From IMG/VR virus record IMGVR_UViG_2700989044_000001, positions 11,683 through 75,682 of that record: a stretch of 64,000 bases of DNA; one strand, written 5' to 3'. The notes beneath the pieces are model-generated. The model saw only the letters and a list, made by a program, of their open reading frames with translations. It was not told the origin of the DNA and ran no database searches. The position numbers and the translations under genes are program-made. This stretch comes from a virus. Its lineage: Duplodnaviria > Heunggongvirae > Uroviricota > Caudoviricetes. Positions 1 through 64,000 of this stretch are shown here, in pieces (positions within the stretch are counted from its first letter, which is position 1; every line of letters starts with the position of its first letter).

Positions 1-240
1 AAGACAAAATCGACTAAGAAGAAAAGAAAGAAAAAGGCCAGCTTCACAATCGGAGATCAAGTTGAAGTAAATGATTCATATGGTACAGTAATATTTGGTC
101 CATATGAATCAGAAACTGGTAAAGATACTTATGAAATTGAATGTGAAGACGGTTCTATAGTTACATCAGAAGATGATGGTGTTTCAATTAAAGTATATGT
201 AGCTCCAATTGAAGAACCAGAAAAAGATGATTTATTATAA
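1..240 (+). CDS. hypothetical protein, 3' end (partial)
   Basis: Open frame running in from the window edge to TAA at 238-240; Lys-rich then acidic. Confidence 0.35.
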   Translation, partial: KTKSTKKKRKKKASFTIGDQVEVNDSYGTVIFGPYESETGKDTYEIECEDGSIVTSEDDGVSIKVYVAPIEEPEKDDLL

Positions 241-254
241 ACGGAGTTGTTATT

Positions 255-521
255 ATGAAACGTTTAATTAGCAAAACCGCTGCACGTTATGCTGCTTCAG
301 GTGAGATGGAAAAACTAATTGGCTACTTAGTTACAAGAAGTTCTGGTTTAAGATTAGAAAAACAACATTTTGATGATATTATCGAGCATTTTAATGAGAA
401 TGGCGGAAGTTTAAAAGGTATACAAGGTAAAGAAAAAGAAGATAAAGGTTTTTATTATGAAAAGCTTCATAACTCTATAGATAAGATTTTGAAAAAACAC
501 AAACTAAAAAATAAAAATTAA
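255..521 (+). CDS. hypothetical protein with MKRLISK N-terminal leader
   Basis: ORF with RBS gga-gttg upstream; N-terminus MKRLISK belongs to the recurrent leader family. Confidence 0.5.
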   Translation: MKRLISKTAARYAASGEMEKLIGYLVTRSSGLRLEKQHFDDIIEHFNENGGSLKGIQGKEKEDKGFYYEKLHNSIDKILKKHKLKNKN

Positions 522-653
522 TTACTAAAATTGGTGTTTTCTTAAAAGAAAATACCTTTTTTTTATAAAAAGAGTTATCATAATAAGATAATTAACATAT
601 TATATCCTTGAAGACAATTAGAACGTTTTATTTTAGAGAAGGTGGTGTAACAC

Positions 654-2600
654 GTGAGTGATCGTATCATCACGAATTTTACAGAAAAAGATTTCCAAAT
701 GGCTAAGCAAGCAGCATCAAAACCTAATGGCATGTCTAATAACCATGGCGGCGGAAGTTTGATGCGTAGTGCGTTGTTACAAGATAAGAACGGTTTACCT
801 AAAAATATACAAAGAAAAATGGCTTCCCCTTCAGTAGGTATGGGTAATATATCTATGGGTAACCCAAGTTTCTATCACCCAGTATTCCAAAACATGAACA
901 TCATGTTGCCACGTGATAGACGCGAAAGAAATGAATGGTGTAGACATTTCTATAGAACAGAACCAATTATAGCTACTTCATTAGATCTTCATACAGAATT
1001 CCCGATTTCAGATTTTAACAATGTTGTATCTGATGATGGGATTAAAGAGTTTTTTGATTACATGGCATTTGAAAGATTAGACTTAGTTAATTTATTGTTA
1101 GATATTGGTTTGGAGTATTGGAAATTAGGAGATGTATTCCCATTTGGTCAATTAAATGAACAAGACGGTATGTGGGAAAGATTTGTTATTTTAAATCCTG
1201 ACTATGTTGACATAAAAGCATCTATATTAGCTGGTGATCCAGTTATTGAATTAATACCTGACGAAACTGTAAAAGCTATTATTGATGCTGGTCCTCGTGG
1301 CGATTACTCTAGTATTTATAGTCAATTCCCAGAGGATGTAGTGAGACAAGTGAGAATGGGAAGAAACATTAGACTTGATAATAGATTAGTTTCTCACATT
1401 GCTCATAAAGCGTCTCAATATGAGACTTGGGGAACTCCAATTATGATGCGTTGTTTCAAAACTTTAATCTATAAAGACAAACTAAGAGAAGCTCAAAACG
1501 CAATTGCGAGTAGACATGTTACTCCATTAAGGATATTCAAAGTTGGCGCACCAGGTGAACCTATGCCTTCGCAAGAAGATTTAGATTCTTTACGTGATAC
1601 TTTAATCCAAGCTGATGATGATCCAAACTTCATGCTTGTATATCACTATGCATTACAAACTGACTATGTAGGTTCTGCTGGTAGAATTTTACCATTAAAC
1701 CAAGAATTTGATTTCATTCAAAAAGAGCTTATGAACGGTTTAGGCATTAACCAAGCTATGTTAAACGGTGAAGGTCCAACATATTCAAATGCTCAAGTTG
1801 GTATGGATGCATTAGCTAGAAGATACATGTCATATCGTTTAAGATTAGAGTCTTGGATTAGACAAAAAGTTTATAGACCAATTTCTGAAATACAAGGTTT
1901 TTATAAACCTACAAATGGCACTGTCGCAAGAAGATACTTAAGTTCAAAAGAACAAAGAAAACTTGCTGATAGAAAAGAAATGCAATTAATTGTTCCTGAG
2001 ATTTCTTGGAGTCAACAAGATTTAACTTCAAATCAATCTGTTCTTAACTTTATTCAACAATTACAATCTAAGGGACTTGTTTCTATGAGCACGATATTAC
2101 CAATGCTTAAACTTGACCCAGAAACAGAGCGTAAAAATCTTGAGCAAGAACGTGGTTCTGTATTTGATACTAATGCTCCTAAAGCACCAAGCGGTGGAGG
2201 CGCACCTGGAGGACCTAGTGGTGGAGCACCAAAACCTCCAACAACGCCTGACAGCCCTGGCCCTAATAATGGAAATAAACCGGGCGGGCCACCAACGCCA
2301 GGTGGGCCAAAAGGAAATGATGCGCCGGGTAAAGCTGATCCAAGTTCATTTGGATTCCCAGGTAAAGGCGCTCCTCCTGAAAACAAAGCTCCATCGCCAA
2401 ATGATAAGAGTCAAGGTGACAGTCCAGCTCCTACACCATCGTCTGCACCTACGCCACCACCAGTTGGACCAAAGCACTCTAGTTTATCGGATTTTTTAGC
2501 AAAAGACGGGGTTCAAAAAGAAGAGAAGATAGCGTCTATGGACTCCCGTTCTTCAGTAAAAGTCAGACGCTATCAGAAGGAAGACAAGACGGAGAAATAA
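654..2600 (+). CDS. portal protein (SPP1 gp6-like)
   Basis: 648-aa ORF, GTG start after GAAGGTGG RBS; portal-like conserved core; Pro/Gly-rich low-complexity C-terminal tail. Confidence 0.8.
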   Translation: MSDRIITNFTEKDFQMAKQAASKPNGMSNNHGGGSLMRSALLQDKNGLPKNIQRKMASPSVGMGNISMGNPSFYHPVFQNMNIMLPRDRRERNEWCRHFYRTEPIIATSLDLHTEFPISDFNNVVSDDGIKEFFDYMAFERLDLVNLLLDIGLEYWKLGDVFPFGQLNEQDGMWERFVILNPDYVDIKASILAGDPVIELIPDETVKAIIDAGPRGDYSSIYSQFPEDVVRQVRMGRNIRLDNRLVSHIAHKASQYETWGTPIMMRCFKTLIYKDKLREAQNAIASRHVTPLRIFKVGAPGEPMPSQEDLDSLRDTLIQADDDPNFMLVYHYALQTDYVGSAGRILPLNQEFDFIQKELMNGLGINQAMLNGEGPTYSNAQVGMDALARRYMSYRLRLESWIRQKVYRPISEIQGFYKPTNGTVARRYLSSKEQRKLADRKEMQLIVPEISWSQQDLTSNQSVLNFIQQLQSKGLVSMSTILPMLKLDPETERKNLEQERGSVFDTNAPKAPSGGGAPGGPSGGAPKPPTTPDSPGPNNGNKPGGPPTPGGPKGNDAPGKADPSSFGFPGKGAPPENKAPSPNDKSQGDSPAPTPSSAPTPPPVGPKHSSLSDFLAKDGVQKEEKIASMDSRSSVKVRRYQKEDKTEK

Positions 2601-2653
2601 TAATTGTAGAACAGGGCTGGAGAGAATTGCTTGAGAGAATGGGGGTGAGCAAA

Positions 2654-4003
2654 ATGGTTAAGCAATACATTTTATCAATAGATAGTGAAATGAAAGAATA
2701 TTTTGGTGAAAAAATTTCACTCCTTGAAAATCAAATGAAGGATGTTTTCTCTCAAGCAAATCTAGCTATTAATAATTCAAGTTATTTATATTTAATAGAA
2801 AACTTCATAAAAGACATTCTAGATACAAGTATTTCACTAATTGATTATTATGTTGATGGTATTTACAATAGTGGAAAAACAGTCAGTAGGAAAAAATTGA
2901 AATTGCAAAAACAAATCCCAGATGATGGAGAAAGATACGCGTTTACTGATAAAGATAAGTTATTTATTGAAAAATACAAATCAGAAAAATTAGTATCGTT
3001 ACAATTAGAATTACAAAAAGCAATATTTGCATATATCGAAAACAAATTATCTAATGAAATTGATAACAATGATTCAAAAGTTATTGATTTAATTAAAGAA
3101 GACCTAGATAGCTCTTATGAAGAAATTATAGATATTTTAGTTAGAGAAATACTAATGTTATTTAAAAGATCCCAAATAGAAGAGTATAAAAATTTAAATA
3201 TCAAAGAAATATCTATAATCACTGAAGATGAATCACTATGTTGTCCAGTTTGTATAGCTAAGTCTAATAAAATTTTAAAAATAGATGAAGTAATTAACGA
3301 TTTTGGTTTAAAGGATGGTAATCACCATTCATTCTGTAATTATTCGTTAGATCCAATAATTAGTCTTGGTAAAAATGAAGAACTAAATAATGAAGTTAAT
3401 ACAAATATTGATTTTAATATTTTATCTTTATCTTTTAAAAATGTACCAATTGAACTTGAATATAGAATTAATAAGTTAGTAAGTAAATTTAAGATATATG
3501 GTAAGAAGTATTTAAGAGAAATTGAATTTAATTTTGTTAAAAACATCACAGAAGAAAACGATTGGTTTAATTCTGTTAAGTCTCATTATTCAAACTCTGA
3601 AAACAAATCTGCTATTGATAATGTTTTACAGGCTCAGGATGATTTAAAAGATAAAACTATGTCTTTTGATTTTAATGACAAATGTTATATATCTATCAAT
3701 TCGCTCGATTATCAATCTGTAGAAGAAATTATTACTAGAAAACTTATGAATGATTCATTAGTTATTGATAATTGGGTAACTGATAGATATCAAACTAAGA
3801 TAGATAGTAAGTATGTTGGAAATGGTATTGTGATATATCAAGATCCGTTTGTAAATCAACTGGCTCAAGATTCACCTTTTGATTATTTATTAGAATCAAT
3901 TATTGTTTATGTAAATAAACCTAAGCAATTAGAAGTATTAGACAAGGAAATTTTTGATTACATTAAAGAAAAAATCTTCAATGGAATTCAATTTTTTAAG
4001 TAA
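2654..4003 (+). CDS. hypothetical protein (possible head morphogenesis protein, follows portal)
   Basis: ATG at 2654 after GGGGGTGAG RBS (ORF-track start 2627 is an upstream extension); Cys cluster CCPVC; position after portal. Confidence 0.45.
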   Translation: MVKQYILSIDSEMKEYFGEKISLLENQMKDVFSQANLAINNSSYLYLIENFIKDILDTSISLIDYYVDGIYNSGKTVSRKKLKLQKQIPDDGERYAFTDKDKLFIEKYKSEKLVSLQLELQKAIFAYIENKLSNEIDNNDSKVIDLIKEDLDSSYEEIIDILVREILMLFKRSQIEEYKNLNIKEISIITEDESLCCPVCIAKSNKILKIDEVINDFGLKDGNHHSFCNYSLDPIISLGKNEELNNEVNTNIDFNILSLSFKNVPIELEYRINKLVSKFKIYGKKYLREIEFNFVKNITEENDWFNSVKSHYSNSENKSAIDNVLQAQDDLKDKTMSFDFNDKCYISINSLDYQSVEEIITRKLMNDSLVIDNWVTDRYQTKIDSKYVGNGIVIYQDPFVNQLAQDSPFDYLLESIIVYVNKPKQLEVLDKEIFDYIKEKIFNGIQFFK

Positions 4004-4014
4004 GGTGTTTAGAT

Positions 4015-4389
4015 ATGAATGATAATAAAAATTTAGCAATTATTTGTGATATACGAAATAGGACTCCAATTGGAGTAATATGTTCTTGTCCAGTTACAGG
4101 CGATCTAGCTTTCTCAACAGAGAATAAAATGTTAGAAGAAACATTAGAAATAATTCTTAGCAGTAAATCATTTCTTTATTCAAAAGAAAAAGTAAATGAA
4201 CAATCAATGATAAATAGAGAAGAAATCAATCCCAATGATCATTATTACTTGATGGCAATTGATTTCTCTCTGCCATTTCCTTGGAGAATACTAGGAATAA
4301 CTTCTGTAGAAGGGGATATAGAACAAATAGTAGGAAATGCCATTGAAATGCTAAAAGAAGGAGGAAACAATTTTGAAACGATTGATTAA
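4015..4389 (+). CDS. hypothetical protein
   Basis: ORF in co-directional array, RBS-like GGTG upstream. Confidence 0.4.
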   Translation: MNDNKNLAIICDIRNRTPIGVICSCPVTGDLAFSTENKMLEETLEIILSSKSFLYSKEKVNEQSMINREEINPNDHYYLMAIDFSLPFPWRILGITSVEGDIEQIVGNAIEMLKEGGNNFETID

Positions 4390-4687
4390 AAAGTCTAACC
4401 ATGTTGAACCATCTATTCATAATGAGGTGGAAGACAAGATTATACATCCAAACACAAATATAAATGAGAATCAAAACCCATCATTTTTATTAACAAGACA
4501 ACTATTTGCAGATACTGCTTTCACGCCTACTGCAACTATTAGTTATCAATTTGCTAGAAAAATTGAAAATGGTGAGTTTAGTCACCTTGGTTCTATTGAA
4601 GAAGCAAGGGGTAATTGGTCAGAATGGTTGAACGCTTTAGATAGTTTTTTAGAAGAATCAGGTCACAAAGGTTTAAAAAAAAACTAA
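4373..4687 (+). CDS. hypothetical protein with MKRLIKK leader
   Basis: TTG start preceded by AAGGAGGAAACAA; N-terminal MKRLIKKS. Confidence 0.45.
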   Translation: MKRLIKKSNHVEPSIHNEVEDKIIHPNTNINENQNPSFLLTRQLFADTAFTPTATISYQFARKIENGEFSHLGSIEEARGNWSEWLNALDSFLEESGHKGLKKN

Positions 4688-4773
4688 GATTAGCAGCAAA
4701 TCAAAATAATTTCTATGGCGATAAATATGTTGATTCTTTATCTAGTGATAATTATTTAGATAGAGAAAAAGAT

Positions 4774-5019
4774 ATGCCAAATAGACCAGCAAAATCCCCA
4801 AGGACAGAAAAAGAGCATTTTATAAATGAAAGTTTTCAAATCGCTAAAGATTTAATTTATAGTTTGCCGATTGTACCTAGATATGATTTAATATCTCAAT
4901 TAGCACAAGATATTGAACGTGGAGACTTTGATGATTTAGGTGGCTTCTCAGAAAATAGACAAGGTTACTTAGATAGAGCTAAAACAATATTACGCTTAAG
5001 AAATATTATTATAAGTTAG
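4774..5019 (+). CDS. hypothetical protein
   Basis: ORF only. Confidence 0.35.
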   Translation: MPNRPAKSPRTEKEHFINESFQIAKDLIYSLPIVPRYDLISQLAQDIERGDFDDLGGFSENRQGYLDRAKTILRLRNIIIS

Positions 5020-5157
5020 TTTTCTATATAAAAAATGTTGGTTATTACTGACATTTTTTATTTTTTTGTAATAATAGATAAGAATAACAGTATTGATTAT
5101 AAGAAGATTGTTTTTATTTGTTATATTTAAAAGAAAATTTGTGGTGGTGAACACGAA

Positions 5158-6060
5158 ATGATAAAATATACATTTCCTGTTAAGATTGCAGGACATAGTA
5201 ATATGGTATCAAAAGTTACATTAGAGAAGAATAGAAGACCAGACTTATCTTTATTAAATAAATCCAATTCGCTTGGTTTAGTGAAAACAGCTGCTAAGGT
5301 TGTAAAGATTGCTCCTAAAGAAGATGATTTTTTATATGTTCGAGTTAGAGCGGTATCTGCGGGTAATGTTATAGAACACAAAAATGGTTTTGCTGAATTA
5401 GTTGAAATGCAAGATCTTATGAATAACTTAGATAAATACGCGGAGAAAATTCGTGGAGCAAATGATAACGGGGATTTTTTCTCTTACGATGAATTAAAAA
5501 GAACTTATAAAACATTTATTGGTAAAGCAGCATTCGTTGATCATCAAAATGAAAATGTTGAAGAAGCTAGAGGGATTATTTTAGATGCTATTTGGAATGA
5601 GCGTGGTAAATTTGTAGAATTACTTATCGCTGTTGATAAAAAAGCATTCCCTGAACTAACTCGTGGAATTGAAATGGGATATATCTCTGATGTTTCAATG
5701 GGATGTCGTTGTGAAAAATCGATTTGTTCTATTTGCGGAAATGAAGCCATTGTTGAAGAAGATTTCTGCGATCATATTTTAACCGCTAAAGGTAGAACTA
5801 TTGATAACAAACCTGTTTTTGAAGATAACTTAGGTATTGAATTTTTTGAAATCAGTTTTGTTAGTCAAGGTGCAGATAGACAAGCTAAAATCCTAGAGAA
5901 AGTTGCATCTAAATCTGGTATTAAAGGTATTGAAGCATTAACAAATGATATTTCTAAACCAGAATCAGTGTTATTAAAAATAGCTAGTGAAAAAAATAAG
6001 CGCGAAGATGCTAAATCAGTATCATTTAAAGATAAGCTTAACAACCTCCCTTGGAGTTAA
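5158..6060 (+). CDS. prohead protease-like head maturation protein
   Basis: Position between portal and scaffold/capsid; conserved His (AFVDHQNE) and Ser (ISDVSMG) segments reminiscent of HK97-family prohead proteases; unverified. Confidence 0.5.
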   Translation: MIKYTFPVKIAGHSNMVSKVTLEKNRRPDLSLLNKSNSLGLVKTAAKVVKIAPKEDDFLYVRVRAVSAGNVIEHKNGFAELVEMQDLMNNLDKYAEKIRGANDNGDFFSYDELKRTYKTFIGKAAFVDHQNENVEEARGIILDAIWNERGKFVELLIAVDKKAFPELTRGIEMGYISDVSMGCRCEKSICSICGNEAIVEEDFCDHILTAKGRTIDNKPVFEDNLGIEFFEISFVSQGADRQAKILEKVASKSGIKGIEALTNDISKPESVLLKIASEKNKREDAKSVSFKDKLNNLPWS

Positions 6061-6082
6061 AATTTTATAAAGGGGAAATATT

Positions 6083-6571
6083 ATGAGTAAAAAAATATCA
6101 CGTCTTAAGAAAACAGCATTAATGCCTACTCAAATGTTTGAATCTCAACTAGATCAAATTAGCGACAAAGGGAGAGATGTTTTAAAAGCTTTAGAAGATT
6201 ATAAGTTCTTTGTTGACCAAACTTCAAGAGTTATGAAAAATGATCCAGCTTTAATTGAAGTTATTGTTGGTAAGAAAAAGAATTTAGAGGAAGCATCTGC
6301 TAAAATTTATGATATAGTTTTTGATATTGAAAATCTTGACATTTCTGCTTTGTATGAAAGACAAGAAGAAAAGACTAATGAAAACCAAGGTATTCAAGTT
6401 CCTGAAAGTCAAGATGATTCCAATAAGGAAGAGGTCAAGGAAGAACCTGAAAAAGATTCCAATGAGGAAGTTCCTAAAGAAGAAAACAAAGAACAAGAAA
6501 ATCCTAATGAATCTAAAGATGAGAATACTAAGAATGAAGAAAAACAGGAAGAAAAAGATAAAAAAGAATGA
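6083..6571 (+). CDS. acidic Glu/Lys-rich protein (scaffold-associated?)
   Basis: ORF with RBS AAAGGGGAAATATT; C-terminal half is KEE/EEK low-complexity. Confidence 0.45.
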   Translation: MSKKISRLKKTALMPTQMFESQLDQISDKGRDVLKALEDYKFFVDQTSRVMKNDPALIEVIVGKKKNLEEASAKIYDIVFDIENLDISALYERQEEKTNENQGIQVPESQDDSNKEEVKEEPEKDSNEEVPKEENKEQENPNESKDENTKNEEKQEEKDKKE

Positions 6572-8046
6572 GAGGGAGAATTGAAGTGGAAGAAAAGTTC
6601 GATGCGAGAAAAAAATTAGCAAGAGCCGAACAACAAGAATACGCTCACCAATACACTCCAAAGACAAGGGAAGAAAATTATCAATACCCCGATGAAGATA
6701 AAAGATTTACTAACAAAGTTAAAGATGAAACAAATCTATATGGTGTACAACCAGAAGATTCTGTCTTTGCCGGCCCAACTGAAGGTAGAATAAAAGCGAT
6801 TGTTGATGTGAAAAAAGTAACTGAAGATCATAGACAACGCTCTTATAAGATTAAGACTCAACCTCCAATTTTTAGTAGAACTGATATTGATAAGACTGAA
6901 GATGTTAACAACACTCATCGTGAAGATGAAATCAATAAATTAAGAGAAACTTCTAAATCATTTGCTCAGCAAATTGAAAAAGAACAAAGTGTTGATATTT
7001 CAAATCCTATTGAAAGATTTTCAGAAGAAATTGATCCCTCACTTGGTGAAGATGATTGTGAAATCGTATTTAATGTTGGCGATCAAGTTGTTGATGTTGA
7101 AGAAAATATTAATGGTAAAATTACTTTTGCAAATAGTAAGAGATTATCTGTTGTTTGGGAAGATAATACAAAAGAAAGATTTGCTATTAAAGAAGCAAAA
7201 GAATTCTTAAAAATAACAAAAGCTTATGTTGGCGATGTTCAAGAACAGATTGATCCTATACACACTGAAGATTGGCCTAAAAATGAAGTGTTAGAGAATA
7301 AAATTGATAACACTCTTAGTTCCATGGAGCAAGAAGAAGAAATCGACCAGAAAACAGCTAATATAGATTTAGAAAAAATTAAACTGCAAAGACAGGTTAA
7401 TGAACTAGAAAATAAAGTAAATGAAATAGATGTTATGAAAGTTAAAACTAAAGCTGCTAATGAAGTTATCACACTTATGCAGAAAAAAGGTATATTAAGT
7501 AATAACGAAGCTGAAGTTAAAAATCAATTTGACTCTATTATAGAAATGGACGATGTTTCTTTTGAGGCATTTAAAAATGCAATTATTTCTAAAAAGGTTC
7601 TTGACGATGACATGTATGCTTTCTTAGATGAAGAAGAAGATTTTTCTGACATCGAAGATGGTAATGAATTCGCAAAACAAAGAGAAGAGATCAAAAAAAC
7701 AGCTAAGAGCGCGCCTAGATCATTAGGTGGAATCGAAATGGGTGACACTAGTTTATTTGAAAATGGTGGATTATCTAACTTCAAAGGTAATATTGGAGAT
7801 TTCTCTGGTGCAGCGACTTCTATGAGTTCATCTACTAAAGAATCAAGAAGTTTATCTGCAGCTGCAGAAGGGAACAAAAGAAAACCTATTGAAAGAAAAT
7901 CAAACTCATTAGATATGTCAGGTTTCCAAGATATACAAGGTCTAAAGACACCAATTAATATTCCAAATAGAGAATTATCTGCAGGTAAAAAATTCTCTGA
8001 ATTATTTAGTGATGGATTTGGTTGGTCAGGAGTACCAAAAAGATAA
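6568..8046 (+). CDS. scaffolding-like coiled-coil protein
   Basis: 492 aa, highly charged, predicted coiled coils, located between protease and capsid genes. Confidence 0.4.
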   Translation: MRGRIEVEEKFDARKKLARAEQQEYAHQYTPKTREENYQYPDEDKRFTNKVKDETNLYGVQPEDSVFAGPTEGRIKAIVDVKKVTEDHRQRSYKIKTQPPIFSRTDIDKTEDVNNTHREDEINKLRETSKSFAQQIEKEQSVDISNPIERFSEEIDPSLGEDDCEIVFNVGDQVVDVEENINGKITFANSKRLSVVWEDNTKERFAIKEAKEFLKITKAYVGDVQEQIDPIHTEDWPKNEVLENKIDNTLSSMEQEEEIDQKTANIDLEKIKLQRQVNELENKVNEIDVMKVKTKAANEVITLMQKKGILSNNEAEVKNQFDSIIEMDDVSFEAFKNAIISKKVLDDDMYAFLDEEEDFSDIEDGNEFAKQREEIKKTAKSAPRSLGGIEMGDTSLFENGGLSNFKGNIGDFSGAATSMSSSTKESRSLSAAAEGNKRKPIERKSNSLDMSGFQDIQGLKTPINIPNRELSAGKKFSELFSDGFGWSGVPKR

Positions 8047-8182
8047 ACTATTTTACTAAGCTATAGGTAATTAGACCTATAGCTTTTTTGTTAGACAATG
8101 GTAATATTATAGAAATTCAAAGATCATGTATTAAATTAACGGAGGTTTAGGCTTCCAAAATATATTTAAGAGGTGAATTTTT

Positions 8183-8929
8183 ATGTACAAAATAGCTATT
8201 TGTGCTGGTCATGGTTTCAACACTCCTGGTAAGAGAACTCCAGATGGTGAAAGAGAATGGAGCTTTAACAATAAGTTAGTTGTTGCTTTCGTTAACACTA
8301 TGAATCAGTATGAGAATGTTACTGTTAAGCGTTATGATGATCCAACGGGTAAAACTGACGTGCCTTTAATTACTCGTACTAATGGGGCAAACGCTTGGGG
8401 AGCAAACATCTACATTTCATTCCACCACAACGCTAATACTGCTAAATGGGGTACTTGGACAGGTGTTGAAACTTTCTACTATCCAGGTTCTACGACTGGA
8501 TTGAACTTAGCTAAAGCTATTCACCCAGCAGTTGTTCAATCTTATGGATTGAAAGATAGAGGCGTTAAGTCTGGAAATCTTCACATCGTTAGAGAAACAA
8601 AAATGCCAGCTATTTTAATCGAAGGTGGATTCATGGATTCTACTATCGATATTAAAAAACTTAGAAGCGACGCTGTATTAAAAGCTGCTGGTGAAAACAT
8701 TGCTCATGCTGTAGCTAAGTACGCTGGTTTAAAGAAAAAATCTTCTACTTCTACTCCTAAACCGCCAACTCCTACTACTCCAAATGCTGCAACTTACACT
8801 GTAGTTAAAGGAGATACTCTGTATGGAATTTCTCAAAAATTTGGAATCAGTGTCGATACTATCAAATCATTAAATGGTTTGAAAACTAATACTATCTCTA
8901 TTGGGCAGGTATTAAAGGTAAAAAAGTAG
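8183..8929 (+). CDS. N-acetylmuramoyl-L-alanine amidase (Amidase_3) with C-terminal LysM domain
   Basis: N-terminus IAICAGHG...PG motif typical of CwlA/Amidase_3; C-terminus YTVVKGDTLYGISQKFGISVDTIKSLNGL is a LysM repeat; RBS AAGAGGTGA. Confidence 0.85.
   Translation: MYKIAICAGHGFNTPGKRTPDGEREWSFNNKLVVAFVNTMNQYENVTVKRYDDPTGKTDVPLITRTNGANAWGANIYISFHHNANTAKWGTWTGVETFYYPGSTTGLNLAKAIHPAVVQSYGLKDRGVKSGNLHIVRETKMPAILIEGGFMDSTIDIKKLRSDAVLKAAGENIAHAVAKYAGLKKKSSTSTPKPPTPTTPNAATYTVVKGDTLYGISQKFGISVDTIKSLNGLKTNTISIGQVLKVKK
8920..8926 (+). other. A_AAA_AAG slippery heptamer (candidate -1 frameshift site) at amidase stop
   Basis: Sequence A AAA AAG in the amidase zero frame immediately before TAG; the -1 frame continues open into the glucosaminidase ORF. 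Confidence 0.5.
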
Positions 8930-9186
8930 AAGATGTAACTGCTGATAGTTTCTATCGAGTTTTTGTTAATGGAAAACAGGTAGGCGCATTTTCAGTTAAA
9001 GAGAATGCTTATGAAGACGGTTGGAAACAATATAATTCTGGAAAAACAGATGCTTATTTAGTAGAACCAAATGGTAGTAAATATACTTTCAACGCTCACC
9101 AATCTGAAAACCCTAACAAAAAACAAGACGAAACTAATTCTACAAAAAACCCTATTTTAGGTAAATCAGTAGTTACATCTAGTCAA

Positions 9187-9852
9187 ATGGTAACTCTTGT
9201 AAAATCAAAAAACCCTAATGCTAAAAATATTGAAGAAATTGCTGAAGCCTTCTTAAAGGTTGGCGAAAAATACGGACTTCGTGGAGATATTGCATTTTGT
9301 CAGTCAATTATCGAAACGGGTTGGTTTAGATTTGATGGCGGTACTGCGGTTACTCCAGATCAACATAACTATTGCGGACTTGGAGTTACGAGTACGGGTA
9401 TTAAAGGAGCTGTATTTGCCACTATTAAAGATGGTGTAACTGCACAAATACAACATCTTTATGCTTATGCTACTAAATCGGCACTACCAGCTGGAGAAAC
9501 TCTATTGGATCCAAGATTCCAATACGTTACAAGAGGTATAGCTCCAAATTGGGAAGATTTAAGTAATAGATGGGCTATGAATGCTAATTATGGAACTCAA
9601 ATCTTGAATATGTATAATCAATTATTACAAGTTCCTGCATCTAATACTTCTCCTGAAAAACCAAATACACCAAAACCTAAAGAAGAAAAAAAGGATGTTC
9701 TTTTTACACATTCAGAAATCAACAATAAACAATATGCTTCTGTCGTAATTGACGGAAAAGGATATATAGCGGTTTCAGATGTTGCAGATTTACTTGATTT
9801 AAAAGTAGTATTTGACAAGGTTACTAAAGAAATTATCTTCATTAAAAAATAA
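9187..9852 (+). CDS. peptidoglycan hydrolase, glucosaminidase-domain (LytD-like); frame open upstream to 8926 without a start codon
   Basis: AFCQSIIETGWF...YCGLG glucosaminidase motifs; same frame is stop-free for 86 codons upstream and encodes a SPOR-like segment (YRVFVNGKQVGAFSVKENA). Confidence 0.7.
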   Translation: MVTLVKSKNPNAKNIEEIAEAFLKVGEKYGLRGDIAFCQSIIETGWFRFDGGTAVTPDQHNYCGLGVTSTGIKGAVFATIKDGVTAQIQHLYAYATKSALPAGETLLDPRFQYVTRGIAPNWEDLSNRWAMNANYGTQILNMYNQLLQVPASNTSPEKPNTPKPKEEKKDVLFTHSEINNKQYASVVIDGKGYIAVSDVADLLDLKVVFDKVTKEIIFIKK

Positions 9853-9879
9853 TCTTTTAGTCAAACAAGTTAAAGAGAG

Positions 9880-10410
9880 GTGGCAATTATGGAACAAGTT
9901 ATTGATTTAATCATACCGTTCATTGCTTTAGCTTTTCTTAGTGTGATGATTGATAAGTTCACTTTGTTTTTAGAGCAAATTGTTCATAAAATCCCACACT
10001 TCCCAGATTACTTTGAATGGTATACCGCTTATGCTGTAGTATTAATTATAAGTACTATGGTTTGTTGGCAGGGTGATTTTAGATTTTTTGACTATTTAAA
10101 TCTTTATTTCCCTGTTTGGTTAGATTATTTTATGAGTGGTTTAGTTATTAGTGGAGGAAGTGCATTTGTTAGAACTCAATTCAGTATGATAGAAGCAATC
10201 CCTTCTACTGTTACTGGCATAGCATCTTCATTTACTAGACTTTTACCAGGTAGAAAAGATAGCAATGTAGATCAATCAAATAACAATTCAACTGCTCCTA
10301 ATAAAAATAGCCAACCTAATGTAACTCCAAACTATACTGAGGAAGAGTATTATCCTCCAGCAACTGAAGAAATAGATACTAACTCAAATCGTTATACTGA
10401 TGATATTTAA
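9880..10410 (+). CDS. membrane protein (holin-like, 3-4 TM segments)
   Basis: Hydrophobic helices, follows lysin genes; RBS AAGAGAGGTGG. Confidence 0.5.
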   Translation: MAIMEQVIDLIIPFIALAFLSVMIDKFTLFLEQIVHKIPHFPDYFEWYTAYAVVLIISTMVCWQGDFRFFDYLNLYFPVWLDYFMSGLVISGGSAFVRTQFSMIEAIPSTVTGIASSFTRLLPGRKDSNVDQSNNNSTAPNKNSQPNVTPNYTEEEYYPPATEEIDTNSNRYTDDI

Positions 10411-10426
10411 ATAAAAGGAGGGAAAA

Positions 10427-10786
10427 ATGATGAATGAATTATTATCTTCAATTTTAAGTGATCTTTTAATTCTTGTAACTACAGTTGGTGCAAGCTATTT
10501 AGTATTATTCCTTAAAAATAAACTTGGTGTTGAAAAGTTAAAGAAAATTCAACAAGAATCTGAATTATTAAGAGAAGTGGTTGAAGCTGGTGTTAGATAT
10601 GCAGAACAACGTTTTAGTAGTGGTGAGAAATTAGATGAAGCTGCTAAATGGATTTCTGAAAGACTTGGCGAAAAAGGAATTAACGCTACTCCTGAAGAAA
10701 TTAACGGTTTAATTGAGTCTACTGTACGTCGTTTTAAAGATGAATTTGGTAATGAATGGGCAAACGCAGTAAAAGATGAAAAATAA
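10427..10786 (+). CDS. holin-like protein (single N-terminal TM, LL-H holin-like architecture)
   Basis: N-terminal TM helix followed by charged C-terminus; RBS AAAGGAGGG; adjacent to lysins. Confidence 0.45.
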   Translation: MMNELLSSILSDLLILVTTVGASYLVLFLKNKLGVEKLKKIQQESELLREVVEAGVRYAEQRFSSGEKLDEAAKWISERLGEKGINATPEEINGLIESTVRRFKDEFGNEWANAVKDEK

Positions 10787-10792
10787 TTTCAA

Positions 10793-10820
10793 AGAGAGCT
10801 TATTGCTCTCTTTTTTTATT
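10793..10820 (+). terminator. rho-independent terminator
   Basis: AGAGAGC-TTATT-GCTCTCT stem followed by T7. Confidence 0.75.
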
Positions 10821-11083
10821 TCCAATAAAACGGCGCGTTTTGAATTATCTTTTCAAAAAAATATAAAAAAAATTTTCTAAAACTGTTATATAAAATGCAA
10901 CTATCTGTATTTTTAACATGAGAGAACAACATGAGAACGTCGAATACGCTTGTTCAACAAACTAGGATTTTGTGTACTGCACTCATAACCCCCTATTTAT
11001 TTCCTAGTAAGCTGCAAGTTATTTCCGAGTCTCAAAGAAAACAATTTGATTTTCTCTCGATAACACTCGGAGGTGTATTTAAC

Positions 11084-11581
11084 ATGGCAGGTGGATTCAA
11101 AAATTTCGGTCCTACGTACAACTCAACTCCATATGTACGTTTAGGATATGAGGGCATTCTTAACGGTGCTCATGATATAGATGTTGCAGGTTTAAACGGT
11201 GTAGAACAATTAGCGGGTAAATTCGCTACTATTGGTGCTAATGGTGTTAAATTAGCAGGAGACAATGGTACTAATGCAGTAGGTCTTTTCCGTGAAGACT
11301 TAGGCGATATGGTTAATGCTTCTGAAAAAGCTTCCTTCTATTTCCGTGGTGGAGAATACTACGTAAACATTTCACGTACTTCTTTAACAGCTGCTGGTAT
11401 TGCTGCTGGCGACGAAATTACTTGTGATGCTGATGGTAAAATGATTAAATTCACTGGTACTGGTAAAGCTCTAGGTGTTGTAACACACGTTGGCGAATAT
11501 CGCGCTGGTAACATGTACGAAAAAGCTACTCAAGGTGTAACTGATACAGATACGTTTATCGGTTTCATCATGTACGTTTAA
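11084..11581 (+). CDS. head structural protein (decoration-like), highly expressed codon usage
   Basis: ATG after GGAGGTG RBS (ORF-track start 10931 is an extension); Gly/Ala-rich; codon usage shifts to cgt/ggt/gct as in the capsid gene. Confidence 0.45.
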   Translation: MAGGFKNFGPTYNSTPYVRLGYEGILNGAHDIDVAGLNGVEQLAGKFATIGANGVKLAGDNGTNAVGLFREDLGDMVNASEKASFYFRGGEYYVNISRTSLTAAGIAAGDEITCDADGKMIKFTGTGKALGVVTHVGEYRAGNMYEKATQGVTDTDTFIGFIMYV

Positions 11582-11606
11582 TAAGGGATAATAGGAGGTT
11601 AATATA

Positions 11607-12455
11607 ATGAGTCAATTATCAAATCAAGAAAAAGAATATTTAATTTCAAAAGCTCTTGAAACTGAAGAAGGCCGTGTAGCATTAGCTCAAGCAATGGCTA
11701 ACCCAATTCGTGTTTCTCTAGACTACCAAGGTGTAGGTCGTAAACTTTTAGTTGTTGACCCACTACCACAAGGCGCATTACCAGTTTACGATAAAGATGT
11801 TGACGCGAAAGCGTTCGTTATCTCTAAACGTGGTCAAGTACCTGATCAAGTTATCGAAGGTGACAGAATTCAAGTTCCAACTTTCGAAATCGTTTCTTAC
11901 CCACAAGTAAGATTCTCACAAGTTAAAGAGCGTCGTTTCAACGTTATTGACCGTGCTCAACAACGTGCTAAAGCTGATATCATGGCTGTTGAAGATGCTG
12001 AAATCTTCTCACTTTTAGAAGGTGCTGCTACAGCAGTTAACGCAGTTACTATCTCTTCTGGTGGTTTACAACGTGCAGCTTTAACTAAAGCTTTCCAAGA
12101 AGTAGAAAAACATGACTTAGTTGTTACTAAAATCGTTATGAACGCTTCTGCTTTCGCTGATATCCGTGCATGGGGACAAAACGAGTTCGACCCTGTAACT
12201 CAACACGAAGTATTACAAACTGGTTTATTCGGACACATCTGGACTGCAGATATCTTAATCTCTAAGAAAGTTCCTCAAAACACAGTTTATGTACTTGCTG
12301 ATCCTGAATTCGTAGGTGTTATGCCTATCCGTCAAGATATTCAAGTAATTCCAGCTGACAAGCCCGAAGAATTACGTCTCGGCTGGGTAATTTACGAAGA
12401 ATTGGGCCTTGCGGTAGTTAACTCTTTAGCAATTGCTAAAATTTCAATCCAATAA
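11607..12455 (+). CDS. major capsid protein (HK97 fold)
   Basis: 282 aa; capsid-like sequence; strong RBS TAGGAGG; high-expression codon bias; strong terminator downstream. Confidence 0.6.
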   Translation: MSQLSNQEKEYLISKALETEEGRVALAQAMANPIRVSLDYQGVGRKLLVVDPLPQGALPVYDKDVDAKAFVISKRGQVPDQVIEGDRIQVPTFEIVSYPQVRFSQVKERRFNVIDRAQQRAKADIMAVEDAEIFSLLEGAATAVNAVTISSGGLQRAALTKAFQEVEKHDLVVTKIVMNASAFADIRAWGQNEFDPVTQHEVLQTGLFGHIWTADILISKKVPQNTVYVLADPEFVGVMPIRQDIQVIPADKPEELRLGWVIYEELGLAVVNSLAIAKISIQ

Positions 12456-12483
12456 TATAAATTCAATTTATATATATAAATGA

Positions 12484-12510
12484 AAAGGACCTCTTAAAGG
12501 TCCTTTTTTT
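12484..12510 (+). terminator. rho-independent terminator
   Basis: AAGGACCTC-TTAA-AGGTCCTT followed by T7. Confidence 0.8.
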
Positions 12511-12566
12511 CTTGTTAAAGATTATCAACTTTCTTCATTAGAATAGAATATACTCTAATAAAAGGA

Positions 12567-13508
12567 ATGATTAGTTTGAAATGTCCAGTTTGCAATAAAG
12601 ATTTTAAAAGTAATAGTTTAAAAAGGCATCTAGGTTTAATGAAAGATGAAAATCATAATACCTTGTACAATAAACAAAAAGAAATTGCAATAAATTTATT
12701 TTATAATGTAGATTTTAAACCTAATAGTAATATAGGAGATTTTGATTTACTCATCACTTATAAAGATTGTAAAGTTTTATGGATGGATACATTTAGTGAA
12801 TCTGAAAGAAAAGAGAGGTCAAATAGATTAAAAAGTGAAGTTAAACCTTGGAATAAAGGTTTAACAGTTAGAGATCATAGAGTTAGAGAAATGCAAAATA
12901 AAAGAAATGAAACAACTAGTAAAGTGTTAAGAGAAAAATATAAAAATGGAGAAATGGCTGCATGGACTAAGGGGTTGAAGAAAGAAAATAACAAAAAATT
13001 AAGAATTTTAAGCCAAAAAATTTCTAAAACTATGTCAGAAAGAGAACAAAACAATAGTCGTGGCATTTCAGGTATTAGAAAAGACATTGGTCACCATGCA
13101 GCAAGTACTTATGAGGCTAACATATATAGAATTTTACAATATCATAGTTCAAGTTATTTAAAAGAATTTGAAATTATAAAAAAATTAAAAAGAGATAATG
13201 GAACCTTAAAATATTATAGATTAGATATAAAAGATATTGATGGTGTTTTTGGTGTTAAAAATGCTTTTATAGAAGTAAAGGGATTTATGAAAGAAGAAGA
13301 TAGAGAAAAAATAAGATTATTTAAACAACAATATCCCAATGAAACATTAATGATTATTGGGAATGGTGATAAGAGGGAAAATTATTTTTGGGAGCCAGAT
13401 GTTAATTATTTAGAATTAGAAAAAAAATATAAGCCTTTAATACCGTTGTGGGAAGATAGAAAGCAAAACTTAAGAACAACACCCGAGTTGTATAAAGATA
13501 ATGAATAG
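12567..13508 (+). CDS. Lys-rich protein with N-terminal C2H2-like zinc finger (possible free-standing nuclease/mobile ORF)
   Basis: CPVCNKDF...LKRHLG finger; flanked on both sides by terminators; very AT-rich. Confidence 0.4.
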   Translation: MISLKCPVCNKDFKSNSLKRHLGLMKDENHNTLYNKQKEIAINLFYNVDFKPNSNIGDFDLLITYKDCKVLWMDTFSESERKERSNRLKSEVKPWNKGLTVRDHRVREMQNKRNETTSKVLREKYKNGEMAAWTKGLKKENNKKLRILSQKISKTMSEREQNNSRGISGIRKDIGHHAASTYEANIYRILQYHSSSYLKEFEIIKKLKRDNGTLKYYRLDIKDIDGVFGVKNAFIEVKGFMKEEDREKIRLFKQQYPNETLMIIGNGDKRENYFWEPDVNYLELEKKYKPLIPLWEDRKQNLRTTPELYKDNE

Positions 13509-13534
13509 AGGACTGTACAAGGTCCTTTTTTTTA
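13508..13534 (+). terminator. rho-independent terminator
   Basis: AGGAC-TGTACA-AGGTCCT hairpin followed by T8. Confidence 0.7.
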
Positions 13535-13629
13535 TTTGTTAATTAAAGTGGCTATAATGCATTAAATTAACAACGTAATATAAATAATATATATTTTATT
13601 ACAACAAAACATTGAAATGAGGAATTCAA

Positions 13630-13815
13630 GTGGGTATATCAATTATTATGGCAATTTTCGTTTTCTTCTTATTATTCTTATTATTTTCCGCACTTTATGC
13701 AGCTTCCAACATAAAACCGAATTGTCCGAATTGCAATAAAGAATTTACAGTAAGTAAAAAAGAATATGACTATCATGTTGAATATCGTTGTTCAAATTGT
13801 GGATATAAATACTAA
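13630..13815 (+). CDS. small membrane protein with C-terminal zinc ribbon
   Basis: TM helix then CPNC...CSNC. Confidence 0.4.
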   Translation: MGISIIMAIFVFFLLFLLFSALYAASNIKPNCPNCNKEFTVSKKEYDYHVEYRCSNCGYKY

Positions 13816-13825
13816 GAGTTAGAAG

Positions 13826-14158
13826 GTGATTAAGATATTAGATAAGTTTAATGAACATGTAGAATCCATATTAACTATGACTGCTTTATTAAATTATGAT
13901 ATTTATAATGAAAACATAAGTTATCATGCAAGTAAAGGTAAAATGCATGAAAAAACGTATAGAGTTATAAAAAATGAAATGCATATAGATAATTTCTTTC
14001 GATTGAGGTTTGATAGTAGCTCAATAGTTGAAATTTCACTGATGTATAAGAATAATGAAGGCTATTGGCAAACGAAAGATTTAATTAAAGCTCCCAATGA
14101 AGAAGAAGTAAAAAATATGCTCGATCTTTTAATCATTAACAATAATGAGGGGAATTGA
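13826..14158 (+). CDS. hypothetical protein
   Basis: ORF in array. Confidence 0.4.
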   Translation: MIKILDKFNEHVESILTMTALLNYDIYNENISYHASKGKMHEKTYRVIKNEMHIDNFFRLRFDSSSIVEISLMYKNNEGYWQTKDLIKAPNEEEVKNMLDLLIINNNEGN

Positions 14159-14163
14159 TAGTT

Positions 14164-14481
14164 ATGGGTATGAGTACGGCGATTTGTAAAAATGAAGTAG
14201 AGAGATTTGAGTTAGTGAAACAAAATTACAATGGTAACTTACCTAAATTTATTAAAGAAGTGCATATGAATCTTGAAATCCCAAAAGGTTTTAGTTATCA
14301 GCAATTGGATTATGGTTCAAAGGGTATGAGTTTGACAAAAAGAGAATTATTGAATATCTTTGAACATAATTTAAATTCAAAATATTTAATGCTGTGGCAA
14401 AAAGAGTATTGTGAAGAGATTATTGAATTTGTAAAAAACCATGAAGATAGAACATTTATGTTGGTGCGGTATGAAATCTAA
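14164..14481 (+). CDS. hypothetical protein
   Basis: ORF; ATG after GAGGGG. Confidence 0.4.
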   Translation: MGMSTAICKNEVERFELVKQNYNGNLPKFIKEVHMNLEIPKGFSYQQLDYGSKGMSLTKRELLNIFEHNLNSKYLMLWQKEYCEEIIEFVKNHEDRTFMLVRYEI

Positions 14482-14824
14482 TCAGCTGCGTATATATGAT
14501 GAACTTAAAGATTTAAAGAAAAGATTTGTTAAAGATAAAGCATGTCCTATTTGTGGAAATACAAATTTGCAAACAATGTGGTTGTTTTCTGATTCAATTT
14601 CTTGTCCTCATGGATGCATTGATATATATCTAACAAGTAAAATTTTTACTGTAGATAACATGTTGGAATCAATAAAAATATGTGTAGTTAGAATATTTAA
14701 AGAGAGTATAGCAATGAATAATGATGATAGTGAAATTGAGCAAGAAGCAATTGAGAAAGTACAAAAAATGATAGATTATTGGAAAGAGAATGATAGATAT
14801 TTAGTAGAAATTTTATCAAAGTAA
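14471..14824 (+). CDS. zinc-ribbon paralog A (C-terminal YWKENDRYL motif family)
   Basis: CPICGN...C motif and C-terminal IDYWKENDRYLVEILSK. Confidence 0.5.
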   Translation: MKSNQLRIYDELKDLKKRFVKDKACPICGNTNLQTMWLFSDSISCPHGCIDIYLTSKIFTVDNMLESIKICVVRIFKESIAMNNDDSEIEQEAIEKVQKMIDYWKENDRYLVEILSK

Positions 14825-14856
14825 AGATAAAGTAAATTAAAGTTAGGAGAATAGTA

Positions 14857-15009
14857 TGATTACATGGTCGGTTTTAATTGGTTTGATTTTAGCAGCAGTG
14901 GGGGTTGTGGGACTTTATAAAGAAAAAAGTTGGGGTAAATTAGTATTATTTTTCTCTATGGGTTGGTTTATTGGAGAACTCCTAGGTAGAATTCTATCAA
15001 TTCTATAGT
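14857..15009 (+). CDS. small membrane protein (50 aa)
   Basis: Not in ORF track; AGGAGAATAGT-ATG; two TM helices. Confidence 0.35.
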
Positions 15010-15060
15010 ATATAGTAAAGTTATTATCAAAATAAATAATTATGAGGAGCGTAAGTAGAT

Positions 15061-15417
15061 ATGGATAATCCAGTAAATATTGGCGAATTTGTAGCTGGTA
15101 ATTTAAGAGGTGAATTTTTTAAGGATAGTACATGCCCTATTTGTAATAGTAAAAAAGGCGTAACACGTATATCTCTTGGGTCAGCGCGTTACACTCTTAC
15201 TTGTGAAGATGAATGTGTTAGTGTTATATTTGATGAAATTTTAAATTCTGTTGGAGACAAAACAATAAAAACAACAGAACATACAGTTAAAATATTTGAT
15301 GAAAAAATAACTATAGTGAATTGCGAAGAGATTGAAGAAAAGAAAAAAGAAGCGTGGGAGAAAATAAACTATTTAAAAGAGAATGATAGATACTTAGCTA
15401 AGAAGTTAGCAAAATGA
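15061..15417 (+). CDS. zinc-ribbon paralog B (YLKENDRYLAK motif)
   Basis: CPICNS...C and C-terminal INYLKENDRYLAKKLAK. Confidence 0.5.
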   Translation: MDNPVNIGEFVAGNLRGEFFKDSTCPICNSKKGVTRISLGSARYTLTCEDECVSVIFDEILNSVGDKTIKTTEHTVKIFDEKITIVNCEEIEEKKKEAWEKINYLKENDRYLAKKLAK

Positions 15418-15426
15418 GGTCACTAT

Positions 15427-15750
15427 ATGAACATAACTGAATTAAGAGATAGATTTTGTAATGGAAGTAAGTGTCCTATTTGTAGTAATGAAGTTACTAT
15501 AGATTATAAATTGTATTTTAGAATTGTTTGTCCTAATAGATGCATTTATATTTCTTTAAAGAAAAGAGTTATGAGTATTGTTGATGATAAAGTATCATCG
15601 GAAGACTTTTATACAATCAGTATATTTGGAGAAAAATGTAGTAATGAAGTGTTTGTTGAAATAGACAAAACAATAGTGAAAAATGTACAAGATAAAATAA
15701 AATATTGGAAAGAGAATGATAGATACTTAGCGAAAATATTGTCAAAATGA
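15427..15750 (+). CDS. zinc-ribbon paralog C (YWKENDRYLAK motif)
   Basis: CPICSN...CPNRC and C-terminal IKYWKENDRYLAKILSK. Confidence 0.5.
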   Translation: MNITELRDRFCNGSKCPICSNEVTIDYKLYFRIVCPNRCIYISLKKRVMSIVDDKVSSEDFYTISIFGEKCSNEVFVEIDKTIVKNVQDKIKYWKENDRYLAKILSK

Positions 15751-15831
15751 ATTATTTGATTCACTTAAGTTATTAAATATTTGTAGTGATAATTCTACGC
15801 AAAATTAAAGATGATAGTTGGTGAGGTGCGA

Positions 15832-16141
15832 AATGGATAGAGTAAGTTTAAATGTAGAAAAGCAGATTCATTCAATGTTAAGACAATATTATGTTTATGA
15901 TACAATAAAAGTGCCCGCAAATATGAATACAGTGACTGTTAAGAGAAAAGAAAAATTAAATGTAAGGAAGAAAATCTTATCAATAATACCAATCTATGAT
16001 TATAAAGAATGGGAAGAAGAATTAAGCGATTGGGAGATTTATGATATTCTTACGATTTTTGATAAGACGATATCTGTCTCAGTATGTATAGATTGTATTG
16101 GTGAAAAAGTTTATTGGAAGTATTTAGTAGAAGAAAAATAG
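15832..16141 (+). CDS. hypothetical protein
   Basis: ATG after GGTGAGGTG. Confidence 0.4.
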
Positions 16142-16165
16142 GATAGAAGAGGAGCAGTTTTTGAG

Positions 16166-16444
16166 ATGGATTTAGTTTGTAGAGATGGCTTGTGTCCAAT
16201 TTGTGGAAAAGAAATGATAGATCGAAAACATGCATTTTCTTATGGCAAAGAAAAAAGATGCATAAATGGTTGCTATTCATGTTCATCATTTGGTAAAACC
16301 TTTTATGACTTTATTGAATGGATTAAAATATTTAATCTTTACTATGCGCCAAGCGCGAAAGAAGAAATCATTGAAGAAATTAGAAAGTTAAAAGAAAATG
16401 ATAATTATATTACAGAAATAATTAAAATGTCGAAGTCTGAATAG
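16166..16444 (+). CDS. zinc-ribbon paralog D (degenerate, LKENDNYITEII)
   Basis: CPICGK...C motif, C-terminal IRKLKENDNYITEI. Confidence 0.45.
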   Translation: MDLVCRDGLCPICGKEMIDRKHAFSYGKEKRCINGCYSCSSFGKTFYDFIEWIKIFNLYYAPSAKEEIIEEIRKLKENDNYITEIIKMSKSE

Positions 16445-16535
16445 TTATATGTACTACTGATTTTAATAATCAGTAGTATTTTTTTATGAAAAAATAGTAT
16501 TAATAAAAGAATGAAGTTAATAAAAGGAGAGTTTT

Positions 16536-17051
16536 ATGAAGAGATTAATTAAGAAAGCTTCGGTCTATGATGTTCCTGAGGAATTTTTATTTTATTGGTG
16601 TTCAAGTCCAAGTGATATAAAATATAATTATCCAGAATCTATAGAAAAGATAGCTAATGAAAATACAGATTGTATTTTTAGTGGTGATGCTTATAGATAT
16701 ATTGAGTTACCTAATTTCGAGTATCAAGATAAAGAAATAGATCAATTACTTAAAGAAGCATGGGATGAAGTACAAACAGTCGAGAAGTATAGTTCATTCG
16801 CTTCATCAAAAAGAGGCGTAGAGCATTTTATTACAACTGATTATAGAAGTTTTGGAATTATTATTGAAGCGAATGTTAGCGGGATTGATATAAAGAAACT
16901 AACAAATAAGTATCGCGATACTGTAGATGAACAAGTTTTCGAATACGCTGATACAGAAGATGAAATAGTGACTTTGGATGTTGTTGATTCTTGGGATATA
17001 GCTGCAATAGTTATTGAAGAAGAGGTAGAGTGGATTCAGAGTGATATTTAA
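16536..17051 (+). CDS. hypothetical acidic protein with MKRLIKK leader
   Basis: RBS AAAAGGAGAG; N-terminal MKRLIKKAS. Confidence 0.5.
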   Translation: MKRLIKKASVYDVPEEFLFYWCSSPSDIKYNYPESIEKIANENTDCIFSGDAYRYIELPNFEYQDKEIDQLLKEAWDEVQTVEKYSSFASSKRGVEHFITTDYRSFGIIIEANVSGIDIKKLTNKYRDTVDEQVFEYADTEDEIVTLDVVDSWDIAAIVIEEEVEWIQSDI

Positions 17052-17080
17052 GAAGGTATGATAAAATACCTTCTTTTTTG
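17052..17080 (+). terminator. rho-independent terminator
   Basis: GAAGGTAT-GATAAA-ATACCTTC followed by T6. Confidence 0.7.
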
Positions 17081-17156
17081 TTGGAATCACTTTTTGTTAA
17101 ATACAGTTGACTATTTAATTAATATATAACAACATAATAAAGAAGGAGGACATCAT

Positions 17157-18197
17157 ATGATAGAAGAAGATGATTTGCTTGATGATTATGAGTTTCTTTC
17201 AAATAGAGAGAAAATTACACAGCGTCAATTTGAGTATTTGGTCCACTTAGTTGATTACTTTGATTTAGGTATGCATGAAAGAATGCTTGTATTTAATTAT
17301 TTAATCGATAAACACAAGATGATAGCTCACTTAACGAAAAATGAAGCAACAATTATTATTTCGCATTTAGAGGATTTAAAGAAAAAGCATAAATATAGTG
17401 CCTCATTCGCAAGAAAAGTTTTACTAGATGAGGTAGAAAAAAAGGTAGGAACAAAGAAAGTAGAAAAAACAAATGAAAGTGTTAGTGGAGTTAGAGAAAC
17501 TGAAGAAACTAAAGTTGTTAATGAAAAGGAGAATTCTACAATGAAATTTAAAAACTTGTTCGGTGGAGAAATTGGTAAAGACAAATCTGGTATGTTTAAA
17601 ATGTCTGCTTTAGGTTTAGCGGTAAAAAATGAAGAAGGTAATTACGTTTGTTATAATGGATCTAATATGGTAGATGTTTTAGACATGACGGTAGATATGG
17701 ACAACATCGTGTATAAGATTCCAGTGCAAAAAGTTGAAAAAGGTGATCTTATTATGTCTAATGGAAAGCCTGTATACGTTAAAAAGGTTAATGGTAATGA
17801 GTTAACAGTGTTTAATCCTTTTAACAATCGAAAAGAAAGTTACATTCCGCAAACAAATTTATTTGGATTTAACTTCTTCATTAAAGTTGTCAGCTTATTT
17901 GATCTTAGTAAACCAACCGATGGAAGCCAAGGTATGACATTCAATCCTATGTTCTTAGCTTTCGCTGACCGTGAAGAAGGCGATAAAAACGATATGTCTG
18001 AAATAATGATGATGAGCATGATGATGCAAGGTGGAAATCAACAAAACAATCAATTTAACAATATGCTGCCATTTATGATGATGAGTAAGGGTGAAAATTC
18101 TAACTTAATGGAAATGATGATGATGCAACAAATGATGGGTGGTCAAGGTTTTAACTTTAACCCATTCAATCAACCAGTTGATAACAACGAACAATAA
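17157..18197 (+). CDS. hypothetical protein with Met/Gln/Asn-rich low-complexity C-terminus
   Basis: RBS GAAGGAGGA; C-terminal MMMSMMMQGGNQQNNQFNNM... region. Confidence 0.5.
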   Translation: MIEEDDLLDDYEFLSNREKITQRQFEYLVHLVDYFDLGMHERMLVFNYLIDKHKMIAHLTKNEATIIISHLEDLKKKHKYSASFARKVLLDEVEKKVGTKKVEKTNESVSGVRETEETKVVNEKENSTMKFKNLFGGEIGKDKSGMFKMSALGLAVKNEEGNYVCYNGSNMVDVLDMTVDMDNIVYKIPVQKVEKGDLIMSNGKPVYVKKVNGNELTVFNPFNNRKESYIPQTNLFGFNFFIKVVSLFDLSKPTDGSQGMTFNPMFLAFADREEGDKNDMSEIMMMSMMMQGGNQQNNQFNNMLPFMMMSKGENSNLMEMMMMQQMMGGQGFNFNPFNQPVDNNEQ

Positions 18198-18212
18198 TTT
18201 GATCATTGATTG

Positions 18213-18245
18213 TAGGCGCAGATAAAATCTGCGCCTTTATTTTAT
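18213..18245 (+). terminator. rho-independent terminator
   Basis: AGGCGCAGAT-AAA-ATCTGCGCCT followed by T-rich run. Confidence 0.8.
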
Positions 18246-18315
18246 TAGAGAATAGAAGAGTAAAAAAAAGATGCTATAATGATTATTATTTAATAAATGA
18301 AAGGTGGTTTTTGGA

Positions 18316-18573
18316 ATGAACAACGAACAACATAAAGATGTAGGTAAATACAATAAAGAAGTAAAAGGTAAAAAAGCTGTTTTAAAAGAAGAGGTTTTTT
18401 TCTACACAGGTTATCATCGTACTGAAAAAACTAAAAAGACTTTTAAAGCTGGTACAACTATTACTGCTGCGCATGAAGTTATTGGTACTGGTTTAACAAC
18501 ATTTGATTTTAAATGTAATAAACAAGTTTTCCAACATGTCTTACGTAAAGATAAATTTGAATATATAGATTAA
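18316..18573 (+). CDS. hypothetical protein
   Basis: ATG after AAAGGTGG. Confidence 0.4.
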   Translation: MNNEQHKDVGKYNKEVKGKKAVLKEEVFFYTGYHRTEKTKKTFKAGTTITAAHEVIGTGLTTFDFKCNKQVFQHVLRKDKFEYID

Positions 18574-18592
18574 GATGTTGGAGGTTTAACTC

Positions 18593-18952
18593 TTGGAAAA
18601 AATTAATGAGGAAATAGATTCTTTTTTAGTATTACTAATTTTAAGCGAGGAAGAAGAAAAGGAATTTTCAAAATATTACAAATACCACAATGATGTAAAC
18701 AGTTACTTGTATTTTTATTATGATTCACATGCTTTTTTAACTATTAAAAAATCAGTAGGGTTCTTCTTAAAAGAAAATAAATATATCATTGAGTTTAAAC
18801 CAACTCTGAATTTACATTTTGATGTTAATATAGGAAAATCACTAAAGTCTTTAGGTTTTGATCATTTGATAACTATGGAAAGAGGAATCATTTTCAACAC
18901 TCCCGAAGAATGTGTAGATTTTTTAAAGGAATTCCTTGAAAAAATGATATAA
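18593..18952 (+). CDS. hypothetical protein
   Basis: ORF after GGAGGT. Confidence 0.4.
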   Translation: MEKINEEIDSFLVLLILSEEEEKEFSKYYKYHNDVNSYLYFYYDSHAFLTIKKSVGFFLKENKYIIEFKPTLNLHFDVNIGKSLKSLGFDHLITMERGIIFNTPEECVDFLKEFLEKMI

Positions 18953-18969
18953 GAGAGGGGAAACGAATT

Positions 18970-19428
18970 ATGCCACATATGAAGTTTTTTCAACAAGTAG
19001 CAGATATACAAAATCATCTTGAAAAAGTAATTGATGCCTTTCATGAAGAGAAATTTTTCTTATTAGAAAGTTGGGGTATTGATAAATCTGAGAGAATAGC
19101 TAATATTCTAGAAGAAATAGAGGTTTGCAGATATATTATAGGTTGCCGATTAAGTATAGTAAGAAAGAATAATGTTAAAAAGCCTTCTTATGAAGCTGTT
19201 TCACGTTGTTTTAATCGCCATTTATATTTCTTAGAAAAAATCCATAGAGTCAAGCCAAATTCAAGATATCCTTCTTCTGATTATAGATATCATGTAACTA
19301 AAGAAGCAAAAGCATGTAAACATTATTTATTTAAATTCAGTTTACCAGCTTGGGTTGATAAGTTGCCTGAAGAAATATTAACTTATGAAAACAAATACCC
19401 TAATCATAAAGAAAGATGGGGAAGTTAG
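18970..19428 (+). CDS. hypothetical protein
   Basis: ORF after GAGAGGGGAAA. Confidence 0.4.
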   Translation: MPHMKFFQQVADIQNHLEKVIDAFHEEKFFLLESWGIDKSERIANILEEIEVCRYIIGCRLSIVRKNNVKKPSYEAVSRCFNRHLYFLEKIHRVKPNSRYPSSDYRYHVTKEAKACKHYLFKFSLPAWVDKLPEEILTYENKYPNHKERWGS

Positions 19429-20082
19429 ATGTTAGAGAATAAAAATGAGGAAGAATTAATAGCAATAAAAGATAAATACTTAGATGAAGTACGAGATTTA
19501 CAAAGATTAATAGATGAAAAGAGAAAATCAATAAGAGAAATTGATGAACAATTACAAAGAAAACACGTTTGGTATGTCTATGATGTAGTTAGCACTATGT
19601 TAGAGCAATTAGAATTAAACAAGAATAGAATTTCTGATAATTCTTATTGGCTTTTACAAAGAGAAATAAAATCATTGTTATTAACTAATGCTACTGATAG
19701 TAAATTTTATAAACGTGGGAAAATAGTTAAGAATATTTATTTTAATTTCAAAAGCTTAATTGTAATGAAATTGTCAGAATATGATTTAATTACTAAAAGA
19801 TTTACCTATAGTCCTGTTTATAGATTTCAATTTAGTTTTGATGAGTTAAATAATAAAATTGATAGAAAATTCACATCTAATATTTTTTCAAAGCATTCAA
19901 AAAGGTTTTGTGATTTCGTTGTACCAATTGAGAATTTATCAGGTATGAATAAAGAAGTAATTAAATTAACAAAATCAAAGTATGATGATTATAAAGATAT
20001 TATGAATGATATAATATTGGTTACGCAATATATTGAGAATGAAATGGAAGCTAGATTTTTAGCTTGCAAATTGAATCAATAA
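19429..20082 (+). CDS. hypothetical protein
   Basis: ORF abutting previous stop. Confidence 0.4.
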   Translation: MLENKNEEELIAIKDKYLDEVRDLQRLIDEKRKSIREIDEQLQRKHVWYVYDVVSTMLEQLELNKNRISDNSYWLLQREIKSLLLTNATDSKFYKRGKIVKNIYFNFKSLIVMKLSEYDLITKRFTYSPVYRFQFSFDELNNKIDRKFTSNIFSKHSKRFCDFVVPIENLSGMNKEVIKLTKSKYDDYKDIMNDIILVTQYIENEMEARFLACKLNQ

Positions 20083-20094
20083 AAGGGTGATTAA

Positions 20095-20616
20095 ATGGCT
20101 AGAAAAAACATTAAAGTAGATTTTGGTTATCAGGAAGACAATACATTTAAGGGATCTGTTTTTATAGTTGATAAGTTTGAAGATTCTATCAATTGTCATT
20201 TAGAAAGAATTATTAAAACATTAGATGAAAGAGATTTTGAAAAAGTTGTCTTATACCCTTTACATGAAAATACATTAAAAAGAATGAATATAGATGTAAG
20301 TAAAAAATATTTTTCAAGGTTAGATGACTTGGAAAATTTAGTTAGTAATGTTAAAACATATATTCCAGTTAGTATAGATAAATTAGATGGAAAAAGAAAG
20401 AAATACACTCCATTGGATTTTATTTTAAATCACTTAACTGAAAAACATAAAAAACCATATTTTGTTTGTCTATCAAAAGATATTGCTAATAAATTTGCAA
20501 GTTATTCTTCGTTCGATACTTGGATTAAAGAAGTTAGATTAATAATAGCTGAAGATGTTACATTAGCTTTACACAAAAATTTAGAGAAAAATTCAAAAAG
20601 AATTGAATTTATTTGA
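20095..20616 (+). CDS. hypothetical protein
   Basis: ORF after AAAGGGTGA. Confidence 0.4.
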   Translation: MARKNIKVDFGYQEDNTFKGSVFIVDKFEDSINCHLERIIKTLDERDFEKVVLYPLHENTLKRMNIDVSKKYFSRLDDLENLVSNVKTYIPVSIDKLDGKRKKYTPLDFILNHLTEKHKKPYFVCLSKDIANKFASYSSFDTWIKEVRLIIAEDVTLALHKNLEKNSKRIEFI

Positions 20617-20718
20617 AATGGGAATATTTATATTTATTCCCATTCTTTTTTATTTTATTTAAATTTAGTTCACTATATAATAATAATATTAACTATAGGA
20701 GTTGAAAGGAGAATTAAA

Positions 20719-21111
20719 GTGGAATGGTTGAATGAACCGGATTTTCTGGAATGGGATTTTCATAATATGCATTGTTTGATAATAAGAAATGATCTTGGAG
20801 TTCTTTGTGGATATGTAGGTATAAGCAAAGAACACGAATTGTATCAAACTAATTATTGTAAGTTTAAAGTTCACGGAGGTATTTCTTTTACTGGTAATGA
20901 TGTGGCGGGAATGAAAGGAGATTTATTTTATTTTGGATTTGATTGTGCTCGCGCCAGAGATTTAATTCCAAAATTTGAAACATTTAATATTAATTTTATT
21001 GATGATGGAGGGTTTAAAACTTATAGAAATATAGAATACGTAAAAGAACATGTAAAAAATCTTGCATATCAATTGCATTATAGAACTTATATTATTGACG
21101 AGTTGTTGTAG
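20719..21111 (+). CDS. hypothetical protein
   Basis: GTG start after AAGGAG. Confidence 0.4.
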   Translation: MEWLNEPDFLEWDFHNMHCLIIRNDLGVLCGYVGISKEHELYQTNYCKFKVHGGISFTGNDVAGMKGDLFYFGFDCARARDLIPKFETFNINFIDDGGFKTYRNIEYVKEHVKNLAYQLHYRTYIIDELL

Positions 21112-21121
21112 GGGGTATTTT

Positions 21122-21424
21122 ATGTCATCATTCGAACATATTACTATTTGTCCAATATGTCAATCTGAATTAAGCAAACAAATATGGACTGGTGAAGGAT
21201 GGTTAGAAGAACTATATTTAAGGTGTGAGAATAAATGTTTTTATTACAGCTTCTCATATGGAGATACTAGAATTAGTGTTTTTGATAAAGAGGTAGAGTA
21301 TAGTTATAATGAAAAAGATAAGAGTGGTAAAGAAAAAATAGTTGAAAAAATGATTAAATATTGGAAAGAAAATGATAGATATTTAGCTAAGTTGATAAAG
21401 GGGATTAGTGATGAAGAAAGTTGA
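21122..21424 (+). CDS. zinc-ribbon paralog E (YWKENDRYLAK motif)
   Basis: ATG after GGGGGT (ORF-track 21062 start is an overlapping extension); CPICQS...C and IKYWKENDRYLAKLIKG. Confidence 0.5.
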   Translation: MSSFEHITICPICQSELSKQIWTGEGWLEELYLRCENKCFYYSFSYGDTRISVFDKEVEYSYNEKDKSGKEKIVEKMIKYWKENDRYLAKLIKGISDEES

Positions 21425-21608
21425 AGAATATACAGAAATAATGTGGGAAGTAGTATTTTTAGATTCAAAGGGTAAACTAATTGACCTTTGGGGAAACACT
21501 GAAAATGAAGATGAAATAGAACTTTTAAAAGAAAGAGCTATGAAAAAGGGGTATGATTGTATGGAAGTTAGTAAAATAACAAAAGAAGCAAAGAGATATA
21601 AATTATAA
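21408..21608 (+). CDS. hypothetical protein
   Basis: ORF only. Confidence 0.35.
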   Translation: MMKKVEEYTEIMWEVVFLDSKGKLIDLWGNTENEDEIELLKERAMKKGYDCMEVSKITKEAKRYKL

Positions 21609-21659
21609 TTTTAAACGTATATCTAACTGCCAGACAAAAAAGAAAGAAGGTAGATAGAT

Positions 21660-22073
21660 ATGATGAATTTCATAAAGAAATCACTTGGATTATTAAATGC
21701 CGCCGAGGGATTTATTCATATTTTTATTGCATGTATCGGGTTTTGGGGAATTTTCGCTACAGGCATTTATGATTGGAGAATTATTTCAGCGCCAGCTATT
21801 AATTTAGTTCTTGGAGTGTTTTCAATTTTTACAGGATACATTTTATTATACGATAAGGTTGGCATACTGAAAAAGATATTAGCAATTTTAAACACTCTTG
21901 AGGGTATTATCCATATAGTTGTAGCTCTTATTGGTTATTGGGGAATTTTTGCATATATGGTATTTGATTGGAGAATTTGGGCTACGCCAACAGAGCACTT
22001 ATTTTTTGGGTTATTCTCAATTTTAACGGGATATATACTTGGTAAAAATCACCATCACCATCATCACCATTAA
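21660..22073 (+). CDS. membrane protein with internal tandem duplication and C-terminal His7
   Basis: Two ~60-aa repeats each with two TM helices (…GFWGIFATGIYDWRI… / …GYWGIFAYMVFDWRI…); ends KNHHHHHHH. Confidence 0.5.
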   Translation: MMNFIKKSLGLLNAAEGFIHIFIACIGFWGIFATGIYDWRIISAPAINLVLGVFSIFTGYILLYDKVGILKKILAILNTLEGIIHIVVALIGYWGIFAYMVFDWRIWATPTEHLFFGLFSILTGYILGKNHHHHHHH

Positions 22074-22083
22074 ATCAAATAGA

Positions 22084-22122
22084 AGGTAGAAAAGGTAAAA
22101 TATCTTTTTCTACCTTTTTTTA
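22084..22122 (+). terminator. rho-independent terminator
   Basis: AGGTAGAAAA...TTTTCTACCT hairpin followed by T7. Confidence 0.7.
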
Positions 22123-22211
22123 ATTTCTGTTTAAACTATCATCATTAAATAATTAATATATAGTATATGACATTAAAGAATCGAAACAATAAATATGGGG
22201 AGAGTGAAATT

Positions 22212-22403
22212 ATGGCAAGAAAAATTAAAATCATTCGTAGAGCCGACATTGAGAAAGAGTATGAAAGAATGTTGAAATTAGAGTTGGATTATGAATTAGC
22301 TTCTTTGTTTTCCGCAATGAATGAAAAAAATGAAGTTGACATTGAAAAAAGCAAAAAACGTCTAACTGAAATACAAATGGATTTAGAAAGTTTAAAAGTT
22401 TAG
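22212..22403 (+). CDS. hypothetical protein
   Basis: ATG after GGGGAGAGTG. Confidence 0.4.
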   Translation: MARKIKIIRRADIEKEYERMLKLELDYELASLFSAMNEKNEVDIEKSKKRLTEIQMDLESLKV

Positions 22404-22414
22404 AAGGTGAAAAT

Positions 22415-22834
22415 ATGTGGGTAGATCCAAAAAGTTTAGAAGAAAATAAAGTGTTGATTAGCACTCTATTATCTGAACTTGATAAAGGCAATAATAAGAG
22501 AGCTAAGAAACTCGTAGATCATTTACTTGAAAAGAATTGGACAGTTAATATTAATTACATTGAACAAGAAAAAAAGAAAAGAAAAATCAAAAACTTAGAT
22601 GTTGATTTTGAAGCTATACTCTTAGGTAAATTCAAGGGTGACTATCATTTAACTACAAAGTGTAAGAAATACGTAGTAAGAATAACTAGTCAGAGGGCTG
22701 TCTTTTGGAAAATGGAAAAGTGGGTTAAATTAGGGGAATTTTTATTTGAAGATATTGAATTAACAGAAAAAGGCATTAAAGTTGGAATTGTAAAGATAGA
22801 GGTAGATGACAATGAACAAGAAACGGGAAGTTGA
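22415..22834 (+). CDS. hypothetical protein
   Basis: ORF after GAAGGTGA. Confidence 0.4.
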   Translation: MWVDPKSLEENKVLISTLLSELDKGNNKRAKKLVDHLLEKNWTVNINYIEQEKKKRKIKNLDVDFEAILLGKFKGDYHLTTKCKKYVVRITSQRAVFWKMEKWVKLGEFLFEDIELTEKGIKVGIVKIEVDDNEQETGS

Positions 22835-23144
22835 ATTGATATTAGAAAAGAAAAATCCTAATTTCTTCGAAATCTATTTTTTTGCTAAAAAGTTTAAATT
22901 GCCGCAAAAGAAATATGATACTTATCCCCATATTCATATGAATAATAAGACAAATGATGTTATGGTTGATTTTAATATACTTCTTACAGTTTCTTATAGA
23001 GAGAGTTCAAATATATACCGCATTTTTGGTGGAACATTTAGTCTTGCATATCCAAGTGAAGTATCTAGAGAAGAACTTGATTTTTGGTTACCTAGACTAG
23101 TTATTGAAAGTGAAAAATTTATTTTAAAAAATAATCTTAGTTAG
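22806..23144 (+). CDS. hypothetical protein
   Basis: ORF after GAGGTAGA. Confidence 0.4.
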   Translation: MTMNKKREVELILEKKNPNFFEIYFFAKKFKLPQKKYDTYPHIHMNNKTNDVMVDFNILLTVSYRESSNIYRIFGGTFSLAYPSEVSREELDFWLPRLVIESEKFILKNNLS

Positions 23145-23152
23145 GAGAAAGT

Positions 23153-23386
23153 ATGATGTCTTTAATAACAGAAATCAATATTAAAGTAACTGGTGACTAT
23201 TTACGAGGGACAATTAAAAATGATAAGTATTTAACTAATAATCTTATCTTACCACCAAGTATGGAAAGAAATAAACCGGAATTTGGATTAAATGTTATGC
23301 AAATAAGAAACATTATTAAAGAGTTAGAAGAATTAGCAGATTTAATGGATAGTTCAAATATAGCAAATACGTTAAAAAATAATTAA
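23153..23386 (+). CDS. hypothetical protein
   Basis: ORF after AGGAGAAAG. Confidence 0.4.
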   Translation: MMSLITEINIKVTGDYLRGTIKNDKYLTNNLILPPSMERNKPEFGLNVMQIRNIIKELEELADLMDSSNIANTLKNN

Positions 23387-23395
23387 ATTATTTTA

Positions 23396-23430
23396 AAAGG
23401 GACAATAAAAATTGTCTCTTTTTTTATTTT
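23396..23430 (+). terminator. rho-independent terminator
   Basis: GGGACAAT-AAAA-ATTGTCTC followed by T7. Confidence 0.7.
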
Positions 23431-23498
23431 TTGTAATAAATCTCGTTAATTAAGTCTATTCTTTTATATAGTGGAACCAAATAGGAGGATTTATAGAT

Positions 23499-24632
23499 AT
23501 GAAACGTTTAGTAAAAGCTGAACAACAGAGTAGTACTATCAAATTAATGCATGGTACATCTAGTAAATTAGCTGAATCTATTTTTGAAAACGGTCTTTTA
23601 CCGCAAGGATTGACTGATACAAAAATGTTTAATTATAGTGATTATGGTAGAGAAGGCGACGCAAGACATATTGAATGCGTATATTTAACTGATGATTTAG
23701 AAAATGCTGTTAGATACGCTAACAATGCTGTTAAACATAAGGGAGGATTTCCTTTAATTTTCGAAGTGGAAGTTGAGAAATCTGCTTTAACATGGGATGA
23801 CGATGCTTTTTATAAAAACTATGGCGATTTTGATTTTGGAGAAAAAGATGAAGAGTCTGGTACTTGGATCAAAAAACCATCTAAGCAATTGTGGGAACAA
23901 TCATTAACTATCAATAATCAATGTGCTCATTATGGCAAAATTGAAAGAGACAGTTTTAAAAGAATTAACTTAAATTCAAAATGGATCAATATTTATAATT
24001 TTATTAGAATTTACAATAGCTACGATAAGATGAATTTAAAACCAGAGTTGTTAAAAGAAAAAGAAGAATATTACTACAAAGAATTTAGTTTAGAAATAGA
24101 CGATAATTTAAAATTAATGGCTTCGATTATTGACAGAAATATATTTTTGTACAATTTAGAAATCGTAAAATCGCTTGATAAATTCGAAAAACAAGCTTTT
24201 TCATTGATCTTAATGGAATTTTTAAAGGACAATTTGAAAGAATTTGGAGCTAAAATTTTCTATACTTCAGATTTTAAATCATTAAATTTCAATCCAAAAA
24301 TTTCTAGTTTAAACTACGCTTTTGGTAGATTTGAAATAAATAGTTTAGAAAGCATACTTGATCACGTACAATTACGAATTCAACGTATGGATGAAGACTC
24401 TATAATGATGTCGAAGATAGTTAATTGCGAAGCTTCTGAAGAAGAATTTGACTTAATTTATGAGTATAGCATTGATTTCTCTGGAGATTTAATCGAATTC
24501 TGCGAAAAATCTTTACAAATGGATAATGATTCTATTCTTGATGTTTTAAAAAGAGTTAAACATCAGTATAACGATGCGTATAACGAGTTAGATGCTGAAA
24601 TCGAATACTTATTGTATAGAGATCATAAATGA
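23499..24632 (+). CDS. ADP-ribosyltransferase-fold protein (PARP/Tpt1-like NAD-binding lobe) with MKRLVK leader and ~270-aa C-terminal extension
   Basis: LMHGTSSKLAESIFENGLLPQGL...CVYLTDDLENAVRYA...FEVEVE resembles the HGT-GLLP-VHLSxDxExA pattern of KptA/Tpt1 and the H-Y-E lobes of PARPs; RBS AATAGGAGGA. Confidence 0.5.
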   Translation: MKRLVKAEQQSSTIKLMHGTSSKLAESIFENGLLPQGLTDTKMFNYSDYGREGDARHIECVYLTDDLENAVRYANNAVKHKGGFPLIFEVEVEKSALTWDDDAFYKNYGDFDFGEKDEESGTWIKKPSKQLWEQSLTINNQCAHYGKIERDSFKRINLNSKWINIYNFIRIYNSYDKMNLKPELLKEKEEYYYKEFSLEIDDNLKLMASIIDRNIFLYNLEIVKSLDKFEKQAFSLILMEFLKDNLKEFGAKIFYTSDFKSLNFNPKISSLNYAFGRFEINSLESILDHVQLRIQRMDEDSIMMSKIVNCEASEEEFDLIYEYSIDFSGDLIEFCEKSLQMDNDSILDVLKRVKHQYNDAYNELDAEIEYLLYRDHK

Positions 24633-25253
24633 TTTGAAAATCTTAAATGGTTGATTTCTCCCAGTTTCTTTATTAGTTTGACATGCTATTAGATTATTAT
24701 TTAAGTAAGCTAATAAAATGCTCTATGAAATAAATGGTGAGAAGGATAAATTATTGAAAACCTCTAGAAAGTCATCTAGAAATTTAGATTTTTAAAATGA
24801 AATAGTTTGGAAATGATTTGATTAATGAAATTGAAATGTTAACTCTGTATTCACTAATTTCAGTCCATGATTCACAGAGTGCAGCTATAAATATAATTAA
24901 TATTATTTATATTAGATTAATAAAAATAAGATATATAAAAATAAAAAGATATAAGAGATATGTTAGTGCTGCGCACACATTCTCTTCTTTTTATTTATTT
25001 TTAAAACATACTGATTTTTAATGAGTTATCAGTACTGAAAACCGTATCTAGAGATTATTTATTAGTGACATAATTTTAATTAGATACGCTTTTCTTTATA
25101 TTTTTATGTTTATTAATGTATCATTAAAAAAACAACCTCAGATTGAAGATTTATGTATTTAAAAAGTAGTCAAGAAGATTGTTGTTTATCTACTTTTTTG
25201 TTAATGAATTTACGTATTCCCATTAAAATATAAAATGGGAGGTTGGTTAAGTG

Positions 25254-26141
25254 ATGAATTCTAATTTTTTCGATGAAGTCCATGATTTTCAAAGGTTTGT
25301 AAGACAAAATGTAAAATTGTTGGGTAACTATTTAATTATTTCAGAACAATTATATATGAGAAATGATGAAACTGGAATACTTGATATGTTAGCCGTTGAT
25401 AATGATTCTAAAGTATTAACTATTATTGAAATTAAAAATGATATCACAACTGATAAAAATGTTTGGCAACCCATTCGTTATTACGATCTCGCTAAAAGAG
25501 GTGAAGATGATCTTAGAGAACTTCTTGTAAAGGCTTCCTCTAAATTTGATTATGATATACAGGAAATTGATTTAACTCCAAAATTATTGTTAGTGGTGCC
25601 TAAATGTAATTCTCAGCTGTTAAGAACTTTATCGTATTTTGGAGACATAGATTCAGAAGTTATTGAATTAACAAGAGATGTTAAAAAATATGGTGTTGAA
25701 ATAAAGAAAGAGAGTTATAAGCCGAGATCAATTTTTCACAAAGATGATCTAGTAAATGTACAAAAGAAGATTTCCCAAGAATGGAGTTTTGATGAATATT
25801 TAAAACACGGAATCAATAGTGATAAAGTTAATTTAGCAAAGAGAATATCTACTCAAATTCAATATCTTTTCAATGAGAAAGACATTAAATTTGATATATT
25901 CTTTAGTGAAACGAAAATTACGATAACTAAAGATAAAAAAGTTTGGTTACATCTTTTTATTAAGAATAGGATACTTGATAATAAATTGACTATATCTTTT
26001 AAAACTCATAAAGATTGTGTTATTAATAAAAATGATTTTATATATAATTCATCAATAGAATCATTCACTATTCAGAAGAGCAGTATAAAGTTAACATTAA
26101 TAGAAGCTTTATCACTAAATGTATTTGAACGATATTTATGA
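25254..26141 (+). CDS. PD-(D/E)xK nuclease family protein (NucS/DUF91-like)
   Basis: GILDMLAVDNDSKVLTIIEIKND matches the G-IDLLA-D...IE-K nuclease core; RBS GGGAGGTTGG. Confidence 0.5.
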   Translation: MNSNFFDEVHDFQRFVRQNVKLLGNYLIISEQLYMRNDETGILDMLAVDNDSKVLTIIEIKNDITTDKNVWQPIRYYDLAKRGEDDLRELLVKASSKFDYDIQEIDLTPKLLLVVPKCNSQLLRTLSYFGDIDSEVIELTRDVKKYGVEIKKESYKPRSIFHKDDLVNVQKKISQEWSFDEYLKHGINSDKVNLAKRISTQIQYLFNEKDIKFDIFFSETKITITKDKKVWLHLFIKNRILDNKLTISFKTHKDCVINKNDFIYNSSIESFTIQKSSIKLTLIEALSLNVFERYL

Positions 26142-26156
26142 AAGAGGTGTTTATTT

Positions 26157-26684
26157 ATGCCAATGAAAGCAAGAAAAATAACAACAACTGAGCTACGCTC
26201 AAAAACAATTGAAACACTAGAAGAAAGAGGTATTACACTTCACGATATTGCTGAAATTGTAGTCACTATCCAAAAGAGATATTCTCCAGATTTAACTATC
26301 GATGTGGCTATTCACAACATCTTAAGAGTCTTGCAAAAGAGAGAAGTATGCAATGCTATTTTAACAGGGTTAGCACTTGATAAATTAGCAGAACAAAATC
26401 TTTTACCCTCTCCAATACAAGAAATTATCATGTCAGATGAACCACTATATGGCATAGATGAAGTTATACCACTTTCTATTATTAATATCTATGGTACAAT
26501 TGGTTTTACTAGTTTTGGTTACTTAGATAAAGAAAAAATTGGTATCATTAAGAAGTTGGATGAAATGGAAGACACTGTTCATACTTTTGCTGATGACATT
26601 GTGTGTGCTATCGCAGCAGCTGCTGCAAGCCGAGTTGCTCATAGAAGTAGAGATATTGAGGATAATGTAGAAAAAGGTAGCTAA
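26157..26684 (+). CDS. hypothetical protein
   Basis: ORF after AAGAGGTG. Confidence 0.4.
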   Translation: MPMKARKITTTELRSKTIETLEERGITLHDIAEIVVTIQKRYSPDLTIDVAIHNILRVLQKREVCNAILTGLALDKLAEQNLLPSPIQEIIMSDEPLYGIDEVIPLSIINIYGTIGFTSFGYLDKEKIGIIKKLDEMEDTVHTFADDIVCAIAAAAASRVAHRSRDIEDNVEKGS

Positions 26685-26764
26685 TTTTTTTTAAAAAAAA
26701 AATGATTATATTTTTTAAAAGGGTTCTTATATTCATCATGAATAACTCATGAAGGAGATTTACG

Positions 26765-27220
26765 ATGAAGAAATTTTCTAGGTTACAGAAAAAAGCAGCT
26801 GGAGTTCCAGTTGAGAATCTATTAAATGATTTAAGTCAAAAAGGTTTAGATGCAAGTGCTGAAGGCGAAAAGATAACTGTAAGAAATGGTAACATTGAAG
26901 ATTTTGCAGAAGTTTTGAAAAAATATAGAATGTTAGACGAGTATGGTTTCTTTTTGTATGGTGGTTTCCAATCAGATGGGACAGTTCTTATTTCAAATGA
27001 AGAAGTAAAAGATGCTGAGGTTCTTTTTACTTATTCTTACAATGGGTATGTTGATGTAGATTACACAGCGGATGAGCTTTTTAATCATCAAAGTATACAA
27101 CTAAAAAGATTGGCGAGTAACTTTAATAAAGTTTTTGCTAATTTGGGTAATTGTGTATTTGCATTCCAAGATACAGAAATAGAATTCTTTGAGTTAAGTC
27201 GTATGATTAATCCATCTTAA
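26765..27220 (+). CDS. hypothetical protein
   Basis: ORF after GAAGGAGATT. Confidence 0.4.
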   Translation: MKKFSRLQKKAAGVPVENLLNDLSQKGLDASAEGEKITVRNGNIEDFAEVLKKYRMLDEYGFFLYGGFQSDGTVLISNEEVKDAEVLFTYSYNGYVDVDYTADELFNHQSIQLKRLASNFNKVFANLGNCVFAFQDTEIEFFELSRMINPS

Positions 27221-27230
27221 CAAAAGTAAA

Positions 27231-27258
27231 AAGAAGAGAATAACTCTTCTTTTTTTAT
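27231..27258 (+). terminator. rho-independent terminator
   Basis: AAGAAGAGAATAACTCTTCTT hairpin followed by T7. Confidence 0.7.
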
Positions 27259-27340
27259 TCACTAAAACTCATATGAAGTTCCGTTAAAAATAAACTGGCT
27301 TGTTTATATAATAAAAATATCACAGGAGGTAAAAGACAAG

Positions 27341-27949
27341 ATGAAAAAGAGACTTTTAAAGAAAATTTCAGCGCCTTCTTTAGAAAGAATCTTACCAGGT
27401 TACCCTAATGATTTCATACATTCTGAAAAAGGTTTAGAAATAGTTAATGTTGATGATATTATTGGTATGAGTTTTAGCAGAGCTGATGAATATGATGATA
27501 ACTTTCAACCTATTGGCGAACCAGATGATAGATGGAAAAGTTTACATGATAGAGCTTTACAGGAAGGTAATTTAGACTTCGCAGGACCTATCCATTTAGT
27601 TCAACAAAGTGGTGATAATAAGTATTATGTTTATGATGATGGTAACCATAGGCTTTCAGTTGCTAAATTTCTCAATATCCCAACTCTTCAAGCTGTAGTT
27701 ACGGTTTTGATTCCTAAAAACGATGAAATCGAAGCTGAAATAGAAGGAATAATGAAAGAAATAAAAAAACAAGAATCAATATTGAATCAACTAACAAAAG
27801 AGCAAAATAATCTATGGAATGATGATTTATCTTTAGATGAAATTAATTTAAAGGTAGATGAAATAGAAGAAAAGAAAAAACCATTGTATGAAACGATAGA
27901 TAATCTTTGGCTTAAATTAACAAATTATCAAAATAATTTAATAAATTAA
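27341..27949 (+). CDS. ParB/Srx-like nuclease domain protein with MKKRLLKK leader and C-terminal coiled coil
   Basis: DDGNHRLSVAKF matches the DGxHR..A ParB-N motif; RBS ACAGGAGGTAAAA. Confidence 0.5.
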   Translation: MKKRLLKKISAPSLERILPGYPNDFIHSEKGLEIVNVDDIIGMSFSRADEYDDNFQPIGEPDDRWKSLHDRALQEGNLDFAGPIHLVQQSGDNKYYVYDDGNHRLSVAKFLNIPTLQAVVTVLIPKNDEIEAEIEGIMKEIKKQESILNQLTKEQNNLWNDDLSLDEINLKVDEIEEKKKPLYETIDNLWLKLTNYQNNLIN

Positions 27950-27969
27950 AAGATTGGAGATTTTAAATA

Positions 27970-28782
27970 ATGACTAAAGAATTAACACATAAAGATATTT
28001 GCCCTTACTTCGAAGATAACTGCTCAAGCGTAGGGTGTGTTTGTCCTAAATACTTAGCTTACCAAGATGTAAATAATCCTGAAATTGTAGCCCGTGAAAT
28101 TAAAAAAATGGGTATTGACCCTAATAGTGATAAATTAACTCTAATGATGGAAATGCAAAAATCTTTTGCAGCAAAATTCCACAAGATTGATGGTTTTGAA
28201 AAAACGGAAGTGGATTATTGGATTAAAGCATATGACACTTGTGTTACTGATGAAATTGCAGAGGTACATGAATTTTTAGAGGTTCTTCCTGACATGCAAG
28301 CGAAAGATAATCTATTGGAATTACAAAAAGAATTCATTGATATTTGGCACTTCCTAATGGATATGTTTATTGTTGCTAATATGAATGCAGATGACTTAAT
28401 CAAAGTTTATAGCAAGAATCATAAAGATGTTGAAGGTTACTCAAAACCATTAGAAGCAATGTTTGAAAATGAAAAACAATATTTAATTTCAAAAATCAAC
28501 AACTTCGATTCTTTAAGTAAAGAAGAAAACGATTTAGAAATCTTAAAGTATTCTTCAATGGTTATGCAAGGTACTCGAAAAGTACGACAACAAATTTCTT
28601 GGAAGCATTGGAAAAAACCTTCCAATGAAATTAACTATGAGTTTCTTCACGCAGCTCTTGTAGATACTTTCCGTTCATTAGTTCAATGTTTTGTATTAGC
28701 TGGTTTAGATGCAGAAAAATTAACAAACATCTATAAAAACAAAAATATCGAAAACGTTTTACGTCAATTACATGGTTATTAA
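27970..28782 (+). CDS. all-alpha NTP pyrophosphohydrolase (dimeric dUTPase/MazG-like)
   Basis: EIAEVHEFLEV...ELQKEFIDIWHFLMDMF carries the E..E..E...E..D metal-binding spacing of MazG/dimeric dUTPases. Confidence 0.4.
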   Translation: MTKELTHKDICPYFEDNCSSVGCVCPKYLAYQDVNNPEIVAREIKKMGIDPNSDKLTLMMEMQKSFAAKFHKIDGFEKTEVDYWIKAYDTCVTDEIAEVHEFLEVLPDMQAKDNLLELQKEFIDIWHFLMDMFIVANMNADDLIKVYSKNHKDVEGYSKPLEAMFENEKQYLISKINNFDSLSKEENDLEILKYSSMVMQGTRKVRQQISWKHWKKPSNEINYEFLHAALVDTFRSLVQCFVLAGLDAEKLTNIYKNKNIENVLRQLHGY

Positions 28783-28795
28783 TTGATTATTATTT

Positions 28796-28830
28796 AAGAA
28801 GCTATCTTATTAGATAGCTTCTTTTTTATT
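28796..28830 (+). terminator. rho-independent terminator
   Basis: AAGAAGCTATC-TTAT-TAGATAGCTTCTT followed by T6. Confidence 0.8.
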
Positions 28831-28930
28831 AAACGAATATATAGTTTTAGAGATGTCTAGATTTTGTAAAAACTATTCAATATATTTATTATAATTTATG
28901 TATCTTAATTGAAAAAGGGGAAATAATAGA

Positions 28931-29203
28931 ATGACTTTCGATAAAATCTTACCGTTATTAAAAGAAGGAAAAAAAGCTTTTAGATTAGGTTGGAATGGTA
29001 AAGAGATGTTTGTTGTGTTTCAAAAAGGTTATCCAGATGGGATTCCTTGTAATAAACAAACAGCAGAAGCTTGGGGGTTACAAGAGGGAGACTTATTTAA
29101 AGTAGAACCTTATTTGCAAATTCGCACTGCTCGTGGCACACATGCTATGTGGGTTCCATCTATCGGAGATATACTTGCTGATGATTGGGAAATAATCAAA
29201 TAG
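28931..29203 (+). CDS. DUF2829 family protein (Tad2-like candidate anti-Thoeris sponge)
   Basis: N-terminal MTFDKILPLLKEGKKAFRLGWNGKEMFV and C-terminal DILADDWEII match the DUF2829 pattern. Confidence 0.55.
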   Translation: MTFDKILPLLKEGKKAFRLGWNGKEMFVVFQKGYPDGIPCNKQTAEAWGLQEGDLFKVEPYLQIRTARGTHAMWVPSIGDILADDWEIIK

Positions 29204-29211
29204 TTTTAATT

Positions 29212-29246
29212 AAGAGCTGAAAGTAAATATTCAGCTCTTTTTAATA
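29212..29246 (+). terminator. rho-independent terminator
   Basis: AGAGCTGAA...TTCAGCTCT hairpin followed by T5. Confidence 0.7.
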
Positions 29247-29267
29247 AATAAGATGGGAGAGATTTAA

Positions 29268-29981
29268 ATGGAGCTTATTCGTTTATTATTGTTTACGATT
29301 TTCTTTTATATTCCAATTATTCTTTTCGTTGGTCATAGATTTAAAAATATGCTTGCTTTCTTTGCTGTTTTTCTAATTCCAACTGCCCTCGCCATGTTTA
29401 TTGATAATGAACTCATAGGATTTACTGACATATTTTTATTAATAGTATGTTCATTAATAATCCAAAGCGTATTGAAAAAATCTTTACCTTATGATTTATC
29501 AGAAAACAAGACAAATCATTCTCTTAATAAGATAATAGAAATTATTCCAACATTTGTGTTTTTAAAGTTTGTTACTACTGCTTTAGCAGCAATAGTCGTT
29601 TCTAGTATTGAATTCCTTTTAAAGACGGAGAACGTAAGACAAGAAATTGTAACAAAAATGGATAGTAGTGATAGCATATCTGTAACTATTATGTTACTTA
29701 TTTCAGTTTGTATTTTTGCTCCTATAGCAGAAGAGTATGCTTTTAGATATTTTTTATATGATTATTGTTTGAAAAACATAGTAAAGCTTAATGTGTATGC
29801 ATCGGCTATCATATCTTCTTTAATCTTTGCAGTATTACATGATGGCTTATCTGGTATGGTAAATGCATTTATTTCAGGTTTGGTTTTAGCTTGGGTATAT
29901 CAAAAGCACGGATTGTTATATTCTATAATAGCCCATTTTACATTTAATTTGATATCCAGCATTTTTATAATTTTCCTTTAA
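29268..29981 (+). CDS. CPBP family intramembrane metalloprotease (CAAX protease/Abi-like)
   Basis: Multi-TM protein with APIAEEYAFRYFLY (EExxxR) and FAVLHDG (FxxxH) motifs. Confidence 0.7.
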   Translation: MELIRLLLFTIFFYIPIILFVGHRFKNMLAFFAVFLIPTALAMFIDNELIGFTDIFLLIVCSLIIQSVLKKSLPYDLSENKTNHSLNKIIEIIPTFVFLKFVTTALAAIVVSSIEFLLKTENVRQEIVTKMDSSDSISVTIMLLISVCIFAPIAEEYAFRYFLYDYCLKNIVKLNVYASAIISSLIFAVLHDGLSGMVNAFISGLVLAWVYQKHGLLYSIIAHFTFNLISSIFIIFL

Positions 29982-30042
29982 AATTTTGAACTCTTATAAA
30001 TATAATTCTTTTATCTTAAATAAAGAATGCGAGGTATTGCAA

Positions 30043-30180
30043 ATGGCACACTTTGGAACAAAAGGTTATTATGTAGCGGAACTTAAAAAATTAGGTATTC
30101 GTTCAATTGAAGGCCGTAAACTTGAAAGTTTTAAAGCTCACGTTTTACTTAATGCTTTAGAAGAAGCAAAAAATAAGTAA
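30043..30180 (+). CDS. small hypothetical protein (46 aa)
   Basis: ATG after GCGAGGT (ORF-track 29986 is an extension). Confidence 0.35.
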   Translation: MAHFGTKGYYVAELKKLGIRSIEGRKLESFKAHVLLNALEEAKNK

Positions 30181-30206
30181 TTTTTAGAAGAAAATAGCAC
30201 AAATGT

Positions 30207-30245
30207 AAAAGAACAACTAAAAAAAGTTGTTCTTTTTGTTTTTAA
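30207..30245 (+). terminator. rho-independent terminator
   Basis: AGAACAACT-AAAAAA-AGTTGTTCT followed by T-run. Confidence 0.75.
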
Positions 30246-30314
30246 GTATAATTTTGTTACTTCCTTGAGCTATATAAGAATCGTAGATAATAAGGGAGTA
30301 AGGGAGTATGCTTA

Positions 30315-30533
30315 ATGTCACAATTTCCAGAAAGATTAAAATATTTGAGAAAAGAGAATCTTTTAACTCAAAAAGAAATTGCAAATTTATTAAATATCCA
30401 AAGAGTTACTTACAGTCACTATGAAACAGGCCGCTCGCAACCAAGTATTGATACACTTATTTTGCTTTCTAACATTTTTGATTGTTCAATTGACTACTTA
30501 GTTGGTATATCTGATAATAAGAAAAAAGTCTAA
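30315..30533 (+). CDS. XRE-family helix-turn-helix transcriptional regulator
   Basis: LTQKEIANLLNIQRVTYSHYETG HTH_3 motif; RBS AGGGAGTATG. Confidence 0.8.
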   Translation: MSQFPERLKYLRKENLLTQKEIANLLNIQRVTYSHYETGRSQPSIDTLILLSNIFDCSIDYLVGISDNKKKV

Positions 30534-30619
30534 CTGTAATGAGTTGGGCTTTTTATTTTTGGTTAAATGTTTAATGAAAGTACATATAATCTTATTATTC
30601 AAGTAATAGGAGGAGAAAT

Positions 30620-31180
30620 ATGGAAAAGTCAATTCATATTATTTTATCAGAAATTGAAAATGGTTTTGAAGGTGAAGAAATAACTACTTTAGATAAAGAA
30701 ACATTAGGTAGACTTTATCAATTGGTTGTTGAATCTGAAAAGCTTAACAAATTTGCAGAAAAATTTGACATTAAAAAACAAAAAGCTCTAAGAGAATCAA
30801 ACAAATTAATGAGACGAATAATTGATAGTCATGGTATTAAGTACGATAAAGATACTCAAGCTGTTGGTATTTCTGATGACGATGTTATTTACATTGGAGA
30901 AAAAGAACGAGTTATTAATAGCCCATCTGCTGACCCATTAGATACTGACGAATTAAAAGGTAAAATCACGAAGTATGAACGACGTAAATACAATGAACTT
31001 ATCGACCAATTTAATTATTTAAATAACCAAGCAATGGATCATAATAAGAAAGTTGTAGCTAATGAAAACAACTTAATTGACTTTGAACGCAAAACATTAC
31101 AAGGTAAAGAATATTCTAGAGAAAATGATTACTTAGTTATATTTAGTAAAAACGGTAAAGTTGTTTTATGCAGACGATAA
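30620..31180 (+). CDS. hypothetical protein
   Basis: ORF after TAGGAGGAGAAAT. Confidence 0.45.
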   Translation: MEKSIHIILSEIENGFEGEEITTLDKETLGRLYQLVVESEKLNKFAEKFDIKKQKALRESNKLMRRIIDSHGIKYDKDTQAVGISDDDVIYIGEKERVINSPSADPLDTDELKGKITKYERRKYNELIDQFNYLNNQAMDHNKKVVANENNLIDFERKTLQGKEYSRENDYLVIFSKNGKVVLCRR

Positions 31181-31281
31181 ATATTTAAAACATTGTTAAA
31201 TAAAGACACTATTTATTCTATATTATTATCAAATAAATGATTATCATTTATTGAACAGAGTACATAAGAAAGGAGAAAACA

Positions 31282-31536
31282 ATGAAAAAATTGCCTTGGA
31301 TTAGAATTATTATTACAATTGTTGCCTGGGTAGGCTTAACTATGTATCAAAATTATTTTATGGTTTTTGATACAAATAAAATAGCTATGGGTCAACTTGA
31401 AAACAGTAATGAAGCTTATGCTAAATGGCAAGCTTGGAAACATGTTATTGATTATTATTGGGTACTGTACTTATTGCCATTATTAATGTTTATTCCTTAT
31501 GCTTTTAAAAACAAAAACAAATTGGGGGAATTGTAG
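31282..31536 (+). CDS. small membrane protein
   Basis: Two TM helices; RBS AAAGGAGAAAACA. Confidence 0.45.
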   Translation: MKKLPWIRIIITIVAWVGLTMYQNYFMVFDTNKIAMGQLENSNEAYAKWQAWKHVIDYYWVLYLLPLLMFIPYAFKNKNKLGEL

Positions 31537-31538
31537 AA

Positions 31539-32495
31539 ATGAAAATCAAAAAGAAAGCGTCATTAATTATCATGACAGCATTATTAGCTTCAACATTGGC
31601 AGGTTGTCGTCAACCATACGATAAACCAGAATTTGTTGAAATTGGCCCTAATGAAACTGCCTTCGTACTTCAAATGGAAGGTGACACAAAAGATCAAGGA
31701 AAGTTTGAAAGTGAAGAATTCCTAATGGAAAACTTAGTTGCTGCAAAACGTATTGAAATTCCTCATAAATGGATAAAAACAGGCCGTGGATGGTGGAAAG
31801 GTAAATATGTAGATAAAATTCGTGTAATCAAAGTTGACCGTACAACTGTTACACGCGAATGGACTACTGAAGGCGAGAAGAAACAAGGAATTAAAGTTGA
31901 ATCAAAAGATTCTATTAAGTTCTCTGTTGGTACAAGCGCAACAGCTCAAATTGTAGATCATGAATCCGCTGCAAAGTTCTTATTCTGGTACAGTGGCCGT
32001 ACTTTAGCTGATGTAATGGATACAGAAATTCGTAACCGTTTTGAAACAGCTTATATTGAAGAAATTTCTAAACTCACAATGGAAGAAATCCGTGGCGATA
32101 AATCAAATTCTATGAATGTTGTTCGTAAACAAGTTGAAAGTTATTTCGCTGAACGTGGCATTACTTTATCTAACATTGGTTATAAAGGTGAGTTAGTTTA
32201 TGATGATCCTGAAGTTCAAAAAGCTTTATCTGCTCAATTCGTAGCTGAACAAAATAAAAAGGCGCAAGACACTATTAACTCAACAAATGAAGAGAAAGCT
32301 AACTCTGAAGCTAGAGCAGCAGCTACTCGTCAAAAATCTTTAGAAGCTCAAACACGTATTATGGAACTTGAAAACCAAAAAGCTTTAATTGAAAAACTTG
32401 ATAAAGTTGATCTTCCAAAAGTATGGATGAGCGGTAGTAATAGTACAATCTTAGATTTACCCGCTGATTTACTAGAAGGTACATCTAAAAAATAG
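31539..32495 (+). CDS. lipoprotein (possible SPFH/band-7-like)
   Basis: Signal peptide with lipobox LAGC; C-terminal coiled coil; RBS GGGGGAATTG. Confidence 0.45.
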   Translation: MKIKKKASLIIMTALLASTLAGCRQPYDKPEFVEIGPNETAFVLQMEGDTKDQGKFESEEFLMENLVAAKRIEIPHKWIKTGRGWWKGKYVDKIRVIKVDRTTVTREWTTEGEKKQGIKVESKDSIKFSVGTSATAQIVDHESAAKFLFWYSGRTLADVMDTEIRNRFETAYIEEISKLTMEEIRGDKSNSMNVVRKQVESYFAERGITLSNIGYKGELVYDDPEVQKALSAQFVAEQNKKAQDTINSTNEEKANSEARAAATRQKSLEAQTRIMELENQKALIEKLDKVDLPKVWMSGSNSTILDLPADLLEGTSKK

Positions 32496-32502
32496 CAAAA
32501 GG

Positions 32503-32533
32503 AAAGAGATGATTTTAAATCATCTCTTTTTTA
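32503..32533. terminator. bidirectional rho-independent terminator
   Basis: AAAGAGATGATTTTAAATCATCTCTTT flanked by A-run and T-run; sits between convergent genes. Confidence 0.75.
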
Positions 32534-33064
32534 ATTGTATTTAACTACTTCTTTTTTAAAAGGATTGAATCTTAAAATCCTTTTCTTTCGTGATTCTGCA
32601 TACTTAAAACAATTCCTTGTTCCTCCATTAGAACCATCCCAAACTGCTATGATTAAATCTGAATGATTCACCATCCACTCATTTCTAACTTGTAAAATGT
32701 AGTTCCCAACAGCATCAAAAGATCCTTTGTGTACATATATAGTTTCATCCGCTAAAGAAACTAATTTATAAAATTGTTGCTTGACTTCGTCAGGCCATCG
32801 TTCACCAAAGCCTTTGTAAGGTATAGCCATTGTCAGTTTTATATTTTTGTTAGTGTGTAACTTCTTCTTTTCTAGTATTATTTCAGCAGCCCACAAATCA
32901 ACTCCTTGCGCCCCTCCTGAAATAAACCTTACGTAGTCAAAACGTTGTATCATTTTTTCTATTGTTTGGTCTAACCAATTGTAAACTAATTGAAACTCTT
33001 CTTCGTTTTCTCCATAATTGCCTATTTTGTCGGGTCTATGCCCTGTAAAAGAAATAGAAACCAC
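32531..33064 (-). CDS. YpsA/SLOG family protein (DUF1273)
   Basis: ISFTGHRP...FISGGAQGVDLWAAE matches the B. subtilis YpsA TGYKP...GQLGVELWAAE core. Confidence 0.6.
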   Translation of the reverse strand: MVSISFTGHRPDKIGNYGENEEEFQLVYNWLDQTIEKMIQRFDYVRFISGGAQGVDLWAAEIILEKKKLHTNKNIKLTMAIPYKGFGERWPDEVKQQFYKLVSLADETIYVHKGSFDAVGNYILQVRNEWMVNHSDLIIAVWDGSNGGTRNCFKYAESRKKRILRFNPFKKEVVKYN

Positions 33065-33123
33065 GATATCACCTCTTACTAAATCATATGTAATAAAGTA
33101 AGAGAAATTAAAAAAAGGTACAT

Positions 33124-33516
33124 TTAAGTACCTAAAGAGAAAGTATTCTTTGTTTTTTCAACGATTTTCTTGATAGTTGAACCTCCATAGATTCTCTTCT
33201 TGTAAACTTCCAATTGTTCTAATTCATCTAGTATTGTATAGAAAATTTCTGTTGATGCAGAGTCTTTTGGTTTTATGATCCAACTTCTATCGTAATTCGC
33301 AACTACGCCTTCCCAGAATTCATCTTCATTCATATCTTCTTCCATGTTACCTTTTCTTACAACTAACTTTATAACTCTACCTTTGTCTAAACCATTTTTA
33401 TTTTTTTCATCGTCAACTTTTGCGTACCAGTCGTATGTAGATTTATGATGTTCAGCAGTTCCTGTTACCCAAATGCTATCGTCTTCAATTTTGTCAATAT
33501 GCACTTTAGTTGTCAT
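33124..33516 (-). CDS. hypothetical protein
   Basis: ORF co-directional with the YpsA-like gene; RBS AGGAGGAT on the minus strand. Confidence 0.45.
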   Translation of the reverse strand: MTTKVHIDKIEDDSIWVTGTAEHHKSTYDWYAKVDDEKNKNGLDKGRVIKLVVRKGNMEEDMNEDEFWEGVVANYDRSWIIKPKDSASTEIFYTILDELEQLEVYKKRIYGGSTIKKIVEKTKNTFSLGT

Positions 33517-33737
33517 GCTAATCCTCCTTTTATTTTATTGTATTCAAAGTCAATGAAATGTATACCAAAAACAATGTTTTAATTAAATTTTTTCTACTTA
33601 GTTCATATAATATAATTATTATTTAATAACAGAAACAATAAAATAACGTATAAGTATAGAAACATGCATTATGTTATGTAATTTGAAATATTTTGATTCT
33701 AAATCACATGAAGTTAATATGGAGAGGAGAATAGAGA

Positions 33738-33998
33738 ATGGAAAAGACATATTTAACAGAAACTGAAACTATGACATTGAAACATCTTTTAGGATTTAAT
33801 AAACAAACTATAAAACGTTTTGAAGATTTAAATTTAGATGATGAAACTAGATCATTTATTGTGTTCGATATGATAGCAAAAGCTCAACAAAAAGAACGAA
33901 ATAAATGGGAAAAAGAAGTAGAAGAATTGAAAAAGAAAAACAATGGGTTTTTTAAAAATTTATTTAAAAAACGTGGTGACAATAATGGAAGAGTTTAA
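33738..33998 (+). CDS. hypothetical protein
   Basis: ORF after GGAGAGGAGAATAG. Confidence 0.4.
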   Translation: MEKTYLTETETMTLKHLLGFNKQTIKRFEDLNLDDETRSFIVFDMIAKAQQKERNKWEKEVEELKKKNNGFFKNLFKKRGDNNGRV

Positions 33999-34605
33999 AT
34001 ATGAAGAGCATGTTGGTTTGGTGATGAAAGGTATTAAAAAGACATTTGGTAGTATTGAAAGTGCTGCTTTTATAGCGAAAGCAAATTCTTATGATTTAGA
34101 AGATTATATTCAAGTAGGTATGATAGGGCTATTTGCAGCAAGAGAGAAATTTGATGAGTCAAAAAATTATAAGTTTTCAACTTTTGCAATGTCATATATT
34201 TGCGGTTATTTATTAAAAGAAATAGAAAGGAATACTTTAGTTAAGTTTCCTAGAAGTATACAAAAAGAAGAGAGAATTGATTTTATGAATTCTATTTTCT
34301 CTGTAAATTCTGAATATGTCAGTTTAGATAAAGATATCAAGGCTATGAGAGATGTTGGAGAATCAGAGTTATTAATAAGACGTACCTCTTTAGAAGAAGA
34401 AGTTTTATCTAACTTAGAATTTGATAGAGCTCTAAATACTCTAAATGAAAAGAATAAACAAGTTGTTTTAATGAAACTAGAAGGTCATAGTAATATAGAA
34501 ATTAGTAAATACACAGGCATTTCTACCAAAATGATAAGTAAAATATTTTGTAACAGTAAAAAGAAAATAGCACAACATTACACTACATTAGGAGAGTTAG
34601 CATGA
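33985..34605 (+). CDS. sigma-70 family RNA polymerase sigma factor
   Basis: Region 2 (IQVGMIGLFAAREKFD...FSTFAMSYICGYL) and region 4 HTH (LEGHSNIEISKYTGISTKMISKI); ATG after GGTGACAAT. Confidence 0.7.
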   Translation: MEEFKYEEHVGLVMKGIKKTFGSIESAAFIAKANSYDLEDYIQVGMIGLFAAREKFDESKNYKFSTFAMSYICGYLLKEIERNTLVKFPRSIQKEERIDFMNSIFSVNSEYVSLDKDIKAMRDVGESELLIRRTSLEEEVLSNLEFDRALNTLNEKNKQVVLMKLEGHSNIEISKYTGISTKMISKIFCNSKKKIAQHYTTLGELA

Positions 34606-35930
34606 AACAAAAACCATTAGCGCATCGTATGAGACCAGAATCATTAAGTGAATTCATAGGACAAAAGCATATTCTTGGAGAAGGTATGCTCCTAAGAAAA
34701 GCAATTGAAAAAGATATGTTGCGTTCTATAATCTTTTACGGCCCTCCCGCCTGTGGTAAGACATCATTAGCATATGTAATTTCAAAAACGACTAAATCAA
34801 TTTTTGTACAATTAAACGCAGTAACTGCTAAGAAATCAGATATTATGGACGTAATTGACCAAGCTAAAAAAATGGAAATAGGCATGGGTAAAAAAACAAT
34901 TTTGTTTTTAGACGAAATACATCGTTTCAATAAAGGACAGCAAGATTCGTTATTACCTTATGTTGAAGATGGAACAATTACGTTAATTGGTGCAACAACT
35001 GAAAATCCATTTTTTGAAATTAACGGAGCTTTAATTTCTAGATCAACAATATTCAAGTTGGAACCATTAAGTAAAAAAGATATTAGAGATGCTCTAGTTG
35101 TAGCAATTGATAAAGAGTACAGTGACGTTAATGCCGATTTAGACGCATTAGAACATATTGCAGATGTTGCAAATGGAGATCTGAGAGCTGCTTATAATTC
35201 TTTAGAGTTAGCAGTATTGATGTCTGAACCAAGTGAAAAATCAGTAGCTGATTCAGATAAATTACTTAAAAGGATAACTTTGCAAATTGTTGAAGAATCA
35301 AGTCAAAAGAGAGCTATTAATTATGGTAAAGGTGATAGTAATCATTACGACATTATGTCTGCTTTTTCTAAATCTATGCGAGGTAGCGATTCTACGGCAG
35401 CCCTACATTGGTTTGCAAGAATGTTGCAAGCTGGAGAAGATCCAAAAGCTATAATGAGAAGAGTTATGACACATGCTGCTGAAGATGTAGGTTTAGCAAA
35501 TCCGCAAGCATTGGTTGTTGCTACATCTGCGATGACAGCTTTAGAATTTACAGGAATGCCAGAGGCCCGTATACCAATGTCTCAAGCGATAATCTATATT
35601 TGCGAATCACCAAAGAGTAATGCTGTTTATAGAGCTATAGATAGAGCAATTAACGATGTTAATAATAAAGAGTTAGGCGAAGTACCTTTATCATTAAGAG
35701 ACACTCACTATAAAGGTGCTAAAGATTTTGGACATGGAGAAGGTTATATTTACCCGCATAATATCCCAGGAAATTGGTTGCCTCAACAATATGCTCCTGA
35801 CAACATACATGGCTCTGATTATTACAAACCTACTAATAATGGGTTTGAAATTAAAGTTAAAGAATTAAGAAAAAGAAGAGAAGATAATTATGCTAAATAT
35901 AAGGGGCATTACGAAGATAAAAAAGAGTAG
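34602..35930 (+). CDS. AAA+ ATPase, replication-associated recombination protein A (RarA/MgsA-like)
   Basis: MRPESLSEFIGQKHILGEG...FYGPPACGKTSLA Walker A and MgsA-type C-terminal domain. Confidence 0.8.
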   Translation: MKQKPLAHRMRPESLSEFIGQKHILGEGMLLRKAIEKDMLRSIIFYGPPACGKTSLAYVISKTTKSIFVQLNAVTAKKSDIMDVIDQAKKMEIGMGKKTILFLDEIHRFNKGQQDSLLPYVEDGTITLIGATTENPFFEINGALISRSTIFKLEPLSKKDIRDALVVAIDKEYSDVNADLDALEHIADVANGDLRAAYNSLELAVLMSEPSEKSVADSDKLLKRITLQIVEESSQKRAINYGKGDSNHYDIMSAFSKSMRGSDSTAALHWFARMLQAGEDPKAIMRRVMTHAAEDVGLANPQALVVATSAMTALEFTGMPEARIPMSQAIIYICESPKSNAVYRAIDRAINDVNNKELGEVPLSLRDTHYKGAKDFGHGEGYIYPHNIPGNWLPQQYAPDNIHGSDYYKPTNNGFEIKVKELRKRREDNYAKYKGHYEDKKE

Positions 35931-35942
35931 AGGAGATTTGAA

Positions 35943-36221
35943 ATGGAAAAGATAATTAAGCACATTAAATCTTGTCCGATGTATGTGTATTTAACGTTCA
36001 TTCTTAGTCACGTTATAATTACAACATCATTTTTTGGAATTGATTATTACATTAGGCAAGATTATTCTTTAGATAACTGGATAGACGCAATAATTGTTTC
36101 TCTTATATCTTTTACTATTACTGCTGTTGTTATCGTAATTGTTAAGAAAGTAAAGAGACGAAAGAAATTAAAAGATGCTTATAAAGAAAAATTACCTCCA
36201 TTTTTAAGAAGAGGGAAATAG
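35943..36221 (+). CDS. small membrane protein
   Basis: Two TM helices. Confidence 0.4.
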   Translation: MEKIIKHIKSCPMYVYLTFILSHVIITTSFFGIDYYIRQDYSLDNWIDAIIVSLISFTITAVVIVIVKKVKRRKKLKDAYKEKLPPFLRRGK

Positions 36222-36223
36222 AG

Positions 36224-36589
36224 ATGAATGAAATTACATTAAAAAGTAATGATTCTAATATGATAGTTAAATTACAATATTCATCTCAAAATATCCAAAG
36301 TAGTTTAGATGAAATTTTTATTGGCGCTTCTCTATTAGATTATGAGGTACGATTCTCTCGAGTAACTTCTATGGGTAATTATAAATACGGAGTTTCTAAT
36401 ACAAGAGAAGAATTGACTTTTTATAAAGGAGAAAAACTACATTATCTACGTTTCAAATTCGTAGATTCAAGCAATAGAGTTATTGATTTTGTAGAAGTTT
36501 TCGTAGATGAAAATTATATCAAAATGTATATATGTAATGATGAACAAAGTTTTTTAGATGCTCTAGAAAAATTAAAGTCAAATTTATAA
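36224..36589 (+). CDS. hypothetical protein
   Basis: ORF only. Confidence 0.4.
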   Translation: MNEITLKSNDSNMIVKLQYSSQNIQSSLDEIFIGASLLDYEVRFSRVTSMGNYKYGVSNTREELTFYKGEKLHYLRFKFVDSSNRVIDFVEVFVDENYIKMYICNDEQSFLDALEKLKSNL

Positions 36590-36615
36590 AAGCCGGAAAC
36601 GGCTTTTTTATTTTG
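36590..36615 (+). terminator. rho-independent terminator
   Basis: AGCCGGAAACGGCT followed by T6. Confidence 0.75.
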
Positions 36616-36686
36616 TTATAAAAATGATAGAACTTATACATAATATATATAGTATATAAGTGATTAAGATAAAAGGGTGAAGCATA

Positions 36687-38315
36687 TTGAAGAATATACT
36701 TAATAATTTTCCATTTGAAACTGTAAGAGATAGACAGGAAGAGGTCATTAAGAAATTAGAAGATAATTGGGATAAATATAAGTGCTTTGTTGTTGAAGCA
36801 CCCACAGGCTTTGGAAAGTCGCCAGTTGCAAACGCTATAGGTATGAGTGTTGATAGTACATTTTTATTGACTTCAACAAAACAACTTCAAAATCAATACA
36901 TTGAAGATTTTGGAAGTAAAGAAGTTGTAGATTTAAAAGGTAAAGCTAATTATAGATGTAATATAGAACCAGGGTTAAATGTGGAGTGTGGACCTTGTAC
37001 TGTCAATAAAGATTTATTGAAAAACTGTAAAGACAATGGTATTTGTTCCTACTACACTCAAAGAGAAAAAACTTTAAATGCAAATATAGCGGTTTTAAAT
37101 ACTTCATTCTTTTTATACGCTACAACTTGTGGTAGATATTTTAAACCACGCGATGTTATTATTGTTGATGAATGCCATTTGTTGGAATCACAATTAGTCC
37201 AATGGGCAACAACTTTAATTTCTCCCACAATATTAGAAGAAGAATATGATATTAAAGTTCCAAAATATAAAGAAGCATCTGGTTATAATGCTAACAAAAG
37301 ATGGTTAAATAAAGTTTGGAAGATCATTATTGATAGAAGAATTGAGTTAGAAGAAGAAATAAAAGAAATGTTAGATGGACAAGATCCAAATACTATGAGT
37401 GAAGACTTATTAGAAGAAGTAACTATTTCACATAGTGCATACTATAAAATAGATAAATTGTATAAAACAATGGAAAGATTCTTTAAATCTACTAATAAAG
37501 AATCATGGTTATGTGAGCCTCAAGATGATGGTTTAATAGTTACACCTGTTGAAGTATCAGACTTGTTCCAAAGATTTATAGCGTCTCAATCATTAGAGAA
37601 AGTTGTATTCATGAGTGCTACGATTTTAGATATGGTTGGTTTTTGTAAAACTTTTGGAATTAAGAAAGAAGAAGTTGGTTTGTTAAAAGTTGAATCAGAG
37701 TTCCCACCTGAAAAATCTCCAATTATCTATAAGCCTTGTGGTTCTATGAATATGAAAAATATTGATGCTACTATGCCAAATGTAATAGAAACTATAAGAG
37801 ATATTTTAGCAAAACACCCTAATGAAAAAGCTGTCATTCATTCTTCTAATTATAAAATAGCAGAACAAATATACCAAGCTTTAAATGACCCAAGATTAAT
37901 TATCAAACAAGAAGGCGAAAACAATGAAATGATTATTAAGAAACACATGGAAAGTACAGAGCCTACTGTTTTGTTATCTCCTTCTTTGACTACTGGAACT
38001 GATTTAAAAGATGATTTAAGTAGATTTCAGATTATAGTTAAAATGCCTTTCTTATCTTTAGCTGATCAAAGGGTTGCTAGAAAAAATGAATTAAATAACG
38101 ATTGGTATGTAGCTGAAATGCTTAGGACAGTTGTACAGGCAGCTGGTAGAAGTACCAGGAATGAAAATGATTGGTCTGTTACTTATGTTTTAGATTCTTC
38201 ATTTTATTACTTTATTGTAAAATATAGACGTTGGCTGTCTAAAAACTTCTTACAAAGAATTAAATTTAAAAGTTCTGATTTTGATATTGAGAAATTTAAA
38301 GATGAAAATAAATAA
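36687..38315 (+). CDS. SF2 DNA helicase, DinG/Rad3-like (DEAH box)
   Basis: VVEAPTGFGKS Walker A, IIVDECHLL DEAH box, VQAAGRSTRN motif VI; TTG start after AAGGGTGAAG. Confidence 0.75.
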   Translation: MKNILNNFPFETVRDRQEEVIKKLEDNWDKYKCFVVEAPTGFGKSPVANAIGMSVDSTFLLTSTKQLQNQYIEDFGSKEVVDLKGKANYRCNIEPGLNVECGPCTVNKDLLKNCKDNGICSYYTQREKTLNANIAVLNTSFFLYATTCGRYFKPRDVIIVDECHLLESQLVQWATTLISPTILEEEYDIKVPKYKEASGYNANKRWLNKVWKIIIDRRIELEEEIKEMLDGQDPNTMSEDLLEEVTISHSAYYKIDKLYKTMERFFKSTNKESWLCEPQDDGLIVTPVEVSDLFQRFIASQSLEKVVFMSATILDMVGFCKTFGIKKEEVGLLKVESEFPPEKSPIIYKPCGSMNMKNIDATMPNVIETIRDILAKHPNEKAVIHSSNYKIAEQIYQALNDPRLIIKQEGENNEMIIKKHMESTEPTVLLSPSLTTGTDLKDDLSRFQIIVKMPFLSLADQRVARKNELNNDWYVAEMLRTVVQAAGRSTRNENDWSVTYVLDSSFYYFIVKYRRWLSKNFLQRIKFKSSDFDIEKFKDENK

Positions 38316-38368
38316 GTTTTGAAAACAGTTTACATTAACCATATCATGTTATATAATATAAATATAAC

Positions 38369-38668
38369 ATGATATGGTTTGAGAAAGGAATGAGAAAAAT
38401 GATCAGAGGATTCCTACAGTTGTTTTCTAAAAGTGTTAAATCCTTTAATGCTAAATTTTCAGGAACTTTTCTTAGTTTTAACCTTGATGATCAAAATGAA
38501 AAGATTTTGATGAATAAGATTAAAGAGGTAATGGAACTTGAAAAAGACAATAAGATTCAAGCATTAGAAGTTAGTGAAACTTATAGTGGTACTAAACGCG
38601 GTTATAGAATTTTAGTTAAGTATCTTGGAAGCGACATTATTAAAACGTATTATGTTAATAAAAAATAG
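38369..38668 (+). CDS. hypothetical protein
   Basis: ORF only. Confidence 0.4.
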   Translation: MIWFEKGMRKMIRGFLQLFSKSVKSFNAKFSGTFLSFNLDDQNEKILMNKIKEVMELEKDNKIQALEVSETYSGTKRGYRILVKYLGSDIIKTYYVNKK

Positions 38669-38671
38669 GAG

Positions 38672-38941
38672 TTGAGTATTTTGAAAAACATAACCTTTTC
38701 TGATGAATTAATGGAATTGTTCAAACACTCTCAATTTTTTAAACATGAAGCAAAATTAGTAAATTTAAATTCTGGTAAAGAAGTTGATATTGAACCAGAT
38801 GAAGATGGTTACGTATATATTCCAGAAGTAACTGAATTTTCTCCAACTTCATTAGTTAAAAATGGTGATGATGAAGATGCTCAACATGATTATGTTTTTA
38901 TGGTAAAATTGATTAATGAATTTAGAAATCAAGCAAAATAA
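38672..38941 (+). CDS. hypothetical protein
   Basis: TTG start after AGGAG. Confidence 0.4.
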   Translation: MSILKNITFSDELMELFKHSQFFKHEAKLVNLNSGKEVDIEPDEDGYVYIPEVTEFSPTSLVKNGDDEDAQHDYVFMVKLINEFRNQAK

Positions 38942-38964
38942 AAAAAGATAAGGTGGTTAATAAA

Positions 38965-39366
38965 ATGAGTGGAGAAATTATTATTGGTCAAACAGCAAAT
39001 AAAGAAGTAGAACAAATTGATGATATTCATCGTTTAGTTAACTCTTTTGCTACAAATCGAAAACTTTCAGGTCAAGAAGTTTTAGTTAAAAAAATCAACA
39101 ATGGTGATGGTTCTATTGTACGTGTTGAGAGGCATGATCATAAATTATTAGAAGTAAAATACAGTGAAAGTATGTTCCAAATTAACGTTATCTTCAATTT
39201 ACAACCAGTATTAGATGATCAACTTATTCGAACAGTTAAAAATTTAGCAGAAGTAGATAAAGAAGATTTAGATCGATTCTTTATTGAAGAAGATAAAAAT
39301 ACTTACGGTGCGATTTTGTTTGGCTTTGACCAATTTAAAGAATTGTTTCCAAAGATGTATTCTTAA
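38965..39366 (+). CDS. hypothetical protein
   Basis: ATG after AAGGTGG. Confidence 0.4.
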   Translation: MSGEIIIGQTANKEVEQIDDIHRLVNSFATNRKLSGQEVLVKKINNGDGSIVRVERHDHKLLEVKYSESMFQINVIFNLQPVLDDQLIRTVKNLAEVDKEDLDRFFIEEDKNTYGAILFGFDQFKELFPKMYS

Positions 39367-39389
39367 TAAAAGTTAAAGAAGGTGCCTTT

Positions 39390-39602
39390 ATGAAACATTC
39401 TGACTTAGAAGAATTAGCTCAAGAGACTGTCAAGTATGCAATGGAAAATGAAATGGATGAATTCTGTTTTTTTAATGGCGTTGGAATAGATTCTATATTT
39501 TATAAAGTATATAATGACTTAGCAAATAAAAATCTTATTGTTGGTAGTATGTTTGCCATGTTATTAGAAAACAAATATGAAATCAAAATTCCAATAAAAT
39601 AG
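39390..39602 (+). CDS. hypothetical protein
   Basis: ORF after GAAGGTG. Confidence 0.4.
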   Translation: MKHSDLEELAQETVKYAMENEMDEFCFFNGVGIDSIFYKVYNDLANKNLIVGSMFAMLLENKYEIKIPIK

Positions 39603-39712
39603 CTTATATTGATTTTTTAGATTAATTATTTAGGTTCCATAAATATATTCAGATTTGGTTCAGAATTCAACTCTGATTCATCTAGATTAATTGAATAATA
39701 TATATATAATAA

Positions 39713-39747
39713 TAAAAACCGTACTGAATCCAGTACGGTTTTTTTAT
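39713..39747. terminator. bidirectional rho-independent terminator
   Basis: AAAAACCGTACTG-AATC-CAGTACGGTTTTTTT between convergent genes. Confidence 0.8.
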
Positions 39748-39748
39748 A

Positions 39749-40450
39749 TTAGTTCTGCTCTTCTATTTCATCTTCTTGAAGTTGTTCAGATAAGCAGTTG
39801 TTGAATTTTTCTTCATCTTCTTTTCTGATGTATTTAAAGCCCCATTCTTCAGAACTGTTTTGAGCTATCAGCAATAAATGTTTTTCTTCACTATAACTCT
39901 CTATTTCTTCATCATCAGTTTCTAATGCTAAGAATTTCATGCCGCCAACCATCTTTTTAACTTCAACCCAAAGTAGTTTATGTGATTCTGCATAATTATC
40001 AAATTCATCAAGTAGAATACTAAAGTCGTCTAACAAATCATTGTAAAATTCTAATTGATTTAAAATTTTCATTGTTTGTTTTGGGTTAGACTTGTGAATA
40101 TATAATGGCTCTGGTAGGTCTTCTAAAAGAATTTCTTCATCTTCAAATTCTTCGTCACTTTTGCCTTTCTTTAGATCTTCCACATTATAAATTTCTATTT
40201 TGTGATTTTCTCTAACGAATATAGCTTGTTTAGATTGTTCGAAGTTTTCAAGACCTAGAACATTACTTAAATACATATTGACACGTTTATCTGCAGCAAC
40301 GATGTCTTCGTTCATTTCTTCTAATTCACTTTCTAAACTTTTTAATTGGATAGTAACTTCTGCAATTTCTTTTGCGTATTTCTTAATTTGCTTATTACCA
40401 TCAATCTCCCATATTGGGACATTTGAAATTATCTTTTTAAAATCAGACAT
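39749..40450 (-). CDS. hypothetical acidic coiled-coil protein
   Basis: 233-aa minus-strand ORF with RBS AGAGAGGTAC. Confidence 0.5.
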   Translation of the reverse strand: MSDFKKIISNVPIWEIDGNKQIKKYAKEIAEVTIQLKSLESELEEMNEDIVAADKRVNMYLSNVLGLENFEQSKQAIFVRENHKIEIYNVEDLKKGKSDEEFEDEEILLEDLPEPLYIHKSNPKQTMKILNQLEFYNDLLDDFSILLDEFDNYAESHKLLWVEVKKMVGGMKFLALETDDEEIESYSEEKHLLLIAQNSSEEWGFKYIRKEDEEKFNNCLSEQLQEDEIEEQN

Positions 40451-40636
40451 ACTTGTACCTCTCTTTCGGGTTAAAATTGATTAATAGGACTATATTATTA
40501 TAATTAGTTTTAACGTGCTTTTTATACTAATTCTTAAGAAATAAAATTTTTTATTCTTAGCTATTACAAAAAACAATACTTGTTGTATTAAATAAATGAA
40601 AGGAGGCGATAAAAAAAGTCGGGAGGTGAGGGTCGT

Positions 40637-41116
40637 ATGCATATTTCTAAAGTTAATGATATTTTAGATTCAATCAAGGAGATTGATGTTGCAACATACG
40701 ATCATTTAGAGCGTACAGCTATGTTTACTTTTGCTATTGCGAAAGAGTTAAAATTTGAGTCAAAACAAATGGAACAAGCTTATTTTGCCGGTTTATTGCA
40801 TGATATTGGTGTTTTATCTGCTACTAATAGAAACAAAAAAGAATGCGCTGAGTTTGGTAGTTTAATGTTAAGATTTGTTGACGATTCAAAATTCTTATCA
40901 GACGTTATTAAACACATGCATGATTTCTATTTACAAGAAGAGAGTTTTAATACTTTACTTTCTGAAATAGTAGCTGTTTCCAGTGAATACGATGAACTTA
41001 AGAATGTAGAAGGTTTAGAGTATGACAAAGTTTTTGAAGTTCTTAAATCAAAGAAATATCAAGATAGAATATTAGACAGTTTTGATAAAGTTTTAAAGAA
41101 AGAAGAATTAATTTAA
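40637..41116 (+). CDS. HD domain phosphohydrolase
   Basis: H...LLHDIGV HD motif; RBS GGGAGGTGAGGG. Confidence 0.6.
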   Translation: MHISKVNDILDSIKEIDVATYDHLERTAMFTFAIAKELKFESKQMEQAYFAGLLHDIGVLSATNRNKKECAEFGSLMLRFVDDSKFLSDVIKHMHDFYLQEESFNTLLSEIVAVSSEYDELKNVEGLEYDKVFEVLKSKKYQDRILDSFDKVLKKEELI

Positions 41117-41135
41117 ACTTAAAAAACCGCCTTCG

Positions 41136-41168
41136 AAAACAGCTATTGAGTTAGCTGTTTTTTTATTT
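41136..41168 (+). terminator. rho-independent terminator
   Basis: AAACAGCTA-TTGAG-TTAGCTGTTT followed by T6. Confidence 0.8.
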
Positions 41169-41269
41169 GTAAAAAGTGATACAAATAGGTACAACAAAAG
41201 TAATTTATATATAATAAAAAAACAGCAATCTTCCCTTGTAAAAATTTTGAGGATTTTCAATTTTAAAAA

Positions 41270-41310
41270 GAAGATGTTATTTAACTTCACAGAGATTCTA
41301 TATCTTCTGT
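41270..41310 (+). promoter_or_regulatory. imperfect palindrome upstream of the nrd operon (candidate NrdR-box-like operator)
   Basis: AGAAGAT...ACAGAGATTCTATATCTTCTGT inverted symmetry about 60 nt upstream of nrdH. Confidence 0.25.
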
Positions 41311-41370
41311 ACCTGGGAGATTCAAGTTGAATTTCTACAAGAACGAATACAATTTCAAGGAGGCAATAAG

Positions 41371-41601
41371 ATGAAAGTTGTTGTTTACTCACAACCAGAT
41401 TGTGGGCCATGTAAAATGGTAAAAGCTTATTTAAATCATAAAGGCATTGATTTTGAGGAAAAGAATATTAGAGAAGATGAAGCCGCTTACAAAGAATTAG
41501 TTGCTCAAAATTTCTCAAAAACTCCAGTTACTTTTATTGATGGCGAACCAGTAGTTGATTTTAACATTGAAGAATTAAATTCAAAATTAAATATAGAATA
41601 G
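41371..41601 (+). CDS. nrdH: NrdH-like glutaredoxin
   Basis: CGPC redox motif, 76 aa, first gene of the nrd operon; RBS CAAGGAGG. Confidence 0.75.
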   Translation: MKVVVYSQPDCGPCKMVKAYLNHKGIDFEEKNIREDEAAYKELVAQNFSKTPVTFIDGEPVVDFNIEELNSKLNIE

Positions 41602-41701
41602 TTTAATTGGCTATAAACTATATAAGACTTTTAACATATAATAAACATTAACAATAAAAACTTGCAATGAGCGTAGTTTGTAAGATTGGAGGTGTTTTGA
41701 G

Positions 41702-42073
41702 TTGTTAATAGCGTACGATTCTAAAACAGGAAACGTTCAACGTTTCATAAATAAACTGGATATGAATGCTATTAGAATTGAAGAAGATTTAATCTTAAGT
41801 GAACCTTTTATATTAGTTACTTATACAACTAACTTTGGACAGGTTCCAAAGAAAACTGCTAGTTTTTTAAAGAACAATCATACAAATTTAATTGGCGTCG
41901 CTTCAAGCGGAAATAAAAATTGGGGAGATAATTTCTGTAAAAGTGCCGTTAAAATATCAGATATGTATAGAATCCCTATAGTTCTTAAGTTTGAACTATC
42001 TGGCACAAATAATGATGTGCAAAAATTTAAAGACGAGGTGGCAAAAATTGAATCACATAGAACTAAACAATGA
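41702..42073 (+). CDS. nrdI: NrdI flavodoxin-like protein
   Basis: MLIAYDSKTGNVQRF matches the NrdI N-terminus; RBS GGAGGTG. Confidence 0.8.
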   Translation: MLIAYDSKTGNVQRFINKLDMNAIRIEEDLILSEPFILVTYTTNFGQVPKKTASFLKNNHTNLIGVASSGNKNWGDNFCKSAVKISDMYRIPIVLKFELSGTNNDVQKFKDEVAKIESHRTKQ

Positions 42074-44135
42074 GATTACAATGAGAGGAGAAGATGGATT
42101 TTTCCAACTTCACAAAGATAAAGAAGCAGTTGAAGCTTTTAGAAAAGAGCTAGAAACTAAAAAAATTAAATTTAAAGATGTAGAAGAAAAAATCAACTAC
42201 ATGATTAATAACGACTACTACTTTAATGTTTTAGAACAATATACTATGGATCAAATCAAAAAGATTTATTCTACATTGTATGCTTATAACTTTAAATTCC
42301 AATCATATATGGCGATTTCAAAGTTTTATAAAGATTATGCTTTAAAAACAAACGATAAAAAATTCTACTTAGAATCTTATGAAGATCGTATTGCTATTGT
42401 TTCTTTATTCTTAGGACAAGGTAATTTCAATAAAGCAAAAAGTTTAGCTGTTTCTATGATTGAACAAAGATACCAACCAGCTACTCCAACTTTCCTAAAT
42501 GCTGGTAGAAGCAGACGCGGAGAAATGGTTTCTTGTTTCTTATTAGAAATGGATGATAGCTTGAATTCAATTGGTTTCAATATCAATACTGCAATGCAAT
42601 TATCTAAAATTGGCGGCGGCGTTGCCTTAAACCTTTCTAAACTTAGAGGAAGAAAAGAGCAAATTAAAGGTATTGATGATGCTGCTTCTGGAGTAGTACC
42701 AGTTATGAAACTTTTAGAAGATAGCTTCTCTTATGCTAATCAGCTTGGCCAAAGAAAAGGCGCTGGAGCTGTTTACTTAAACATCTTCCACTGGGATATT
42801 ATTGAATTCTTAGATACTAAAAAGATCAATGCTGATGAAAAAGCCAGAATTCAATCTTTATCTATTGGATTAATTGCTGAAAAAATCTTCTTCCAATTAG
42901 CAAAAAGAAACGAAGAAATGTATGTTTTTGCTCCTCACTCGGTTTACAGAGCTTATGGTGAACATTTAGATGACATGGATTTAAATGTTATGTATGATAA
43001 GTTAGTTAAAAACCCAGCTGTTAAGAAACGTAAGTTAAATTTAACTGCTCGCGAAATGCTTATTAAAATTGCTATTATTCAATTAGAATCTGGCTACCCT
43101 TATTTTATGTACAAAACTAACGCTAATGATACTCACGCATTAAAAGATATTGGCCAAGTTAAAATGAGTAATCTTTGTACGGAAATCTTCCAATTACAAG
43201 AGACATCTACTATTAATAACTATGGTACTGATGATGAAATCAAGAGAGATATCAACTGTAATTTAGGTTCATTAAATATTGTTAATGTAATGGAATTAAA
43301 AGCAATTAGAGATTCAGTTCATGCTGGTGTCGAAGCATTAACATCAGTTTCTGATATTACTTCAATTGAAAATGCCCCTACAGTTAAGAAAGCTAATGAT
43401 GAACTTCACGCTATTGGTTTGGGTTCTATGAACTTACACGGATGGTTAGCTAAAAATAAAATTAATTACGAATCTCCTGAAGCTCTAGATTTCGTTAGAA
43501 CTTTCTATATGGCAGTAAACTACTATTCTATTGAGAAAAGTATGATGATCGCTAAAGAAACTGGGGTTAAGTTTAAAGACTTTGAAAGATCAGAATATGC
43601 AAAAGGTACTTATTTTGCTAAATATCTTAAAAACGATTACTCTCCTAGAACTGAAAAAATCAAACAAATGTTTGATGGAATTGAAATTCCTTCTCAATCA
43701 GATTGGGAGAATTTAATGTTTGATGTTAAGAAATATGGTTTATACCATGCTTACCGTCTGGCAACAGCACCAACACAAAGTATTTCTTATATTCAAAATG
43801 CAACGCCAAGTGTTATGCCAATTGTAGATCATATTGAAGCTAGAACATATGCTAACTCTACAACATACTATCCAATGCCTTATTTGTCATTAGATACTTT
43901 CTGGTATTATAAATCAGCATATAATACAAATCAATTTAAATTAATTGACATTATTGCTGAAATGCAAGAACATGTAGACCAAGGTATTAGTACAATTTTA
44001 TATGTAAATAGCGATATTACCACTAGCGAATTAGCTAGATATTATATTTATGCAAGTGAAAAAGGATTAAAGAGTCTTTACTACACTAGAACGAATAATT
44101 TAGGTGTTAACGAATGTGAGACTTGTTCAGTTTAA
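42048..44135 (+). CDS. nrdE: ribonucleoside-diphosphate reductase class Ib alpha subunit
   Basis: Colinear with Bacillus NrdE along its length (NNEIT..KDKEAV...PTFLNAGR...NLCTEI...CETCSV); TTG at 42048 after GAGGTGG, overlapping the nrdI end (ORF-track 41991 start rejected); no intron or intein. Confidence 0.85.
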   Translation: MNHIELNNEITMRGEDGFFQLHKDKEAVEAFRKELETKKIKFKDVEEKINYMINNDYYFNVLEQYTMDQIKKIYSTLYAYNFKFQSYMAISKFYKDYALKTNDKKFYLESYEDRIAIVSLFLGQGNFNKAKSLAVSMIEQRYQPATPTFLNAGRSRRGEMVSCFLLEMDDSLNSIGFNINTAMQLSKIGGGVALNLSKLRGRKEQIKGIDDAASGVVPVMKLLEDSFSYANQLGQRKGAGAVYLNIFHWDIIEFLDTKKINADEKARIQSLSIGLIAEKIFFQLAKRNEEMYVFAPHSVYRAYGEHLDDMDLNVMYDKLVKNPAVKKRKLNLTAREMLIKIAIIQLESGYPYFMYKTNANDTHALKDIGQVKMSNLCTEIFQLQETSTINNYGTDDEIKRDINCNLGSLNIVNVMELKAIRDSVHAGVEALTSVSDITSIENAPTVKKANDELHAIGLGSMNLHGWLAKNKINYESPEALDFVRTFYMAVNYYSIEKSMMIAKETGVKFKDFERSEYAKGTYFAKYLKNDYSPRTEKIKQMFDGIEIPSQSDWENLMFDVKKYGLYHAYRLATAPTQSISYIQNATPSVMPIVDHIEARTYANSTTYYPMPYLSLDTFWYYKSAYNTNQFKLIDIIAEMQEHVDQGISTILYVNSDITTSELARYYIYASEKGLKSLYYTRTNNLGVNECETCSV

Positions 44136-44210
44136 TTAGTTTTAAAATATCAGCTTCTATTAATTTAGAAGCTGATATATAAATTTTAAAATATGAGGTG
44201 TATGAATAGA

Positions 44211-45182
44211 ATGGCACGTGGCGTCAATTGGAATAAATTAGAAGATGAATATAGTTTAATGTTCTGGAAGCAAAATATTTCGCAATTCTGGACCGAAGAA
44301 GAAATTGCAATTTCTTCAGATAAAAATACTTGGTTCGATTTAACTAAAGCTGAAAAGAAAGCTTATAAAAATATACTAGGTGGTCTTACTTTACTTGACA
44401 CTAAACAAGGTGGAGAAGGTATGCCGCTTATCTTGCTTCACACTAAGAATCTACAAGCAAAAGCAGTTTTAGCTTTCATGGGGGCAATGGAAGAAATTCA
44501 CGCTAAGAGCTATTCTAGTATCTTTACCACTCTCGTTGCTGAAGATGAAATTGAAGATATTTTTGAATGGGTAGATAAAAATCCACAATTAACTACAAAA
44601 TCAGATTTAATTACTCAAAGATACCATGCTTTGTTTAAACCGCAAGTTACTAATAAAGAACTCTATATGGCGATGGTTGCTTCTGTATTCCTTGAAAGTT
44701 ATCTTTTCTATAGTGGTTTCTTCTATCCATTATACTTAGCTGGCCAAGGGAAAATGACAGCTTCTGGTGAAATTATTAACTTGATTATTCGTGATGAATC
44801 TATCCATGGAGTATTTGTTGGTATGCTTGCACAAGAGGTTTATTCTCAAATGTCAGAGCAAGAACAAAAAGAAGTAGATAAAGAAACTTATGATTTGTTG
44901 ATTGATTTATATGAAAATGAATTGGTTTATACAGAAGAGATTTATTCTGAAATTGGTTTAGTTGATGAAGTTAGGAAATTTGTTCGTTATAATGCCAATA
45001 AAGCTCTTATGAATTTAGCTTTAGAACCCTACTTTGAAGAGGAAGAAATTAACCCAATCGTATTTAATGGTTTGAAAACAAATACTAAAAATCATGATTT
45101 CTTCTCAGTTAAAGGTAATGGGTATATTAAAACTTTAAACATTACGCAATTAAAAGACGAAGATTTCAACTTTAACTTTTAA
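44211..45182 (+). CDS. nrdF: ribonucleoside-diphosphate reductase class Ib beta subunit
   Basis: Matches Bacillus NrdF (VNWNKLEDE...FWTEEEIA...SGEIINLIIRDESIHG...NANKALMNL); ATG 44211 is 9 nt after GAGGTG. Confidence 0.85.
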   Translation: MARGVNWNKLEDEYSLMFWKQNISQFWTEEEIAISSDKNTWFDLTKAEKKAYKNILGGLTLLDTKQGGEGMPLILLHTKNLQAKAVLAFMGAMEEIHAKSYSSIFTTLVAEDEIEDIFEWVDKNPQLTTKSDLITQRYHALFKPQVTNKELYMAMVASVFLESYLFYSGFFYPLYLAGQGKMTASGEIINLIIRDESIHGVFVGMLAQEVYSQMSEQEQKEVDKETYDLLIDLYENELVYTEEIYSEIGLVDEVRKFVRYNANKALMNLALEPYFEEEEINPIVFNGLKTNTKNHDFFSVKGNGYIKTLNITQLKDEDFNFNF

Positions 45183-45186
45183 TCAT

Positions 45187-45226
45187 TAAACCTACTTGGA
45201 CTTTAATTCAAGTAGGTTTAATTTTC
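45187..45226 (+). terminator. rho-independent terminator
   Basis: AAACCTACTTG...CAAGTAGGTTT hairpin followed by T-run. Confidence 0.8.
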
Positions 45227-45345
45227 TTTAATTTTTGTAAATAAAAATATTAATTTTAAATATAATTTTAATGTAATTACTTATTAATTTCTGAGAAAGA
45301 AAATTAACAGTTTATATAAAGGATAAAAAGGAGTTTTTATTTGCA

Positions 45346-45921
45346 ATGAGAAAAAGATGGAATAAAGAAGAAGATAAAGAGTTACTATCATATATTTTAA
45401 AATTCGTAGAAGAAGGAAATTCCTTAAGAGAAGCTGTGAAATTAGCGAGCGAAGAAATTAATAGAACATTTGAATCTTGTTACGCTAGATGGAATAATTT
45501 CCTAAGAATAGAGTATGAAGATCGATTAGAAACAGCAAAGTCATCTGCAAAAGAAAATGGAAATGTCTTTTATGAAAAATGGACTTCAGATGATGATGAA
45601 ATGTTAGCCGATATTATTTTAAATGAAATTAGTAACGGTAGCTCTACTAGAAAGGCGGTCAACGCTTCTGCTAAGAAACTAAATAGATCCTTTACTTCTT
45701 GCTATAATAGATGGCAAACAGTTGTAAGTAAGCGTTTTGAACAAAAATTTGTTTTTAAAGATTGTGAAAATGAAAGTAATAATGACTTAGAAAACTTAAA
45801 AGAAAGATTTTTACTTTTAGAGAATAATTTTCATAATGTTCTAGAACAAAATGAAAAAATTATTGCGCAAAATGAAGAATTATTTAAGATGTTACAAAAA
45901 GAGAAAGGGACTAATAGCTAA
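45346..45921 (+). CDS. RsfA-family (Myb/SANT-like) transcriptional regulator, two repeats
   Basis: RWNKEEDKELL...LREAV...NRTFESCYARWNN and a second WTSDDDEML...NRSFTSCYNRWQT repeat, as in Bacillus prespore regulator RsfA. Confidence 0.6.
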   Translation: MRKRWNKEEDKELLSYILKFVEEGNSLREAVKLASEEINRTFESCYARWNNFLRIEYEDRLETAKSSAKENGNVFYEKWTSDDDEMLADIILNEISNGSSTRKAVNASAKKLNRSFTSCYNRWQTVVSKRFEQKFVFKDCENESNNDLENLKERFLLLENNFHNVLEQNEKIIAQNEELFKMLQKEKGTNS

Positions 45922-45938
45922 TATTAGTCCTTTTTTTA
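45906..45938 (+). terminator. rho-independent terminator overlapping the stop codon
   Basis: GGACTAATA-GC-TAATATTAGTCC followed by T7. Confidence 0.65.
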
Positions 45939-46080
45939 TATAAATTGGTTATTATGTAAAAAATTGACAATAATGTGGATGAGTTTTTTAACTATTTTGT
46001 TAATTTATTATATAATACATGTATACGCAAAGGGGTAAAAACTACGAACGTAGTATAAATTAATGTAGGGGGAGTTTCGT

Positions 46081-46446
46081 TTGTCTAAAAGATGGACAGC
46101 AGAAGAAGATAAATTGTTAGCAGTATTAATGCTAAAATATATACAAGGTGGGGAGAGTGTTAGAAAATCCGCTCTAATTGCTTCAAAAGAAATGAAAAAT
46201 AGAACATATGAAGCATGTTATACAAGATGGACTAAGACTTTAAAAAAGAAAAATGATTCCCCTTTGAAAAAAGAAGATTATGATAAAGCTTTCATAACTT
46301 TAATAATTGATCTTTTTAAAGAAAACCAACTATTGAGTTATAGACTAACTGGGTTAGAAAGAAAATATCAAAAAATAGAGAAAAAAATAGAAATAGAACA
46401 AAAACCAGTTAGAAGAATAGGGTTTCTTATTGAAGAGAATGAATAA
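46081..46446 (+). CDS. RsfA-family (Myb/SANT-like) transcriptional regulator, single repeat
   Basis: RWTAEEDKLL...NRTYEACYTRWTK; TTG start after GGGGGAG. Confidence 0.55.
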   Translation: MSKRWTAEEDKLLAVLMLKYIQGGESVRKSALIASKEMKNRTYEACYTRWTKTLKKKNDSPLKKEDYDKAFITLIIDLFKENQLLSYRLTGLERKYQKIEKKIEIEQKPVRRIGFLIEENE

Positions 46447-46867
46447 TTCTCTTTTCTTTTTGTAGTTCTTTATTAATTTATACTATGTTAAAAAAATGAA
46501 TATTTTGTTAAAACTATGTGACTAAATATATATTATTTATTATCTCAATTTTACAGTTCAAGCTAGAAAATACATCAAAAAAAAGATAGTTGAAAAATAA
46601 AAATAAAAAAATTAAAAATAACTGTTATAAAAAGTGATAGTTATGTATATAATATAATCAAATAAAACAATTGAACGAAAGTTGAGAGGTGAAAGATAAT
46701 GATGAAATGTTCGTGGTTTGAATTTGATACTGATTTTACGGATGTATTTTATTGCGAATATACATTTTATTCATTATACACTTTTTTAGATATACGAAAA
46801 CAACTCCAGAAAAGCAGAGGATGTCTTACATAAACTAGATTTAGTTTAGATATCATAAAAAATGCTC

Positions 46868-46898
46868 GGAGCTGATTCGTATAGAATCAGCTTTTTAT
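46868..46898 (+). terminator. hairpin followed by T-run upstream of the tRNA cluster
   Basis: GAGCTGATTC-GTATA-GAATCAGCT followed by TTTTTA. Confidence 0.45.
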
Positions 46899-46901
46899 TA
46901 T

Positions 46902-46972
46902 GCGTTTATAGCCAAGTGGTAAGGCCTCGGTCTGCAAAACCGATATCGCGAGTTCAAATCTCGCTAAACGCT
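46902..46972 (+). tRNA. tRNA-Cys (GCA)
   Basis: Cloverleaf read by eye; anticodon loop CTGCAAA; T-loop GTTCAAATC; similar to Bacillus tRNA-Cys. Confidence 0.85.
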
Positions 46973-46979
46973 TTATAAT

Positions 46980-47055
46980 GGCTCCGTGGTGTAGCGGTTA
47001 ACACGCCTGCCTGTCACGTAGGAGATCGCCGGTTCGAATCCGGTCGGGGCCGCCA
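46980..47055 (+). tRNA. tRNA-Asp (GTC)
   Basis: Anticodon loop CCTGTCACG, T-loop GGTTCGAATCC, encoded CCA. Confidence 0.85.
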
Positions 47056-47084
47056 TTAAGTATTTAATGGAAAGAGGTGAAAAC

Positions 47085-47396
47085 ATGTCTAAAGCGTCTA
47101 TGATTGCTAAAATGCTACAAGAGGGTAAAACTATCGAACGTTATAAAGAGGCAGGAAATAGTATGTTACCTATTTTAAAGTCGAAACAACCAGTAACTTT
47201 AGAACCAGTTACTATTGATATTGTTTTAAAAGAAAATGATATTGTGTTTTGTAGAGTGAAGGGTAATTACTATACTCATAAAATCACTGGAATAAGAAAC
47301 AATCAATATCAAATTTCAAACAATCGTGGTTTTGTTAATGGTTGGATATCAAGAGATAAAATCTTCGGTAAAGTTACAAAAATTTGGGATAAATAA
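47085..47396 (+). CDS. S24/S26-like peptidase domain protein (LexA/signal-peptidase fold)
   Basis: GNSMLPIL resembles the GDSM/GSMxP catalytic Ser motif; ATG after AGAGGTGAAAAC. Confidence 0.4.
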   Translation: MSKASMIAKMLQEGKTIERYKEAGNSMLPILKSKQPVTLEPVTIDIVLKENDIVFCRVKGNYYTHKITGIRNNQYQISNNRGFVNGWISRDKIFGKVTKIWDK

Positions 47397-47431
47397 CTTA
47401 CAAAAACAGTTTAATAGTGAGGAGAATTATG

Positions 47432-47557
47432 ATGATGCATAAGATTGATTGGTTATCAGTAAAATTATTATGTTTAGGTGGCATAGTTACTATTGCATTA
47501 ACTGAATTAGCTATAATTATAGCTCACACTATTATCTGGAGTGGTATGGATGTATAA
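47432..47557 (+). CDS. small membrane protein (41 aa)
   Basis: Not in ORF track; RBS AGTGAGGAGAATT; single TM helix. Confidence 0.35.
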   Translation: MMHKIDWLSVKLLCLGGIVTIALTELAIIIAHTIIWSGMDV

Positions 47558-47613
47558 TTTAAAGAAGTTCCTTATACATACCGATAGTTTTAAAAAAGGA
47601 ACTTTATAATAAC

Positions 47614-47689
47614 GGAGGAGTAGCTCAGTTGGTAGAGCGGCAGATTGAAGATCTGCGCGTCGGGGGTTCAAGTCCCTTTTCCTCCACCA
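47614..47689 (+). tRNA. tRNA-Phe (GAA)
   Basis: GGAGGAGTAGCTCAGTTGGTAGAGC D-arm; anticodon loop TTGAAGA; CCA encoded. Confidence 0.85.
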
Positions 47690-47694
47690 TATAT

Positions 47695-47779
47695 GGGGAG
47701 ATAGACCGTAAGTGGAAGCGGGCAGGACTGTAAATCCTGTGAGAAATCCTTGGGTGTTCGATTCGCCCTCTCCCCACCA
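47695..47779 (+). tRNA. tRNA-Tyr (GTA)
   Basis: Anticodon loop ACTGTAAAT, long variable arm, CCA encoded, 85 nt. Confidence 0.8.
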
Positions 47780-47792
47780 TTTTATTAATTAT

Positions 47793-47868
47793 GGCGCGTT
47801 AGCCAAGTGGTAAGGCATCCGGCTTTCTACCGGAGATTACACGAGTTCGAACCTCGTACGCGCTACCA
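47793..47868 (+). tRNA. tRNA-Glu (TTC) (anticodon assignment tentative)
   Basis: Bacillus tRNA-Glu-like architecture; anticodon loop CTTTCTA gives TTC but carries an unusual pyrimidine at position 37. Confidence 0.55.
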
Positions 47869-47873
47869 TTTTT

Positions 47874-47948
47874 GCCGGTTTAGCTCAGCGGTAGAGCGCT
47901 CCCCTTGTAAGGGAGATGTCGTGGGTTCAAATCCTATAACCGGCTCCA
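47874..47948 (+). tRNA. tRNA-Thr (TGT)
   Basis: GCCGGTTTAGCTCAGCGGTAGAGC; anticodon loop CTTGTAA. Confidence 0.85.
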
Positions 47949-47972
47949 TGTTATTTTAAAGGAGGAATTCGC

Positions 47973-48176
47973 ATGATATCTAAGCTTATCAATTTGTTTT
48001 CTAGAAAGAAAACTCCCGCTGAATTAGTCCGATTAAGAAAAGTAAGCAATTTAGAATCGCAAGGTGATATGATGTCAGGAGTTATTAGACAATACCAACA
48101 AATGAATAATAAACAAATGGCTAATCAGATTTTAAAAGAATCTATTGAACCATTAAAGAAAGCTAAATTTAAATAA
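47973..48176 (+). CDS. hypothetical protein
   Basis: ORF after AAAGGAGGAATTCGC. Confidence 0.45.
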   Translation: MISKLINLFSRKKTPAELVRLRKVSNLESQGDMMSGVIRQYQQMNNKQMANQILKESIEPLKKAKFK

Positions 48177-48440
48177 TATTTGCAGGTTGTAAGTGGAATG
48201 ATAGCCACTAGAATCCATATAGCACAACGAAAACATGAGGTAGCTCCTCATTCGTCTTAGGTGAACCTCCCTGTGCAAAAGAGAGTTTGATTCTCTCCAC
48301 CTGCTCCATATATGTCATCGGTAGTTTAAATAGAATAGGCTTAGATAATCTGCGACCAAAAGATAGTGGACCTAAGTTCTAAGAACAGTCCCATTGTGAT
48401 GGGGAAAGTTAAGGTGCGATTCCTTATCGAGACACCATTC

Positions 48441-48530
48441 GGAGGGTTACTCTAATTGGTAAGAGAACAGTCTTGAAAACTGTCGTAGGTATAAAAGCCG
48501 ATGGGGGTTCGAGTCCCTCACCCTCCGCCA
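48441..48530 (+). tRNA. tRNA-Ser (TGA)
   Basis: Anticodon loop CTTGAAA, 20-nt variable arm, 90 nt. Confidence 0.8.
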
Positions 48531-48552
48531 TATAATTTATTAGGAGAAATCT

Positions 48553-48858
48553 ATGAAAAAATATGAATTTAAAGTTAAAGGATATGTTATTCACTCCACT
48601 TTAAAGGAGTTTTTCCCTAATAATAAAATTGTTTATACAATTGACTGTTATTCTTTAACTGGAAGAAATTGGTGTGATTCTGTTGTCACAAATAGTATTG
48701 CATTTAGAGTAAATTGGGATGAATATAGTAAAATTATGCAAGCTAATTTTAATTGTGTTTTTAAAAAAATGAAATTATATTATGGATCTTACGATGAATG
48801 TAAAAGGGCAATTGAATTTTCAAAAACTCTTATTGTTATGAATAAATTGTTAAAATAA
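48553..48858 (+). CDS. hypothetical protein
   Basis: ORF after TAGGAGAAATCT. Confidence 0.4.
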   Translation: MKKYEFKVKGYVIHSTLKEFFPNNKIVYTIDCYSLTGRNWCDSVVTNSIAFRVNWDEYSKIMQANFNCVFKKMKLYYGSYDECKRAIEFSKTLIVMNKLLK

Positions 48859-48919
48859 ATATCAGAAGATAATTGTATTCGAGATATGTCGGTTCAATTC
48901 CCAAATCTTCTAATTATAT

Positions 48920-48997
48920 AGGGGATTAAAGATAATTGGATAATCGTCTGGCCTCCAAAGCCATGATACGCGGGTTCGATTCCTGCATCCCCTGCCA
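48920..48997 (+). tRNA. tRNA-Trp (CCA) candidate with atypical D-arm
   Basis: Acceptor AGGGGAT/ATCCCCT, anticodon loop CTCCAAA identical to Bacillus tRNA-Trp, T-loop GGTTCGATTCC; no clean D-stem pairing found. Confidence 0.5.
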
Positions 48998-49008
48998 TAA
49001 AAACAAAA

Positions 49009-49041
49009 GGAGAATGCTTAATGAAAATTTTTAGCATCGAT
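49009..49041 (+). repeat. 33-nt direct repeat copy 1 (RBS + MKIFSID mini-ORF start)
   Basis: GGAGAATGCTTAATGAAAATTTTTAGCATCGAT; 31/33 identical to copy 2. Confidence 0.8.
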
Positions 49042-49120
49042 ATCATACCAAGCTCATAAGACTATAAATTCCTTGAGGTATCTTATGAGCTTGGTTTTTA
49101 ACTCAAGGAGGTATGATATC

Positions 49121-49399
49121 ATGAAAAACAGAAGTCTTGATTATTATCGTCATCACAGAAAACGTATTATTGCTAGAAAAGTTTATATTTTTACTCATAT
49201 TTGGGGAAATGAATTATTCGAATATGAGAACAGAGACTATAAACCATTTCCAATTGGAAAATATTCAAAAGGAAAAGTACATTGTAGTTGTAAGGTTTGC
49301 AAATATGACAAGCATTTTGAGATTAAAAAACATAAAGTCAAATCAAAAGAACAAGCAATGAAACAAGAAATTGATGATTATTTTAATAATAAAGAATAA
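49121..49399 (+). CDS. hypothetical basic protein with C-x2-C...C-x2-C motif
   Basis: ATG after AAGGAGGTATGATATC (ORF-track 49073 start rejected). Confidence 0.45.
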   Translation: MKNRSLDYYRHHRKRIIARKVYIFTHIWGNELFEYENRDYKPFPIGKYSKGKVHCSCKVCKYDKHFEIKKHKVKSKEQAMKQEIDDYFNNKE

Positions 49400-49438
49400 C
49401 GTTTTACAATTTTCATGTAATAAGTAAAGGAGAATGTT

Positions 49439-49471
49439 TAATGAAAATTTTTAGCATTGATTTTGAACACC
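49439..49471 (+). repeat. 33-nt direct repeat copy 2 (RBS + MKIFSID mini-ORF start)
   Basis: GGAGAATGTTTAATGAAAATTTTTAGCATTGAT. Confidence 0.8.
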
Positions 49472-49504
49472 TTTAGTGAAGTCATAAACTAAAGGAGAAA
49501 TTAT

Positions 49505-49900
49505 ATGTTACAAGAAGAAGTAATTGACATGATCATGGAAGAGATATCTGAGTTCGTAGAAAATTATATTATTATGTCATCATTGATGCAAGATGCTCTT
49601 TATACTGAGGTCGATCCAGGCAAATCAATAAGATTTTTAACTCGTTCCGAAAGATACGGTAGTATTTATTCTGAGGTAAGACATCAAATAATAAAAAGAG
49701 GTAGAACAAGAATTGCATTCAGCTTTAGATTTCTTAAAGAAGAGGCTGATTATGCTATGGAATTAGTTCATTTATTGGAAAGTTATGTTGAATATAGTTT
49801 TGGTAATTATTCAAATCACTATAGTTGCAACTTTGTTTTAGATGTAGGTTCTAAGAAAAATGGTATTGAACTATTTGAAAAAGTTAGTTTCTTAAAATAG
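49505..49900 (+). CDS. hypothetical protein
   Basis: ORF after AAAGGAGAAATTAT. Confidence 0.45.
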   Translation: MLQEEVIDMIMEEISEFVENYIIMSSLMQDALYTEVDPGKSIRFLTRSERYGSIYSEVRHQIIKRGRTRIAFSFRFLKEEADYAMELVHLLESYVEYSFGNYSNHYSCNFVLDVGSKKNGIELFEKVSFLK

Positions 49901-49927
49901 ACAAAATATTTTGTCTATTTTTTTTAT
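49899..49927 (+). terminator. rho-independent terminator
   Basis: TAGACAAAATATTTTGTCTA palindrome followed by T9. Confidence 0.8.
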
Positions 49928-50008
49928 CGTAAAGTTACGAAAAAAGATTTACAATTTTGACTAAATTTGATATAATCTATATATAACATAAAAATAGAGG
50001 GTGATACA

Positions 50009-50194
50009 GTGGACGAATTGCTGCATAGGAGAGCTACTAAAAACTTAGAAGAATTTAAGTGTCTTCAAGAAGATTTAAGATTATTTGTCTTAGAAAATGG
50101 TAAGGATCCAGATGTATTTATGCAAGAATTTGGTAAATTGTATTTAGATGAAATAACTCCAGAAAAAATTCAAGAAATTATGGATAGGATATAG
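50009..50194 (+). CDS. hypothetical protein
   Basis: GTG start after AGAGGGTGATACA. Confidence 0.4.
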   Translation: MDELLHRRATKNLEEFKCLQEDLRLFVLENGKDPDVFMQEFGKLYLDEITPEKIQEIMDRI

Positions 50195-50202
50195 ATGAGT
50201 TT

Positions 50203-50487
50203 ATGATGGAAAAGAAGCCAAAGAAGCCAAAGTATAAAATGCTAAAAGATTTTAGATTAAAGCTTTTGTTATTTGAAAGCTTAGAAGACAAGCGCATAAA
50301 CTCAATATCAAATATAGATATTTACTATACAAAAGTTAAATCCGGTAAGTTTTTATTTCCATGTAAGAAGAAAATATTAGTTAGACTTACTGTCGAAGAA
50401 GAATTATTTGTTTTAGAATGTATGACAAAAAATTTGGATTTACAAAAACTAACTATGGGATACGAATATGAAATAGAATATAAATGA
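50203..50487 (+). CDS. tandem paralog 1 (EYEIEYK family)
   Basis: Shares the VKSGK...ECMTKNLDLQKL...EYEIEYK core. Confidence 0.5.
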   Translation: MMEKKPKKPKYKMLKDFRLKLLLFESLEDKRINSISNIDIYYTKVKSGKFLFPCKKKILVRLTVEEELFVLECMTKNLDLQKLTMGYEYEIEYK

Positions 50488-50496
50488 GGTTAAATT

Positions 50497-50775
50497 ATGG
50501 TAAATAGGGGTGCGTACGAAAAACTAGCTGATGTACAAATAAAAGGCGGCATCATTAAAGATCTTGTAAAACAAGATATAGAGTCAATATCAGATATAGA
50601 GATTTATCATAAGAAAGTTAAAACTGGTAAACGCTATTTCTCTCGTAAAAAAGACGTAAGAGTTATTAAATTTATTATACGTAGTGAAGAGTTATTTGTT
50701 ATTGAATGTATGACTAAGAACTTAGATTTACAAGAATTAGCAGGCGGAAATGAGTATGAAATAGAATATAAGTGA
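50497..50775 (+). CDS. tandem paralog 2
   Basis: ...VKTGK...ECMTKNLDLQELAGGNEYEIEYK. Confidence 0.5.
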   Translation: MVNRGAYEKLADVQIKGGIIKDLVKQDIESISDIEIYHKKVKTGKRYFSRKKDVRVIKFIIRSEELFVIECMTKNLDLQELAGGNEYEIEYK

Positions 50776-50784
50776 GGGGAAATA

Positions 50785-51069
50785 ATGTCTCAAAGTACAA
50801 CATTCGATGTATTGCATAACGCAGCGATTGAAGCCTTTATTAAAAAGAAAGTTGAAGAAAGAGATTTAAAATCTATATTAGAAGTGGAAGTTCGTTTTAA
50901 ATCAGTTAAAACTGGTAAAAAAGTTTTCTTTTTCTTTTCAAAAAAGAAACAAATAGGTATTGTGAGATTTAAGGTTAATGAAGAGTTGTCTATTATAGAA
51001 CACATGACAAAAGGATTAGATTTTAAAGAATTAGCGGGTAAAAGAGAATATGAAATAATATACGTTTAA
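50785..51069 (+). CDS. tandem paralog 3
   Basis: ...VKTGKK...FKVNEELSIIEHMTKGLDFKELAGKREYEIIYV. Confidence 0.5.
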   Translation: MSQSTTFDVLHNAAIEAFIKKKVEERDLKSILEVEVRFKSVKTGKKVFFFFSKKKQIGIVRFKVNEELSIIEHMTKGLDFKELAGKREYEIIYV

Positions 51070-51093
51070 GAAACAAGCGAGAGGAGAAGAACT

Positions 51094-51393
51094 ATGACTA
51101 AAGGCGAAATGTCTAATAGAGATAAAGTTACTATTTTAAGAAATGCAGCTATTAAATCTTCCGTTAGAAAAAATATTGAACAAAGAGATTTAGAATCCAT
51201 ATTGGAAGTAGAAGTTTGTTTCCAAATAGTTAAAACTGGTGAATACGTTTCACTAGTTGAAAATAGAGATGAAGCAGTAACTATTGTGAGATTTAAAGTC
51301 GATGAAGAATTATCTCTCATAGAGCATATGATAAAGGGATTAGACTTTAAAGAATTAGCGGGTAAAAGAGAATATGAAATAATATATGTTTAA
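51094..51393 (+). CDS. tandem paralog 4
   Basis: ...VKTGE...FKVDEELSLIEHMIKGLDFKELAGKREYEIIYV; 3' ~75 nt about 90% identical to paralog 3. Confidence 0.5.
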   Translation: MTKGEMSNRDKVTILRNAAIKSSVRKNIEQRDLESILEVEVCFQIVKTGEYVSLVENRDEAVTIVRFKVDEELSLIEHMIKGLDFKELAGKREYEIIYV

Positions 51394-51403
51394 GGAGCTT
51401 TTT

Positions 51404-51685
51404 ATGTCTGATAAAAATGATTTCCATAGATTATTTAACAGTTTAGATATACAAAGAATTATGGATACAATTTCAGAGAAAAAATTCAAATCAATATTAG
51501 AAGTAGATATTAATTACAAGAAAATCCCAACGGGTAAAAAATTTCTTTTTTTCCAACGTAAAGAGATGATTTTTATTTTCAAATTTAAAGTTAATGAAGA
51601 GCTTTCAATTATTGAGCATATGACAAAAGGCTTGAATTTCCAAGAATTAACAAAAGGTTGTAAGTATGAAATAGAATATGTATGA
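51404..51685 (+). CDS. tandem paralog 5
   Basis: ...IPTGKK...FKVNEELSIIEHMTKGLNFQELTKGCKYEIEYV; ATG after AAGGAG. Confidence 0.5.
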   Translation: MSDKNDFHRLFNSLDIQRIMDTISEKKFKSILEVDINYKKIPTGKKFLFFQRKEMIFIFKFKVNEELSIIEHMTKGLNFQELTKGCKYEIEYV

Positions 51686-51986
51686 GGTGTTTAAATTGCC
51701 TAACGATAAAGAGATAGATGAATTCTATTTTAGTGCTATTCATTTTTTGATGGAACATTCAGTTAGAGAAGGTCCATTTAAAAGTATTGAAAAGGTAGAA
51801 GTAATAAGTAAAGAATTTAAATATACAAGGTTTTGTTTCACTCTCAAGAAATCTGTAACAGTTGTTAAGTTTGTTGTAAATGAAAGTATACTTGTTGCTG
51901 AAACTTTAATGAATAATTTAAATATTGAGAATTTCTTGAATTCTATATGTGGAAAGGAATACAAATGGGAAATTGAGTATATTTAA
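51678..51986 (+). CDS. tandem paralog 6 (divergent)
   Basis: Divergent but ends KFVVNES...GKEYKWEIEYI. Confidence 0.45.
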   Translation: MYEVFKLPNDKEIDEFYFSAIHFLMEHSVREGPFKSIEKVEVISKEFKYTRFCFTLKKSVTVVKFVVNESILVAETLMNNLNIENFLNSICGKEYKWEIEYI

Positions 51987-52002
51987 TAAGAGGTGAATTG
52001 TT

Positions 52003-52545
52003 ATGGACCTTTATGAAGCTGGTAATATAAAGAGTCTTGAAAACCGGATAAAAGACACAATTTGGGTAGATAGTCAATCTTCTATTCAATATTTAATAAA
52101 AAAGAAGTATTTCCGTAAAAAAGTGATAAAAGATAAAGGTACTAAAAATGAATATGTTAGTTATTTCTTTTTTAGGTATAAAGAAGATAAGATGTTATTT
52201 ATGAAAGAATATTACAAAAAATTATCAAAGACAGATGGTATAAGAGAAATACATGATAAAATTGGTTTATTATTTGGTTACCCGCCAAAGGCTGTGCAAA
52301 AATTTCACTCTAGAGATTATACTTCCAACATTTATTTTAATTTTTGTGGTATGGTTTTCTCTTCTTACCCTGAGACAATTATAGAAGACGTGAAATGGCT
52401 TCTATTAAATAAACCTTTGATAGAAGGAGAAGTTATTGAAATAGAAAAAGGGGTTATCACTCTTAAAAGAGAATCAGTTACAATTGGAGATTATGATTGG
52501 GAAAGAAAGTTGCAAAATTTAGTTTTAAAGTATAGTTCTAATTAG
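52003..52545 (+). CDS. hypothetical protein
   Basis: ORF after AAGAGGTGAATTGTT. Confidence 0.45.
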   Translation: MDLYEAGNIKSLENRIKDTIWVDSQSSIQYLIKKKYFRKKVIKDKGTKNEYVSYFFFRYKEDKMLFMKEYYKKLSKTDGIREIHDKIGLLFGYPPKAVQKFHSRDYTSNIYFNFCGMVFSSYPETIIEDVKWLLLNKPLIEGEVIEIEKGVITLKRESVTIGDYDWERKLQNLVLKYSSN

Positions 52546-52560
52546 AAAGGAGAGTTATTT

Positions 52561-53169
52561 GTGGATTGGGGAGAAACAAAACTTAAAAGCATAAAAGAAG
52601 AGATATTGTATGTGTTTCCGTTTGGTTCAAAAGTTTATGGAAATGTTACAAAAAATTCTGATACAGATTTGATTGTAGTTGTTAAGGGCAACGAAGAATT
52701 GAAATATCAAATATGCGATGATGACGGTGATATTCACGTGTATAGTAGAAAAACGTTTGAGGGATTAATAGATAGACATGATATCTCTGCATTAGAGTGT
52801 ATTTTTTCTAACGATACAGATTTTGATTTTGTGTTAGATTTTGAGAAATTAAGAAGATCGATTTCTGCAGTTGCGTCTAATAGTTTTGTAAAGTGTAAGA
52901 AAAAATTAACTTCAGGCTCAGATTATAACCCGTACATAGCAAAGAAAAGTATGTTTCATTCAATAAGAATACTTGAATTTGGAATTCAAATTGCTAAGTA
53001 TGGTAAAATTACAGATTTTGGTTGCGCCAATCACTATTATGAAATGCTGTTGGAGATGGATGATTGGGGAACTATTAAAAATTATTTTCAACCAATTGCA
53101 AATAAATTGAAATCTGAGTTTAAAAAATTAGCACCTTTAGATAAAGATATATATAACAAAAAATGGTAG
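52561..53169 (+). CDS. nucleotidyltransferase (Pol beta superfamily) domain protein
   Basis: FPFGSKVYGNVTKNSDTDLIVV matches the hG[GS]x9-13Dh[DE]h NTase motif; downstream acidic DDDGD. Confidence 0.5.
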   Translation: MDWGETKLKSIKEEILYVFPFGSKVYGNVTKNSDTDLIVVVKGNEELKYQICDDDGDIHVYSRKTFEGLIDRHDISALECIFSNDTDFDFVLDFEKLRRSISAVASNSFVKCKKKLTSGSDYNPYIAKKSMFHSIRILEFGIQIAKYGKITDFGCANHYYEMLLEMDDWGTIKNYFQPIANKLKSEFKKLAPLDKDIYNKKW

Positions 53170-53185
53170 AAAAGAGTGTGAACAT

Positions 53186-53557
53186 ATGGGTTATTTAAGT
53201 TTTTCTGACGCAAAAGATGAAAGAAAGAAACTAGTGAATGGTTGGACTTATATTGAAAAAGCGCTTCCTGGATCTAAAGATGTATTACAACAAATATGTG
53301 CTATGTTAACTTTAGCCCATTCTCCAACTTCTGTTCGTCAAAATAAAAAGAGTGAAAAGAAGAAAAATCTCGTAGTATATAAGTATCATATTGTTTTTGA
53401 AAATGGTAAGAAATTCGCTACTATTTATATTGATATAAATAATAAAGATAATTATAAAGTTAGATTGTTTTATAAAGATAAGAAACCACATGAAGCAAAA
53501 GTTGTTGGATTCTCTACTTTAGATGAATTACAAGAACATATCGCTGATTTCTTATAA
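53186..53557 (+). CDS. hypothetical protein
   Basis: ORF only. Confidence 0.4.
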   Translation: MGYLSFSDAKDERKKLVNGWTYIEKALPGSKDVLQQICAMLTLAHSPTSVRQNKKSEKKKNLVVYKYHIVFENGKKFATIYIDINNKDNYKVRLFYKDKKPHEAKVVGFSTLDELQEHIADFL

Positions 53558-53568
53558 GGAGAATATAA

Positions 53569-53958
53569 ATGAAAAAAAGATTGAAAAGAAAATCTAATAG
53601 TATATTAAATGTCAATGATATATGCGTTAATTACGATTATGTACATGGTGCGTTAGAAAATATTACTTTTGGTCGCATTAGTCAATCAGAAGGACAACCT
53701 TTAGAAATATGGAAAGCAGAGGATGGTAACTTGGTTTTAATTAACGGTTACCATCGCTTTGTAGAAGGTATATTGAAGGGTTTAAATGAGTTTGATGTTA
53801 TTTATGTTGAGTATGATGATGAAAATAAAGAATATATTGATGAGTATAATCCTTCAGCATATGATTTCCTTAATAAGAATTCAAAATATAGAGGGTTAGA
53901 AGATTTCAAGAGTGAAGAAGAATTAGATGAACTCGCATCACTACTATTAGAAGGGTAG
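53569..53958 (+). CDS. hypothetical protein with MKKRLKRK leader (possible ParB-like GYHR motif)
   Basis: LINGYHRFVEG resembles the ParB-N DGxHR motif; N-terminal MKKRLKRK. Confidence 0.4.
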   Translation: MKKRLKRKSNSILNVNDICVNYDYVHGALENITFGRISQSEGQPLEIWKAEDGNLVLINGYHRFVEGILKGLNEFDVIYVEYDDENKEYIDEYNPSAYDFLNKNSKYRGLEDFKSEEELDELASLLLEG

Positions 53959-53965
53959 GTAAATT

Positions 53966-54154
53966 ATGAAAAAGATTGAAACTTTACAAGATGTATCAGA
54001 TTTTGTTGAAAAAGTAAATAGTGTTTCAATAGATAACATAAATGATCTTTTTAAGCAATTAGAAATAAAGAAACAAAATGGTGAAAATGTAGATAAACAA
54101 TTTGAAATGTTAGAAAATTTTAAGAAAATGAAAACAATTTTTAACTCTAATTAG
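53966..54154 (+). CDS. hypothetical protein
   Basis: ORF only. Confidence 0.35.
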   Translation: MKKIETLQDVSDFVEKVNSVSIDNINDLFKQLEIKKQNGENVDKQFEMLENFKKMKTIFNSN

Positions 54155-54167
54155 TAAGGAGATTTGC

Positions 54168-54455
54168 ATGGAAAAGATATATGAAGCTTTAAAAGGTGTA
54201 GTAGCTTCTGTTAAGTTGATAAACCCTAATTTAAGTGATGAATTAGAGTTGGAATATAATGAAATTCAAGTTCGTTTTGCAAATAGCACTAATATGTTTT
54301 ATTTTATAGAATTTGAAGATGGGAAACTAAAGGTTTATGACTATGTGTTTTTAGATGGGCAAAAAAGAATTTACAATAATGTCGATTCTTTTATTAGTCA
54401 TATAGAATTTAATTTTTCACAATTAGTAAGTATAATTGAAAAAATATCAAAGTAA
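54168..54455 (+). CDS. hypothetical protein
   Basis: ORF after AAGGAGATTTGC. Confidence 0.4.
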   Translation: MEKIYEALKGVVASVKLINPNLSDELELEYNEIQVRFANSTNMFYFIEFEDGKLKVYDYVFLDGQKRIYNNVDSFISHIEFNFSQLVSIIEKISK

Positions 54456-54471
54456 AGAAAGAGGTATTAAA

Positions 54472-55302
54472 ATGTCTAGAGATCAATTAGCTAAAATAGC
54501 AAAAGAAACAATTGAAATCGTAAAAAAAGGCAGTTATGTAAATAAAAAGAAAAAGACAATATCAGTCAAAGATGATGTGGATTTTTCTGTAAAAAATACT
54601 AAGTTGTATTCACCAGAAGATGGAGATGAGTTACTTAAAAATTTAACTCAAAATGATATTTTACATCAAACAAAATTTGAATGTAAAAATGAAACAACTT
54701 TATTTGCTGCAAAGAGACTATTAGATGAAGGTTTTAATAATGTAGTTGCTTTAAACTTTGCTTCAGCAAGAAATCCAGGTGGAGGTTTCTTAAAAGGGTC
54801 TTCAGCACAGGAAGAAAGTTTAGCAAGGTCTTCTGCATTGTATGATAGTATTTCTCAAATGAGAGAAATGTATGATTACAATTCTAAAAATAAGAGTGGA
54901 TTATACTCTGACTATATGATTTACTCGCCTTCAGTACCTGTATTTAGAGATAACACAGGGGAGTTACTAGAAAAAAGTTTTAATTGCTCCTTTGTTACTT
55001 CTCCGGCTGTTAATTTAAAAGTTTTACAACAGGAAGAAAAACAAAAGGCTAGAGTTGTCATGGAGCAACGAATCAGAAAGATACTTACTGTGGCACTAGA
55101 AAATAATTGTGATGCTATTGTGCTTGGAGCGTTTGGTTGTGGTGTATTTGGAAATAGACCAGTAGATGTAGCTCAGATTTTTAGACAAGTTTTGAATAGT
55201 ACACAGTTTAAGGGCAAATTTAAAAAAGTATCATTTGCAGTTTACGACAAGACTCCTAATAAACAAATTTTTAATGTTTTTAAAAATACCTTTGGGAGAT
55301 AA
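54472..55302 (+). CDS. microbial-type poly(ADP-ribose) glycohydrolase (DUF2263/PARG)
   Basis: LNFASARNPGGGFLKGSSAQEES contains the PARG signature GGG-X7-QEE; ATG after AAGAAAGAGGTATTAAA. Confidence 0.6.
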   Translation: MSRDQLAKIAKETIEIVKKGSYVNKKKKTISVKDDVDFSVKNTKLYSPEDGDELLKNLTQNDILHQTKFECKNETTLFAAKRLLDEGFNNVVALNFASARNPGGGFLKGSSAQEESLARSSALYDSISQMREMYDYNSKNKSGLYSDYMIYSPSVPVFRDNTGELLEKSFNCSFVTSPAVNLKVLQQEEKQKARVVMEQRIRKILTVALENNCDAIVLGAFGCGVFGNRPVDVAQIFRQVLNSTQFKGKFKKVSFAVYDKTPNKQIFNVFKNTFGR

Positions 55303-55309
55303 TTGATAT

Positions 55310-55540
55310 ATGGGTATTACATTATATAAGATGAGGAAAATGATAGAAGATCATGAGTATGTTGAAGAAATGATAGATATGAGTGATTGGTATCTTGGTA
55401 AAGTATATTTACGCCTTAAATGTAATGATAAATACATTGCAGATATTTTAAGTGGTAACAATGAATTAGACGAATACATTAAACAAGTCAGTTTACTTGT
55501 GCCGTATAATTGTACTATTGAATATGATATAGAAACATAA
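55310..55540 (+). CDS. hypothetical protein
   Basis: ORF only. Confidence 0.4.
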   Translation: MGITLYKMRKMIEDHEYVEEMIDMSDWYLGKVYLRLKCNDKYIADILSGNNELDEYIKQVSLLVPYNCTIEYDIET

Positions 55541-55593
55541 GCAAACAAATTTTGTTTGCTTTTTTAATAAACATTTTTAAAGGGGATTTGGGG

Positions 55594-55998
55594 ATGTATA
55601 AGGCTACTGGTAAAATAGTATTTAATCCCGTAACAAGAGAAGGAGATATGCCAGATAAGTTATGGTGGGTGATGGTAGAATGCCCTCATGATATTATCGA
55701 ATATTATAGGTATTGGGTAACTAAAAACAAAAACTTTAAAATAAGTTACCCACTATTTGGATCACATATATCTATCATTAGGAACGAAGAGCCACCTGAT
55801 GAATTTAAACACTTGTGGGGTAAGAGAAATGGTATGGAAGTTGAGTTTACCTATACTCCAGACTTTGAAACAAACGGAAACTACTGGTGGTTAAAAGTGG
55901 ATTGTCCACAATTAGATGATATTAGAGAAGAGTTGGGTTTACCTAGAAAGCCTTTTTTTGATTATCATTTAAGTATAGGTAAACTCATAAGGGTATAA
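55594..55998 (+). CDS. hypothetical protein
   Basis: ATG after AAAGGGGATTTGGGG. Confidence 0.4.
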   Translation: MYKATGKIVFNPVTREGDMPDKLWWVMVECPHDIIEYYRYWVTKNKNFKISYPLFGSHISIIRNEEPPDEFKHLWGKRNGMEVEFTYTPDFETNGNYWWLKVDCPQLDDIREELGLPRKPFFDYHLSIGKLIRV

Positions 55999-56049
55999 TT
56001 AACGCAATCAATATTCTTATTAAGTTAAAAAGCAATGGAGGTGTAGTTA

Positions 56050-56253
56050 ATGAAAAAATTGATTAGTAAGTTTAAATCTTTTTTTGAGAGAGTTGGAGAA
56101 CTTTTATTTAAAATTTTAGATCGTAGAGTATCTGTAGCTAAAGTAGCAAAAGCTGAAGATCTTGTAATTAGTAATGCTTCTTTAAAAAATATAAAAAGGG
56201 GAATGAGAAAAGTTTATAATGAAGTGTATGGTGCCAGAGAAGATAAAAAATAA
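56050..56253 (+). CDS. hypothetical protein with MKKLISK leader
   Basis: ORF after AATGGAGGTGTAG; N-terminal MKKLISKF. Confidence 0.4.
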   Translation: MKKLISKFKSFFERVGELLFKILDRRVSVAKVAKAEDLVISNASLKNIKRGMRKVYNEVYGAREDKK

Positions 56254-56268
56254 AAAGAGGTGAAAGTT

Positions 56269-56556
56269 ATGCCAGGCGCTGTTAGATTAAATGATACGTG
56301 TAGTGGACATGACGATTTTGGTTCAAGACCTAATAATCAAGCGAGTACAGACGTGTTTGTGAATGGTAGAGGTGCTCATAGACAGGGAGATTCTTGGGCT
56401 GTACATTGTAACCCTGTTCCATCATGTCATGGCGGCAATGCTGCAAATGGAAGTCCTAATGTTTTTGTAAATGGAAAACCAATGTGTAGAATTGGTGATA
56501 GCGTGAATTGTGGTTCCACAATGGTTAATGGTTCGAGTAATGTTTTTGTTAATTAA
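56269..56556 (+). CDS. PAAR-repeat domain protein
   Basis: VFVNGRGAHRQGDSW...C...VFVNGKPMCRIGDSVNCGS...VFVN repeats typical of PAAR spike-tip proteins; ATG after AGAGGTGAAAG. Confidence 0.6.
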   Translation: MPGAVRLNDTCSGHDDFGSRPNNQASTDVFVNGRGAHRQGDSWAVHCNPVPSCHGGNAANGSPNVFVNGKPMCRIGDSVNCGSTMVNGSSNVFVN

Positions 56557-56584
56557 ACATTAATAGAGAAGAGGTTAGTAATAG

Positions 56585-56821
56585 ATGGGTATATTTGAAG
56601 AGATTTCTACATTTATTAAGATGGTTATTAAATCACCTATGAGAATAGTTTGTAAGAGAAAAAAAGATCATGATTGGTATAAACGTGGTGGTGGTTTTAA
56701 CATTTTTGGAACTAAATACCCTTATATTTGCAAAAAATGCGGTTGTAGAAGTAATGGTACCTTTGATGATTTAAAGAAGAAAGGGTTTAAAGGTAAAGCG
56801 AAAATTTATATTAAAAAATAA
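56585..56821 (+). CDS. small zinc-ribbon protein
   Basis: CKR...H...CKKCGC; RBS AGAGGTTAGTAATAG. Confidence 0.4.
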   Translation: MGIFEEISTFIKMVIKSPMRIVCKRKKDHDWYKRGGGFNIFGTKYPYICKKCGCRSNGTFDDLKKKGFKGKAKIYIKK

Positions 56822-56829
56822 TCTGTTAA

Positions 56830-57345
56830 ATTAGATGACTATTTTACAGATAATATATTTATCAAATAATTGAATTTCAATGCAGTTGACCACGTTTGCA
56901 AGGTGGGTAAACGTAATTTAGTAGGGCTATATCGGTATCGCTGCTGGATATAGGGAAAAATTACGTGGATAAGGACTAGTATCCTCGTGGAGTTCAGCGA
57001 TAGAACAACTTCCCATGTTTGAAATTCAAAATGTCCCTAAGTTGCTAGGGGTTATTGAAAAGCAACCGGGTTAGAGAGGCTCATATAAGATACGGTATGA
57101 GTTGTAAGAGCTAAGAAGCCATTGTAAATTCTCTAATCAGGAGTGATGTTCACATGATAGGGCTTAGTGAACTAAATAAAATATGCTTAGTATCAATAAA
57201 TTTAAGAGGTGAGAACAATGTAGTACTTAACTGTGCTATTACCCCTATTTTCACAATTTTTAACGGGGGATTCCTTTTCAAGTTTGTTCTTAATAAACTT
57301 TGAGCCGATCGATGGTTAAAAGACGGAAAATTGTAAATAATTAAG
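56830..57345 (+). ncRNA. candidate large structured noncoding RNA / leader upstream of guaC
   Basis: ~520 nt free of ORFs with multiple nested perfect helices (AAACGTAATT...AATTACGT, CTATATC...GATATAG, GGATA...TATCC); ends in a terminator. Confidence 0.4.
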
Positions 57346-57375
57346 CTGTCCTTCTGCGGAAGGACTAATTTTTTG
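57346..57375 (+). terminator. rho-independent terminator immediately upstream of the guaC RBS
   Basis: GTCCTTC-TGCG-GAAGGAC followed by T6. Confidence 0.75.
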
Positions 57376-57402
57376 TCAAAATTATGTTCTAGGAGTGTAG
57401 AT

Positions 57403-58386
57403 ATGAATAACGTATTTGATTATGAAGATATTCAATTGGTACCAGCAAAGTGTATAGTTGAGAGCCGTTCCGAGTGTGATACATCTATTAGTTTAGGGAA
57501 TCGAAAATTTAAATTACCAGTAGTTCCATCTAATATGCAAACGATTATTGATGAGAAAATAGCTGCTTATTTAGCAGAAAATGGCTATTTCTATGTAATG
57601 CATAGATTTGAACCCGAGACTAGACTTGATTTTATTAAAGATATGCAAACTCGCAACTTATATGCTTCTATTAGTGTTGGTGTAAAAGAAGAAGAGTATC
57701 AATTTATTAATCAATTAGCTGATGAAAAACTTGTTCCAGAATATATCACTATTGATATAGCTCACGGACATTCTAATGCTGTTATTAAAATGATTCAACA
57801 TATAAAGAAGATGTTACCAAATAGTTTTGTTATTGCTGGTAATGTTGGTACACCTGAAGCTGTTCGTGAACTTGAAAATGCAGGCGCAGATGCTACAAAA
57901 GTTGGTATTGGCCCAGGTAAAGTATGTATTACTAAAATCAAAACTGGTTTTGGTACTGGCGGCTGGCAGTTAGCTGCATTGCGTTGGTGTTCAAAAGTAG
58001 CTACTAAACCAATAATTGCTGATGGTGGTATTCGTACTAACGGTGATATTGCTAAATCTGTACGTTTTGGCGCTTCAATGGTTATGATTGGTTCGCTATT
58101 TGCGGGTCACGAGGAATCACCAGGTGAGACGATAGAAAAAAATGGTAAATTATATAAAGAGTATTTTGGATCCGCTTCTGAATATCAAAAGGGTGAAAAG
58201 AAGAACGTTGAAGGAAAGAAGATACATGTAGAATGTAAAGGGAGTTTGAAAGATACGTTGATTGAAATGGAACAAGATCTTCAATCTTCAATTTCTTATG
58301 CTGGTGGTAAAGATTTATTAGCAATTAGAAATGTAGATTATGTCGTTGTTAAGAACTCCATTTTCAATGGAGATAAAAGTTATTAG
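57403..58386 (+). CDS. guaC: GMP reductase
   Basis: [25 protein letters not shown]...[11 protein letters not shown]...GGIR; ~328 aa without CBS domains (GuaC rather than IMPDH); ATG after TAGGAGTG (ORF-track TTG 57373 rejected); recalled Bacillus GuaC is very similar. Confidence 0.85.
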
Positions 58387-58397
58387 GAGGTTATTAA

Positions 58398-58652
58398 ATG
58401 CTTTCAGATACAAAACAAATGTATAGTTTTATCAAGATGAGAGGTTTCAAACAATCAAAAGATGTACTAGGTACTTATTTTGATAAAGGTGATCACAAGC
58501 TAACAATTAATAAACAAGCTGGTTGGTTTATTTGTTATTATAATAGAAAATCTGGAATGTCATGGCAGTTAATAGCTAAAAGCCAAACTCTTGATAATTT
58601 CTCTTCAGCTTTAGGTTGGGTTGTTCAAGAAATACAGAAAAATCAACTATAA
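58398..58652 (+). CDS. hypothetical protein
   Basis: ORF after TAGGAGGTTATT. Confidence 0.45.
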   Translation: MLSDTKQMYSFIKMRGFKQSKDVLGTYFDKGDHKLTINKQAGWFICYYNRKSGMSWQLIAKSQTLDNFSSALGWVVQEIQKNQL

Positions 58653-58667
58653 GAAAGGCGGTTTAGA

Positions 58668-59147
58668 ATGATAACAGCTTTTAGAAGTGATTTAACTAAA
58701 TTGCAAAACGTAGATTATATAGTGAACGCTGCGAATGCAAAAGGTCCCATGGATTCTGGAATAGCTGGGGCAATAAGAATAAATGGTGGAACTGAAATAC
58801 AAGATGCTGCAATGTTAATATGTTCTAAATTAAATTATCAACCTGGAGATATTTATGTTACACATGCTGGTAGATTATCATTTAAGAAAATAATTCACCT
58901 TGTAACAATGGAAAACCCAGGTGGAGTAACTTCATATGATATTGTTAGAAAATGCCTTCAGAATTTAATTTTATACTGTAAAGTTAATAATATTAAGAAA
59001 ATCGCTTTACCAGCTTTAGGTACAGGTGTAGGTGGTTTAGATATTGATAAAATAGCAGGAATTTTTAAAGAAATATTGGGTAGTGTAGAAGAAATAGAGT
59101 TTTTAGTTGTAGATATTGATCCAATGTTTATTTACAATTTTAAATGA
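58668..59147 (+). CDS. Macro domain protein (ADP-ribose binding/hydrolase)
   Basis: YIVNAANAKGPMDSGIAGAI matches the macro-domain VNAAN...G..GAI signature; RBS AAAGGCGG. Confidence 0.55.
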   Translation: MITAFRSDLTKLQNVDYIVNAANAKGPMDSGIAGAIRINGGTEIQDAAMLICSKLNYQPGDIYVTHAGRLSFKKIIHLVTMENPGGVTSYDIVRKCLQNLILYCKVNNIKKIALPALGTGVGGLDIDKIAGIFKEILGSVEEIEFLVVDIDPMFIYNFK

Positions 59148-59182
59148 AATAAGTTGTTTTAAGAAAGATTATTTGATGTATA

Positions 59183-59218
59183 TAGGATATAGCTAGTTTA
59201 GCTATATCCTATTTTTTT
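59183..59218 (+). terminator. rho-independent terminator
   Basis: AGGATATAGCTA-GTT-TAGCTATATCCT followed by T7. Confidence 0.8.
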
Positions 59219-59246
59219 GATTTTAATATTGAAGAGGGTGTTTATA

Positions 59247-60167
59247 TTGAAAAGATTAAAGAGACAATCAAAAGTATTTAGACAATCAAGATTGAAAAAG
59301 AAATCTTGGGATGCAGTGAGTTTAAAACACTATACTAGTACCCAACATTTTATCGAGATAATGAACGAAGGCCAAATAACTCCTGGTGGTTACAATGGGA
59401 ATATCTCAGGTGGTGGACATGTTAAGTATTTATCGATGAGTGATGGCAGCAATACTACAAAAAAAATGTCACCATCAGAAATAGATAGATTATTCTCTAG
59501 TGATTTATGGGAAATTGATAAAGATTTATTGAACTATGTGAATGAAACGAAAGATACTGATGAATGGTACTCAAAACAAATTAATGTAAATATTATTCAA
59601 CCTAGTCATGATCAAAATGGTGTTTATTTAACTAATAGGTCTGATGAAAATGATTACGGAAAAGAAGCTGTTAATAATGGTTTAAGTGACGATTATCCTA
59701 ACTTTGAAATAACTTTAGAATTTAATGTTCAAACTGATGCATTAGGTCCTGACTTAGATGATGGTAAAATAGATAAAGAGAGCGAAACTCCACTTTGGAG
59801 ACAAACTATTGATTCTATAGGTCAGTGTGTACATTATGGTCCTATTTCTATTGACTCAATTAGCCAAGTGATAATAAAGGATTATGGTCAAATAAATGGA
59901 TATGAAATGAGGTTTTCAGATAGAGATAATTTTTTAAGTTGGGCTAGTGAATTTATAAGTTTTGAACAAGGTTTAAGTGCAGCAGATGCATATTCGCAAA
60001 TTCAAAAAATGTATGAAGAATTTGACAATTATTATGAAGAAGAAGACTTTGATGATGAAAATATTAATATCAACGACGATGATGATTTTGATGATGATGA
60101 TATTGATTTTGACATAGATGATTTCGAATTCCCTGAAGATGAATTAAATGATGATGATTTAAAGTAG
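59247..60167 (+). CDS. hypothetical protein with MKRLKRQ leader and poly-acidic C-terminus
   Basis: TTG at 59247 after AGAGGGTG (ORF-track 59217 start is an extension); C-terminal DDDDFDDDDIDFDIDDFEF. Confidence 0.45.
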   Translation: MKRLKRQSKVFRQSRLKKKSWDAVSLKHYTSTQHFIEIMNEGQITPGGYNGNISGGGHVKYLSMSDGSNTTKKMSPSEIDRLFSSDLWEIDKDLLNYVNETKDTDEWYSKQINVNIIQPSHDQNGVYLTNRSDENDYGKEAVNNGLSDDYPNFEITLEFNVQTDALGPDLDDGKIDKESETPLWRQTIDSIGQCVHYGPISIDSISQVIIKDYGQINGYEMRFSDRDNFLSWASEFISFEQGLSAADAYSQIQKMYEEFDNYYEEEDFDDENININDDDDFDDDDIDFDIDDFEFPEDELNDDDLK

Positions 60168-60232
60168 TTAAAATTGTAAAGATTAATCAAACTTATTCAT
60201 ATAATTATCTTGTCTAAGAAGGAGGATGAATA

Positions 60233-61069
60233 GTGAGCAACGCAGATATACAATATAATAAATTAGTATCTAACATTCTATTAAATGGATTGTGGGATAA
60301 AGATCAAGAAGTAAGAACAAGATGGAAAGATGGTACCTCAGCTTACTCTAAAAGTATAATAGGGGCTCAGTTTAAATTTGATAATTCTGAAGTTCCAATT
60401 CTTACAACAAAAGAAGTAAAATGGGAAGCTGCTATTAAAGAAATCTTATGGATTTGGAAACAAAAAAGCAATGTAGTGCAAGATTTAAAAGATGTTGGTG
60501 TAAATATTTGGAATGATTGGGAATTAGCTGATGGCACTATTGGTAAAGCGTATGGGTATCAACTTGGCAAAAAATGTTTAAATTTAAATGGCGAAAAAGT
60601 AGATCAAGTTGATTATTTATTACACAATTTAAAAAACACTCCCGCTTCCAGACGACACATTACTACATTATGGTCTATAGAAGATTTAAATGATATGAGT
60701 TTAACTCCTTGTGTTTGGAAAACTCAGTGGTTTGTAAAACAAAATAAATTGCATTTAATTGTAGAAGCTCGTTCGAGTGATACAGGTTTAGGGTTACCAT
60801 TTAATATCTTTCAATACAATGTTCTACAGAGAGTATTTGCTCAAGTTTTAGGTTATGAATTAGGCGATTATGTTTTCAACATTGGGGATGCCCATATCTA
60901 CGAAAGACATATTGAACCTTTAACTTCTCAATTGGAATTACCTCAACATGATGTTCCAACTTTATGGATTAATCCAGAAAAGAAGAACTTTTACGATTTT
61001 GACATATCAGATTTCAAATTAATTGGTTACGAGCATGGTCCTTTCATTAGATTACCAATAGCTATTTAG
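60233..61069 (+). CDS. thyA: thymidylate synthase (ThyA family; uracil-type Asn retained, His after catalytic Cys replaced by Val)
   Basis: TLWSIEDLNDMSLTPCVW catalytic Cys region; GLGLPFNIFQY (N of the dUMP-specific LPFN); GTG start after AAGGAGGATGAATA. Confidence 0.75.
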   Translation: MSNADIQYNKLVSNILLNGLWDKDQEVRTRWKDGTSAYSKSIIGAQFKFDNSEVPILTTKEVKWEAAIKEILWIWKQKSNVVQDLKDVGVNIWNDWELADGTIGKAYGYQLGKKCLNLNGEKVDQVDYLLHNLKNTPASRRHITTLWSIEDLNDMSLTPCVWKTQWFVKQNKLHLIVEARSSDTGLGLPFNIFQYNVLQRVFAQVLGYELGDYVFNIGDAHIYERHIEPLTSQLELPQHDVPTLWINPEKKNFYDFDISDFKLIGYEHGPFIRLPIAI

Positions 61070-61080
61070 GAGGGTAAGAT

Positions 61081-61560
61081 TTGATTAATTTAATAGTAGC
61101 TTTAGATAAAAATAATCTAATAGGTAAAGATAATGACCTCCCTTGGCGTTTGCCTAGAGATTTACAGTACTTTAAGTCAAGAACTTTAAATAGTCCTATT
61201 GTTATGGGTAGAAAAACTTTCCAATCGCTTCCAGGTTTGTTACCAGATAGACAACATGTCATTTTAACGAAAAGTGGATATGCTGTAAGAACGCCAAGAG
61301 CTGAATCTCATTCTTCAGTTGAAAGTGTATTAGAAAAATTTAAAGACAAAGATATATACGTAATTGGTGGTTCTGAAATCTTTAATTTGTTTTTATCTTA
61401 TGTAGATAGAATGTATGTTACTTACATCGATGAAGAATTCGAAGGAGATACTTATTTTCCAGATGTTTTAGATAATTGGAAAATGGTATCTAATGAAAAA
61501 GGGATAAAAGACGACAAAAACCCTTATGATTATTACTTTAGAGTATATGAAAAAAAATAA
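61081..61560 (+). CDS. dfrA: dihydrofolate reductase
   Basis: LIVALDKNNLIGKDNDLPWRLPRDLQYFK...IVMGRKTF...YVIGG; TTG start after TAGGAGGGTAAGA. Confidence 0.8.
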   Translation: MINLIVALDKNNLIGKDNDLPWRLPRDLQYFKSRTLNSPIVMGRKTFQSLPGLLPDRQHVILTKSGYAVRTPRAESHSSVESVLEKFKDKDIYVIGGSEIFNLFLSYVDRMYVTYIDEEFEGDTYFPDVLDNWKMVSNEKGIKDDKNPYDYYFRVYEKK

Positions 61561-61647
61561 ATTTATAATTTTTAAAAGGTATTTTTTGGATTATAATTTT
61601 GATTTCTCGTCCCTATTATGTATATGTAATGGGGAGGGGAAATTCAA

Positions 61648-62007
61648 ATGAAACGTCTTATTAAAAAGTCAGAAAAGACTTATGAAACTAAGAATGATAA
61701 TAATGAAGTTGAACAGCGTGAAGAAGTAGATAATGAAGTTCATGAAGAAGTACAAGAAACAAATCATGAAGAAGTACATCCTGCAGATATGGAGAGAGAA
61801 GACCCTTATCTTGGAAGATATGTAGAAATCACAAATCGTAGATCAAAGTATTATGGTTATCACGCAAGAGTAGATGATAAATTTTATACTGATAGATATA
61901 AAATTTACTTAGAACCAAAAAGAAGTGATGACGATGGTGGAAAAGGGTATATTATCAATTTTGTAGGTGTAAATGTTGCTTCTAACTGGTTTACTGTTGT
62001 TGAGTAA
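61648..62007 (+). CDS. hypothetical acidic protein with MKRLIKK leader
   Basis: RBS GGGGAGGGGAAATTCAA; N-terminal MKRLIKKSEK. Confidence 0.5.
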   Translation: MKRLIKKSEKTYETKNDNNEVEQREEVDNEVHEEVQETNHEEVHPADMEREDPYLGRYVEITNRRSKYYGYHARVDDKFYTDRYKIYLEPKRSDDDGGKGYIINFVGVNVASNWFTVVE

Positions 62008-62024
62008 GGGGAGATTAGTAAAAA

Positions 62025-62347
62025 TGACTTTAGATGAAATGCAGAAATGGTTTGAACTTTTTGCGGAAAAAGAAGGATGGCTCGAACATAAAAGTTTCGT
62101 GGATATTGGTTTTTTATTAGAAGAAGCTGGCGAAGTTGCAAGAGAAGTTCGGAGACACGAGATCGGTAGGCATGCACACGTAGATGAGAATGGTATGTCT
62201 AATAATGAAATGAAAGAAAAGTTAGCAGAAGAAATAGGAGATACATTACAGGCTCTATCAGTAATAGCATCTAGATATGATATTTCTCTAGCAGAAGCAT
62301 TTAATATTCATAAAGAAAAAGTAATTAGAGAATATGGTGATATGTAA
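62025..62347 (+). CDS. MazG-like nucleotide pyrophosphohydrolase
   Basis: EEAGEVAREV...EEIGDTLQAL matches the MazG EExxE...ExxD core; ATG 62025 after GGGGAGATTAG (ORF-track 61973 start rejected). Confidence 0.6.
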
Positions 62348-62400
62348 GTTGTACCGTTAATAATTATTTTTCTTTTTAAAACAGAAAGAGGTTAAAAATA

Positions 62401-62985
62401 ATGGCGAATAAAACTCGCATATACTTTGACTGTGAATTTACAGGCTTACATCAAAATACAACTATGATTTCAATTGGGTTACTTGCTGATAATGGAGATT
62501 ATTTTTATGCTGAGTTTAATGACTACGATAGAGATCAAATAAACGACTGGTTAAAGGATAACGTACTAGCTAATTTGTTTTTCTTAAAACAAGTTGAAGA
62601 AAGACAATTAGTTTTTCCTAAGTCTATGAAAGTTGAAAAATATTTGATGTGTGGAAACACTAATCAAGTTGTTGAAAGATTAAAAGAGTGGTTGTCGAAA
62701 TTTGAAGAAATAGAGATATGGTCTGATTGTTTATCTTATGATTGGGTTCTATTTAATCAACTGTTTGGTGGAGCGCTCAATATACCAAAAAACATTTACT
62801 ATATACCATTCGATATTTGTACGCTCTTTAAGATGAAAAATGTTGATCCAGATATTAGCAGAGAAGAATTTGGGAAAAATCACATAAGAGAAGATAACTA
62901 TTTTAAATCTAATGTTAAAAAGCATAATTCTCTATGGGATGCATATTTAATAGAAGCTTGCTATAATAGATTGGAGGAAAAATAA
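62401..62985 (+). CDS. DEDDh 3'-5' exonuclease (DnaQ/oligoribonuclease-like)
   Basis: YFDCEFTGL (Exo I), SYDWVLF (Exo II region), HNSLWDAYL (Exo III with His). Confidence 0.65.
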   Translation: MANKTRIYFDCEFTGLHQNTTMISIGLLADNGDYFYAEFNDYDRDQINDWLKDNVLANLFFLKQVEERQLVFPKSMKVEKYLMCGNTNQVVERLKEWLSKFEEIEIWSDCLSYDWVLFNQLFGGALNIPKNIYYIPFDICTLFKMKNVDPDISREEFGKNHIREDNYFKSNVKKHNSLWDAYLIEACYNRLEEK

Positions 62986-63461
62986 TGGTAATGCCGTATA
63001 GTAACAAAACTATTCAACATCAACTAGATCTTTTTGACTCACCTATTGATTGGACGATTGATCAAAGTTATAATCCTGAAATCAAAAAATTAGAAAACAC
63101 TATTAAGGGTATTTCTGATAATATGCGTCAACAAATGCTTATTCTCCAAGGTTTAATTTTAGAATTACAGGGAAAAGCTAGTAACACTGGGAAATTTGAC
63201 AAAAAATTATACGAAGAAATAATGAAATATGCTGAAGTAGTTGAACAAACAAAGTCGACTTTAGGCGGTTTTAATGAATCACTAAATGGAGTAAAAGATA
63301 TTATTGATTCTTTACAAGTAGGGCAAGAATTATTAGATGGTTTTAACGAATATAAAGAGAAACAAAAAGTGCGGCACCAAGATTTTTTCGTCGGTGGGGC
63401 AGACACTTTCATATCAGATAATGTTAGAAATTATACTTTAAAACATAAGTTATATTTATAA
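62985..63461 (+). CDS. hypothetical protein
   Basis: ORF overlapping previous stop (ATGA). Confidence 0.4.
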   Translation: MVMPYSNKTIQHQLDLFDSPIDWTIDQSYNPEIKKLENTIKGISDNMRQQMLILQGLILELQGKASNTGKFDKKLYEEIMKYAEVVEQTKSTLGGFNESLNGVKDIIDSLQVGQELLDGFNEYKEKQKVRHQDFFVGGADTFISDNVRNYTLKHKLYL

Positions 63462-63488
63462 ATGTAGGTAAGGAAAGGGAGATTTGTT

Positions 63489-63791
63489 TTGAATTTTGAT
63501 CCAATTAAGGAATTAAAAGATTTAGTAGTAGAAATAGAGGGAAAAGTGCCAACGGATATTATTGATTTATTAGATAAAAAAGTTGAGTATTACAAATCAA
63601 ATGGTATTCATGATAGAATGCACATTGGGAAAACGGATTGGGATCTAGTTAGTGCATCTGAATGGTTACTTAGTATGTTTATCGGAATTATTAAAAAGGG
63701 AAAAGAAGATAAACGAAACTTTAATGTATTTGGTAATTGGTTAGAACACGTGTATCACTTCGTTATTAATAATAAACAAGGTTTTAAGTAA
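63489..63791 (+). CDS. hypothetical protein
   Basis: TTG start after AAGGAAAGGGAGATTTG. Confidence 0.4.
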   Translation: MNFDPIKELKDLVVEIEGKVPTDIIDLLDKKVEYYKSNGIHDRMHIGKTDWDLVSASEWLLSMFIGIIKKGKEDKRNFNVFGNWLEHVYHFVINNKQGFK

Positions 63792-63818
63792 AGAGAGGTT
63801 TTCCTCTCTTTTTTTACA
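63790..63818 (+). terminator. rho-independent terminator
   Basis: AAGAGAGGTTTTCCTCTCTT followed by T7. Confidence 0.8.
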
Positions 63819-63892
63819 TAAAAGTGAATTAATTGTTATTACATTTTAACTCTTCTATATTCTTTATATGAATAGAAAGGAGGGGGAAAGTT

Positions 63893-64000
63893 GTGAGTGA
63901 TTTTGATAAAACATTAATGGGGAACATTGATGATGTTTTAAGAGATTTGCAAAATACAAAAGGGGTACGTTTAGATAAAGATAAAGTTGAGTTTTTAAAA
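63893..64000 (+). CDS. hypothetical protein, 5' end (partial)
   Basis: GTG after AAGGAGGGGGAAAGTT; open to the window end. Confidence 0.35.
   Translation, partial: MSDFDKTLMGNIDDVLRDLQNTKGVRLDKDKVEFLK

Follow-up and report, generated by a model that had tools for sequence, protein, structure and literature searches.

By sequence, the nearest characterised relatives of the phage protein described here are DarT1, Tpt1 and Arr, enzymes that act on DNA, RNA or a small molecule and not on proteins. The rifampin ADP-ribosyltransferase (ART) Arr requires three residues, H19, Y49 and D84 (PMC13246000); DarT1, a guanine-specific ssDNA ART, has E152, N104, R52 and D54 as essential residues, and its F72 stacks on the nicotinamide (PMC11543638). 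The ARTs of jumbo phages are predicted to hijack host machinery (PMC7824862, PMC9503650), and a 2022 survey credits phage G with "at least 10 ARTs" (PMC9503650); the main text of a 2025 multi-omics paper on phage G makes no mention of ADP-ribosylation, gp53 or its paralogues. Surveys already report jumbo phages, and phage G especially, to be rich in ARTs, so that the assignment of gp53 to this class is not surprising; such enzymes are ordinary in giant phages, but most of the phage G paralogues also bear the same seven-residue tag at the N terminus.

The window, the whole stretch of DNA that was analysed, comprises 64,000 nucleotides (positions 11,683 to 75,682 of the IMG/VR virus record IMGVR_UViG_2700989044_000001). 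On its plus strand, an ATG-initiated open reading frame (23499..24632) encodes 377 amino acids plus a stop codon, exactly as a first-pass annotation made from the sequence had called it, and the motifs quoted there are present. The product is 100% identical to gp53 of Bacillus phage G (YP_009015364), for which the public record gives the name "gp53" only, with no function annotated; 21 full-length homologues occur in metagenomic phage contigs. A Shine-Dalgarno sequence, AGGAGG (23483..23488, plus strand), is read directly off the sequence 10 nt 5' of the ATG. Between gp52 and gp53, a consensus scan finds a terminator-like hairpin with a T-run (23395..23432, plus strand), the hairpin itself (23395-23422) having a 12-bp stem and a 4-nt loop; its position 5' of gp53 suggests that a new transcription unit begins at this gene. 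A promoter scan of the AT-rich DNA upstream of gp53 gave no match above shuffled expectation, an Rfam scan of the 618-bp gap 3' of the gene gave no match, and PADLOC and NCBIfam scans gave no meaningful match. The flanking genes are gp52 and gp54 (NucS_C-like), so that no eraser or macro/NADAR antitoxin gene adjoins gp53 in phage G.

Residues ~10-177 of gp53 (23526..24029, plus strand) constitute an ART domain, supported by Pfam PARP, by a profile (A2) of 112 remote relatives compared with PDB sequences, and by its occurrence as a common unit in 274 remote relatives. Pfam PARP (PF00644) matches residues 8-98 with E=2.5e-4, at a sub-threshold score (21.1 bits for the full protein and 23.5 for the N-domain; gathering threshold 26.7); it also matches 20 of the 21 close homologues and 30 of the 112 remote relatives (best E 2.4e-8, some above threshold), and three gp53 orthologues already bear a precomputed PF00644 label. 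Profile A2 retrieves DarT1 (E=1e-9) and several Tpt1 chains (E~1e-5). The AF2 model of gp53 (pLDDT 86, pTM 0.80) contains a split beta-sheet ART core by structure comparison, and a BFVD Foldseek search with gp53 matches DarT, PARP-catalytic, Arr and Tpt1 phage proteins. The PARP/Tpt1-like ART fold proposed by the first-pass annotation is thus recovered by profile and structure searches alike: the claim of an ART core holds on sequence-profile and predicted-structure evidence, and there is very little doubt that gp53 has the ART fold and sits on the H-Y-[EDQ] side of the superfamily. Remote relatives of the domain also occur among phage polyvalent ARTs (ART-PolyVal), in MuF-fused polyvalent proteins (P0053, P0108) and together with Acb1 and Alt-type ART domains, whereas gp53 stands alone, with two domains and no MuF. 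PF18760 is matched by two of the 112 relatives and not by gp53 itself.

Four motifs are recognisable in the domain: LMHGTSS (residues 16-22), GLLP (32-35), VYLTDDLENAVRYA (61-74) and LIFEVEVEK (86-94). Among the 112 relatives on which all conservation counts are based (~25-35% identity), H18, G19, T20, G32, Y62 and D100 are conserved in at least 90%. The strand-1 NAD-binding motif H18-G19-T20 (23550..23558, plus strand; H in 111, G in 101 and T in 110 of the 112) aligns with YHGT of Tpt1 and HFT of DarT1. Y62 (23682..23684, plus strand), the 'Y' of H-Y-x in a V-Y-L-T strand, is kept in 107 of the 112 and aligns by HMM with Y49 of Arr-ms at a score of only 6 bits. A second aromatic, Y73 (23715..23717, plus strand), lies in the helix after strand 2, is Y or F in 85 of the 112, and aligns with DarT1 F72; its 11-residue spacing from Y62 equals that of Y896 and Y907 in PARP1. 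NAD+ would be held by H18-G19-T20 and Y62, with Y73 predicted to stack on the nicotinamide.

For the third catalytic position, the first-pass annotation had proposed an H-Y-E arrangement with a glutamate of FEVEVE, a choice that conservation does not favour. Positions 89, 91 and 93 are acidic in only 47-65% of the relatives and positions 149-151 are variable; across the 112 sequences there is no conserved Glu downstream of Y62 and no conserved acid on later strands. The best-conserved acid is D100 (110 of 112), within the candidate catalytic acid motif W99-D100-D101-D102 (23793..23804, plus strand; consensus L-x-P-D-[ED]-D), in which E or D occupies position 101 in 90 of the 112 sequences, and D or N position 102 in 97; WDDD is unchanged across the 21 gp53 orthologues. 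Judged from sequence, D100 is the most likely occupant of the third catalytic position, which would make the site Arr-like (H-Y-D) and not H-Y-E; as the canonical strand-5 position offers no conserved Glu, catalysis would rest on Asp, the near-invariant D100 standing in for the catalytic Glu as D84 does in Arr. The residues of the H-Y-[EDQ] clade in gp53 would then be H18, Y62 and D100, the last assigned on its conservation and on the register with Arr. We infer the equivalence of D100 and Arr D84 (I81...D84) by register from the conserved L97, the HMM alignment (hmmalign) stopping short of D84.

The missing canonical Glu, together with the poor modelling of residues 37-52, would also be compatible with a catalytically dead ART fold used for binding or as a structural element, such as a sensor of NAD+ or ADP-ribose. 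That reading is very improbable: the strict retention of the NAD-contact residues H18, T20 and Y62, and of D100, at ~25-35% identity is the pattern expected for an active enzyme, and gp53 is probably catalytically active.

The PARP catalytic domain, the sole Pfam family matched by gp53, has H-G-[ST], Y and a second Y eleven residues later in common with it, and one relative, from a Vibrio phage, carries a PARP catalytic domain annotation. These resemblances, the above-threshold scores of some relatives and the presence of a PARG gene 30 kb from gp53 could indicate a PARP/PART that makes poly(ADP-ribose) chains to be cleared by the phage PARG, gp114. The Pfam match, however, is confined to model positions 44-128 of 199, the first half of the domain, and does not reach the region of the catalytic Glu; the family has no conserved Glu, and gp53 has neither the helical regulatory domain nor the WGR domain of PARPs. 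PARPs with H-Y-non-E sites are mono-transferases. We consider polymerase activity very unlikely: gp53 is probably at most a mono-transferase, and a single ADP-ribose transfer, not polymer building, would be expected from its site.

The secondary profile similarity to Tpt1 raises the question of an RNA 2'-phosphotransferase of the Tpt1/KptA type acting in RNA repair. The first-pass annotation had correctly remarked that the N-terminal, winged-helix RNA-binding lobe of KptA is absent, since only 17 residues lie ahead of HGT. The R-H-R-R tetrad is absent as well, the second H of H-H-h is a Tyr in gp53, and gp53 yields no Pfam match to PF01885, matching to that family being confined to ~25-40 residues. 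A separate and complete KptA, gp280, is moreover encoded by phage G, and it matches the gp53-family profile only marginally (E=1.8e-4). A role of gp53 in RNA repair is accordingly improbable in the extreme.

[quoted passage not shown] They belong to the R-S-E clade and have no sequence relationship to gp53 beyond the fold: where the R-S-E signature has Arg on strand 1 and S-T-S on strand 2, followed by [QE]-x-E, gp53 has His and V-Y-L-T, and PF03496 has no match in gp53. The statement of the first-pass annotation that phage G uses a different ART clade from T4 therefore stands.

DarT1 is the best match of the gp53 family among solved structures, and the two proteins share H-x-T on strand 1, G-L-x-P/S at a helix end, an H-P-D motif before strand 2 (H57-P58 in gp53, GHPD in DarT1) and the helix-2 aromatic. 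The alignment also places the NAD-binding or substrate loop of DarT1 (PMC11543638) at a subfamily-specific conserved loop of gp53, residues 37-58 (GLTDTKMFNYSDYGREGDARHI; 23607..23672, plus strand). Within it T39, Y46, Y49, R51, G53 and H57 are unchanged in 21 of 21 orthologues, and residues 37-52 have pLDDT below 50 in the model; the loop may contact substrate or NAD. Such similarity could mean that gp53 modifies nucleic acid, either DNA or RNA bases in the manner of DarT or phosphate ends in the manner of PARP/TRPT1, with the effect of blocking replication or translation in the host or of marking phage DNA. The top profile ranks of DarT1 and, second, Tpt1 point in this direction, as do the fusion of one gp53 orthologue (P0013) to a ParB-like DGNHR domain and the occurrence of RNase HII, Tpt1 and CCA-adding enzyme genes beside gp53 orthologues. 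The specific determinants of DarT1 are nevertheless not conserved in the gp53 family: R52 lies opposite G53 and D54 opposite A55, with neither R nor D conserved, and the catalytic E152 and base-reading N104 have no conserved counterparts, the alignment itself stopping near DarT1 residue 101, short of both. Pfam DarT has no match in gp53, and unlike DarT, gp53 has no adjacent antitoxin-like eraser and is acidic in both domains (pI 5.8 and 4.6), which is atypical of nucleic-acid binders. Modification of nucleic acid is on these grounds unlikely, and the acidity of the two domains makes a protein target likelier.

The ART domain, which includes a 30-residue insert after the acid motif, runs to approximately residue 177, and the C-terminal extension is in consequence ~200 amino acids long rather than the ~270 given by the first-pass annotation. 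This C-terminal domain (residues 178-377; 24030..24629, plus strand) consists of a four-strand meander, an alpha/beta unit and a five-helix bundle, and was modelled separately with a pLDDT of 90. It is acidic (pI 4.6, net charge -17), is restricted to gp53 orthologues, has no match among PDB and Pfam sequences and gives no functional clue. A marginal profile match to trigger factor in the PDB (E=0.04) was set aside, as were viperin matches in a single-sequence PDB search (E>0.09, ~34 residues, no radical-SAM motif) and further candidate identities in which only ~80 residues aligned and neither an HxHxDH motif nor a CoA-binding motif was found.

The resemblance to Arr consists of the same residue types in the same order and with similar spacing (H19, Y49 and D84 in Arr, a domain of ~140 amino acids), at an HMM score of 6 bits, which is not significant, and with D84 and D100 paired by register only; Pfam Arr has no match in gp53. 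The Arr-like H-Y-D arrangement and minimal architecture (PMC13246000) would accommodate an enzyme that modifies or destroys a small molecule, be it a nucleotide of immune signalling or a compound resembling an antibiotic, by ADP-ribosyl transfer or as a NADase, and phage G does encode NAD+ synthesis, NUDIX, SLOG and deoxyribosyltransferase-like proteins. Relative to Arr, whose substrate is a small molecule, gp53 adds the conserved 22-residue loop before strand 2, the 30-residue insert, an N-terminal leader and the 200-residue C-terminal domain, and gives no sign of rifamycin binding. The conserved extra domain and the conserved surface loop suggest recognition of a macromolecule, and the divergent peripheries of the ten phage G paralogues suggest many distinct targets; we regard a small-molecule substrate as decidedly unlikely. 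In the reading that we prefer, gp53 would modify a host macromolecule, and the choice of target would most likely be made by the acidic C-terminal domain together with the orthologue-specific loop.

The first-pass annotation had described a writer of ADP-ribosylation accompanied by two erasers. Both erasers are present at the positions it gave: gp114 (54472..55302, plus strand) is a microbial-type PARG (PF10021, E=3e-53), and gp122 (58668..59147, plus strand), annotated in the record as 'Appr-1-p processing domain', is a Macro domain protein that may act as ADP-ribose eraser or reader (PF01661, E=7.4e-25). The count of one writer falls short, for phage G encodes ten paralogous writers of the gp53 ART family, as well as an ADP-ribosylglycohydrolase (ARH), NUDIX enzymes, the true KptA gp280 and an NAD+ synthesis cluster. 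One of the writers, gp123 (59247..60167, plus strand), lies directly beside the Macro gene, 100 bp 3' of it, and had been overlooked; it is annotated from a TTG start, its product begins MKRLKRQ, it matches profile A2 with E=2.5e-26, gp53 by BLASTP with E=2e-6 and phrog_13493 with E=1e-75, and it keeps the H, Y and D. It is therefore gp123, and not gp53, that forms a physical pair with the Macro gene, in the manner of DarT beside DarG; the paralogue gp233 is similarly adjacent to the ARH gene, gp234. In the neighbourhoods of gp53 orthologues, ADP-ribosylglycohydrolase, NUDIX and Tpt1 genes occur within ~1 kb. Modification by gp53 would take place within a phage-encoded ADP-ribose economy that has its own NAD+ supply and erasers.

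The N terminus of gp53, MKRLVKAE (23499..23522, plus strand), conforms to the consensus M-[KR]-R-L-x-[KR]-[KR]-[AS]. The first-pass annotation had noted that this leader is shared, and across the phage G genome 21 annotated gene starts carry it, where 0.06 would be expected; four open reading frames of the window begin with it, and gp123, from its annotated TTG start, is a fifth. Eight of the ten ART paralogues carry it (Fisher p=8.6e-12), and so do SLOG, ParB, GNAT, Zn-ribbon and deoxyribosyltransferase-like (annotated NUDIX) proteins and several phage G proteins with no function assigned, a distribution that places ARTs in one group with further enzymes of conflict type. Homologues of gp53 almost always retain R3 and L4, and the model shows residues 1-9 as disordered (pLDDT <50). 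Codons vary synonymously among leader genes and the upstream DNA is not conserved, which points to selection on the leader peptide and rules out a nucleotide-level repeat or translational element; a Sec or other secretion signal is ruled out by the lack of a hydrophobic h-region after the leader. A literature search for the peptide strings returned nothing.

T4 Alt is injected along with the DNA and has at its N terminus a short peptide for targeting to the capsid. By analogy, the phage G leader could send proteins into the capsid for co-injection with DNA, as an equivalent of the Alt targeting sequence or of MuF fusion; alternatively, it could direct timed destruction by a phage-encoded ClpXP (gp257/258). 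We advance tentatively, as a possibility short of probable, that M-[KR]-R-L-x-[KR]-[KR] is a new N-terminal sorting signal of G-like megaphages that marks ~20 stand-alone effector enzymes (among them eight ARTs, including gp53), and that gp53 would be injected as part of a first wave of effectors, to ADP-ribosylate a host target picked by its acidic C-terminal domain.

Taken as a whole, the explanation that we favour, with somewhat better than even confidence, is that gp53 is a two-domain phage effector in which an H-Y-D mono-ART domain, a target-selecting C-terminal domain and a leader tag combine in the modification of a host macromolecule. The ART domain would be a minimal NAD+-dependent ADP-ribosyltransferase of the H-Y-[EDQ] (diphtheria-toxin/PARP-like) clade; the basic heptapeptide MKRLVKA would be a separable sorting or regulatory tag common to conflict-type enzymes of phage G; and the covalent modification may serve takeover of the host, for which the argument is one of analogy, or counter-defence. 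Because gp53 has been known publicly by name only, the ART assignment and the candidate residues H18, Y62, Y73 and D100 open it to direct test. No megaphage other than phage G has been cultivated, and the ten minimal-ART paralogues of this phage, found together with PARG, Macro, ARH, NUDIX, KptA and NAD+ synthesis, offer a natural system for study of a whole viral ADP-ribosylation economy with many writers of differing specificity. Should the leader turn out to serve as a signal for packaging or degradation, it could be used to identify the effector set of a megaphage by sequence alone.

Bacillus phage G (NC_023719; record coordinate = window coordinate + 11,682) encodes gp53 on the plus strand at 23499-24632, an ATG-initiated ORF of 377 codons labelled only 'gp53' in the record, with a Shine-Dalgarno site (AGGAGG) at 23483-23488 and a terminator-like hairpin (23395-23422) between it and gp52. 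Three independent lines of evidence (Pfam, remote-relative profiles and structure search) identify gp53 as an ADP-ribosyltransferase (ART), bearing out the fold proposed in the first-pass annotation, whose quoted motifs are all found in the translation. Residues 8-98 match Pfam PARP (PF00644; E=2.5e-4, 21 bits, below the gathering score of 26.7 bits), and among 21 full-length homologues encoded on metagenomic phage contigs (39-79% identity) the same weak match recurs in 20, three of which already carry a precomputed PF00644 label; a profile of 112 remote relatives, compared with all PDB sequences, finds DarT1 (8BAQ, E=1e-9) and several Tpt1 chains (~1e-5); and Foldseek against viral models matches gp53 to DarT, PARP-catalytic, Arr and Tpt1 phage proteins. 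An exhaustive profile search yields 274 remote relatives, which have in common a unit corresponding to gp53 residues ~1-155 and are usually stand-alone proteins of 130-250 aa starting M(K)LYHGTSS...GLxPR; among the 112, Pfam matches are to PARP (30), Tpt1 (4) and ART-PolyVal (2). Remote relatives of the ART domain also occur within MuF-containing polyvalent proteins and alongside Acb1 and Alt-type ART domains. No dedicated Pfam model exists for the phage-rich ART family of gp53, which comparative surveys have evidently counted before.

The disordered leader (residues 1-9) of gp53 is followed by the ART domain (residues ~10-177): strand 1 (TIKLMHGTS) and a helix; a poorly modelled loop (residues 37-58; T39, Y46, Y49, R51, G53 and H57 invariant in orthologues); strand 2 (CVYLT); helix 2, bearing Y73; strand 3 (PLIFEVEVE), then LTW-DDD; and an insert (residues ~111-141) preceding three further strands and a helix. 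Since the ART domain runs to ~177, the C-terminal extension is ~200 aa (residues 178-377) rather than the ~270 aa first estimated. This C-domain, modelled by itself at pLDDT 90 as a four-strand meander, an alpha/beta unit and a five-helix bundle, is strongly acidic (net charge -17) and restricted to gp53 orthologues. One metagenomic orthologue (P0013, 580 aa) has an additional ~200-aa C-terminal extension with a ParB/sulfiredoxin-like 'DDGNHR' motif, which ties the family to ParB-like domains; phage G also has a leader-bearing ParB_N protein, gp284.

The best-supported role for gp53 is that of an active NAD+-dependent mono-ART, which probably works like a minimal H-Y-D enzyme. Near-invariant across the 112 remote relatives are H18 (111/112), G19, T20, G32, P35, Y62 (107/112), D100 (110/112) and S135, and position 73 is Y or F in 85; this conservation speaks against a dead ART fold, the last-ranked of five rivals. 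The third catalytic residue had been taken to be a Glu of FEVEVE (H-Y-E), but those positions are acidic in only 47-65% of the 112, and no conserved acid was found among these relatives in the later strands, the site of PARP E988 and DarT1 E152. The missing Glu, together with a domain match that covers half only, also weighs against the third-ranked rival, a true PARP acting with PARG. The H...Y...D pattern of the family (spacings of 44 and 38 residues) parallels that of Arr-ms, and Arr activity requires H19, Y49 and D84 according to the passage of PMC13246000 that cites Baysarowich 2008. Alignment of the PDB sequences of Arr-ms and ARR-2 to the family HMM, at 6 bits only, equates Arr Y49 and E76 with gp53 Y62 and E89; Arr D84 would correspond to D100 by register (I81 to L97) only, that pair being outside the HMMER alignment. 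An Arr-like small-molecule ART or NADase ranks second among the rivals. DarT1 numbering was checked against the residues in PMC11543638 and mapped onto gp53 by pairwise alignment: the nicotinamide-stacking F72 falls on Y73, and R35, which contacts phosphate (PMC11543638), maps to R36, common in the family, although gp53 itself has Q36; R52, D54, N104 and E152 are without conserved counterparts. A DarT-like nucleic-acid ART, the first-ranked rival, has DarT1 as the top sequence match in its favour, but these key residues are absent and gp53 is acidic. Because H, Y and D are conserved, the pattern parallels Arr and the DarT1 key residues lack conserved counterparts, we read the site as probably Arr-like H-Y-D, consistent with a mono-transferase. 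In such an enzyme the loop at 37-58 and the acidic C-domain would choose the target, and gp53 may be deployed against host machinery or defence. On its sequence, gp53 would be placed outside Pfam PARP, Tpt1, DarT and Arr as defined, failing at least one tested defining feature of each of the first three, with Arr compared at 6 bits and D84/D100 by register.

The whole phage G genome, pieced together from annotated stretches and searched with the family profile, contains ten members (gp53, gp123, gp141, gp233, gp251, gp336, gp531, gp532, gp568 and gp610; E from 1e-16 to 1e-52), agreeing by count with the 'at least 10 ARTs' of Iyer et al. 2022 (PMC9503650); gp280, a bona fide KptA, matches only marginally. 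This real KptA elsewhere in the genome, the absence of the RNA lobe from gp53 and a site carrying Y, not H, all argue against the fourth-ranked rival, that gp53 is a Tpt1-type phosphotransferase. An NAD+ synthesis cluster surrounds KptA (gp273-gp283, record 200123-207372, in the out-of-window stretch L010), with NUDIX, nicotinamidase-like, NAPRT, true KptA/Tpt1 (gp280), NadD-like and NAD synthetase genes; phage G therefore makes its own NAD+ alongside ten ARTs.

Missing from the first-pass annotation was gp123 (59247-60167, +; E=2.5e-26 with the 112-relative profile, A2), in which H-Y-T replaces H-G-T, a long insert is present and the C-terminal tail (DDDDFDDDDIDFDIDDF...) is extremely acidic. 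It starts 100 bp 3' of its immediate neighbour, the Macro gene gp122 (58668-59147), an arrangement similar to DarT-DarG. gp233 is divergent from the adjoining annotated ADP-ribosylglycohydrolase gp234 (record 163172-164823; 48172-49823 of out-of-window stretch L009), making up a second pair of writer and eraser genes. Two genes ahead of gp336 is gp334, a NUDIX hydrolase according to the record and deoxyribosyltransferase-like according to Pfam. Phage G also encodes a PARG, gp114 (54472-55302); two genes 3' of it, gp116 (55594-55998, +) is annotated as the anti-CBASS nuclease Acb1 in a 2025 phage G paper (PMC12484599). In P0028, an Acb1 domain is joined to a domain remotely related to the ART domain of gp53.

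Among five orthologue neighbourhoods on other contigs, three have an ADP-ribosylglycohydrolase (L002 7799-8917), NUDIX hydrolase (L005 9383-9904) or Tpt1 (L004 8981-9547) gene within ~1 kb upstream; these neighbours differ, yet each is ADP-ribose- or NAD-related. The other two (L003 and L006) keep phage G synteny: gp54 (25251-26141, +), with a weak NucS_C endonuclease-like match (E=1.3e-3), lies 3' of gp53 and is followed by PgpA (gp55). The unusually long, very AT-rich gp53-gp54 gap (24633-25250, 618 bp) has no annotated gene, and visual inspection shows short repeats in it, both inverted and direct; an Rfam scan gave no match at E<=1, and a convincing ORF is absent. Upstream, gp48 (21660-22073, +) is a predicted membrane protein of two similar halves whose C-terminus is a natural seven-histidine run (...GKNHHHHHHH).

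That gp53 shares its leader with other proteins, as first noticed, holds across the genome: 21 annotated genes begin with the heptapeptide M-[KR]-R-L-x-[KR]-[KR], versus 0.06 expected from composition, and eight of the ten ARTs carry it (Fisher p=8.6e-12). In-window carriers are 4373-4687, gp38 (16536-17051), gp53, gp123 and gp126 (61648-62007). Carriers other than ARTs include gp345 (SLOG), gp334, gp284, gp508 (GNAT), gp172 (Zn-ribbon protein), two phrog_25946 paralogues (gp38, gp675) and several function-unknown proteins. Leader codons show synonymous differences, and outside the ribosome-binding site the DNA preceding the genes is unrelated; selection therefore acts on the peptide. The leader is kept in orthologues on related contigs of metagenomic phages and present in ~20 of 150 remote ART relatives; a literature search for it gave nothing. 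A secretion signal is ruled out, as no hydrophobic stretch follows the leader. In T4, Alt has a short capsid-targeting peptide at its N-terminus, and the domains of the leader carriers resemble those of polyvalent proteins packaged in the head; for these reasons our favoured guess is that the leader may be a packaging signal, the alternative guess being a degron for the phage ClpXP (gp257/258).

The initial observation is thus confirmed and its interpretation supported with corrections. An ART in a jumbo phage is expected; the undescribed parts are the gp53 C-domain and the shared leader. Phage G is the only megaphage in cultivation, and its set of leader-tagged effectors and its ADP-ribose system with ten writers merit experiment.

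What the first reader, a model, noticed from the sequence alone, without database searches (positions are those of the whole stretch)
28931..29203. DUF2829/Tad2-like small protein - candidate immune-signal sponge
The 90-aa ORF matches the DUF2829 pattern at both ends (N-terminal MTFDKILPLLKEGKKAFRLGWNGKEMFV and C-terminal DILADDWEII). The Thoeris anti-defence protein Tad2 belongs to this family and sequesters the gcADPR signal. Its presence together with PARG and Macro erasers suggests this region is enriched for counter-defence functions aimed at NAD-derived signalling.
Basis: partly seen in the sequence, partly recalled or inferred. Interest (0 to 1): 0.6.

Follow-up and report, generated by a model that had tools for sequence, protein, structure and literature searches.

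The report
Tad2-family immune-signal sponge gene, already annotated
This 90-codon gene of the giant Bacillus phage G (gp59) is a clear member of the known Tad2 family of phage proteins that soak up bacterial alarm molecules, so it is an ordinary, already catalogued find whose exact target molecule is still untested.

Summary
The ORF at 28931-29203 (+) is real and codes for the quoted 90-aa protein. The window is Bacillus phage G, and the gene is gp59, which RefSeq already calls "DUF2829 domain-containing protein".

**Family membership is solid:**
- Pfam PF11195 (Tad2-like) matches at E=1.7e-23 over its full length.
- The sequence hits every solved Tad2. ModTad2 scores 1e-15 and SPO1 Tad2 4e-10.
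- The AlphaFold model has pLDDT 96.8, and its only significant PDB matches are Tad2 structures.
- The core ligand contacts are present: W21, N22, G23, W74, S77 and D80.

**What remains open:**
- The ligand is not settled. Tad2 proteins bind 3'cADPR, His-ADPR, N7-cADPR, cUMP/cCMP or cyclic dinucleotides.
- gp59 is about equally distant from all characterised members (30-44% identity). Its subfamily, marked by a conserved insertion (residues 31-61), has no member among the eight characterised sequences I could obtain.

**The context argument is weak.** The PARG (gp114) and Macro (gp122) genes exist, but they lie 25 and 29.5 kb away, beyond the replication genes and a tRNA cluster. They also erase ADP-ribosylation rather than intercept signals.

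**Verdict:** family assignment confirmed, function plausible but untested, low novelty.

The parts
28931..29203 (+). gp59 coding sequence (90 aa plus stop): a single-domain Tad2-like (DUF2829/PF11195) protein
   Evidence: ORF and translation. Pfam PF11195 E=1.7e-23. PDB sequence hits to ModTad2, SPO1 Tad2, HgmTad2 and SptTad2. AF2 model pLDDT 96.8. Foldseek finds only Tad2 structures as significant matches.
28991..28999 (+). Codons for W21-N22-G23, the invariant WNG motif. It corresponds to SPO1 Tad2 W25/N26 and HgmTad2 W21/N22/G23, which contact the ribose and diphosphate of gcADPR.
   Evidence: MAFFT alignment with characterised Tad2 proteins. Invariant in 114 of 114 subfamily members. Contact residues taken from Yirmiya 2023 and Li 2023.
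29021..29113 (+). Codons for residues 31-61 (QKGYPDGIPCNKQTAEAWGLQEGDLFKVEPY). This subfamily-specific insertion lies between the core strands and is predicted to form strand-helix-strand. It is the most conserved segment of the subfamily.
   Evidence: Column entropy is 0.46 for the insertion against 1.08 (N-terminal) and 0.88 (C-terminal) in 114 close homologues. The trend is the same (1.41 against 1.92 and 1.91) in 138 representatives from the exhaustive search. Secondary structure E34-39, H42-48, E55-58.
29150..29170 (+). Codons for W74-V-P-S77-I-G79-D80, the C-terminal pocket motif. It corresponds to SPO1 W73/S76/T78/D79 and HgmTad2 W87/S90/T92/D93.
   Evidence: Alignment. WVPSIGD is identical to the motif of the E. 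coli AIEC_UM149 homologue, which inhibited type I Thoeris. W74 and D80 are invariant, and S77 is present in 109 of 114.
28796..28823 (+). Terminator-like hairpin (12 pairs plus a T-run) closing the upstream gp58 unit
   Evidence: scan_promoters_terminators: 2 such sites in the 2.5 kb scanned, against 0.6 expected from shuffles.
28864..28892 (+). Sigma-A/sigma-70-like promoter candidate TTGTAA-17-TATTAT upstream of gp59. Weak evidence only.
   Evidence: 9 of 12 consensus matches. Such sites are no more frequent here than in shuffled AT-rich sequence (12 found, 14.5 expected), so this is a suggestion and not a finding.
28914..28920 (+). Shine-Dalgarno-like AAAGGGG, 10 nt upstream of the ATG
   Evidence: Read directly from the sequence.
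29212..29239 (+). Terminator-like hairpin (10-bp stem, 8-nt loop) followed by a U-run, 9 nt after the gp59 stop codon
   Evidence: RNA fold dG -13.6 kcal/mol, z=-3.9, and 0 of 200 shuffles fold as well. The simple scan did not call it.

Best explanation
gp59 of Bacillus phage G is a Tad2-family 'sponge'. By homology it should assemble into a homotetramer (two V-shaped dimers) that forms two recessed pockets at protomer interfaces. These pockets are lined by W21/N22/G23 of the beta1-beta2 loop and by W74/S77/D80 of the C-terminal segment. The pockets bind, without degrading, an ADP-ribose-derived alarm molecule made by a host TIR-domain protein on infection. The most probable ligand is 3'cADPR (1''-3' gcADPR) of type I Thoeris. 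His-ADPR (type II) and N7-cADPR (type IV) are live alternatives. Sequestering the signal keeps the Thoeris effector (the ThsA NADase or equivalent) inactive, so the infected cell is not killed before the phage completes its cycle. Shown here: the gene, its family membership, the predicted fold and conservation of the contact residues. Inferred: tetramerisation, ligand binding, ligand identity, timing of expression and benefit to phage G.
For: Pfam PF11195 Tad2-like scores E=1.7e-23 over the full length. phmmer hits every solved Tad2: ModTad2 1.2e-15, SPO1 Tad2 3.8e-10, HgmTad2/AcrIIA7 5e-9 and SptTad2 8e-6. The AF2 model has pLDDT 96.8 and pTM 0.82, with the alpha1 / antiparallel sheet / alpha2 / alpha3 order described for Tad2. 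Foldseek against the PDB gives 24 significant hits, all Tad2 structures with TM 0.67-0.78, and the next hit has E of about 0.9. The residues that contact gcADPR in SPO1 Tad2 (W25, N26, W73, S76, D79, I63, T65) and the mutation-sensitive residues of HgmTad2 (W21/N22, S90, D93) are all conserved in gp59, as W21, N22, W74, S77, D80, I64 and T66. The WVPSIGD motif is identical to that of the E. coli UM149 homologue, which blocked type I Thoeris. In the founding study, SPO1 Tad2 and 4 of the 5 additional homologues tested inhibited type I Thoeris. Li et al. predict that only about 1% of Tad2 proteins lack a functional gcADPR site. The protein is under strong purifying selection across many unrelated Firmicutes phages and prophages, with 70-88% identity in differing genomic contexts. 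This pattern fits a mobile accessory counter-defence gene. The gene has its own Shine-Dalgarno sequence and is bracketed by two terminator-like hairpins.
Against: No experiment exists for gp59 or, as far as I could find, for any member of its subfamily. Conserved contact residues do not guarantee 3'cADPR binding. ModTad2 keeps W/N/W/S/D yet does not inhibit type I Thoeris. Three secondary positions differ from SPO1 Tad2: D67->R68, H71->A72 and T78->G79. E25 and R68 are also unusual within gp59's own subfamily. About a quarter of sponge homologues tested by Hadary et al. (19 of 84, across three families) inhibited none of seven systems. Oligomeric state could not be modelled with these tools. 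Whether Priestia (Bacillus) megaterium hosts carry Thoeris was not established, and a full-text search for the two terms together returned nothing relevant. The promoter candidate is no better than chance.
Confidence: 0.75

Rival explanations
1. gp59 is a Tad2-family sponge, but its canonical pocket is tuned to a signal other than 3'cADPR. That would make it a ModTad2-like inhibitor of type II Thoeris (His-ADPR) or a type IV (N7-cADPR) binder that does not block type I Thoeris.
For: The best sequence and structure hits in the PDB are ModTad2 (phmmer 1.2e-15 against 3.8e-10 for SPO1 Tad2; Foldseek top hit 9eib with His-ADPR; 44% against 33% identity). gp59 shares A72 with ModTad2, where SPO1 has H71. 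Like ModTad2, it has extra strands flanking helix alpha2. Tad2 specificity is known to vary and to be narrow.
Against: BLOSUM and NJ distances to ModTad2 (0.61) are no smaller than to the type I-active E. coli UM149 homologue (0.60), and ModTad2 lies outside the gp59 subfamily. The pocket motif WVPSIGD equals that of the type I-active protein, whereas ModTad2 has WTPSVSD. The residues that select His-ADPR were not available to me, so this could not be tested directly.
Confidence: 0.3
2. gp59 is a two-pocket sponge. Besides the ADPR-type pocket, the conserved insertion (residues 31-61) builds a second pocket within each dimer that captures a different nucleotide signal, such as a cyclic mononucleotide or dinucleotide or a molecule not yet known. 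This would let it defeat two defence systems at once.
For: The insertion is the most conserved part of the subfamily. Q31, K32, Y34 and M73 are invariant (114/114) and H71 nearly so (112/114). Four of these five (Q31, K32, Y34, M73) occupy alignment positions where HgmTad2 has the CDN-contacting R31, P32, D34 and N85. HgmTad2, SptTad2 and MoTad2 already show that this interface can bind CDNs or cUMP. The model shows strand-helix-strand, as in the extended ModTad2 and HgmTad2 insertions, rather than the occluded SPO1 arrangement.
Against: The HgmTad2 CDN-binding residues themselves (R31, S47, F70, N85) are not conserved: gp59 has Q31, V58 and M73, and the segment around S47 is absent. The insertion is 31 aa against 41 in HgmTad2. 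High conservation could simply reflect the alpha2/beta2 dimer interface described for SPO1 Tad2. No multimer or ligand modelling was possible, and the top hits were chosen by similarity to gp59, which inflates apparent conservation.
Confidence: 0.25
3. gp59 is an anti-CRISPR of the AcrIIA7 type acting on Cas9.
For: AcrIIA7 (= HgmTad2) belongs to the same family, and gp59 hits it at E=5e-9.
Against: Li et al. could not reproduce any anti-Cas9 activity for HgmTad2 or other Tad2 homologues, in vitro or in vivo. They showed that it is a gcADPR and CDN sponge. Yirmiya et al. and the EVADES analysis reach the same view.
Confidence: 0.02
4. gp59 has the Tad2 fold but no counter-defence role in phage G. 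It could be an inactive or repurposed small nucleotide-binding protein, or its target system may be absent from phage G's hosts.
For: 19 of 84 tested sponge homologues inhibited none of seven systems. No Thoeris in B. megaterium was documented in the literature searched. In B. cereus-group siphophages the closest homologue sits beside head-morphogenesis genes rather than in an obvious anti-defence island.
Against: Strong purifying selection acts on the exact ligand-contact residues across hundreds of phages. GC3 matches neighbouring phage G genes, indicating long residence and retention. No alternative function is known for any DUF2829 protein.
Confidence: 0.1

Closest known systems
SPO1 Tad2 (gp34.65; PDB 8SME/8SMF/8SMG, 8WJE), the founding Thoeris anti-defence 2 protein
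   Same: Same Pfam family. It is a single-domain protein of about 90 aa from a Bacillus phage, with the same predicted fold (Foldseek E=5.6e-8, TM 0.73). The main gcADPR contacts are conserved: W25/N26/W73/S76/D79/I63/T65 correspond to W21/N22/W74/S77/D80/I64/T66.
   Different: Only 33% identical. SPO1 D67, H71 and T78 become R68, A72 and G79. SPO1's short insertion, with F44 stacking that occludes the second site, is replaced by a longer conserved strand-helix-strand insertion with T44 at that position.
ModTad2 / MoTad2 (Myroides odoratus prophage; PDB 8V3E, 9EIB)
   Same: Best sequence hit (1.2e-15, 44% identity) and best structural hit (TM 0.78). It shares A at the SPO1-H71 position and extra strands flanking alpha2.
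   Different: ModTad2 binds His-ADPR (type II Thoeris) and cUMP/cCMP (Pycsar) and does not inhibit type I Thoeris. Its pocket motif is WTPSVSD against WVPSIGD in gp59. It lacks the GYPDGIPCNKQTAEAWG insertion and falls outside the gp59 subfamily.
HgmTad2 (= AcrIIA7; PDB 8KBI-8KBM, 8WJC) and SptTad2 (8WJD)
   Same: Same family and fold (E=5e-9; TM 0.76 and 0.74). The gcADPR-site residues W21/N22/G23/W87/S90/D93 are conserved in gp59.
   Different: These proteins have a 41-aa insertion forming a cyclic-dinucleotide pocket (R31, S47, F70, N85). gp59 has a 31-aa insertion with different residues at the aligned positions (Q31, V58, M73).
E. coli AIEC_UM149 prophage Tad2 homologue (159 aa; active against type I Thoeris in Yirmiya et al.)
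   Same: Identical C-terminal pocket motif A-x-WVPSIGD, with G at the SPO1-T78 position and an acidic residue after WNGK (D, against E25 in gp59).
   Different: 36% identity. It carries an N-terminal extension of about 75 aa and lacks the gp59-type insertion.
Tad1 and Acb2 sponges
   Same: Same strategy: small, oligomeric phage proteins that sequester immune second messengers without degrading them.
   Different: Unrelated folds and oligomers (hexamers). There is no sequence or structural similarity to gp59, since only Tad2 structures were recovered.

Membership tests
Tad2-like / DUF2829 (Pfam PF11195) | Profile match above the curated gathering threshold, covering the whole domain | tested here: met
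   83.4 bits against a cut-off of 25, E=1.7e-23, profile positions 1-73 of 73.
Tad2-like / DUF2829 (Pfam PF11195) | Tad2 fold: N-terminal helix, antiparallel beta-sheet, short helices alpha2 and alpha3 in the loops | tested here: met
   AF2 pLDDT 96.8 with H3-11, strands, H42-48 and H78-82. The 24 significant PDB matches are all Tad2 structures, TM 0.67-0.78. This is a predicted structure, not a solved one.
Tad2-like / DUF2829 (Pfam PF11195) | Conserved ligand-contact residues of the ADPR-type pocket (WNG loop; W-x-x-S-x-x-D segment) | tested here: met
   W21, N22, G23, W74, S77 and D80 align with SPO1 W25/N26/G27/W73/S76/D79 and HgmTad2 W21/N22/G23/W87/S90/D93. Secondary positions differ (R68, A72, G79).
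Tad2-like / DUF2829 (Pfam PF11195) | Encoded by phages or prophages as a small accessory gene | tested here: met
   Phage G gp59. Homologues occur in 244 phage records and in prophage or phage contigs with varying neighbours.
Tad2-like / DUF2829 (Pfam PF11195) | Homotetramer with two interface pockets | not testable with these tools
   Only monomer prediction is available, and no coordinates are returned.
Tad2-like / DUF2829 (Pfam PF11195) | Binds and sequesters an immune signalling molecule and thereby inhibits the cognate defence system | not testable with these tools
   Needs binding and plaque assays. No published test of gp59 was found.
Type I Thoeris-inhibiting Tad2 (3'cADPR binders such as SPO1 Tad2) | Sequence features that separate 3'cADPR binders from non-binders | tested here: inconclusive
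   The core contacts are conserved, and the pocket motif is identical to a type I-active homologue. However, ModTad2 also keeps the core contacts and is inactive on type I. gp59 is equidistant from all characterised proteins.
ModTad2-type (His-ADPR / type II Thoeris) clade | Membership of the ModTad2/TmoTad2/CcaTad2 clade | tested here: inconclusive
   ModTad2 is the best PDB hit (44% identity), but the NJ tree places it outside the gp59 subfamily and it lacks the insertion motif. The His-ADPR contact residues were not available.
HgmTad2-type dual sponge (cyclic-dinucleotide second pocket) | Long (about 41 aa) insertion carrying R31, S47, F70 and N85, which bind cGG or cGAMP | tested here: not met
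   The gp59 insertion is 31 aa, and the aligned residues are Q31, V58 and M73, with the S47 region absent.
AcrIIA7 anti-CRISPR | Inhibition of type II-A Cas9 | not tested
   It is homologous to AcrIIA7/HgmTad2, but the anti-Cas9 activity of that protein was not reproducible according to Li et al..

The most novel reading that the evidence does not exclude
gp59 represents a large Tad2 subfamily with no member among the eight characterised sequences I could compare. At least about 100 clusters at 50% identity, spanning Firmicutes, Bacteroidetes and Cyanobacteria, carry the G[YFW]PxG..N.QT insertion. Its near-invariant residues (Q31, K32, Y34, N41, Q43, T44, W48, H71, M73) would form a second intradimer pocket, at the place where HgmTad2 binds cyclic dinucleotides and MoTad2 binds cUMP. 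That pocket would bind a different, possibly still undiscovered, immune signalling molecule. If so, gp59-type proteins could serve as bait to identify a new signal, as Tad1 and ModTad2 did for 3'cADPR and His-ADPR.
Probability: 0.2. Interest if true: 0.55.

Novelty: already known. Interest (0 to 1): 0.22.

Why it matters
The finding adds little that is new. The gene is already labelled DUF2829 in RefSeq, and Pfam now names that family Tad2-like, so any routine domain scan gives the same answer. The Tad2 mechanism (sequestering TIR-made ADPR-derived signals) has been solved structurally for several homologues.

It has modest value in three respects. It documents that a 497-kb giant Bacillus phage carries a signal sponge as an apparently self-contained gene cassette. 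It shows that the ligand cannot be read off from family membership. It also points to a well-populated subfamily with a strikingly conserved insertion that I could not find characterised. Testing one member of that subfamily, for instance gp59 or Listeria phage A511 gp64, against the known panel of signals would be cheap. Such a test could widen the known ligand range of Tad2 sponges.

Tried and rejected
1. **Tight NAD-related anti-defence island around gp59.** Rejected. Pfam, PHROGs and PADLOC scans of gp54-gp67 gave a weak NucS-like hit, PgpA, a MazG/dUTPase_2-like NTP pyrophosphohydrolase, a CPBP membrane protease, an HTH protein, an SPFH lipoprotein, a YpsA-SLOG protein and DUF7678. No PARG, Macro, TIR, NADase or known sponge is adjacent.
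2. **PADLOC and NCBIfam on gp59.** No hit. This is uninformative, because those libraries hold no Tad2 model.
3. **Nearest-neighbour transfer of ligand specificity.** Failed. Distances to all characterised Tad2 proteins are 0.60-0.69, and none lies in the subfamily.
4. **Sequences and activity table of the 18 Tad2 proteins tested by Hadary et al.** The supplement is not held. The His-ADPR and cUMP contact residues of MoTad2 are not given in the accessible text.
5. **Prior discussion of phage G gp59 as Tad2, or of Thoeris in B. megaterium.** Literature searches found nothing relevant.
6. **Promoter prediction.** The TTGTAA-17-TATTAT site is no better than chance in this AT-rich DNA, so I do not claim early expression.
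7. **Recent horizontal acquisition.** No sign of it. GC is 36% against 30% for the window, but GC3 (0.24) is like that of neighbouring genes.
8. **Second copies in phage G.** tblastn found a single place in the genome at E<=1e-5.
9. **gp53 as a PARP-like ADP-ribosyltransferase.** Only a sub-threshold Pfam hit and no PDB sequence hit. Left as a passing note.
10. **Genome scan for close relatives.** It gave 15 Firmicutes loci, none in Priestia. It uses exact peptide patterns and one genome per species, so the absence means little.
Full report
**Observation.** The ORF listing and the raw sequence show an ATG-to-TAG ORF at window 28931-29203 on the + strand. An AAAGGGG Shine-Dalgarno-like element lies 10 nt upstream of the ATG.

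**Origin of the window.** Megablast of 10 kb around the ORF gives 100% identity to Bacillus phage G (JN638751.1 / NC_023719.1). This is a 497,513-bp phage of the genus Donellivirus whose host is B. megaterium. Window coordinate equals record coordinate minus 11682. The ORF is gp59 (YP_009015370.1). RefSeq already names it 'DUF2829 domain-containing protein'. tblastn finds only one copy in the phage G genome.

**Family membership.**
- Pfam PF11195, now called 'Tad2-like: Thoeris anti-defense 2-like domain', matches at E=1.7e-23 (83.4 bits, cut-off 25) over the entire profile.
- The best PHROG hits, phrog_1048 and phrog_872, have no assigned function.
- phmmer against all PDB chains retrieves only Tad2 proteins with significance. 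These are ModTad2 (8V3E/9EIB, 1.2e-15), SPO1 Tad2 gp34.65 (8SME and related entries, 3.8e-10), HgmTad2 = AcrIIA7 (8KBI and related entries, 5e-9; a longer AcrIIA7 chain 9KZR, 2e-7) and SptTad2 (8WJD, 8e-6).
- An AlphaFold2 model built on an 87-sequence alignment is very confident (pLDDT 96.8, pTM 0.82). Its element order is H3-11, E16-18, E27-31, E34-39, H42-48, E55-58, E61-65, E71-73, H78-82, E86-88. This matches the alpha1 / antiparallel sheet / alpha2 / alpha3 description of Tad2.
- Foldseek against the PDB returns 24 hits with E<=1e-3. Every one is a Tad2 structure (TM 0.67-0.78 normalised to the query), and the next hit has E of about 0.9.

gp59 is a Tad2-family protein.

**Ligand-site residues.** I took the contact residues from the primary papers.
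- SPO1 Tad2 uses W25, N26, W73 and D79 as main contacts. T78 bonds the adenine, I63 and T65 make non-polar contacts, and D67, H71 and S76 hold waters.
- HgmTad2 uses W21, N22, G23, W87, L88, S90, T92 and D93. The W21A/N22A and S90A/T92A/D93A mutants lose binding.

I aligned gp59 with SPO1 Tad2, ModTad2, HgmTad2 and the four further homologues tested by Yirmiya et al. Those sequences came from their Supplementary Tables 7 and 12, and the HgmTad2 sequence from the alignment. The alignment shows that W21, N22, G23, W74, S77, D80, I64 and T66 of gp59 occupy those positions. Three secondary positions differ from SPO1: D67->R68, H71->A72 and T78->G79. The segment A72-x-W74-V-P-S-I-G-D80 is identical to that of the E. 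coli AIEC_UM149 homologue, which did inhibit type I Thoeris. In 114 close homologues, W21, N22, G23, W74, D80, D85 and W86 are invariant. E25 (usually G) and R68 (usually N, Q or D) are peculiarities of the phage G protein.

**Why the ligand is not settled.**
- SPO1 Tad2 binds 1''-3' and 1''-2' gcADPR but no cyclic oligonucleotides.
- ModTad2 does not inhibit type I Thoeris. It sequesters His-ADPR (type II) and, in a second pocket, cUMP/cCMP of Pycsar.
- HgmTad2 and SptTad2 add a cyclic-dinucleotide pocket built from a long insertion.
- Tad2_71 blocks Thoeris types I, II and IV.
- Hadary et al. stress that individual sponges are highly specific. They also report that 19 of 84 tested homologues (across three families) hit none of seven systems.
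- gp59 is 44% identical to ModTad2, 39% to HgmTad2, 36% to the E. coli and Nitrosospira proteins, 35% to the R. callidus protein, 33% to SPO1 Tad2 and 30% to the M. bastinii protein.
- BLOSUM distances (0.60-0.69) and a neighbour-joining tree put every characterised protein outside its subfamily.

ModTad2 retains the same core contacts yet is inactive on type I, so conservation of those residues cannot discriminate. I rate 3'cADPR as the most likely ligand at roughly even odds. The reasons are the prior from the founding study (SPO1 Tad2 plus 4 of 5 further homologues active on type I), the estimate that about 1% of family members lack a functional gcADPR site, and the pocket motif shared with a type I-active protein. 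His-ADPR or a broader spectrum is the main alternative.

**The insertion.** gp59 belongs to a subfamily defined by the segment QKGYPDGIPCNKQTAEAWGLxEGDLFKVxPY (residues 31-61).
- Among the 114 closest homologues (>=69% identity), this is the most conserved part. Mean column entropy is 0.46, against 1.08 for the N-terminal third and 0.88 for the C-terminal third.
- The trend holds in 138 domain sequences from the exhaustive search, which has no word index: 1.41 against 1.92 and 1.91. Those hits were ranked by similarity to gp59, so this comparison is partly circular.
- The motif G[YFW]PxG..N.QT occurs in 122 of 168 domains examined. Two of them are untested entries of Yirmiya's Table S12 (Myroides odoratus DSM 2801, 72% identical; Synechococcus PCC 6312, 46%).
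- The HgmTad2 dinucleotide-binding residues (R31, S47, F70, N85) are not conserved, so gp59 fails the membership test for that sub-type.
- However, the aligned positions Q31, K32, Y34 and M73 are invariant within the subfamily, and H71 is nearly so. The model shows strands flanking alpha2, as in the extended ModTad2 and HgmTad2 insertions.

This leaves room for a distinct second pocket. The plainer explanation is that the segment forms the alpha2/beta2 dimer interface described for SPO1 Tad2. I could not model multimers or inspect coordinates.

**Gene anatomy and context.**
- A 12-pair terminator-like hairpin (28796-28823) closes the upstream gp58 unit.
- A 10-bp hairpin with a U-run (29212-29239; dG -13.6, z=-3.9) follows the gp59 stop codon.
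- gp59 therefore looks like a self-contained cassette. The upstream TTGTAA-17-TATTAT site is no better than chance in this 30% GC DNA, so I make no claim about timing.
- GC3 of gp59 (0.24) resembles that of its neighbours (0.17-0.24), which argues against recent acquisition.
- The neighbours are a weak NucS-like protein (gp54), PgpA (gp55), a MazG/dUTPase_2-like NTP pyrophosphohydrolase (gp58), a CPBP/Rce1-like membrane protease (gp60), a Cro/CI HTH protein (gp62), an SPFH lipoprotein (gp65), a YpsA-family SLOG protein (gp66, minus strand) and DUF7678 (gp67).

**The PARG/Macro argument.** Both genes exist. gp114 (window 54472-55302) is a microbial-type PARG (PF10021, 3e-53). gp122 (58668-59147) is a Macro domain protein (7.4e-25; DarG-like macro 1.3e-15 in PADLOC). 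They lie 25.3 and 29.5 kb downstream of gp59. Between them are a sigma factor, clamp loader, helicase, ribonucleotide reductase genes and eight tRNA genes. They hydrolyse ADP-ribose attached to macromolecules rather than sequester second messengers. In a phage with 675-odd genes, co-occurrence within 64 kb is weak evidence of a functional cluster. I treat that part of the interpretation as unsupported rather than refuted.

**Distribution.** The exhaustive phmmer search of 1.84 billion cluster representatives finds 2,037 with E<=1e-3, 290 with E<=1e-10 and 40 with E<=1e-30. Many are longer proteins with N-terminal extensions, and 14 of the pool have two Tad2 domains. Close homologues (70-88% identity) occur widely:
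- B. cereus-group siphophages, Listeria A511/P100-like myophages and Brevibacillus, Vibrio and Escherichia phages;
- Paenibacillus, Carnobacterium, Enterococcus and Bacillus genomes;
- Clostridia and Bacilli prophage loci.

Their neighbourhoods differ. One lies in a PolA-type lytic phage contig, between a gp32-like gene and a 5'-3' exonuclease gene. Others lie between the SSB/replication and terminase modules of temperate siphophages. This is the pattern of a mobile accessory gene.

**Mechanism and rivals.**
- Best explanation (0.75): gp59 is a tetrameric Tad2 sponge that sequesters a TIR-derived ADPR-type signal, most likely 3'cADPR, and so prevents activation of the Thoeris effector.
- Within-family rivals, which overlap with the best explanation: a specificity shifted to His-ADPR or N7-cADPR (0.3), and a dual-pocket sponge with a second, unidentified ligand (0.25).
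- Other rivals: no counter-defence role in phage G (0.1) and an AcrIIA7-type anti-CRISPR (0.02; that activity was not reproducible).

**Novelty and verdict.** No paper in the searchable library discusses phage G gp59. Even so, the family assignment is already in RefSeq and follows from any Pfam scan, and the family's mechanism is well established. I therefore class the finding as already known and score interest at 0.22. The one aspect that could repay work is the gp59-type subfamily, which has no tested member I could find and carries a hyper-conserved insertion.

Noticed in passing
window 32531-33064 (- strand), gp66: RefSeq labels it 'GTP-binding domain', but it is a YpsA-family SLOG protein (PF06908, E=4e-26; PDB 2NX2 YpsA, 2.6e-6). 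SLOG domains are nucleotide-ligand sensors, and ThsA of type I Thoeris uses one to sense gcADPR. A phage-borne copy 3.3 kb from the Tad2 gene is curious.
   Followed up: partly
window 54472-55302 (+), gp114: This gene is unnamed in RefSeq. It is a clear microbial-type poly(ADP-ribose) glycohydrolase (PF10021, E=3e-53), with a weak Macro-like hit in its C-terminal part.
   Followed up: partly
window 58668-59147 (+), gp122: A stand-alone Macro domain protein (PF01661, 7.4e-25). It resembles the macrodomain of the DarG antitoxin (PADLOC, 1.3e-15), so it could counter DarT-type DNA ADP-ribosylation.
   Followed up: partly
window 23499-24632 (+), gp53: A sub-threshold match to the PARP catalytic domain (21.1 bits against a cut-off of 26.7, E=2.5e-4) in the first ~100 residues of a 377-aa protein. 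There is no PDB sequence hit. It may be a divergent ADP-ribosyltransferase, but this is unverified.
   Followed up: partly
window 29268-29981 (+), gp60: The gene immediately downstream of gp59 encodes a multi-pass membrane protein with a CPBP/Rce1-like intramembrane protease domain (PF02517, 7.5e-18). This family is often linked to self-immunity or Abi-type functions.
   Followed up: no
window 27970-28782 (+), gp58; loci L005-L007 at about 3071-3615: gp58, directly upstream of gp59, is a MazG/dUTPase_2-like NTP pyrophosphohydrolase (PF08761, 6.6e-8; phrog_173, 2.6e-18). A dUTPase_2 gene also lies about 2.5 kb upstream of the close Tad2 homologue in three temperate siphophage contigs. This may be coincidence from sharing an early module.
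   Followed up: no
window 31539-32495 (+), gp65: An SPFH/Band 7 domain protein with a lipoprotein-type signal sequence (…LAGC) (PF01145, 8e-8; phrog_200 'lipoprotein', 1.5e-27). The small membrane protein gp64 precedes it.
   Followed up: no
window 55594-55998 (gp116) and 52561-53169 (gp109): Both give weak hits near or below threshold. gp116 matches a 2H phosphoesterase (2H-SAK, 25 bits against a cut-off of 27). gp109 matches a Pol-beta-type nucleotidyltransferase. Both lie near the PARG gene, and members of these families can cleave or make nucleotide signals.
   Followed up: no
proteins P0121, P0125, P0137 and others: Most 50%-identity representatives of the gp59-type Tad2 are longer than 110 aa and carry N-terminal extensions. 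Fourteen contain two Tad2 domains in tandem, forming natural pseudo-dimers that could reveal which interface matters.
   Followed up: no

Follow-up and report, generated by a model that had tools for sequence, protein, structure and literature searches.

The window analysed here (the whole 64,000-nucleotide stretch of viral DNA) is 100% identical to Bacillus phage G, and two adjacent plus-strand open reading frames within it are real genes of this giant phage (table 1). The first starts with ATG, encodes 191 amino acids and is identical to phage G gp84; the second starts with TTG, encodes 121 amino acids and is gp85. Both carry the RefSeq label "RsfA family transcription factor." A lineage-specific expansion of RsfA-like Myb factors has also been reported for phage G (Iyer et al. 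2021), and a 2025 study names gp84 and gp85, detects peptides of both by LC-MS/MS and proposes that they manipulate sporulation (PMC12484599). The finding is thus already known, both as an annotation and as a published sporulation hypothesis.

Orthologs of the two genes occur in uncultured G-like phage contigs (50–71% identity for gp84 and 40–57% for gp85; the gp85 homolog of the related phage contig L002 has 40% identity and the same N-terminus). These contigs keep the order nrdI-nrdE-nrdF, gp84, gp85, with a promoter and a terminator for each gene. In phage G, where the pair lies among nucleotide-metabolism and tRNA genes, an AT-rich region likewise precedes each gene and a hairpin with a U-run follows it, and intergenic GC content is 17–25%, against 29.8% for the window. 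The terminator after nrdF isolates gp84 from the upstream nrdI-nrdE-nrdF unit. The noncoding block that precedes gp84, AATAAAAAnAnTAATTnTnAATATAAT, hardly varies among three G-like phages, whereas its flanks diverge. The window contains a single copy, and the 497.5-kb genome has essentially no other; the block ends in a TATAAT −10 hexamer (45261–45266) with no consensus −35. It is likely the core promoter of gp84 and possibly an operator. Upstream of gp85 lies the best sigma-70-type match of the region (10/12), and L002 has the same hexamers at the same spacing upstream of its gp85 homolog. An 18-nt inverted repeat also flanks gp85; it has essentially no further copy in the genome, L002 does not preserve it, and it is possibly a chance occurrence.

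A preliminary description of this DNA had given both reading frames the coordinates that the plus-strand ORF list confirms exactly, and had given each a terminator and an AT-rich promoter-like region. The terminator holds for gp84, where the hairpin folds at −18.3 kcal/mol (z −7.4) and none of 200 shuffles folds as well, but is weak after gp85, where the phage G hairpin reaches only −9.0 kcal/mol (z −1.0); the counterpart hairpins of L002 do reach significance (z −4.3 and −4.9). The promoter-like regions are indeed AT-rich and the gp85 site is conserved, but a generic promoter scan finds no enrichment (16 sites vs. 13 ± 3.7 in shuffles).

Table 1. Features of the gp84–gp85 locus, in window coordinates
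Feature	Coordinates	Strand	Evidence
Intrinsic terminator after nrdF (gp83)	45185..45222	+	Terminator scan; −18.9 kcal/mol, z −7.6
Conserved noncoding block upstream of gp84	45240..45266	+	Conservation in G-like phages
RBS AAGGAG of gp84	45328–45333	+	
gp84 CDS	45346..45921	+	ORF list; identical to phage G gp84; metagenome homologs
gp84 Myb repeat 1 (aa 1–62)	45346..45531	+	Repeat HMM, alignment, AlphaFold2, Pfam/NCBIfam stretch 4–71
gp84 Myb repeat 2 (aa 75–136)	45568..45753	+	hhalign, YlbO/GerR models, AlphaFold2
gp84 C-terminal amphipathic helix (aa 146–187)	45781..45906	+	AlphaFold2, heptad register
Intrinsic terminator after gp84, hairpin then U7	45901..45943	+	Fold vs. shuffles
Predicted gp85 promoter, TTAACT-17-TATAAT	45988..46016	+	Sigma-70-type match; conserved in L002
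RBS GGGGGAG of gp85	46068–46074	+	
gp85 CDS	46081..46446	+	ORF list; Pfam, NCBIfam, hhalign matches; L002 homolog
Weak terminator-like hairpin and U-rich tail after gp85	46432..46461	+	Fold vs. shuffles

Two Myb-type repeats are present in gp84 and one in gp85, the latter (aa 1–58) followed by a zipper-like helical C-terminus (aa 66–106). The preliminary reading of RsfA-like Myb/SANT repeats on phage DNA is borne out by Pfam and NCBIfam profiles and by the phage G match. A regular expression for the signature (W-x2-[ED][ED]D-x1-2-L ... NR[TS]-x3-C-x2-RW), run on the six-frame translation of the window, matches three times, always within gp84 or gp85, and never in 100 shuffles. The signature originally given, with EED and NRT, is accordingly recognizable in all three repeats, but its exact letters differ in both repeats of gp84: the first reads W-x2-EED-x2-L and the second has DDD in place of EED and NRS in place of NRT. 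The profile comparison put forward as a check is similarly divided. Both proteins exceed the gathering threshold of the Pfam Myb family PF13921 (Myb_DNA-bind_6; 32.9 bits for gp84 and 27.4 for gp85, vs. 22.9), gp84 marginally exceeds that of PF00249 (24.8 vs. 24.4 bits; gp85 is below it at 21.2), and both match the RsfA family model TIGR02894 (gp84 in two stretches, E 3.7e-21; gp85, E 7.6e-7), but with scores of 76.0 and 29.4 bits they fall short of its curated cutoff of 126.45, bona fide members scoring 134–212 bits.

All of these resemblances stop at the end of the DNA-binding domain. In TIGR02894 only profile positions 6–73 are matched, and in the GerR/YlbO equivalog models (NF010535 and NF010534, cutoffs 257 and 345 bits) approximately the first 60 positions only are covered, with scores of 52.1 and 63.0 bits for gp84 (residues 77–133) and 22.4 and 21.1 bits for gp85. 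The best PHROG, the phage transcriptional regulator family PHROG 16084 (E 3.1e-13 for gp84 and 2.6e-6 for gp85), is covered over its N-terminal ~70 of 206 positions only. The repeat best aligned to canonical RsfA proteins is the second of gp84 (hhalign, 60 columns, 97.9% probability, E 3.7e-13, 33% identity); gp85 aligns over 49 columns (95% probability, 33% identity).

Shared with RsfA and GerR (YlbO) of Bacillus, which are likewise presumed modulators of sigma-factor-dependent transcription, are an N-terminal three-helix Myb domain with the pattern W-x2-(E/D)D ... NR(T/S)-x3-C-x2-RW, a helical, coiled-coil-like C-terminal half and small size (120–260 amino acids). However, the Myb domain (~60 residues) alone is alignable, the genes are phage-encoded, and RsfA and GerR have a single repeat whereas gp84 has two before its zipper (gp85 has one and a coiled-coil-like region). 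The C-terminal block of the RsfA family (EDY..L..IM.RAR...F.MD.NGNLE, a consensus taken from the canonical members aligned here) was absent from gp84 and gp85 by hmmscan and hhalign. Additionally, the recognition helices of the three repeats (FESCYARWN, FTSCYNRWQ and YEACYTRWT) differ from the RsfA consensus AACGFRWN, making identical DNA specificity unlikely. The two proteins are diverged members of the RsfA-like Myb superfamily and neither orthologs nor near copies of the RsfA or GerR of the host. Of these host regulators, RsfA acts on sigma-F-controlled genes as a fine-tuner of that regulon in B. subtilis, and GerR is a repressor of sigma-E-dependent genes; the gerR null mutant is defective only in germination, its spores remaining heat-resistant.

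The AlphaFold2 model of gp84 (pLDDT 82) comprises two three-helix modules (repeat 1 helices 7–22, 27–37 and 42–70, pLDDT 79–94; repeat 2 helices 81–96, 101–111 and 116–137) and a single 45-residue terminal helix (145–189, pLDDT up to 94). For gp85, single-sequence prediction is of low confidence (pLDDT 54) and gives the same helix pattern. The models thus depict each Myb domain as a three-helix bundle with helix 3 as the recognition helix, at low confidence in gp85. In the best heptad register of the gp84 C-terminus, 75% of a/d positions are L, I, V, M or F against a background of 36%, and 67% of those in gp85 are hydrophobic; this periodicity supports a leucine-zipper-like helix, which we infer to be a dimerization element in gp84. 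The proteins differ in charge, gp85 being basic (pI 9.5) and gp84 acidic overall (pI 5.4). A Foldseek search of the PDB with the whole gp84 model gave no significant match, because the model consists of three loosely connected helical modules; the solved structures matched by the two proteins are c-Myb repeats only (R1/R2, weakly, E 0.016). Tandem three-helix repeats, conserved tryptophans and a cysteine in helix 3 are indeed shared with c-Myb R1–R3, but that sequence match is marginal and the repeats are spaced 74 residues apart in gp84 rather than ~52. Plant MYB-coiled-coil (PHR) factors, which have a similar layout, are also among the weak fold matches. Apart from the fold, nothing links eukaryotic Myb proteins to gp84 or gp85 in evolution or function.

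Phage G encodes seven such paralogs (gp84, gp85, gp631, gp321, gp379, gp524 and gp285), with 11 repeats whose mutual identity is 13–46%; all have the same RsfA-like Myb repeat, in keeping with the lineage-specific expansion noted above (Iyer et al. 2021), but adjacency and a conserved nrd neighborhood are found only for gp84 and gp85. Tandem repeats are also present in gp379, gp524 and metagenomic relatives, and the nearest nonorthologous relatives have 2–7 repeats, several of them being encoded on phage contigs (one G-like phage included). By contrast with gp84 and gp85, gp631 and gp321 align to the RsfA and GerR models over nearly their full length, gp631 covering positions 2–151 of 161 in TIGR02894. 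Word-indexed homolog searches returned only three relatives of gp84 and none of gp85, so that an exhaustive HMMER search was needed, and a scan with the gp84 alignment found nothing in viral contigs and one weak locus in genome contigs.

Among cultured phages, tblastn with gp84 and gp631 recovers phage G only; the regulators of Basilisk-like and Slashvirus phages are undetected with gp84, and a canonical RsfA query was required to recover them. These regulators (such as Basilisk gp22 and Stills gp26 of PHROG 16084) are also phage-encoded RsfA-like Myb proteins with a coiled coil (~190–220 amino acids), also score below the family cutoffs and, like gp84 and gp85, are encoded in early or nucleotide-metabolism regions, close to tRNA genes. 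Each has one repeat, unlike gp84. Whereas gp84 and gp85 follow ribonucleotide reductase genes, the genes of these regulators occupy a constant position in a module (sigma factor, NTP pyrophosphohydrolase, RsfA-like regulator) that is conserved in Basilisk-like, Slashvirus and MaeS phages and that ties RsfA-like regulators to the sigma factors of phages. Of the three sigma-like genes of phage G, one (gp69) is within the window; the nearest is 11 kb from gp84 and gp85. The cultured phages that carry RsfA-like genes all appear to have Bacillus-type endospore formers as hosts. "Microcystis phage MaeS" was rejected as a case from outside the phages of spore formers because it shares ~66% DNA identity with Slashvirus phages of Bacillus megaterium.

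We hypothesize that gp84 and gp85 are dimeric phage transcription regulators from the RsfA-like superfamily and work for the expression programme of the phage itself, a reading that we consider moderately probable. The two adjacent genes, probably the products of an old tandem duplication, would each be transcribed separately and encode small DNA-binding regulators; their zippers would most likely form dimers of gp84 and of gp85, such that there would be four DNA-reading heads in a gp84 dimer and two in a gp85 dimer. Binding would be sequence-specific, mainly at sites on phage rather than host DNA, and may tune transcription by the host RNA polymerase, or by polymerase carrying a phage sigma factor, as part of the temporal expression programme of the 0.5-Mb phage, much as GerR silences genes that a sporulation sigma factor has activated. 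We favor a phage regulator over a host copy because of the seven diverged paralogs and the multi-repeat relatives on phage contigs, the agreement with the published expansion (Iyer et al. 2021), the linkage of such regulators to sigma factors in other phages, the sigma-like genes of phage G itself and the repressor action of GerR. Against this reading, no recurrent DNA target motif was found in phage G, the blocks upstream of gp84 and gp85 being essentially unique, and no sigma gene is adjacent.

The published proposal for gp84 and gp85 (PMC12484599), anticipated in outline by the preliminary description, is instead that of sporulation hijack, in which the two proteins would bind host promoters that RsfA (forespore, sigma-F regulon) or GerR (mother cell, sigma-E regulon) normally controls and would block or redirect sporulation, so that lysis is completed or the phage is trapped in the spore. 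A sporulation link is made possible by the confinement of RsfA-like genes, among cultured phages, to those of Bacillus-type spore formers, and is consistent with the homology of the DNA-binding domain to RsfA and GerR, with other sporulation-like genes of phage G (encoding SASP-like, YtxC-like and spore protease proteins), with its sigma factors carrying SigF/G-like regions and with a precedent: phage-encoded sporulation-type sigma factors lower spore yield experimentally (PMC9429907). These sigma factors (SP10 g120, Goe3 g157, Eldridge g168 and g169) are likewise developmental transcription regulators of the host in a phage-borne copy; however, they belong to another protein class and their effect has experimental support, whereas an effect of gp84 and gp85 is hypothetical. 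We regard hijack as unlikely, given identity of ~33% to canonical RsfA in the Myb domain alone, the missing C-terminal block, scores far under the RsfA, GerR and YlbO cutoffs, recognition helices unlike the consensus, a two-repeat gp84 architecture foreign to RsfA and GerR, and membership of a deeply diverged seven-member paralog set in which gp631 and gp321 are far stronger candidates for mimicry. Furthermore, neither RsfA nor GerR would offer much leverage over the decision to sporulate, since gerR null spores are heat-resistant and RsfA is a fine-tuner of the sigma-F regulon. Rather doubtful, in our estimation, is a further version in which gp84 and gp85, although diverged, bind host sporulation promoters or titrate RsfA/GerR partners via their zippers and thereby alter the spore-versus-lysis outcome, as is a related reading in which G-like phages co-opted an entire circuit of the sporulation type, with sigma factor and RsfA-like repressors, for the timing of their own development.

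Two further roles would take the proteins away from transcriptional control. The listing of gp84 and gp85 in "particle proteomics," with the accompanying speculation on virion prespore regulators acting at the point of infection (PMC12484599), and the basic character of gp85 would suit virion-delivered or low-specificity DNA-coating proteins that act at injection or in DNA organization. Yet the same proteomics detected 55% of nucleic-acid metabolism enzymes, DNA polymerases included; because replication enzymes were detected too, we read the detection of gp84 and gp85 as expression or carry-over rather than packaging. With most replication enzymes in the same data set, we do not accept the packaging claim as shown. 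The acidity of gp84, and Myb repeats that combine a conserved recognition helix with a zipper in the manner typical of sequence-specific factors, also argue against a virion-delivered or DNA-coating role, which we judge highly improbable. The pairing of a helix-turn-helix domain with a coiled-coil oligomerization domain is likewise found in small terminase subunits and replication-origin binders, TerS was not found in phage G (PMC12484599), and gp84 has a weak match to the small terminase family phrog_1482 (E 0.014). That match is not significant, however (16 bits, no stretch past threshold), and the identification of gp84 as a small terminase was rejected on this ground; the large terminase gene gp1 is 57 kb away, and the best PHROG is a transcriptional-regulator family. 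We give the possibility that either protein is the DNA-recognition subunit of such a process almost no credence.

To the existing annotation and hypothesis, our analysis adds that the RsfA resemblance of gp84 and gp85 is confined to the DNA-binding domain, that gp631 and gp321 are better candidate mimics than either and that G-like phages conserve gp84 and gp85 together as a module with separate transcription. Were the steering of spore versus lysis true, it would be the first phage case with a nonsigma developmental transcription factor; action on host sporulation would extend the phage anti-dormancy toolkit from sigma factors to accessory developmental factors and would bear on the persistence of phages in spores. 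If, as we favor, the role of gp84 and gp85 is rather to time phage gene expression, the two would provide a handle on the expression programme of a 0.5-Mb phage, which is experimentally undocumented in the literature that we searched.

Positions 44000-48000 of the window are 100% identical to Bacillus phage G (JN638751.1 / NC_023719.1, 497,513 bp; record coordinates minus 11,682 give window coordinates), and the two RsfA-like ORFs correspond to gp84 and gp85, which lie between nrdI-nrdE-nrdF and a tRNA cluster, all on the plus strand. In a six-frame translation of the window, the pattern W-x2-[ED][ED]D-x1-2-L ... NR[TS]-x3-C-x2-RW occurs exactly three times, always within gp84 or gp85, and never in 100 shuffles; the RsfA signature noted in the preliminary description is thus genuine and beyond chance, with gp84 repeat 2 as a variant (DDD for EED, NRS for NRT). 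Both proteins reach the gathering score of Pfam Myb_DNA-bind_6 and match PHROG 16084, a transcriptional-regulator family, and TIGR02894, the NCBIfam model for RsfA, has two matches in gp84 (E 3.7e-21) and one in gp85 (E 7.6e-7), in agreement with the two repeats and one repeat first described. No domain copies outside these genes were found by tblastn of the window. The RsfA-like domain assignment, as one part of the earlier interpretation, therefore holds.

Coordinates of gp84, gp85 and other features (window positions)
Feature	Position	Strand	Remark
gp69	33985-34605		Sigma factor gene, 11 kb upstream of gp84
gp84	45346-45921	+	ATG start, 191 aa
gp85 promoter region (compared segment)	45984-46013
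Inverted repeat, copy 1	46047-46064		18 nt
gp85	46081-46446	+	TTG start, 121 aa
ORF-free gap	46447-46698		252 bp, 17.9% GC, 3' of gp85
Degenerate promoter-region copy	46457-46486		73% identity to 45984-46013
Inverted repeat, copy 2	46472-46489		18 nt
Promoter-like block upstream of gp86	~46620-46660
gp89	47067-47396		103-aa product
Eighth tRNA	48921-48994		Rfam, 37 bits
gp102-gp107	50206-51986		Six genes, 92-99 aa

Both the observation and the hypothesis attached to it are already known, because they appear in the RefSeq record and the literature. RefSeq notes gp84, gp85 and gp631 as "RsfA family transcription factor" and gp321 as "putative YlbO-like spore coat regulator". Iyer et al. 2021 (PMC7824862) describe phage G as having expanded a group of Myb-type HTH factors akin to the RsfA-like factors of firmicutes, and a 2025 multi-omics paper named gp84 and gp85 RsfA-like prespore regulators, reported them in particle proteomics and proposed a role for them in repressing stationary phase or sporulation (PMC12484599). 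Basilisk gp22 was likewise described earlier as an RsfA-domain regulator.

The likeness of gp84 and gp85 to the sporulation regulators RsfA and GerR (YlbO) is limited to the Myb domain. Profile-profile comparison with canonical RsfA aligned only this domain at 33% identity (gp84 family, 60 columns, probability 97.9%; gp85 family, 49 columns, 95%) and found no equivalent in either protein of the canonical C-terminal block EDY..L..IM.RAR...F.MD.NGNLE. When 1.84 billion representative proteins were searched exhaustively by HMMER with a profile of gp84, only 537 reached E <= 1e-3, most of them 150-230 aa long with a single N-terminal repeat; the single-repeat matches tested proved to be true RsfA family members (134-212 bits vs a cutoff of 126.45), and the closest non-orthologous matches carry 2-7 repeats. 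The scores of gp84 and gp85 fall under the RsfA cutoff and far under the GerR and YlbO equivalog cutoffs; by curated criteria they lie outside the RsfA family, and they are diverged members of the RsfA-like Myb superfamily. Their recognition helices read E-S-C-Y-A-R-W-N, T-S-C-Y-N-R-W-Q and E-A-C-Y-T-R-W-T vs the canonical A-A-C-G-F-R-W-N, and since the variable positions flanking the Cys are ones we take to be base-contacting (from alignment with c-Myb R2 and the c-Myb-DNA structure), their DNA specificity likely differs from that of canonical RsfA.

An AlphaFold2 model of gp84 (four orthologs as input, pLDDT 82) contains two three-helix modules (helices 7-22, 27-37, 42-70 and 81-96, 101-111, 116-137) and ends in one 45-residue helix (145-189), in which L/I/V/M/F occupy 75% of heptad a/d positions in the best register vs 36% background. 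In gp85 a single module of this kind is followed by a helical C-terminus of similar periodicity (67%), and we infer that both proteins may dimerise via zippers. A PDB sequence search with the family matched only c-Myb repeats (E 0.016) and no solved family structure; Foldseek with the whole gp84 model gave nothing significant.

Each gene had been described as followed by a terminator and an AT-rich promoter-like region. The hairpin 3' of gp84 is strong (-18.3 kcal/mol, z -7.4, then U7), as is that of nrdF (-18.9 kcal/mol, z -7.6), but that of gp85 is only weak (-9.0 kcal/mol and z -1.0, followed by a U-rich tail). The intergenic regions are indeed poor in GC (17-25% vs 29.8% for the window), but a generic promoter scan showed no enrichment over shuffles. 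A TTAACT-17-TATAAT site of gp85 is kept in a related phage, and upstream of gp84 the 27 nt up to and including a TATAAT hexamer are almost invariant across three phages.

Two features lie within the gap 3' of gp85: the degenerate second version of the gp85 promoter region, and a promoter-like block upstream of gp86, TGTTATAAAAA...TATATAATATAATCAAA, which is kept at ~3780-3820 in L002, a related G-like phage contig. An inverted repeat, AAC(G/A)TAGTATAAATTAAT, flanks gp85 on both sides (17/18 positions match) with no further copy at <=1 mismatch in the 497.5-kb genome; it may be chance because it is not conserved in L002. Farther downstream, gp89 is annotated 'repressor protein'; Pfam gave nothing for it at E <= 0.01, an HTH is not obvious, and its GNSMLP motif is reminiscent of S24 peptidase/LexA-type catalytic domains. 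The eighth tRNA was missed by ARAGORN, and RefSeq names it 'tRNA-Trp (tgg)', an anticodon that does not fit Trp. The consecutive genes gp102-gp107 are tandem paralogs (26-62% identical) with a common C-terminal motif like EELxxIEHMTKGLDFxELAGxxEYEIxY and no significant Pfam match.

Across the phage G genome, a repeat HMM identified 11 repeats in seven proteins (gp84, gp85, gp285, gp321, gp379, gp524 and gp631), with only 13-46% identity between repeats. The top pair, gp85 and gp84 repeat 1 (46%), is also similar in DNA (82% over 38 nt, 70% over 61 nt), which indicates an old tandem duplication. Judged by model coverage, the RsfA and GerR look-alikes of phage G are gp631, spanning positions 2-151 of the RsfA model (161 positions in all), and gp321, aligning along the entire GerR model, and not gp84 or gp85. 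Orthologs of gp84 occur in metagenome assemblies only (71%, 62% and 50% identity); on two of these contigs the order nrdI-nrdE-nrdF, gp84, gp85 is preserved, and those of sufficient length keep a terminator hairpin and promoter region for each gene. The best non-orthologous match is a six-repeat, 385-aa protein at 6055-7212 of L016 (Logan SRR21729616 contig), which comes from a G-like phage and is syntenic with the gp304-gp321 region of phage G, so repeat number and gene position vary among G-like phages. Another non-orthologous match lies on a contig carrying a capsid gene, and a two-repeat protein (185 aa) on the Paenalkalicoccus suaedae chromosome.

With canonical RsfA as query, RsfA-like domains were found in 19 of 50,697 phage records: phage G, Basilisk-like phages, the Slashvirus Stills and "Microcystis phage MaeS" (L020, MT362618.1). 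Basilisk, Stills and MaeS share a conserved module of a sigma-factor-like gene, an NTP pyrophosphohydrolase and an RsfA-like regulator, the latter always under family cutoffs. We rejected MaeS as proof of RsfA-like genes outside phages of spore formers, its DNA being ~66% identical to Bacillus megaterium Slashvirus phages; given this and the shared module, its cyanobacterial host label looks doubtful. Phage G itself has three sigma-like genes (gp69, gp3, gp300), and region 2 of gp69, the one within the window, resembles SigB/SigF/SigG (TIGR02980, 63 bits, under cutoff).

GerR is a repressor that turns off sigma-E-activated genes; its similarity to RsfA, a regulator of genes under sigma-F control, is 52%. 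Homology of the gp84/gp85 domain to these regulators, spore-forming hosts, further sporulation-like genes in phage G and the known reduction of spore yield by phage sigma factors are all consistent with action on host sporulation, as the preliminary description supposed; nothing in the two sequences specifically favors such a role, however, and we regard it as unlikely. The case for gp84 and gp85 as virion components is weak, because the same proteomics recovered 55% of nucleic-acid enzymes, DNA polymerases included, and detection is hence evidence of expression only. The linkage of RsfA-like and sigma genes in other phages, the wide diversification of the family within G-like phages and the divergence of gp84 and gp85 from host-type proteins point instead to transcription factors of the phage programme. 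We lean somewhat toward this reading, in which gp84 and gp85, each expressed from a promoter of its own, would act as sequence-specific dimers to modulate the transcription of phage genes.
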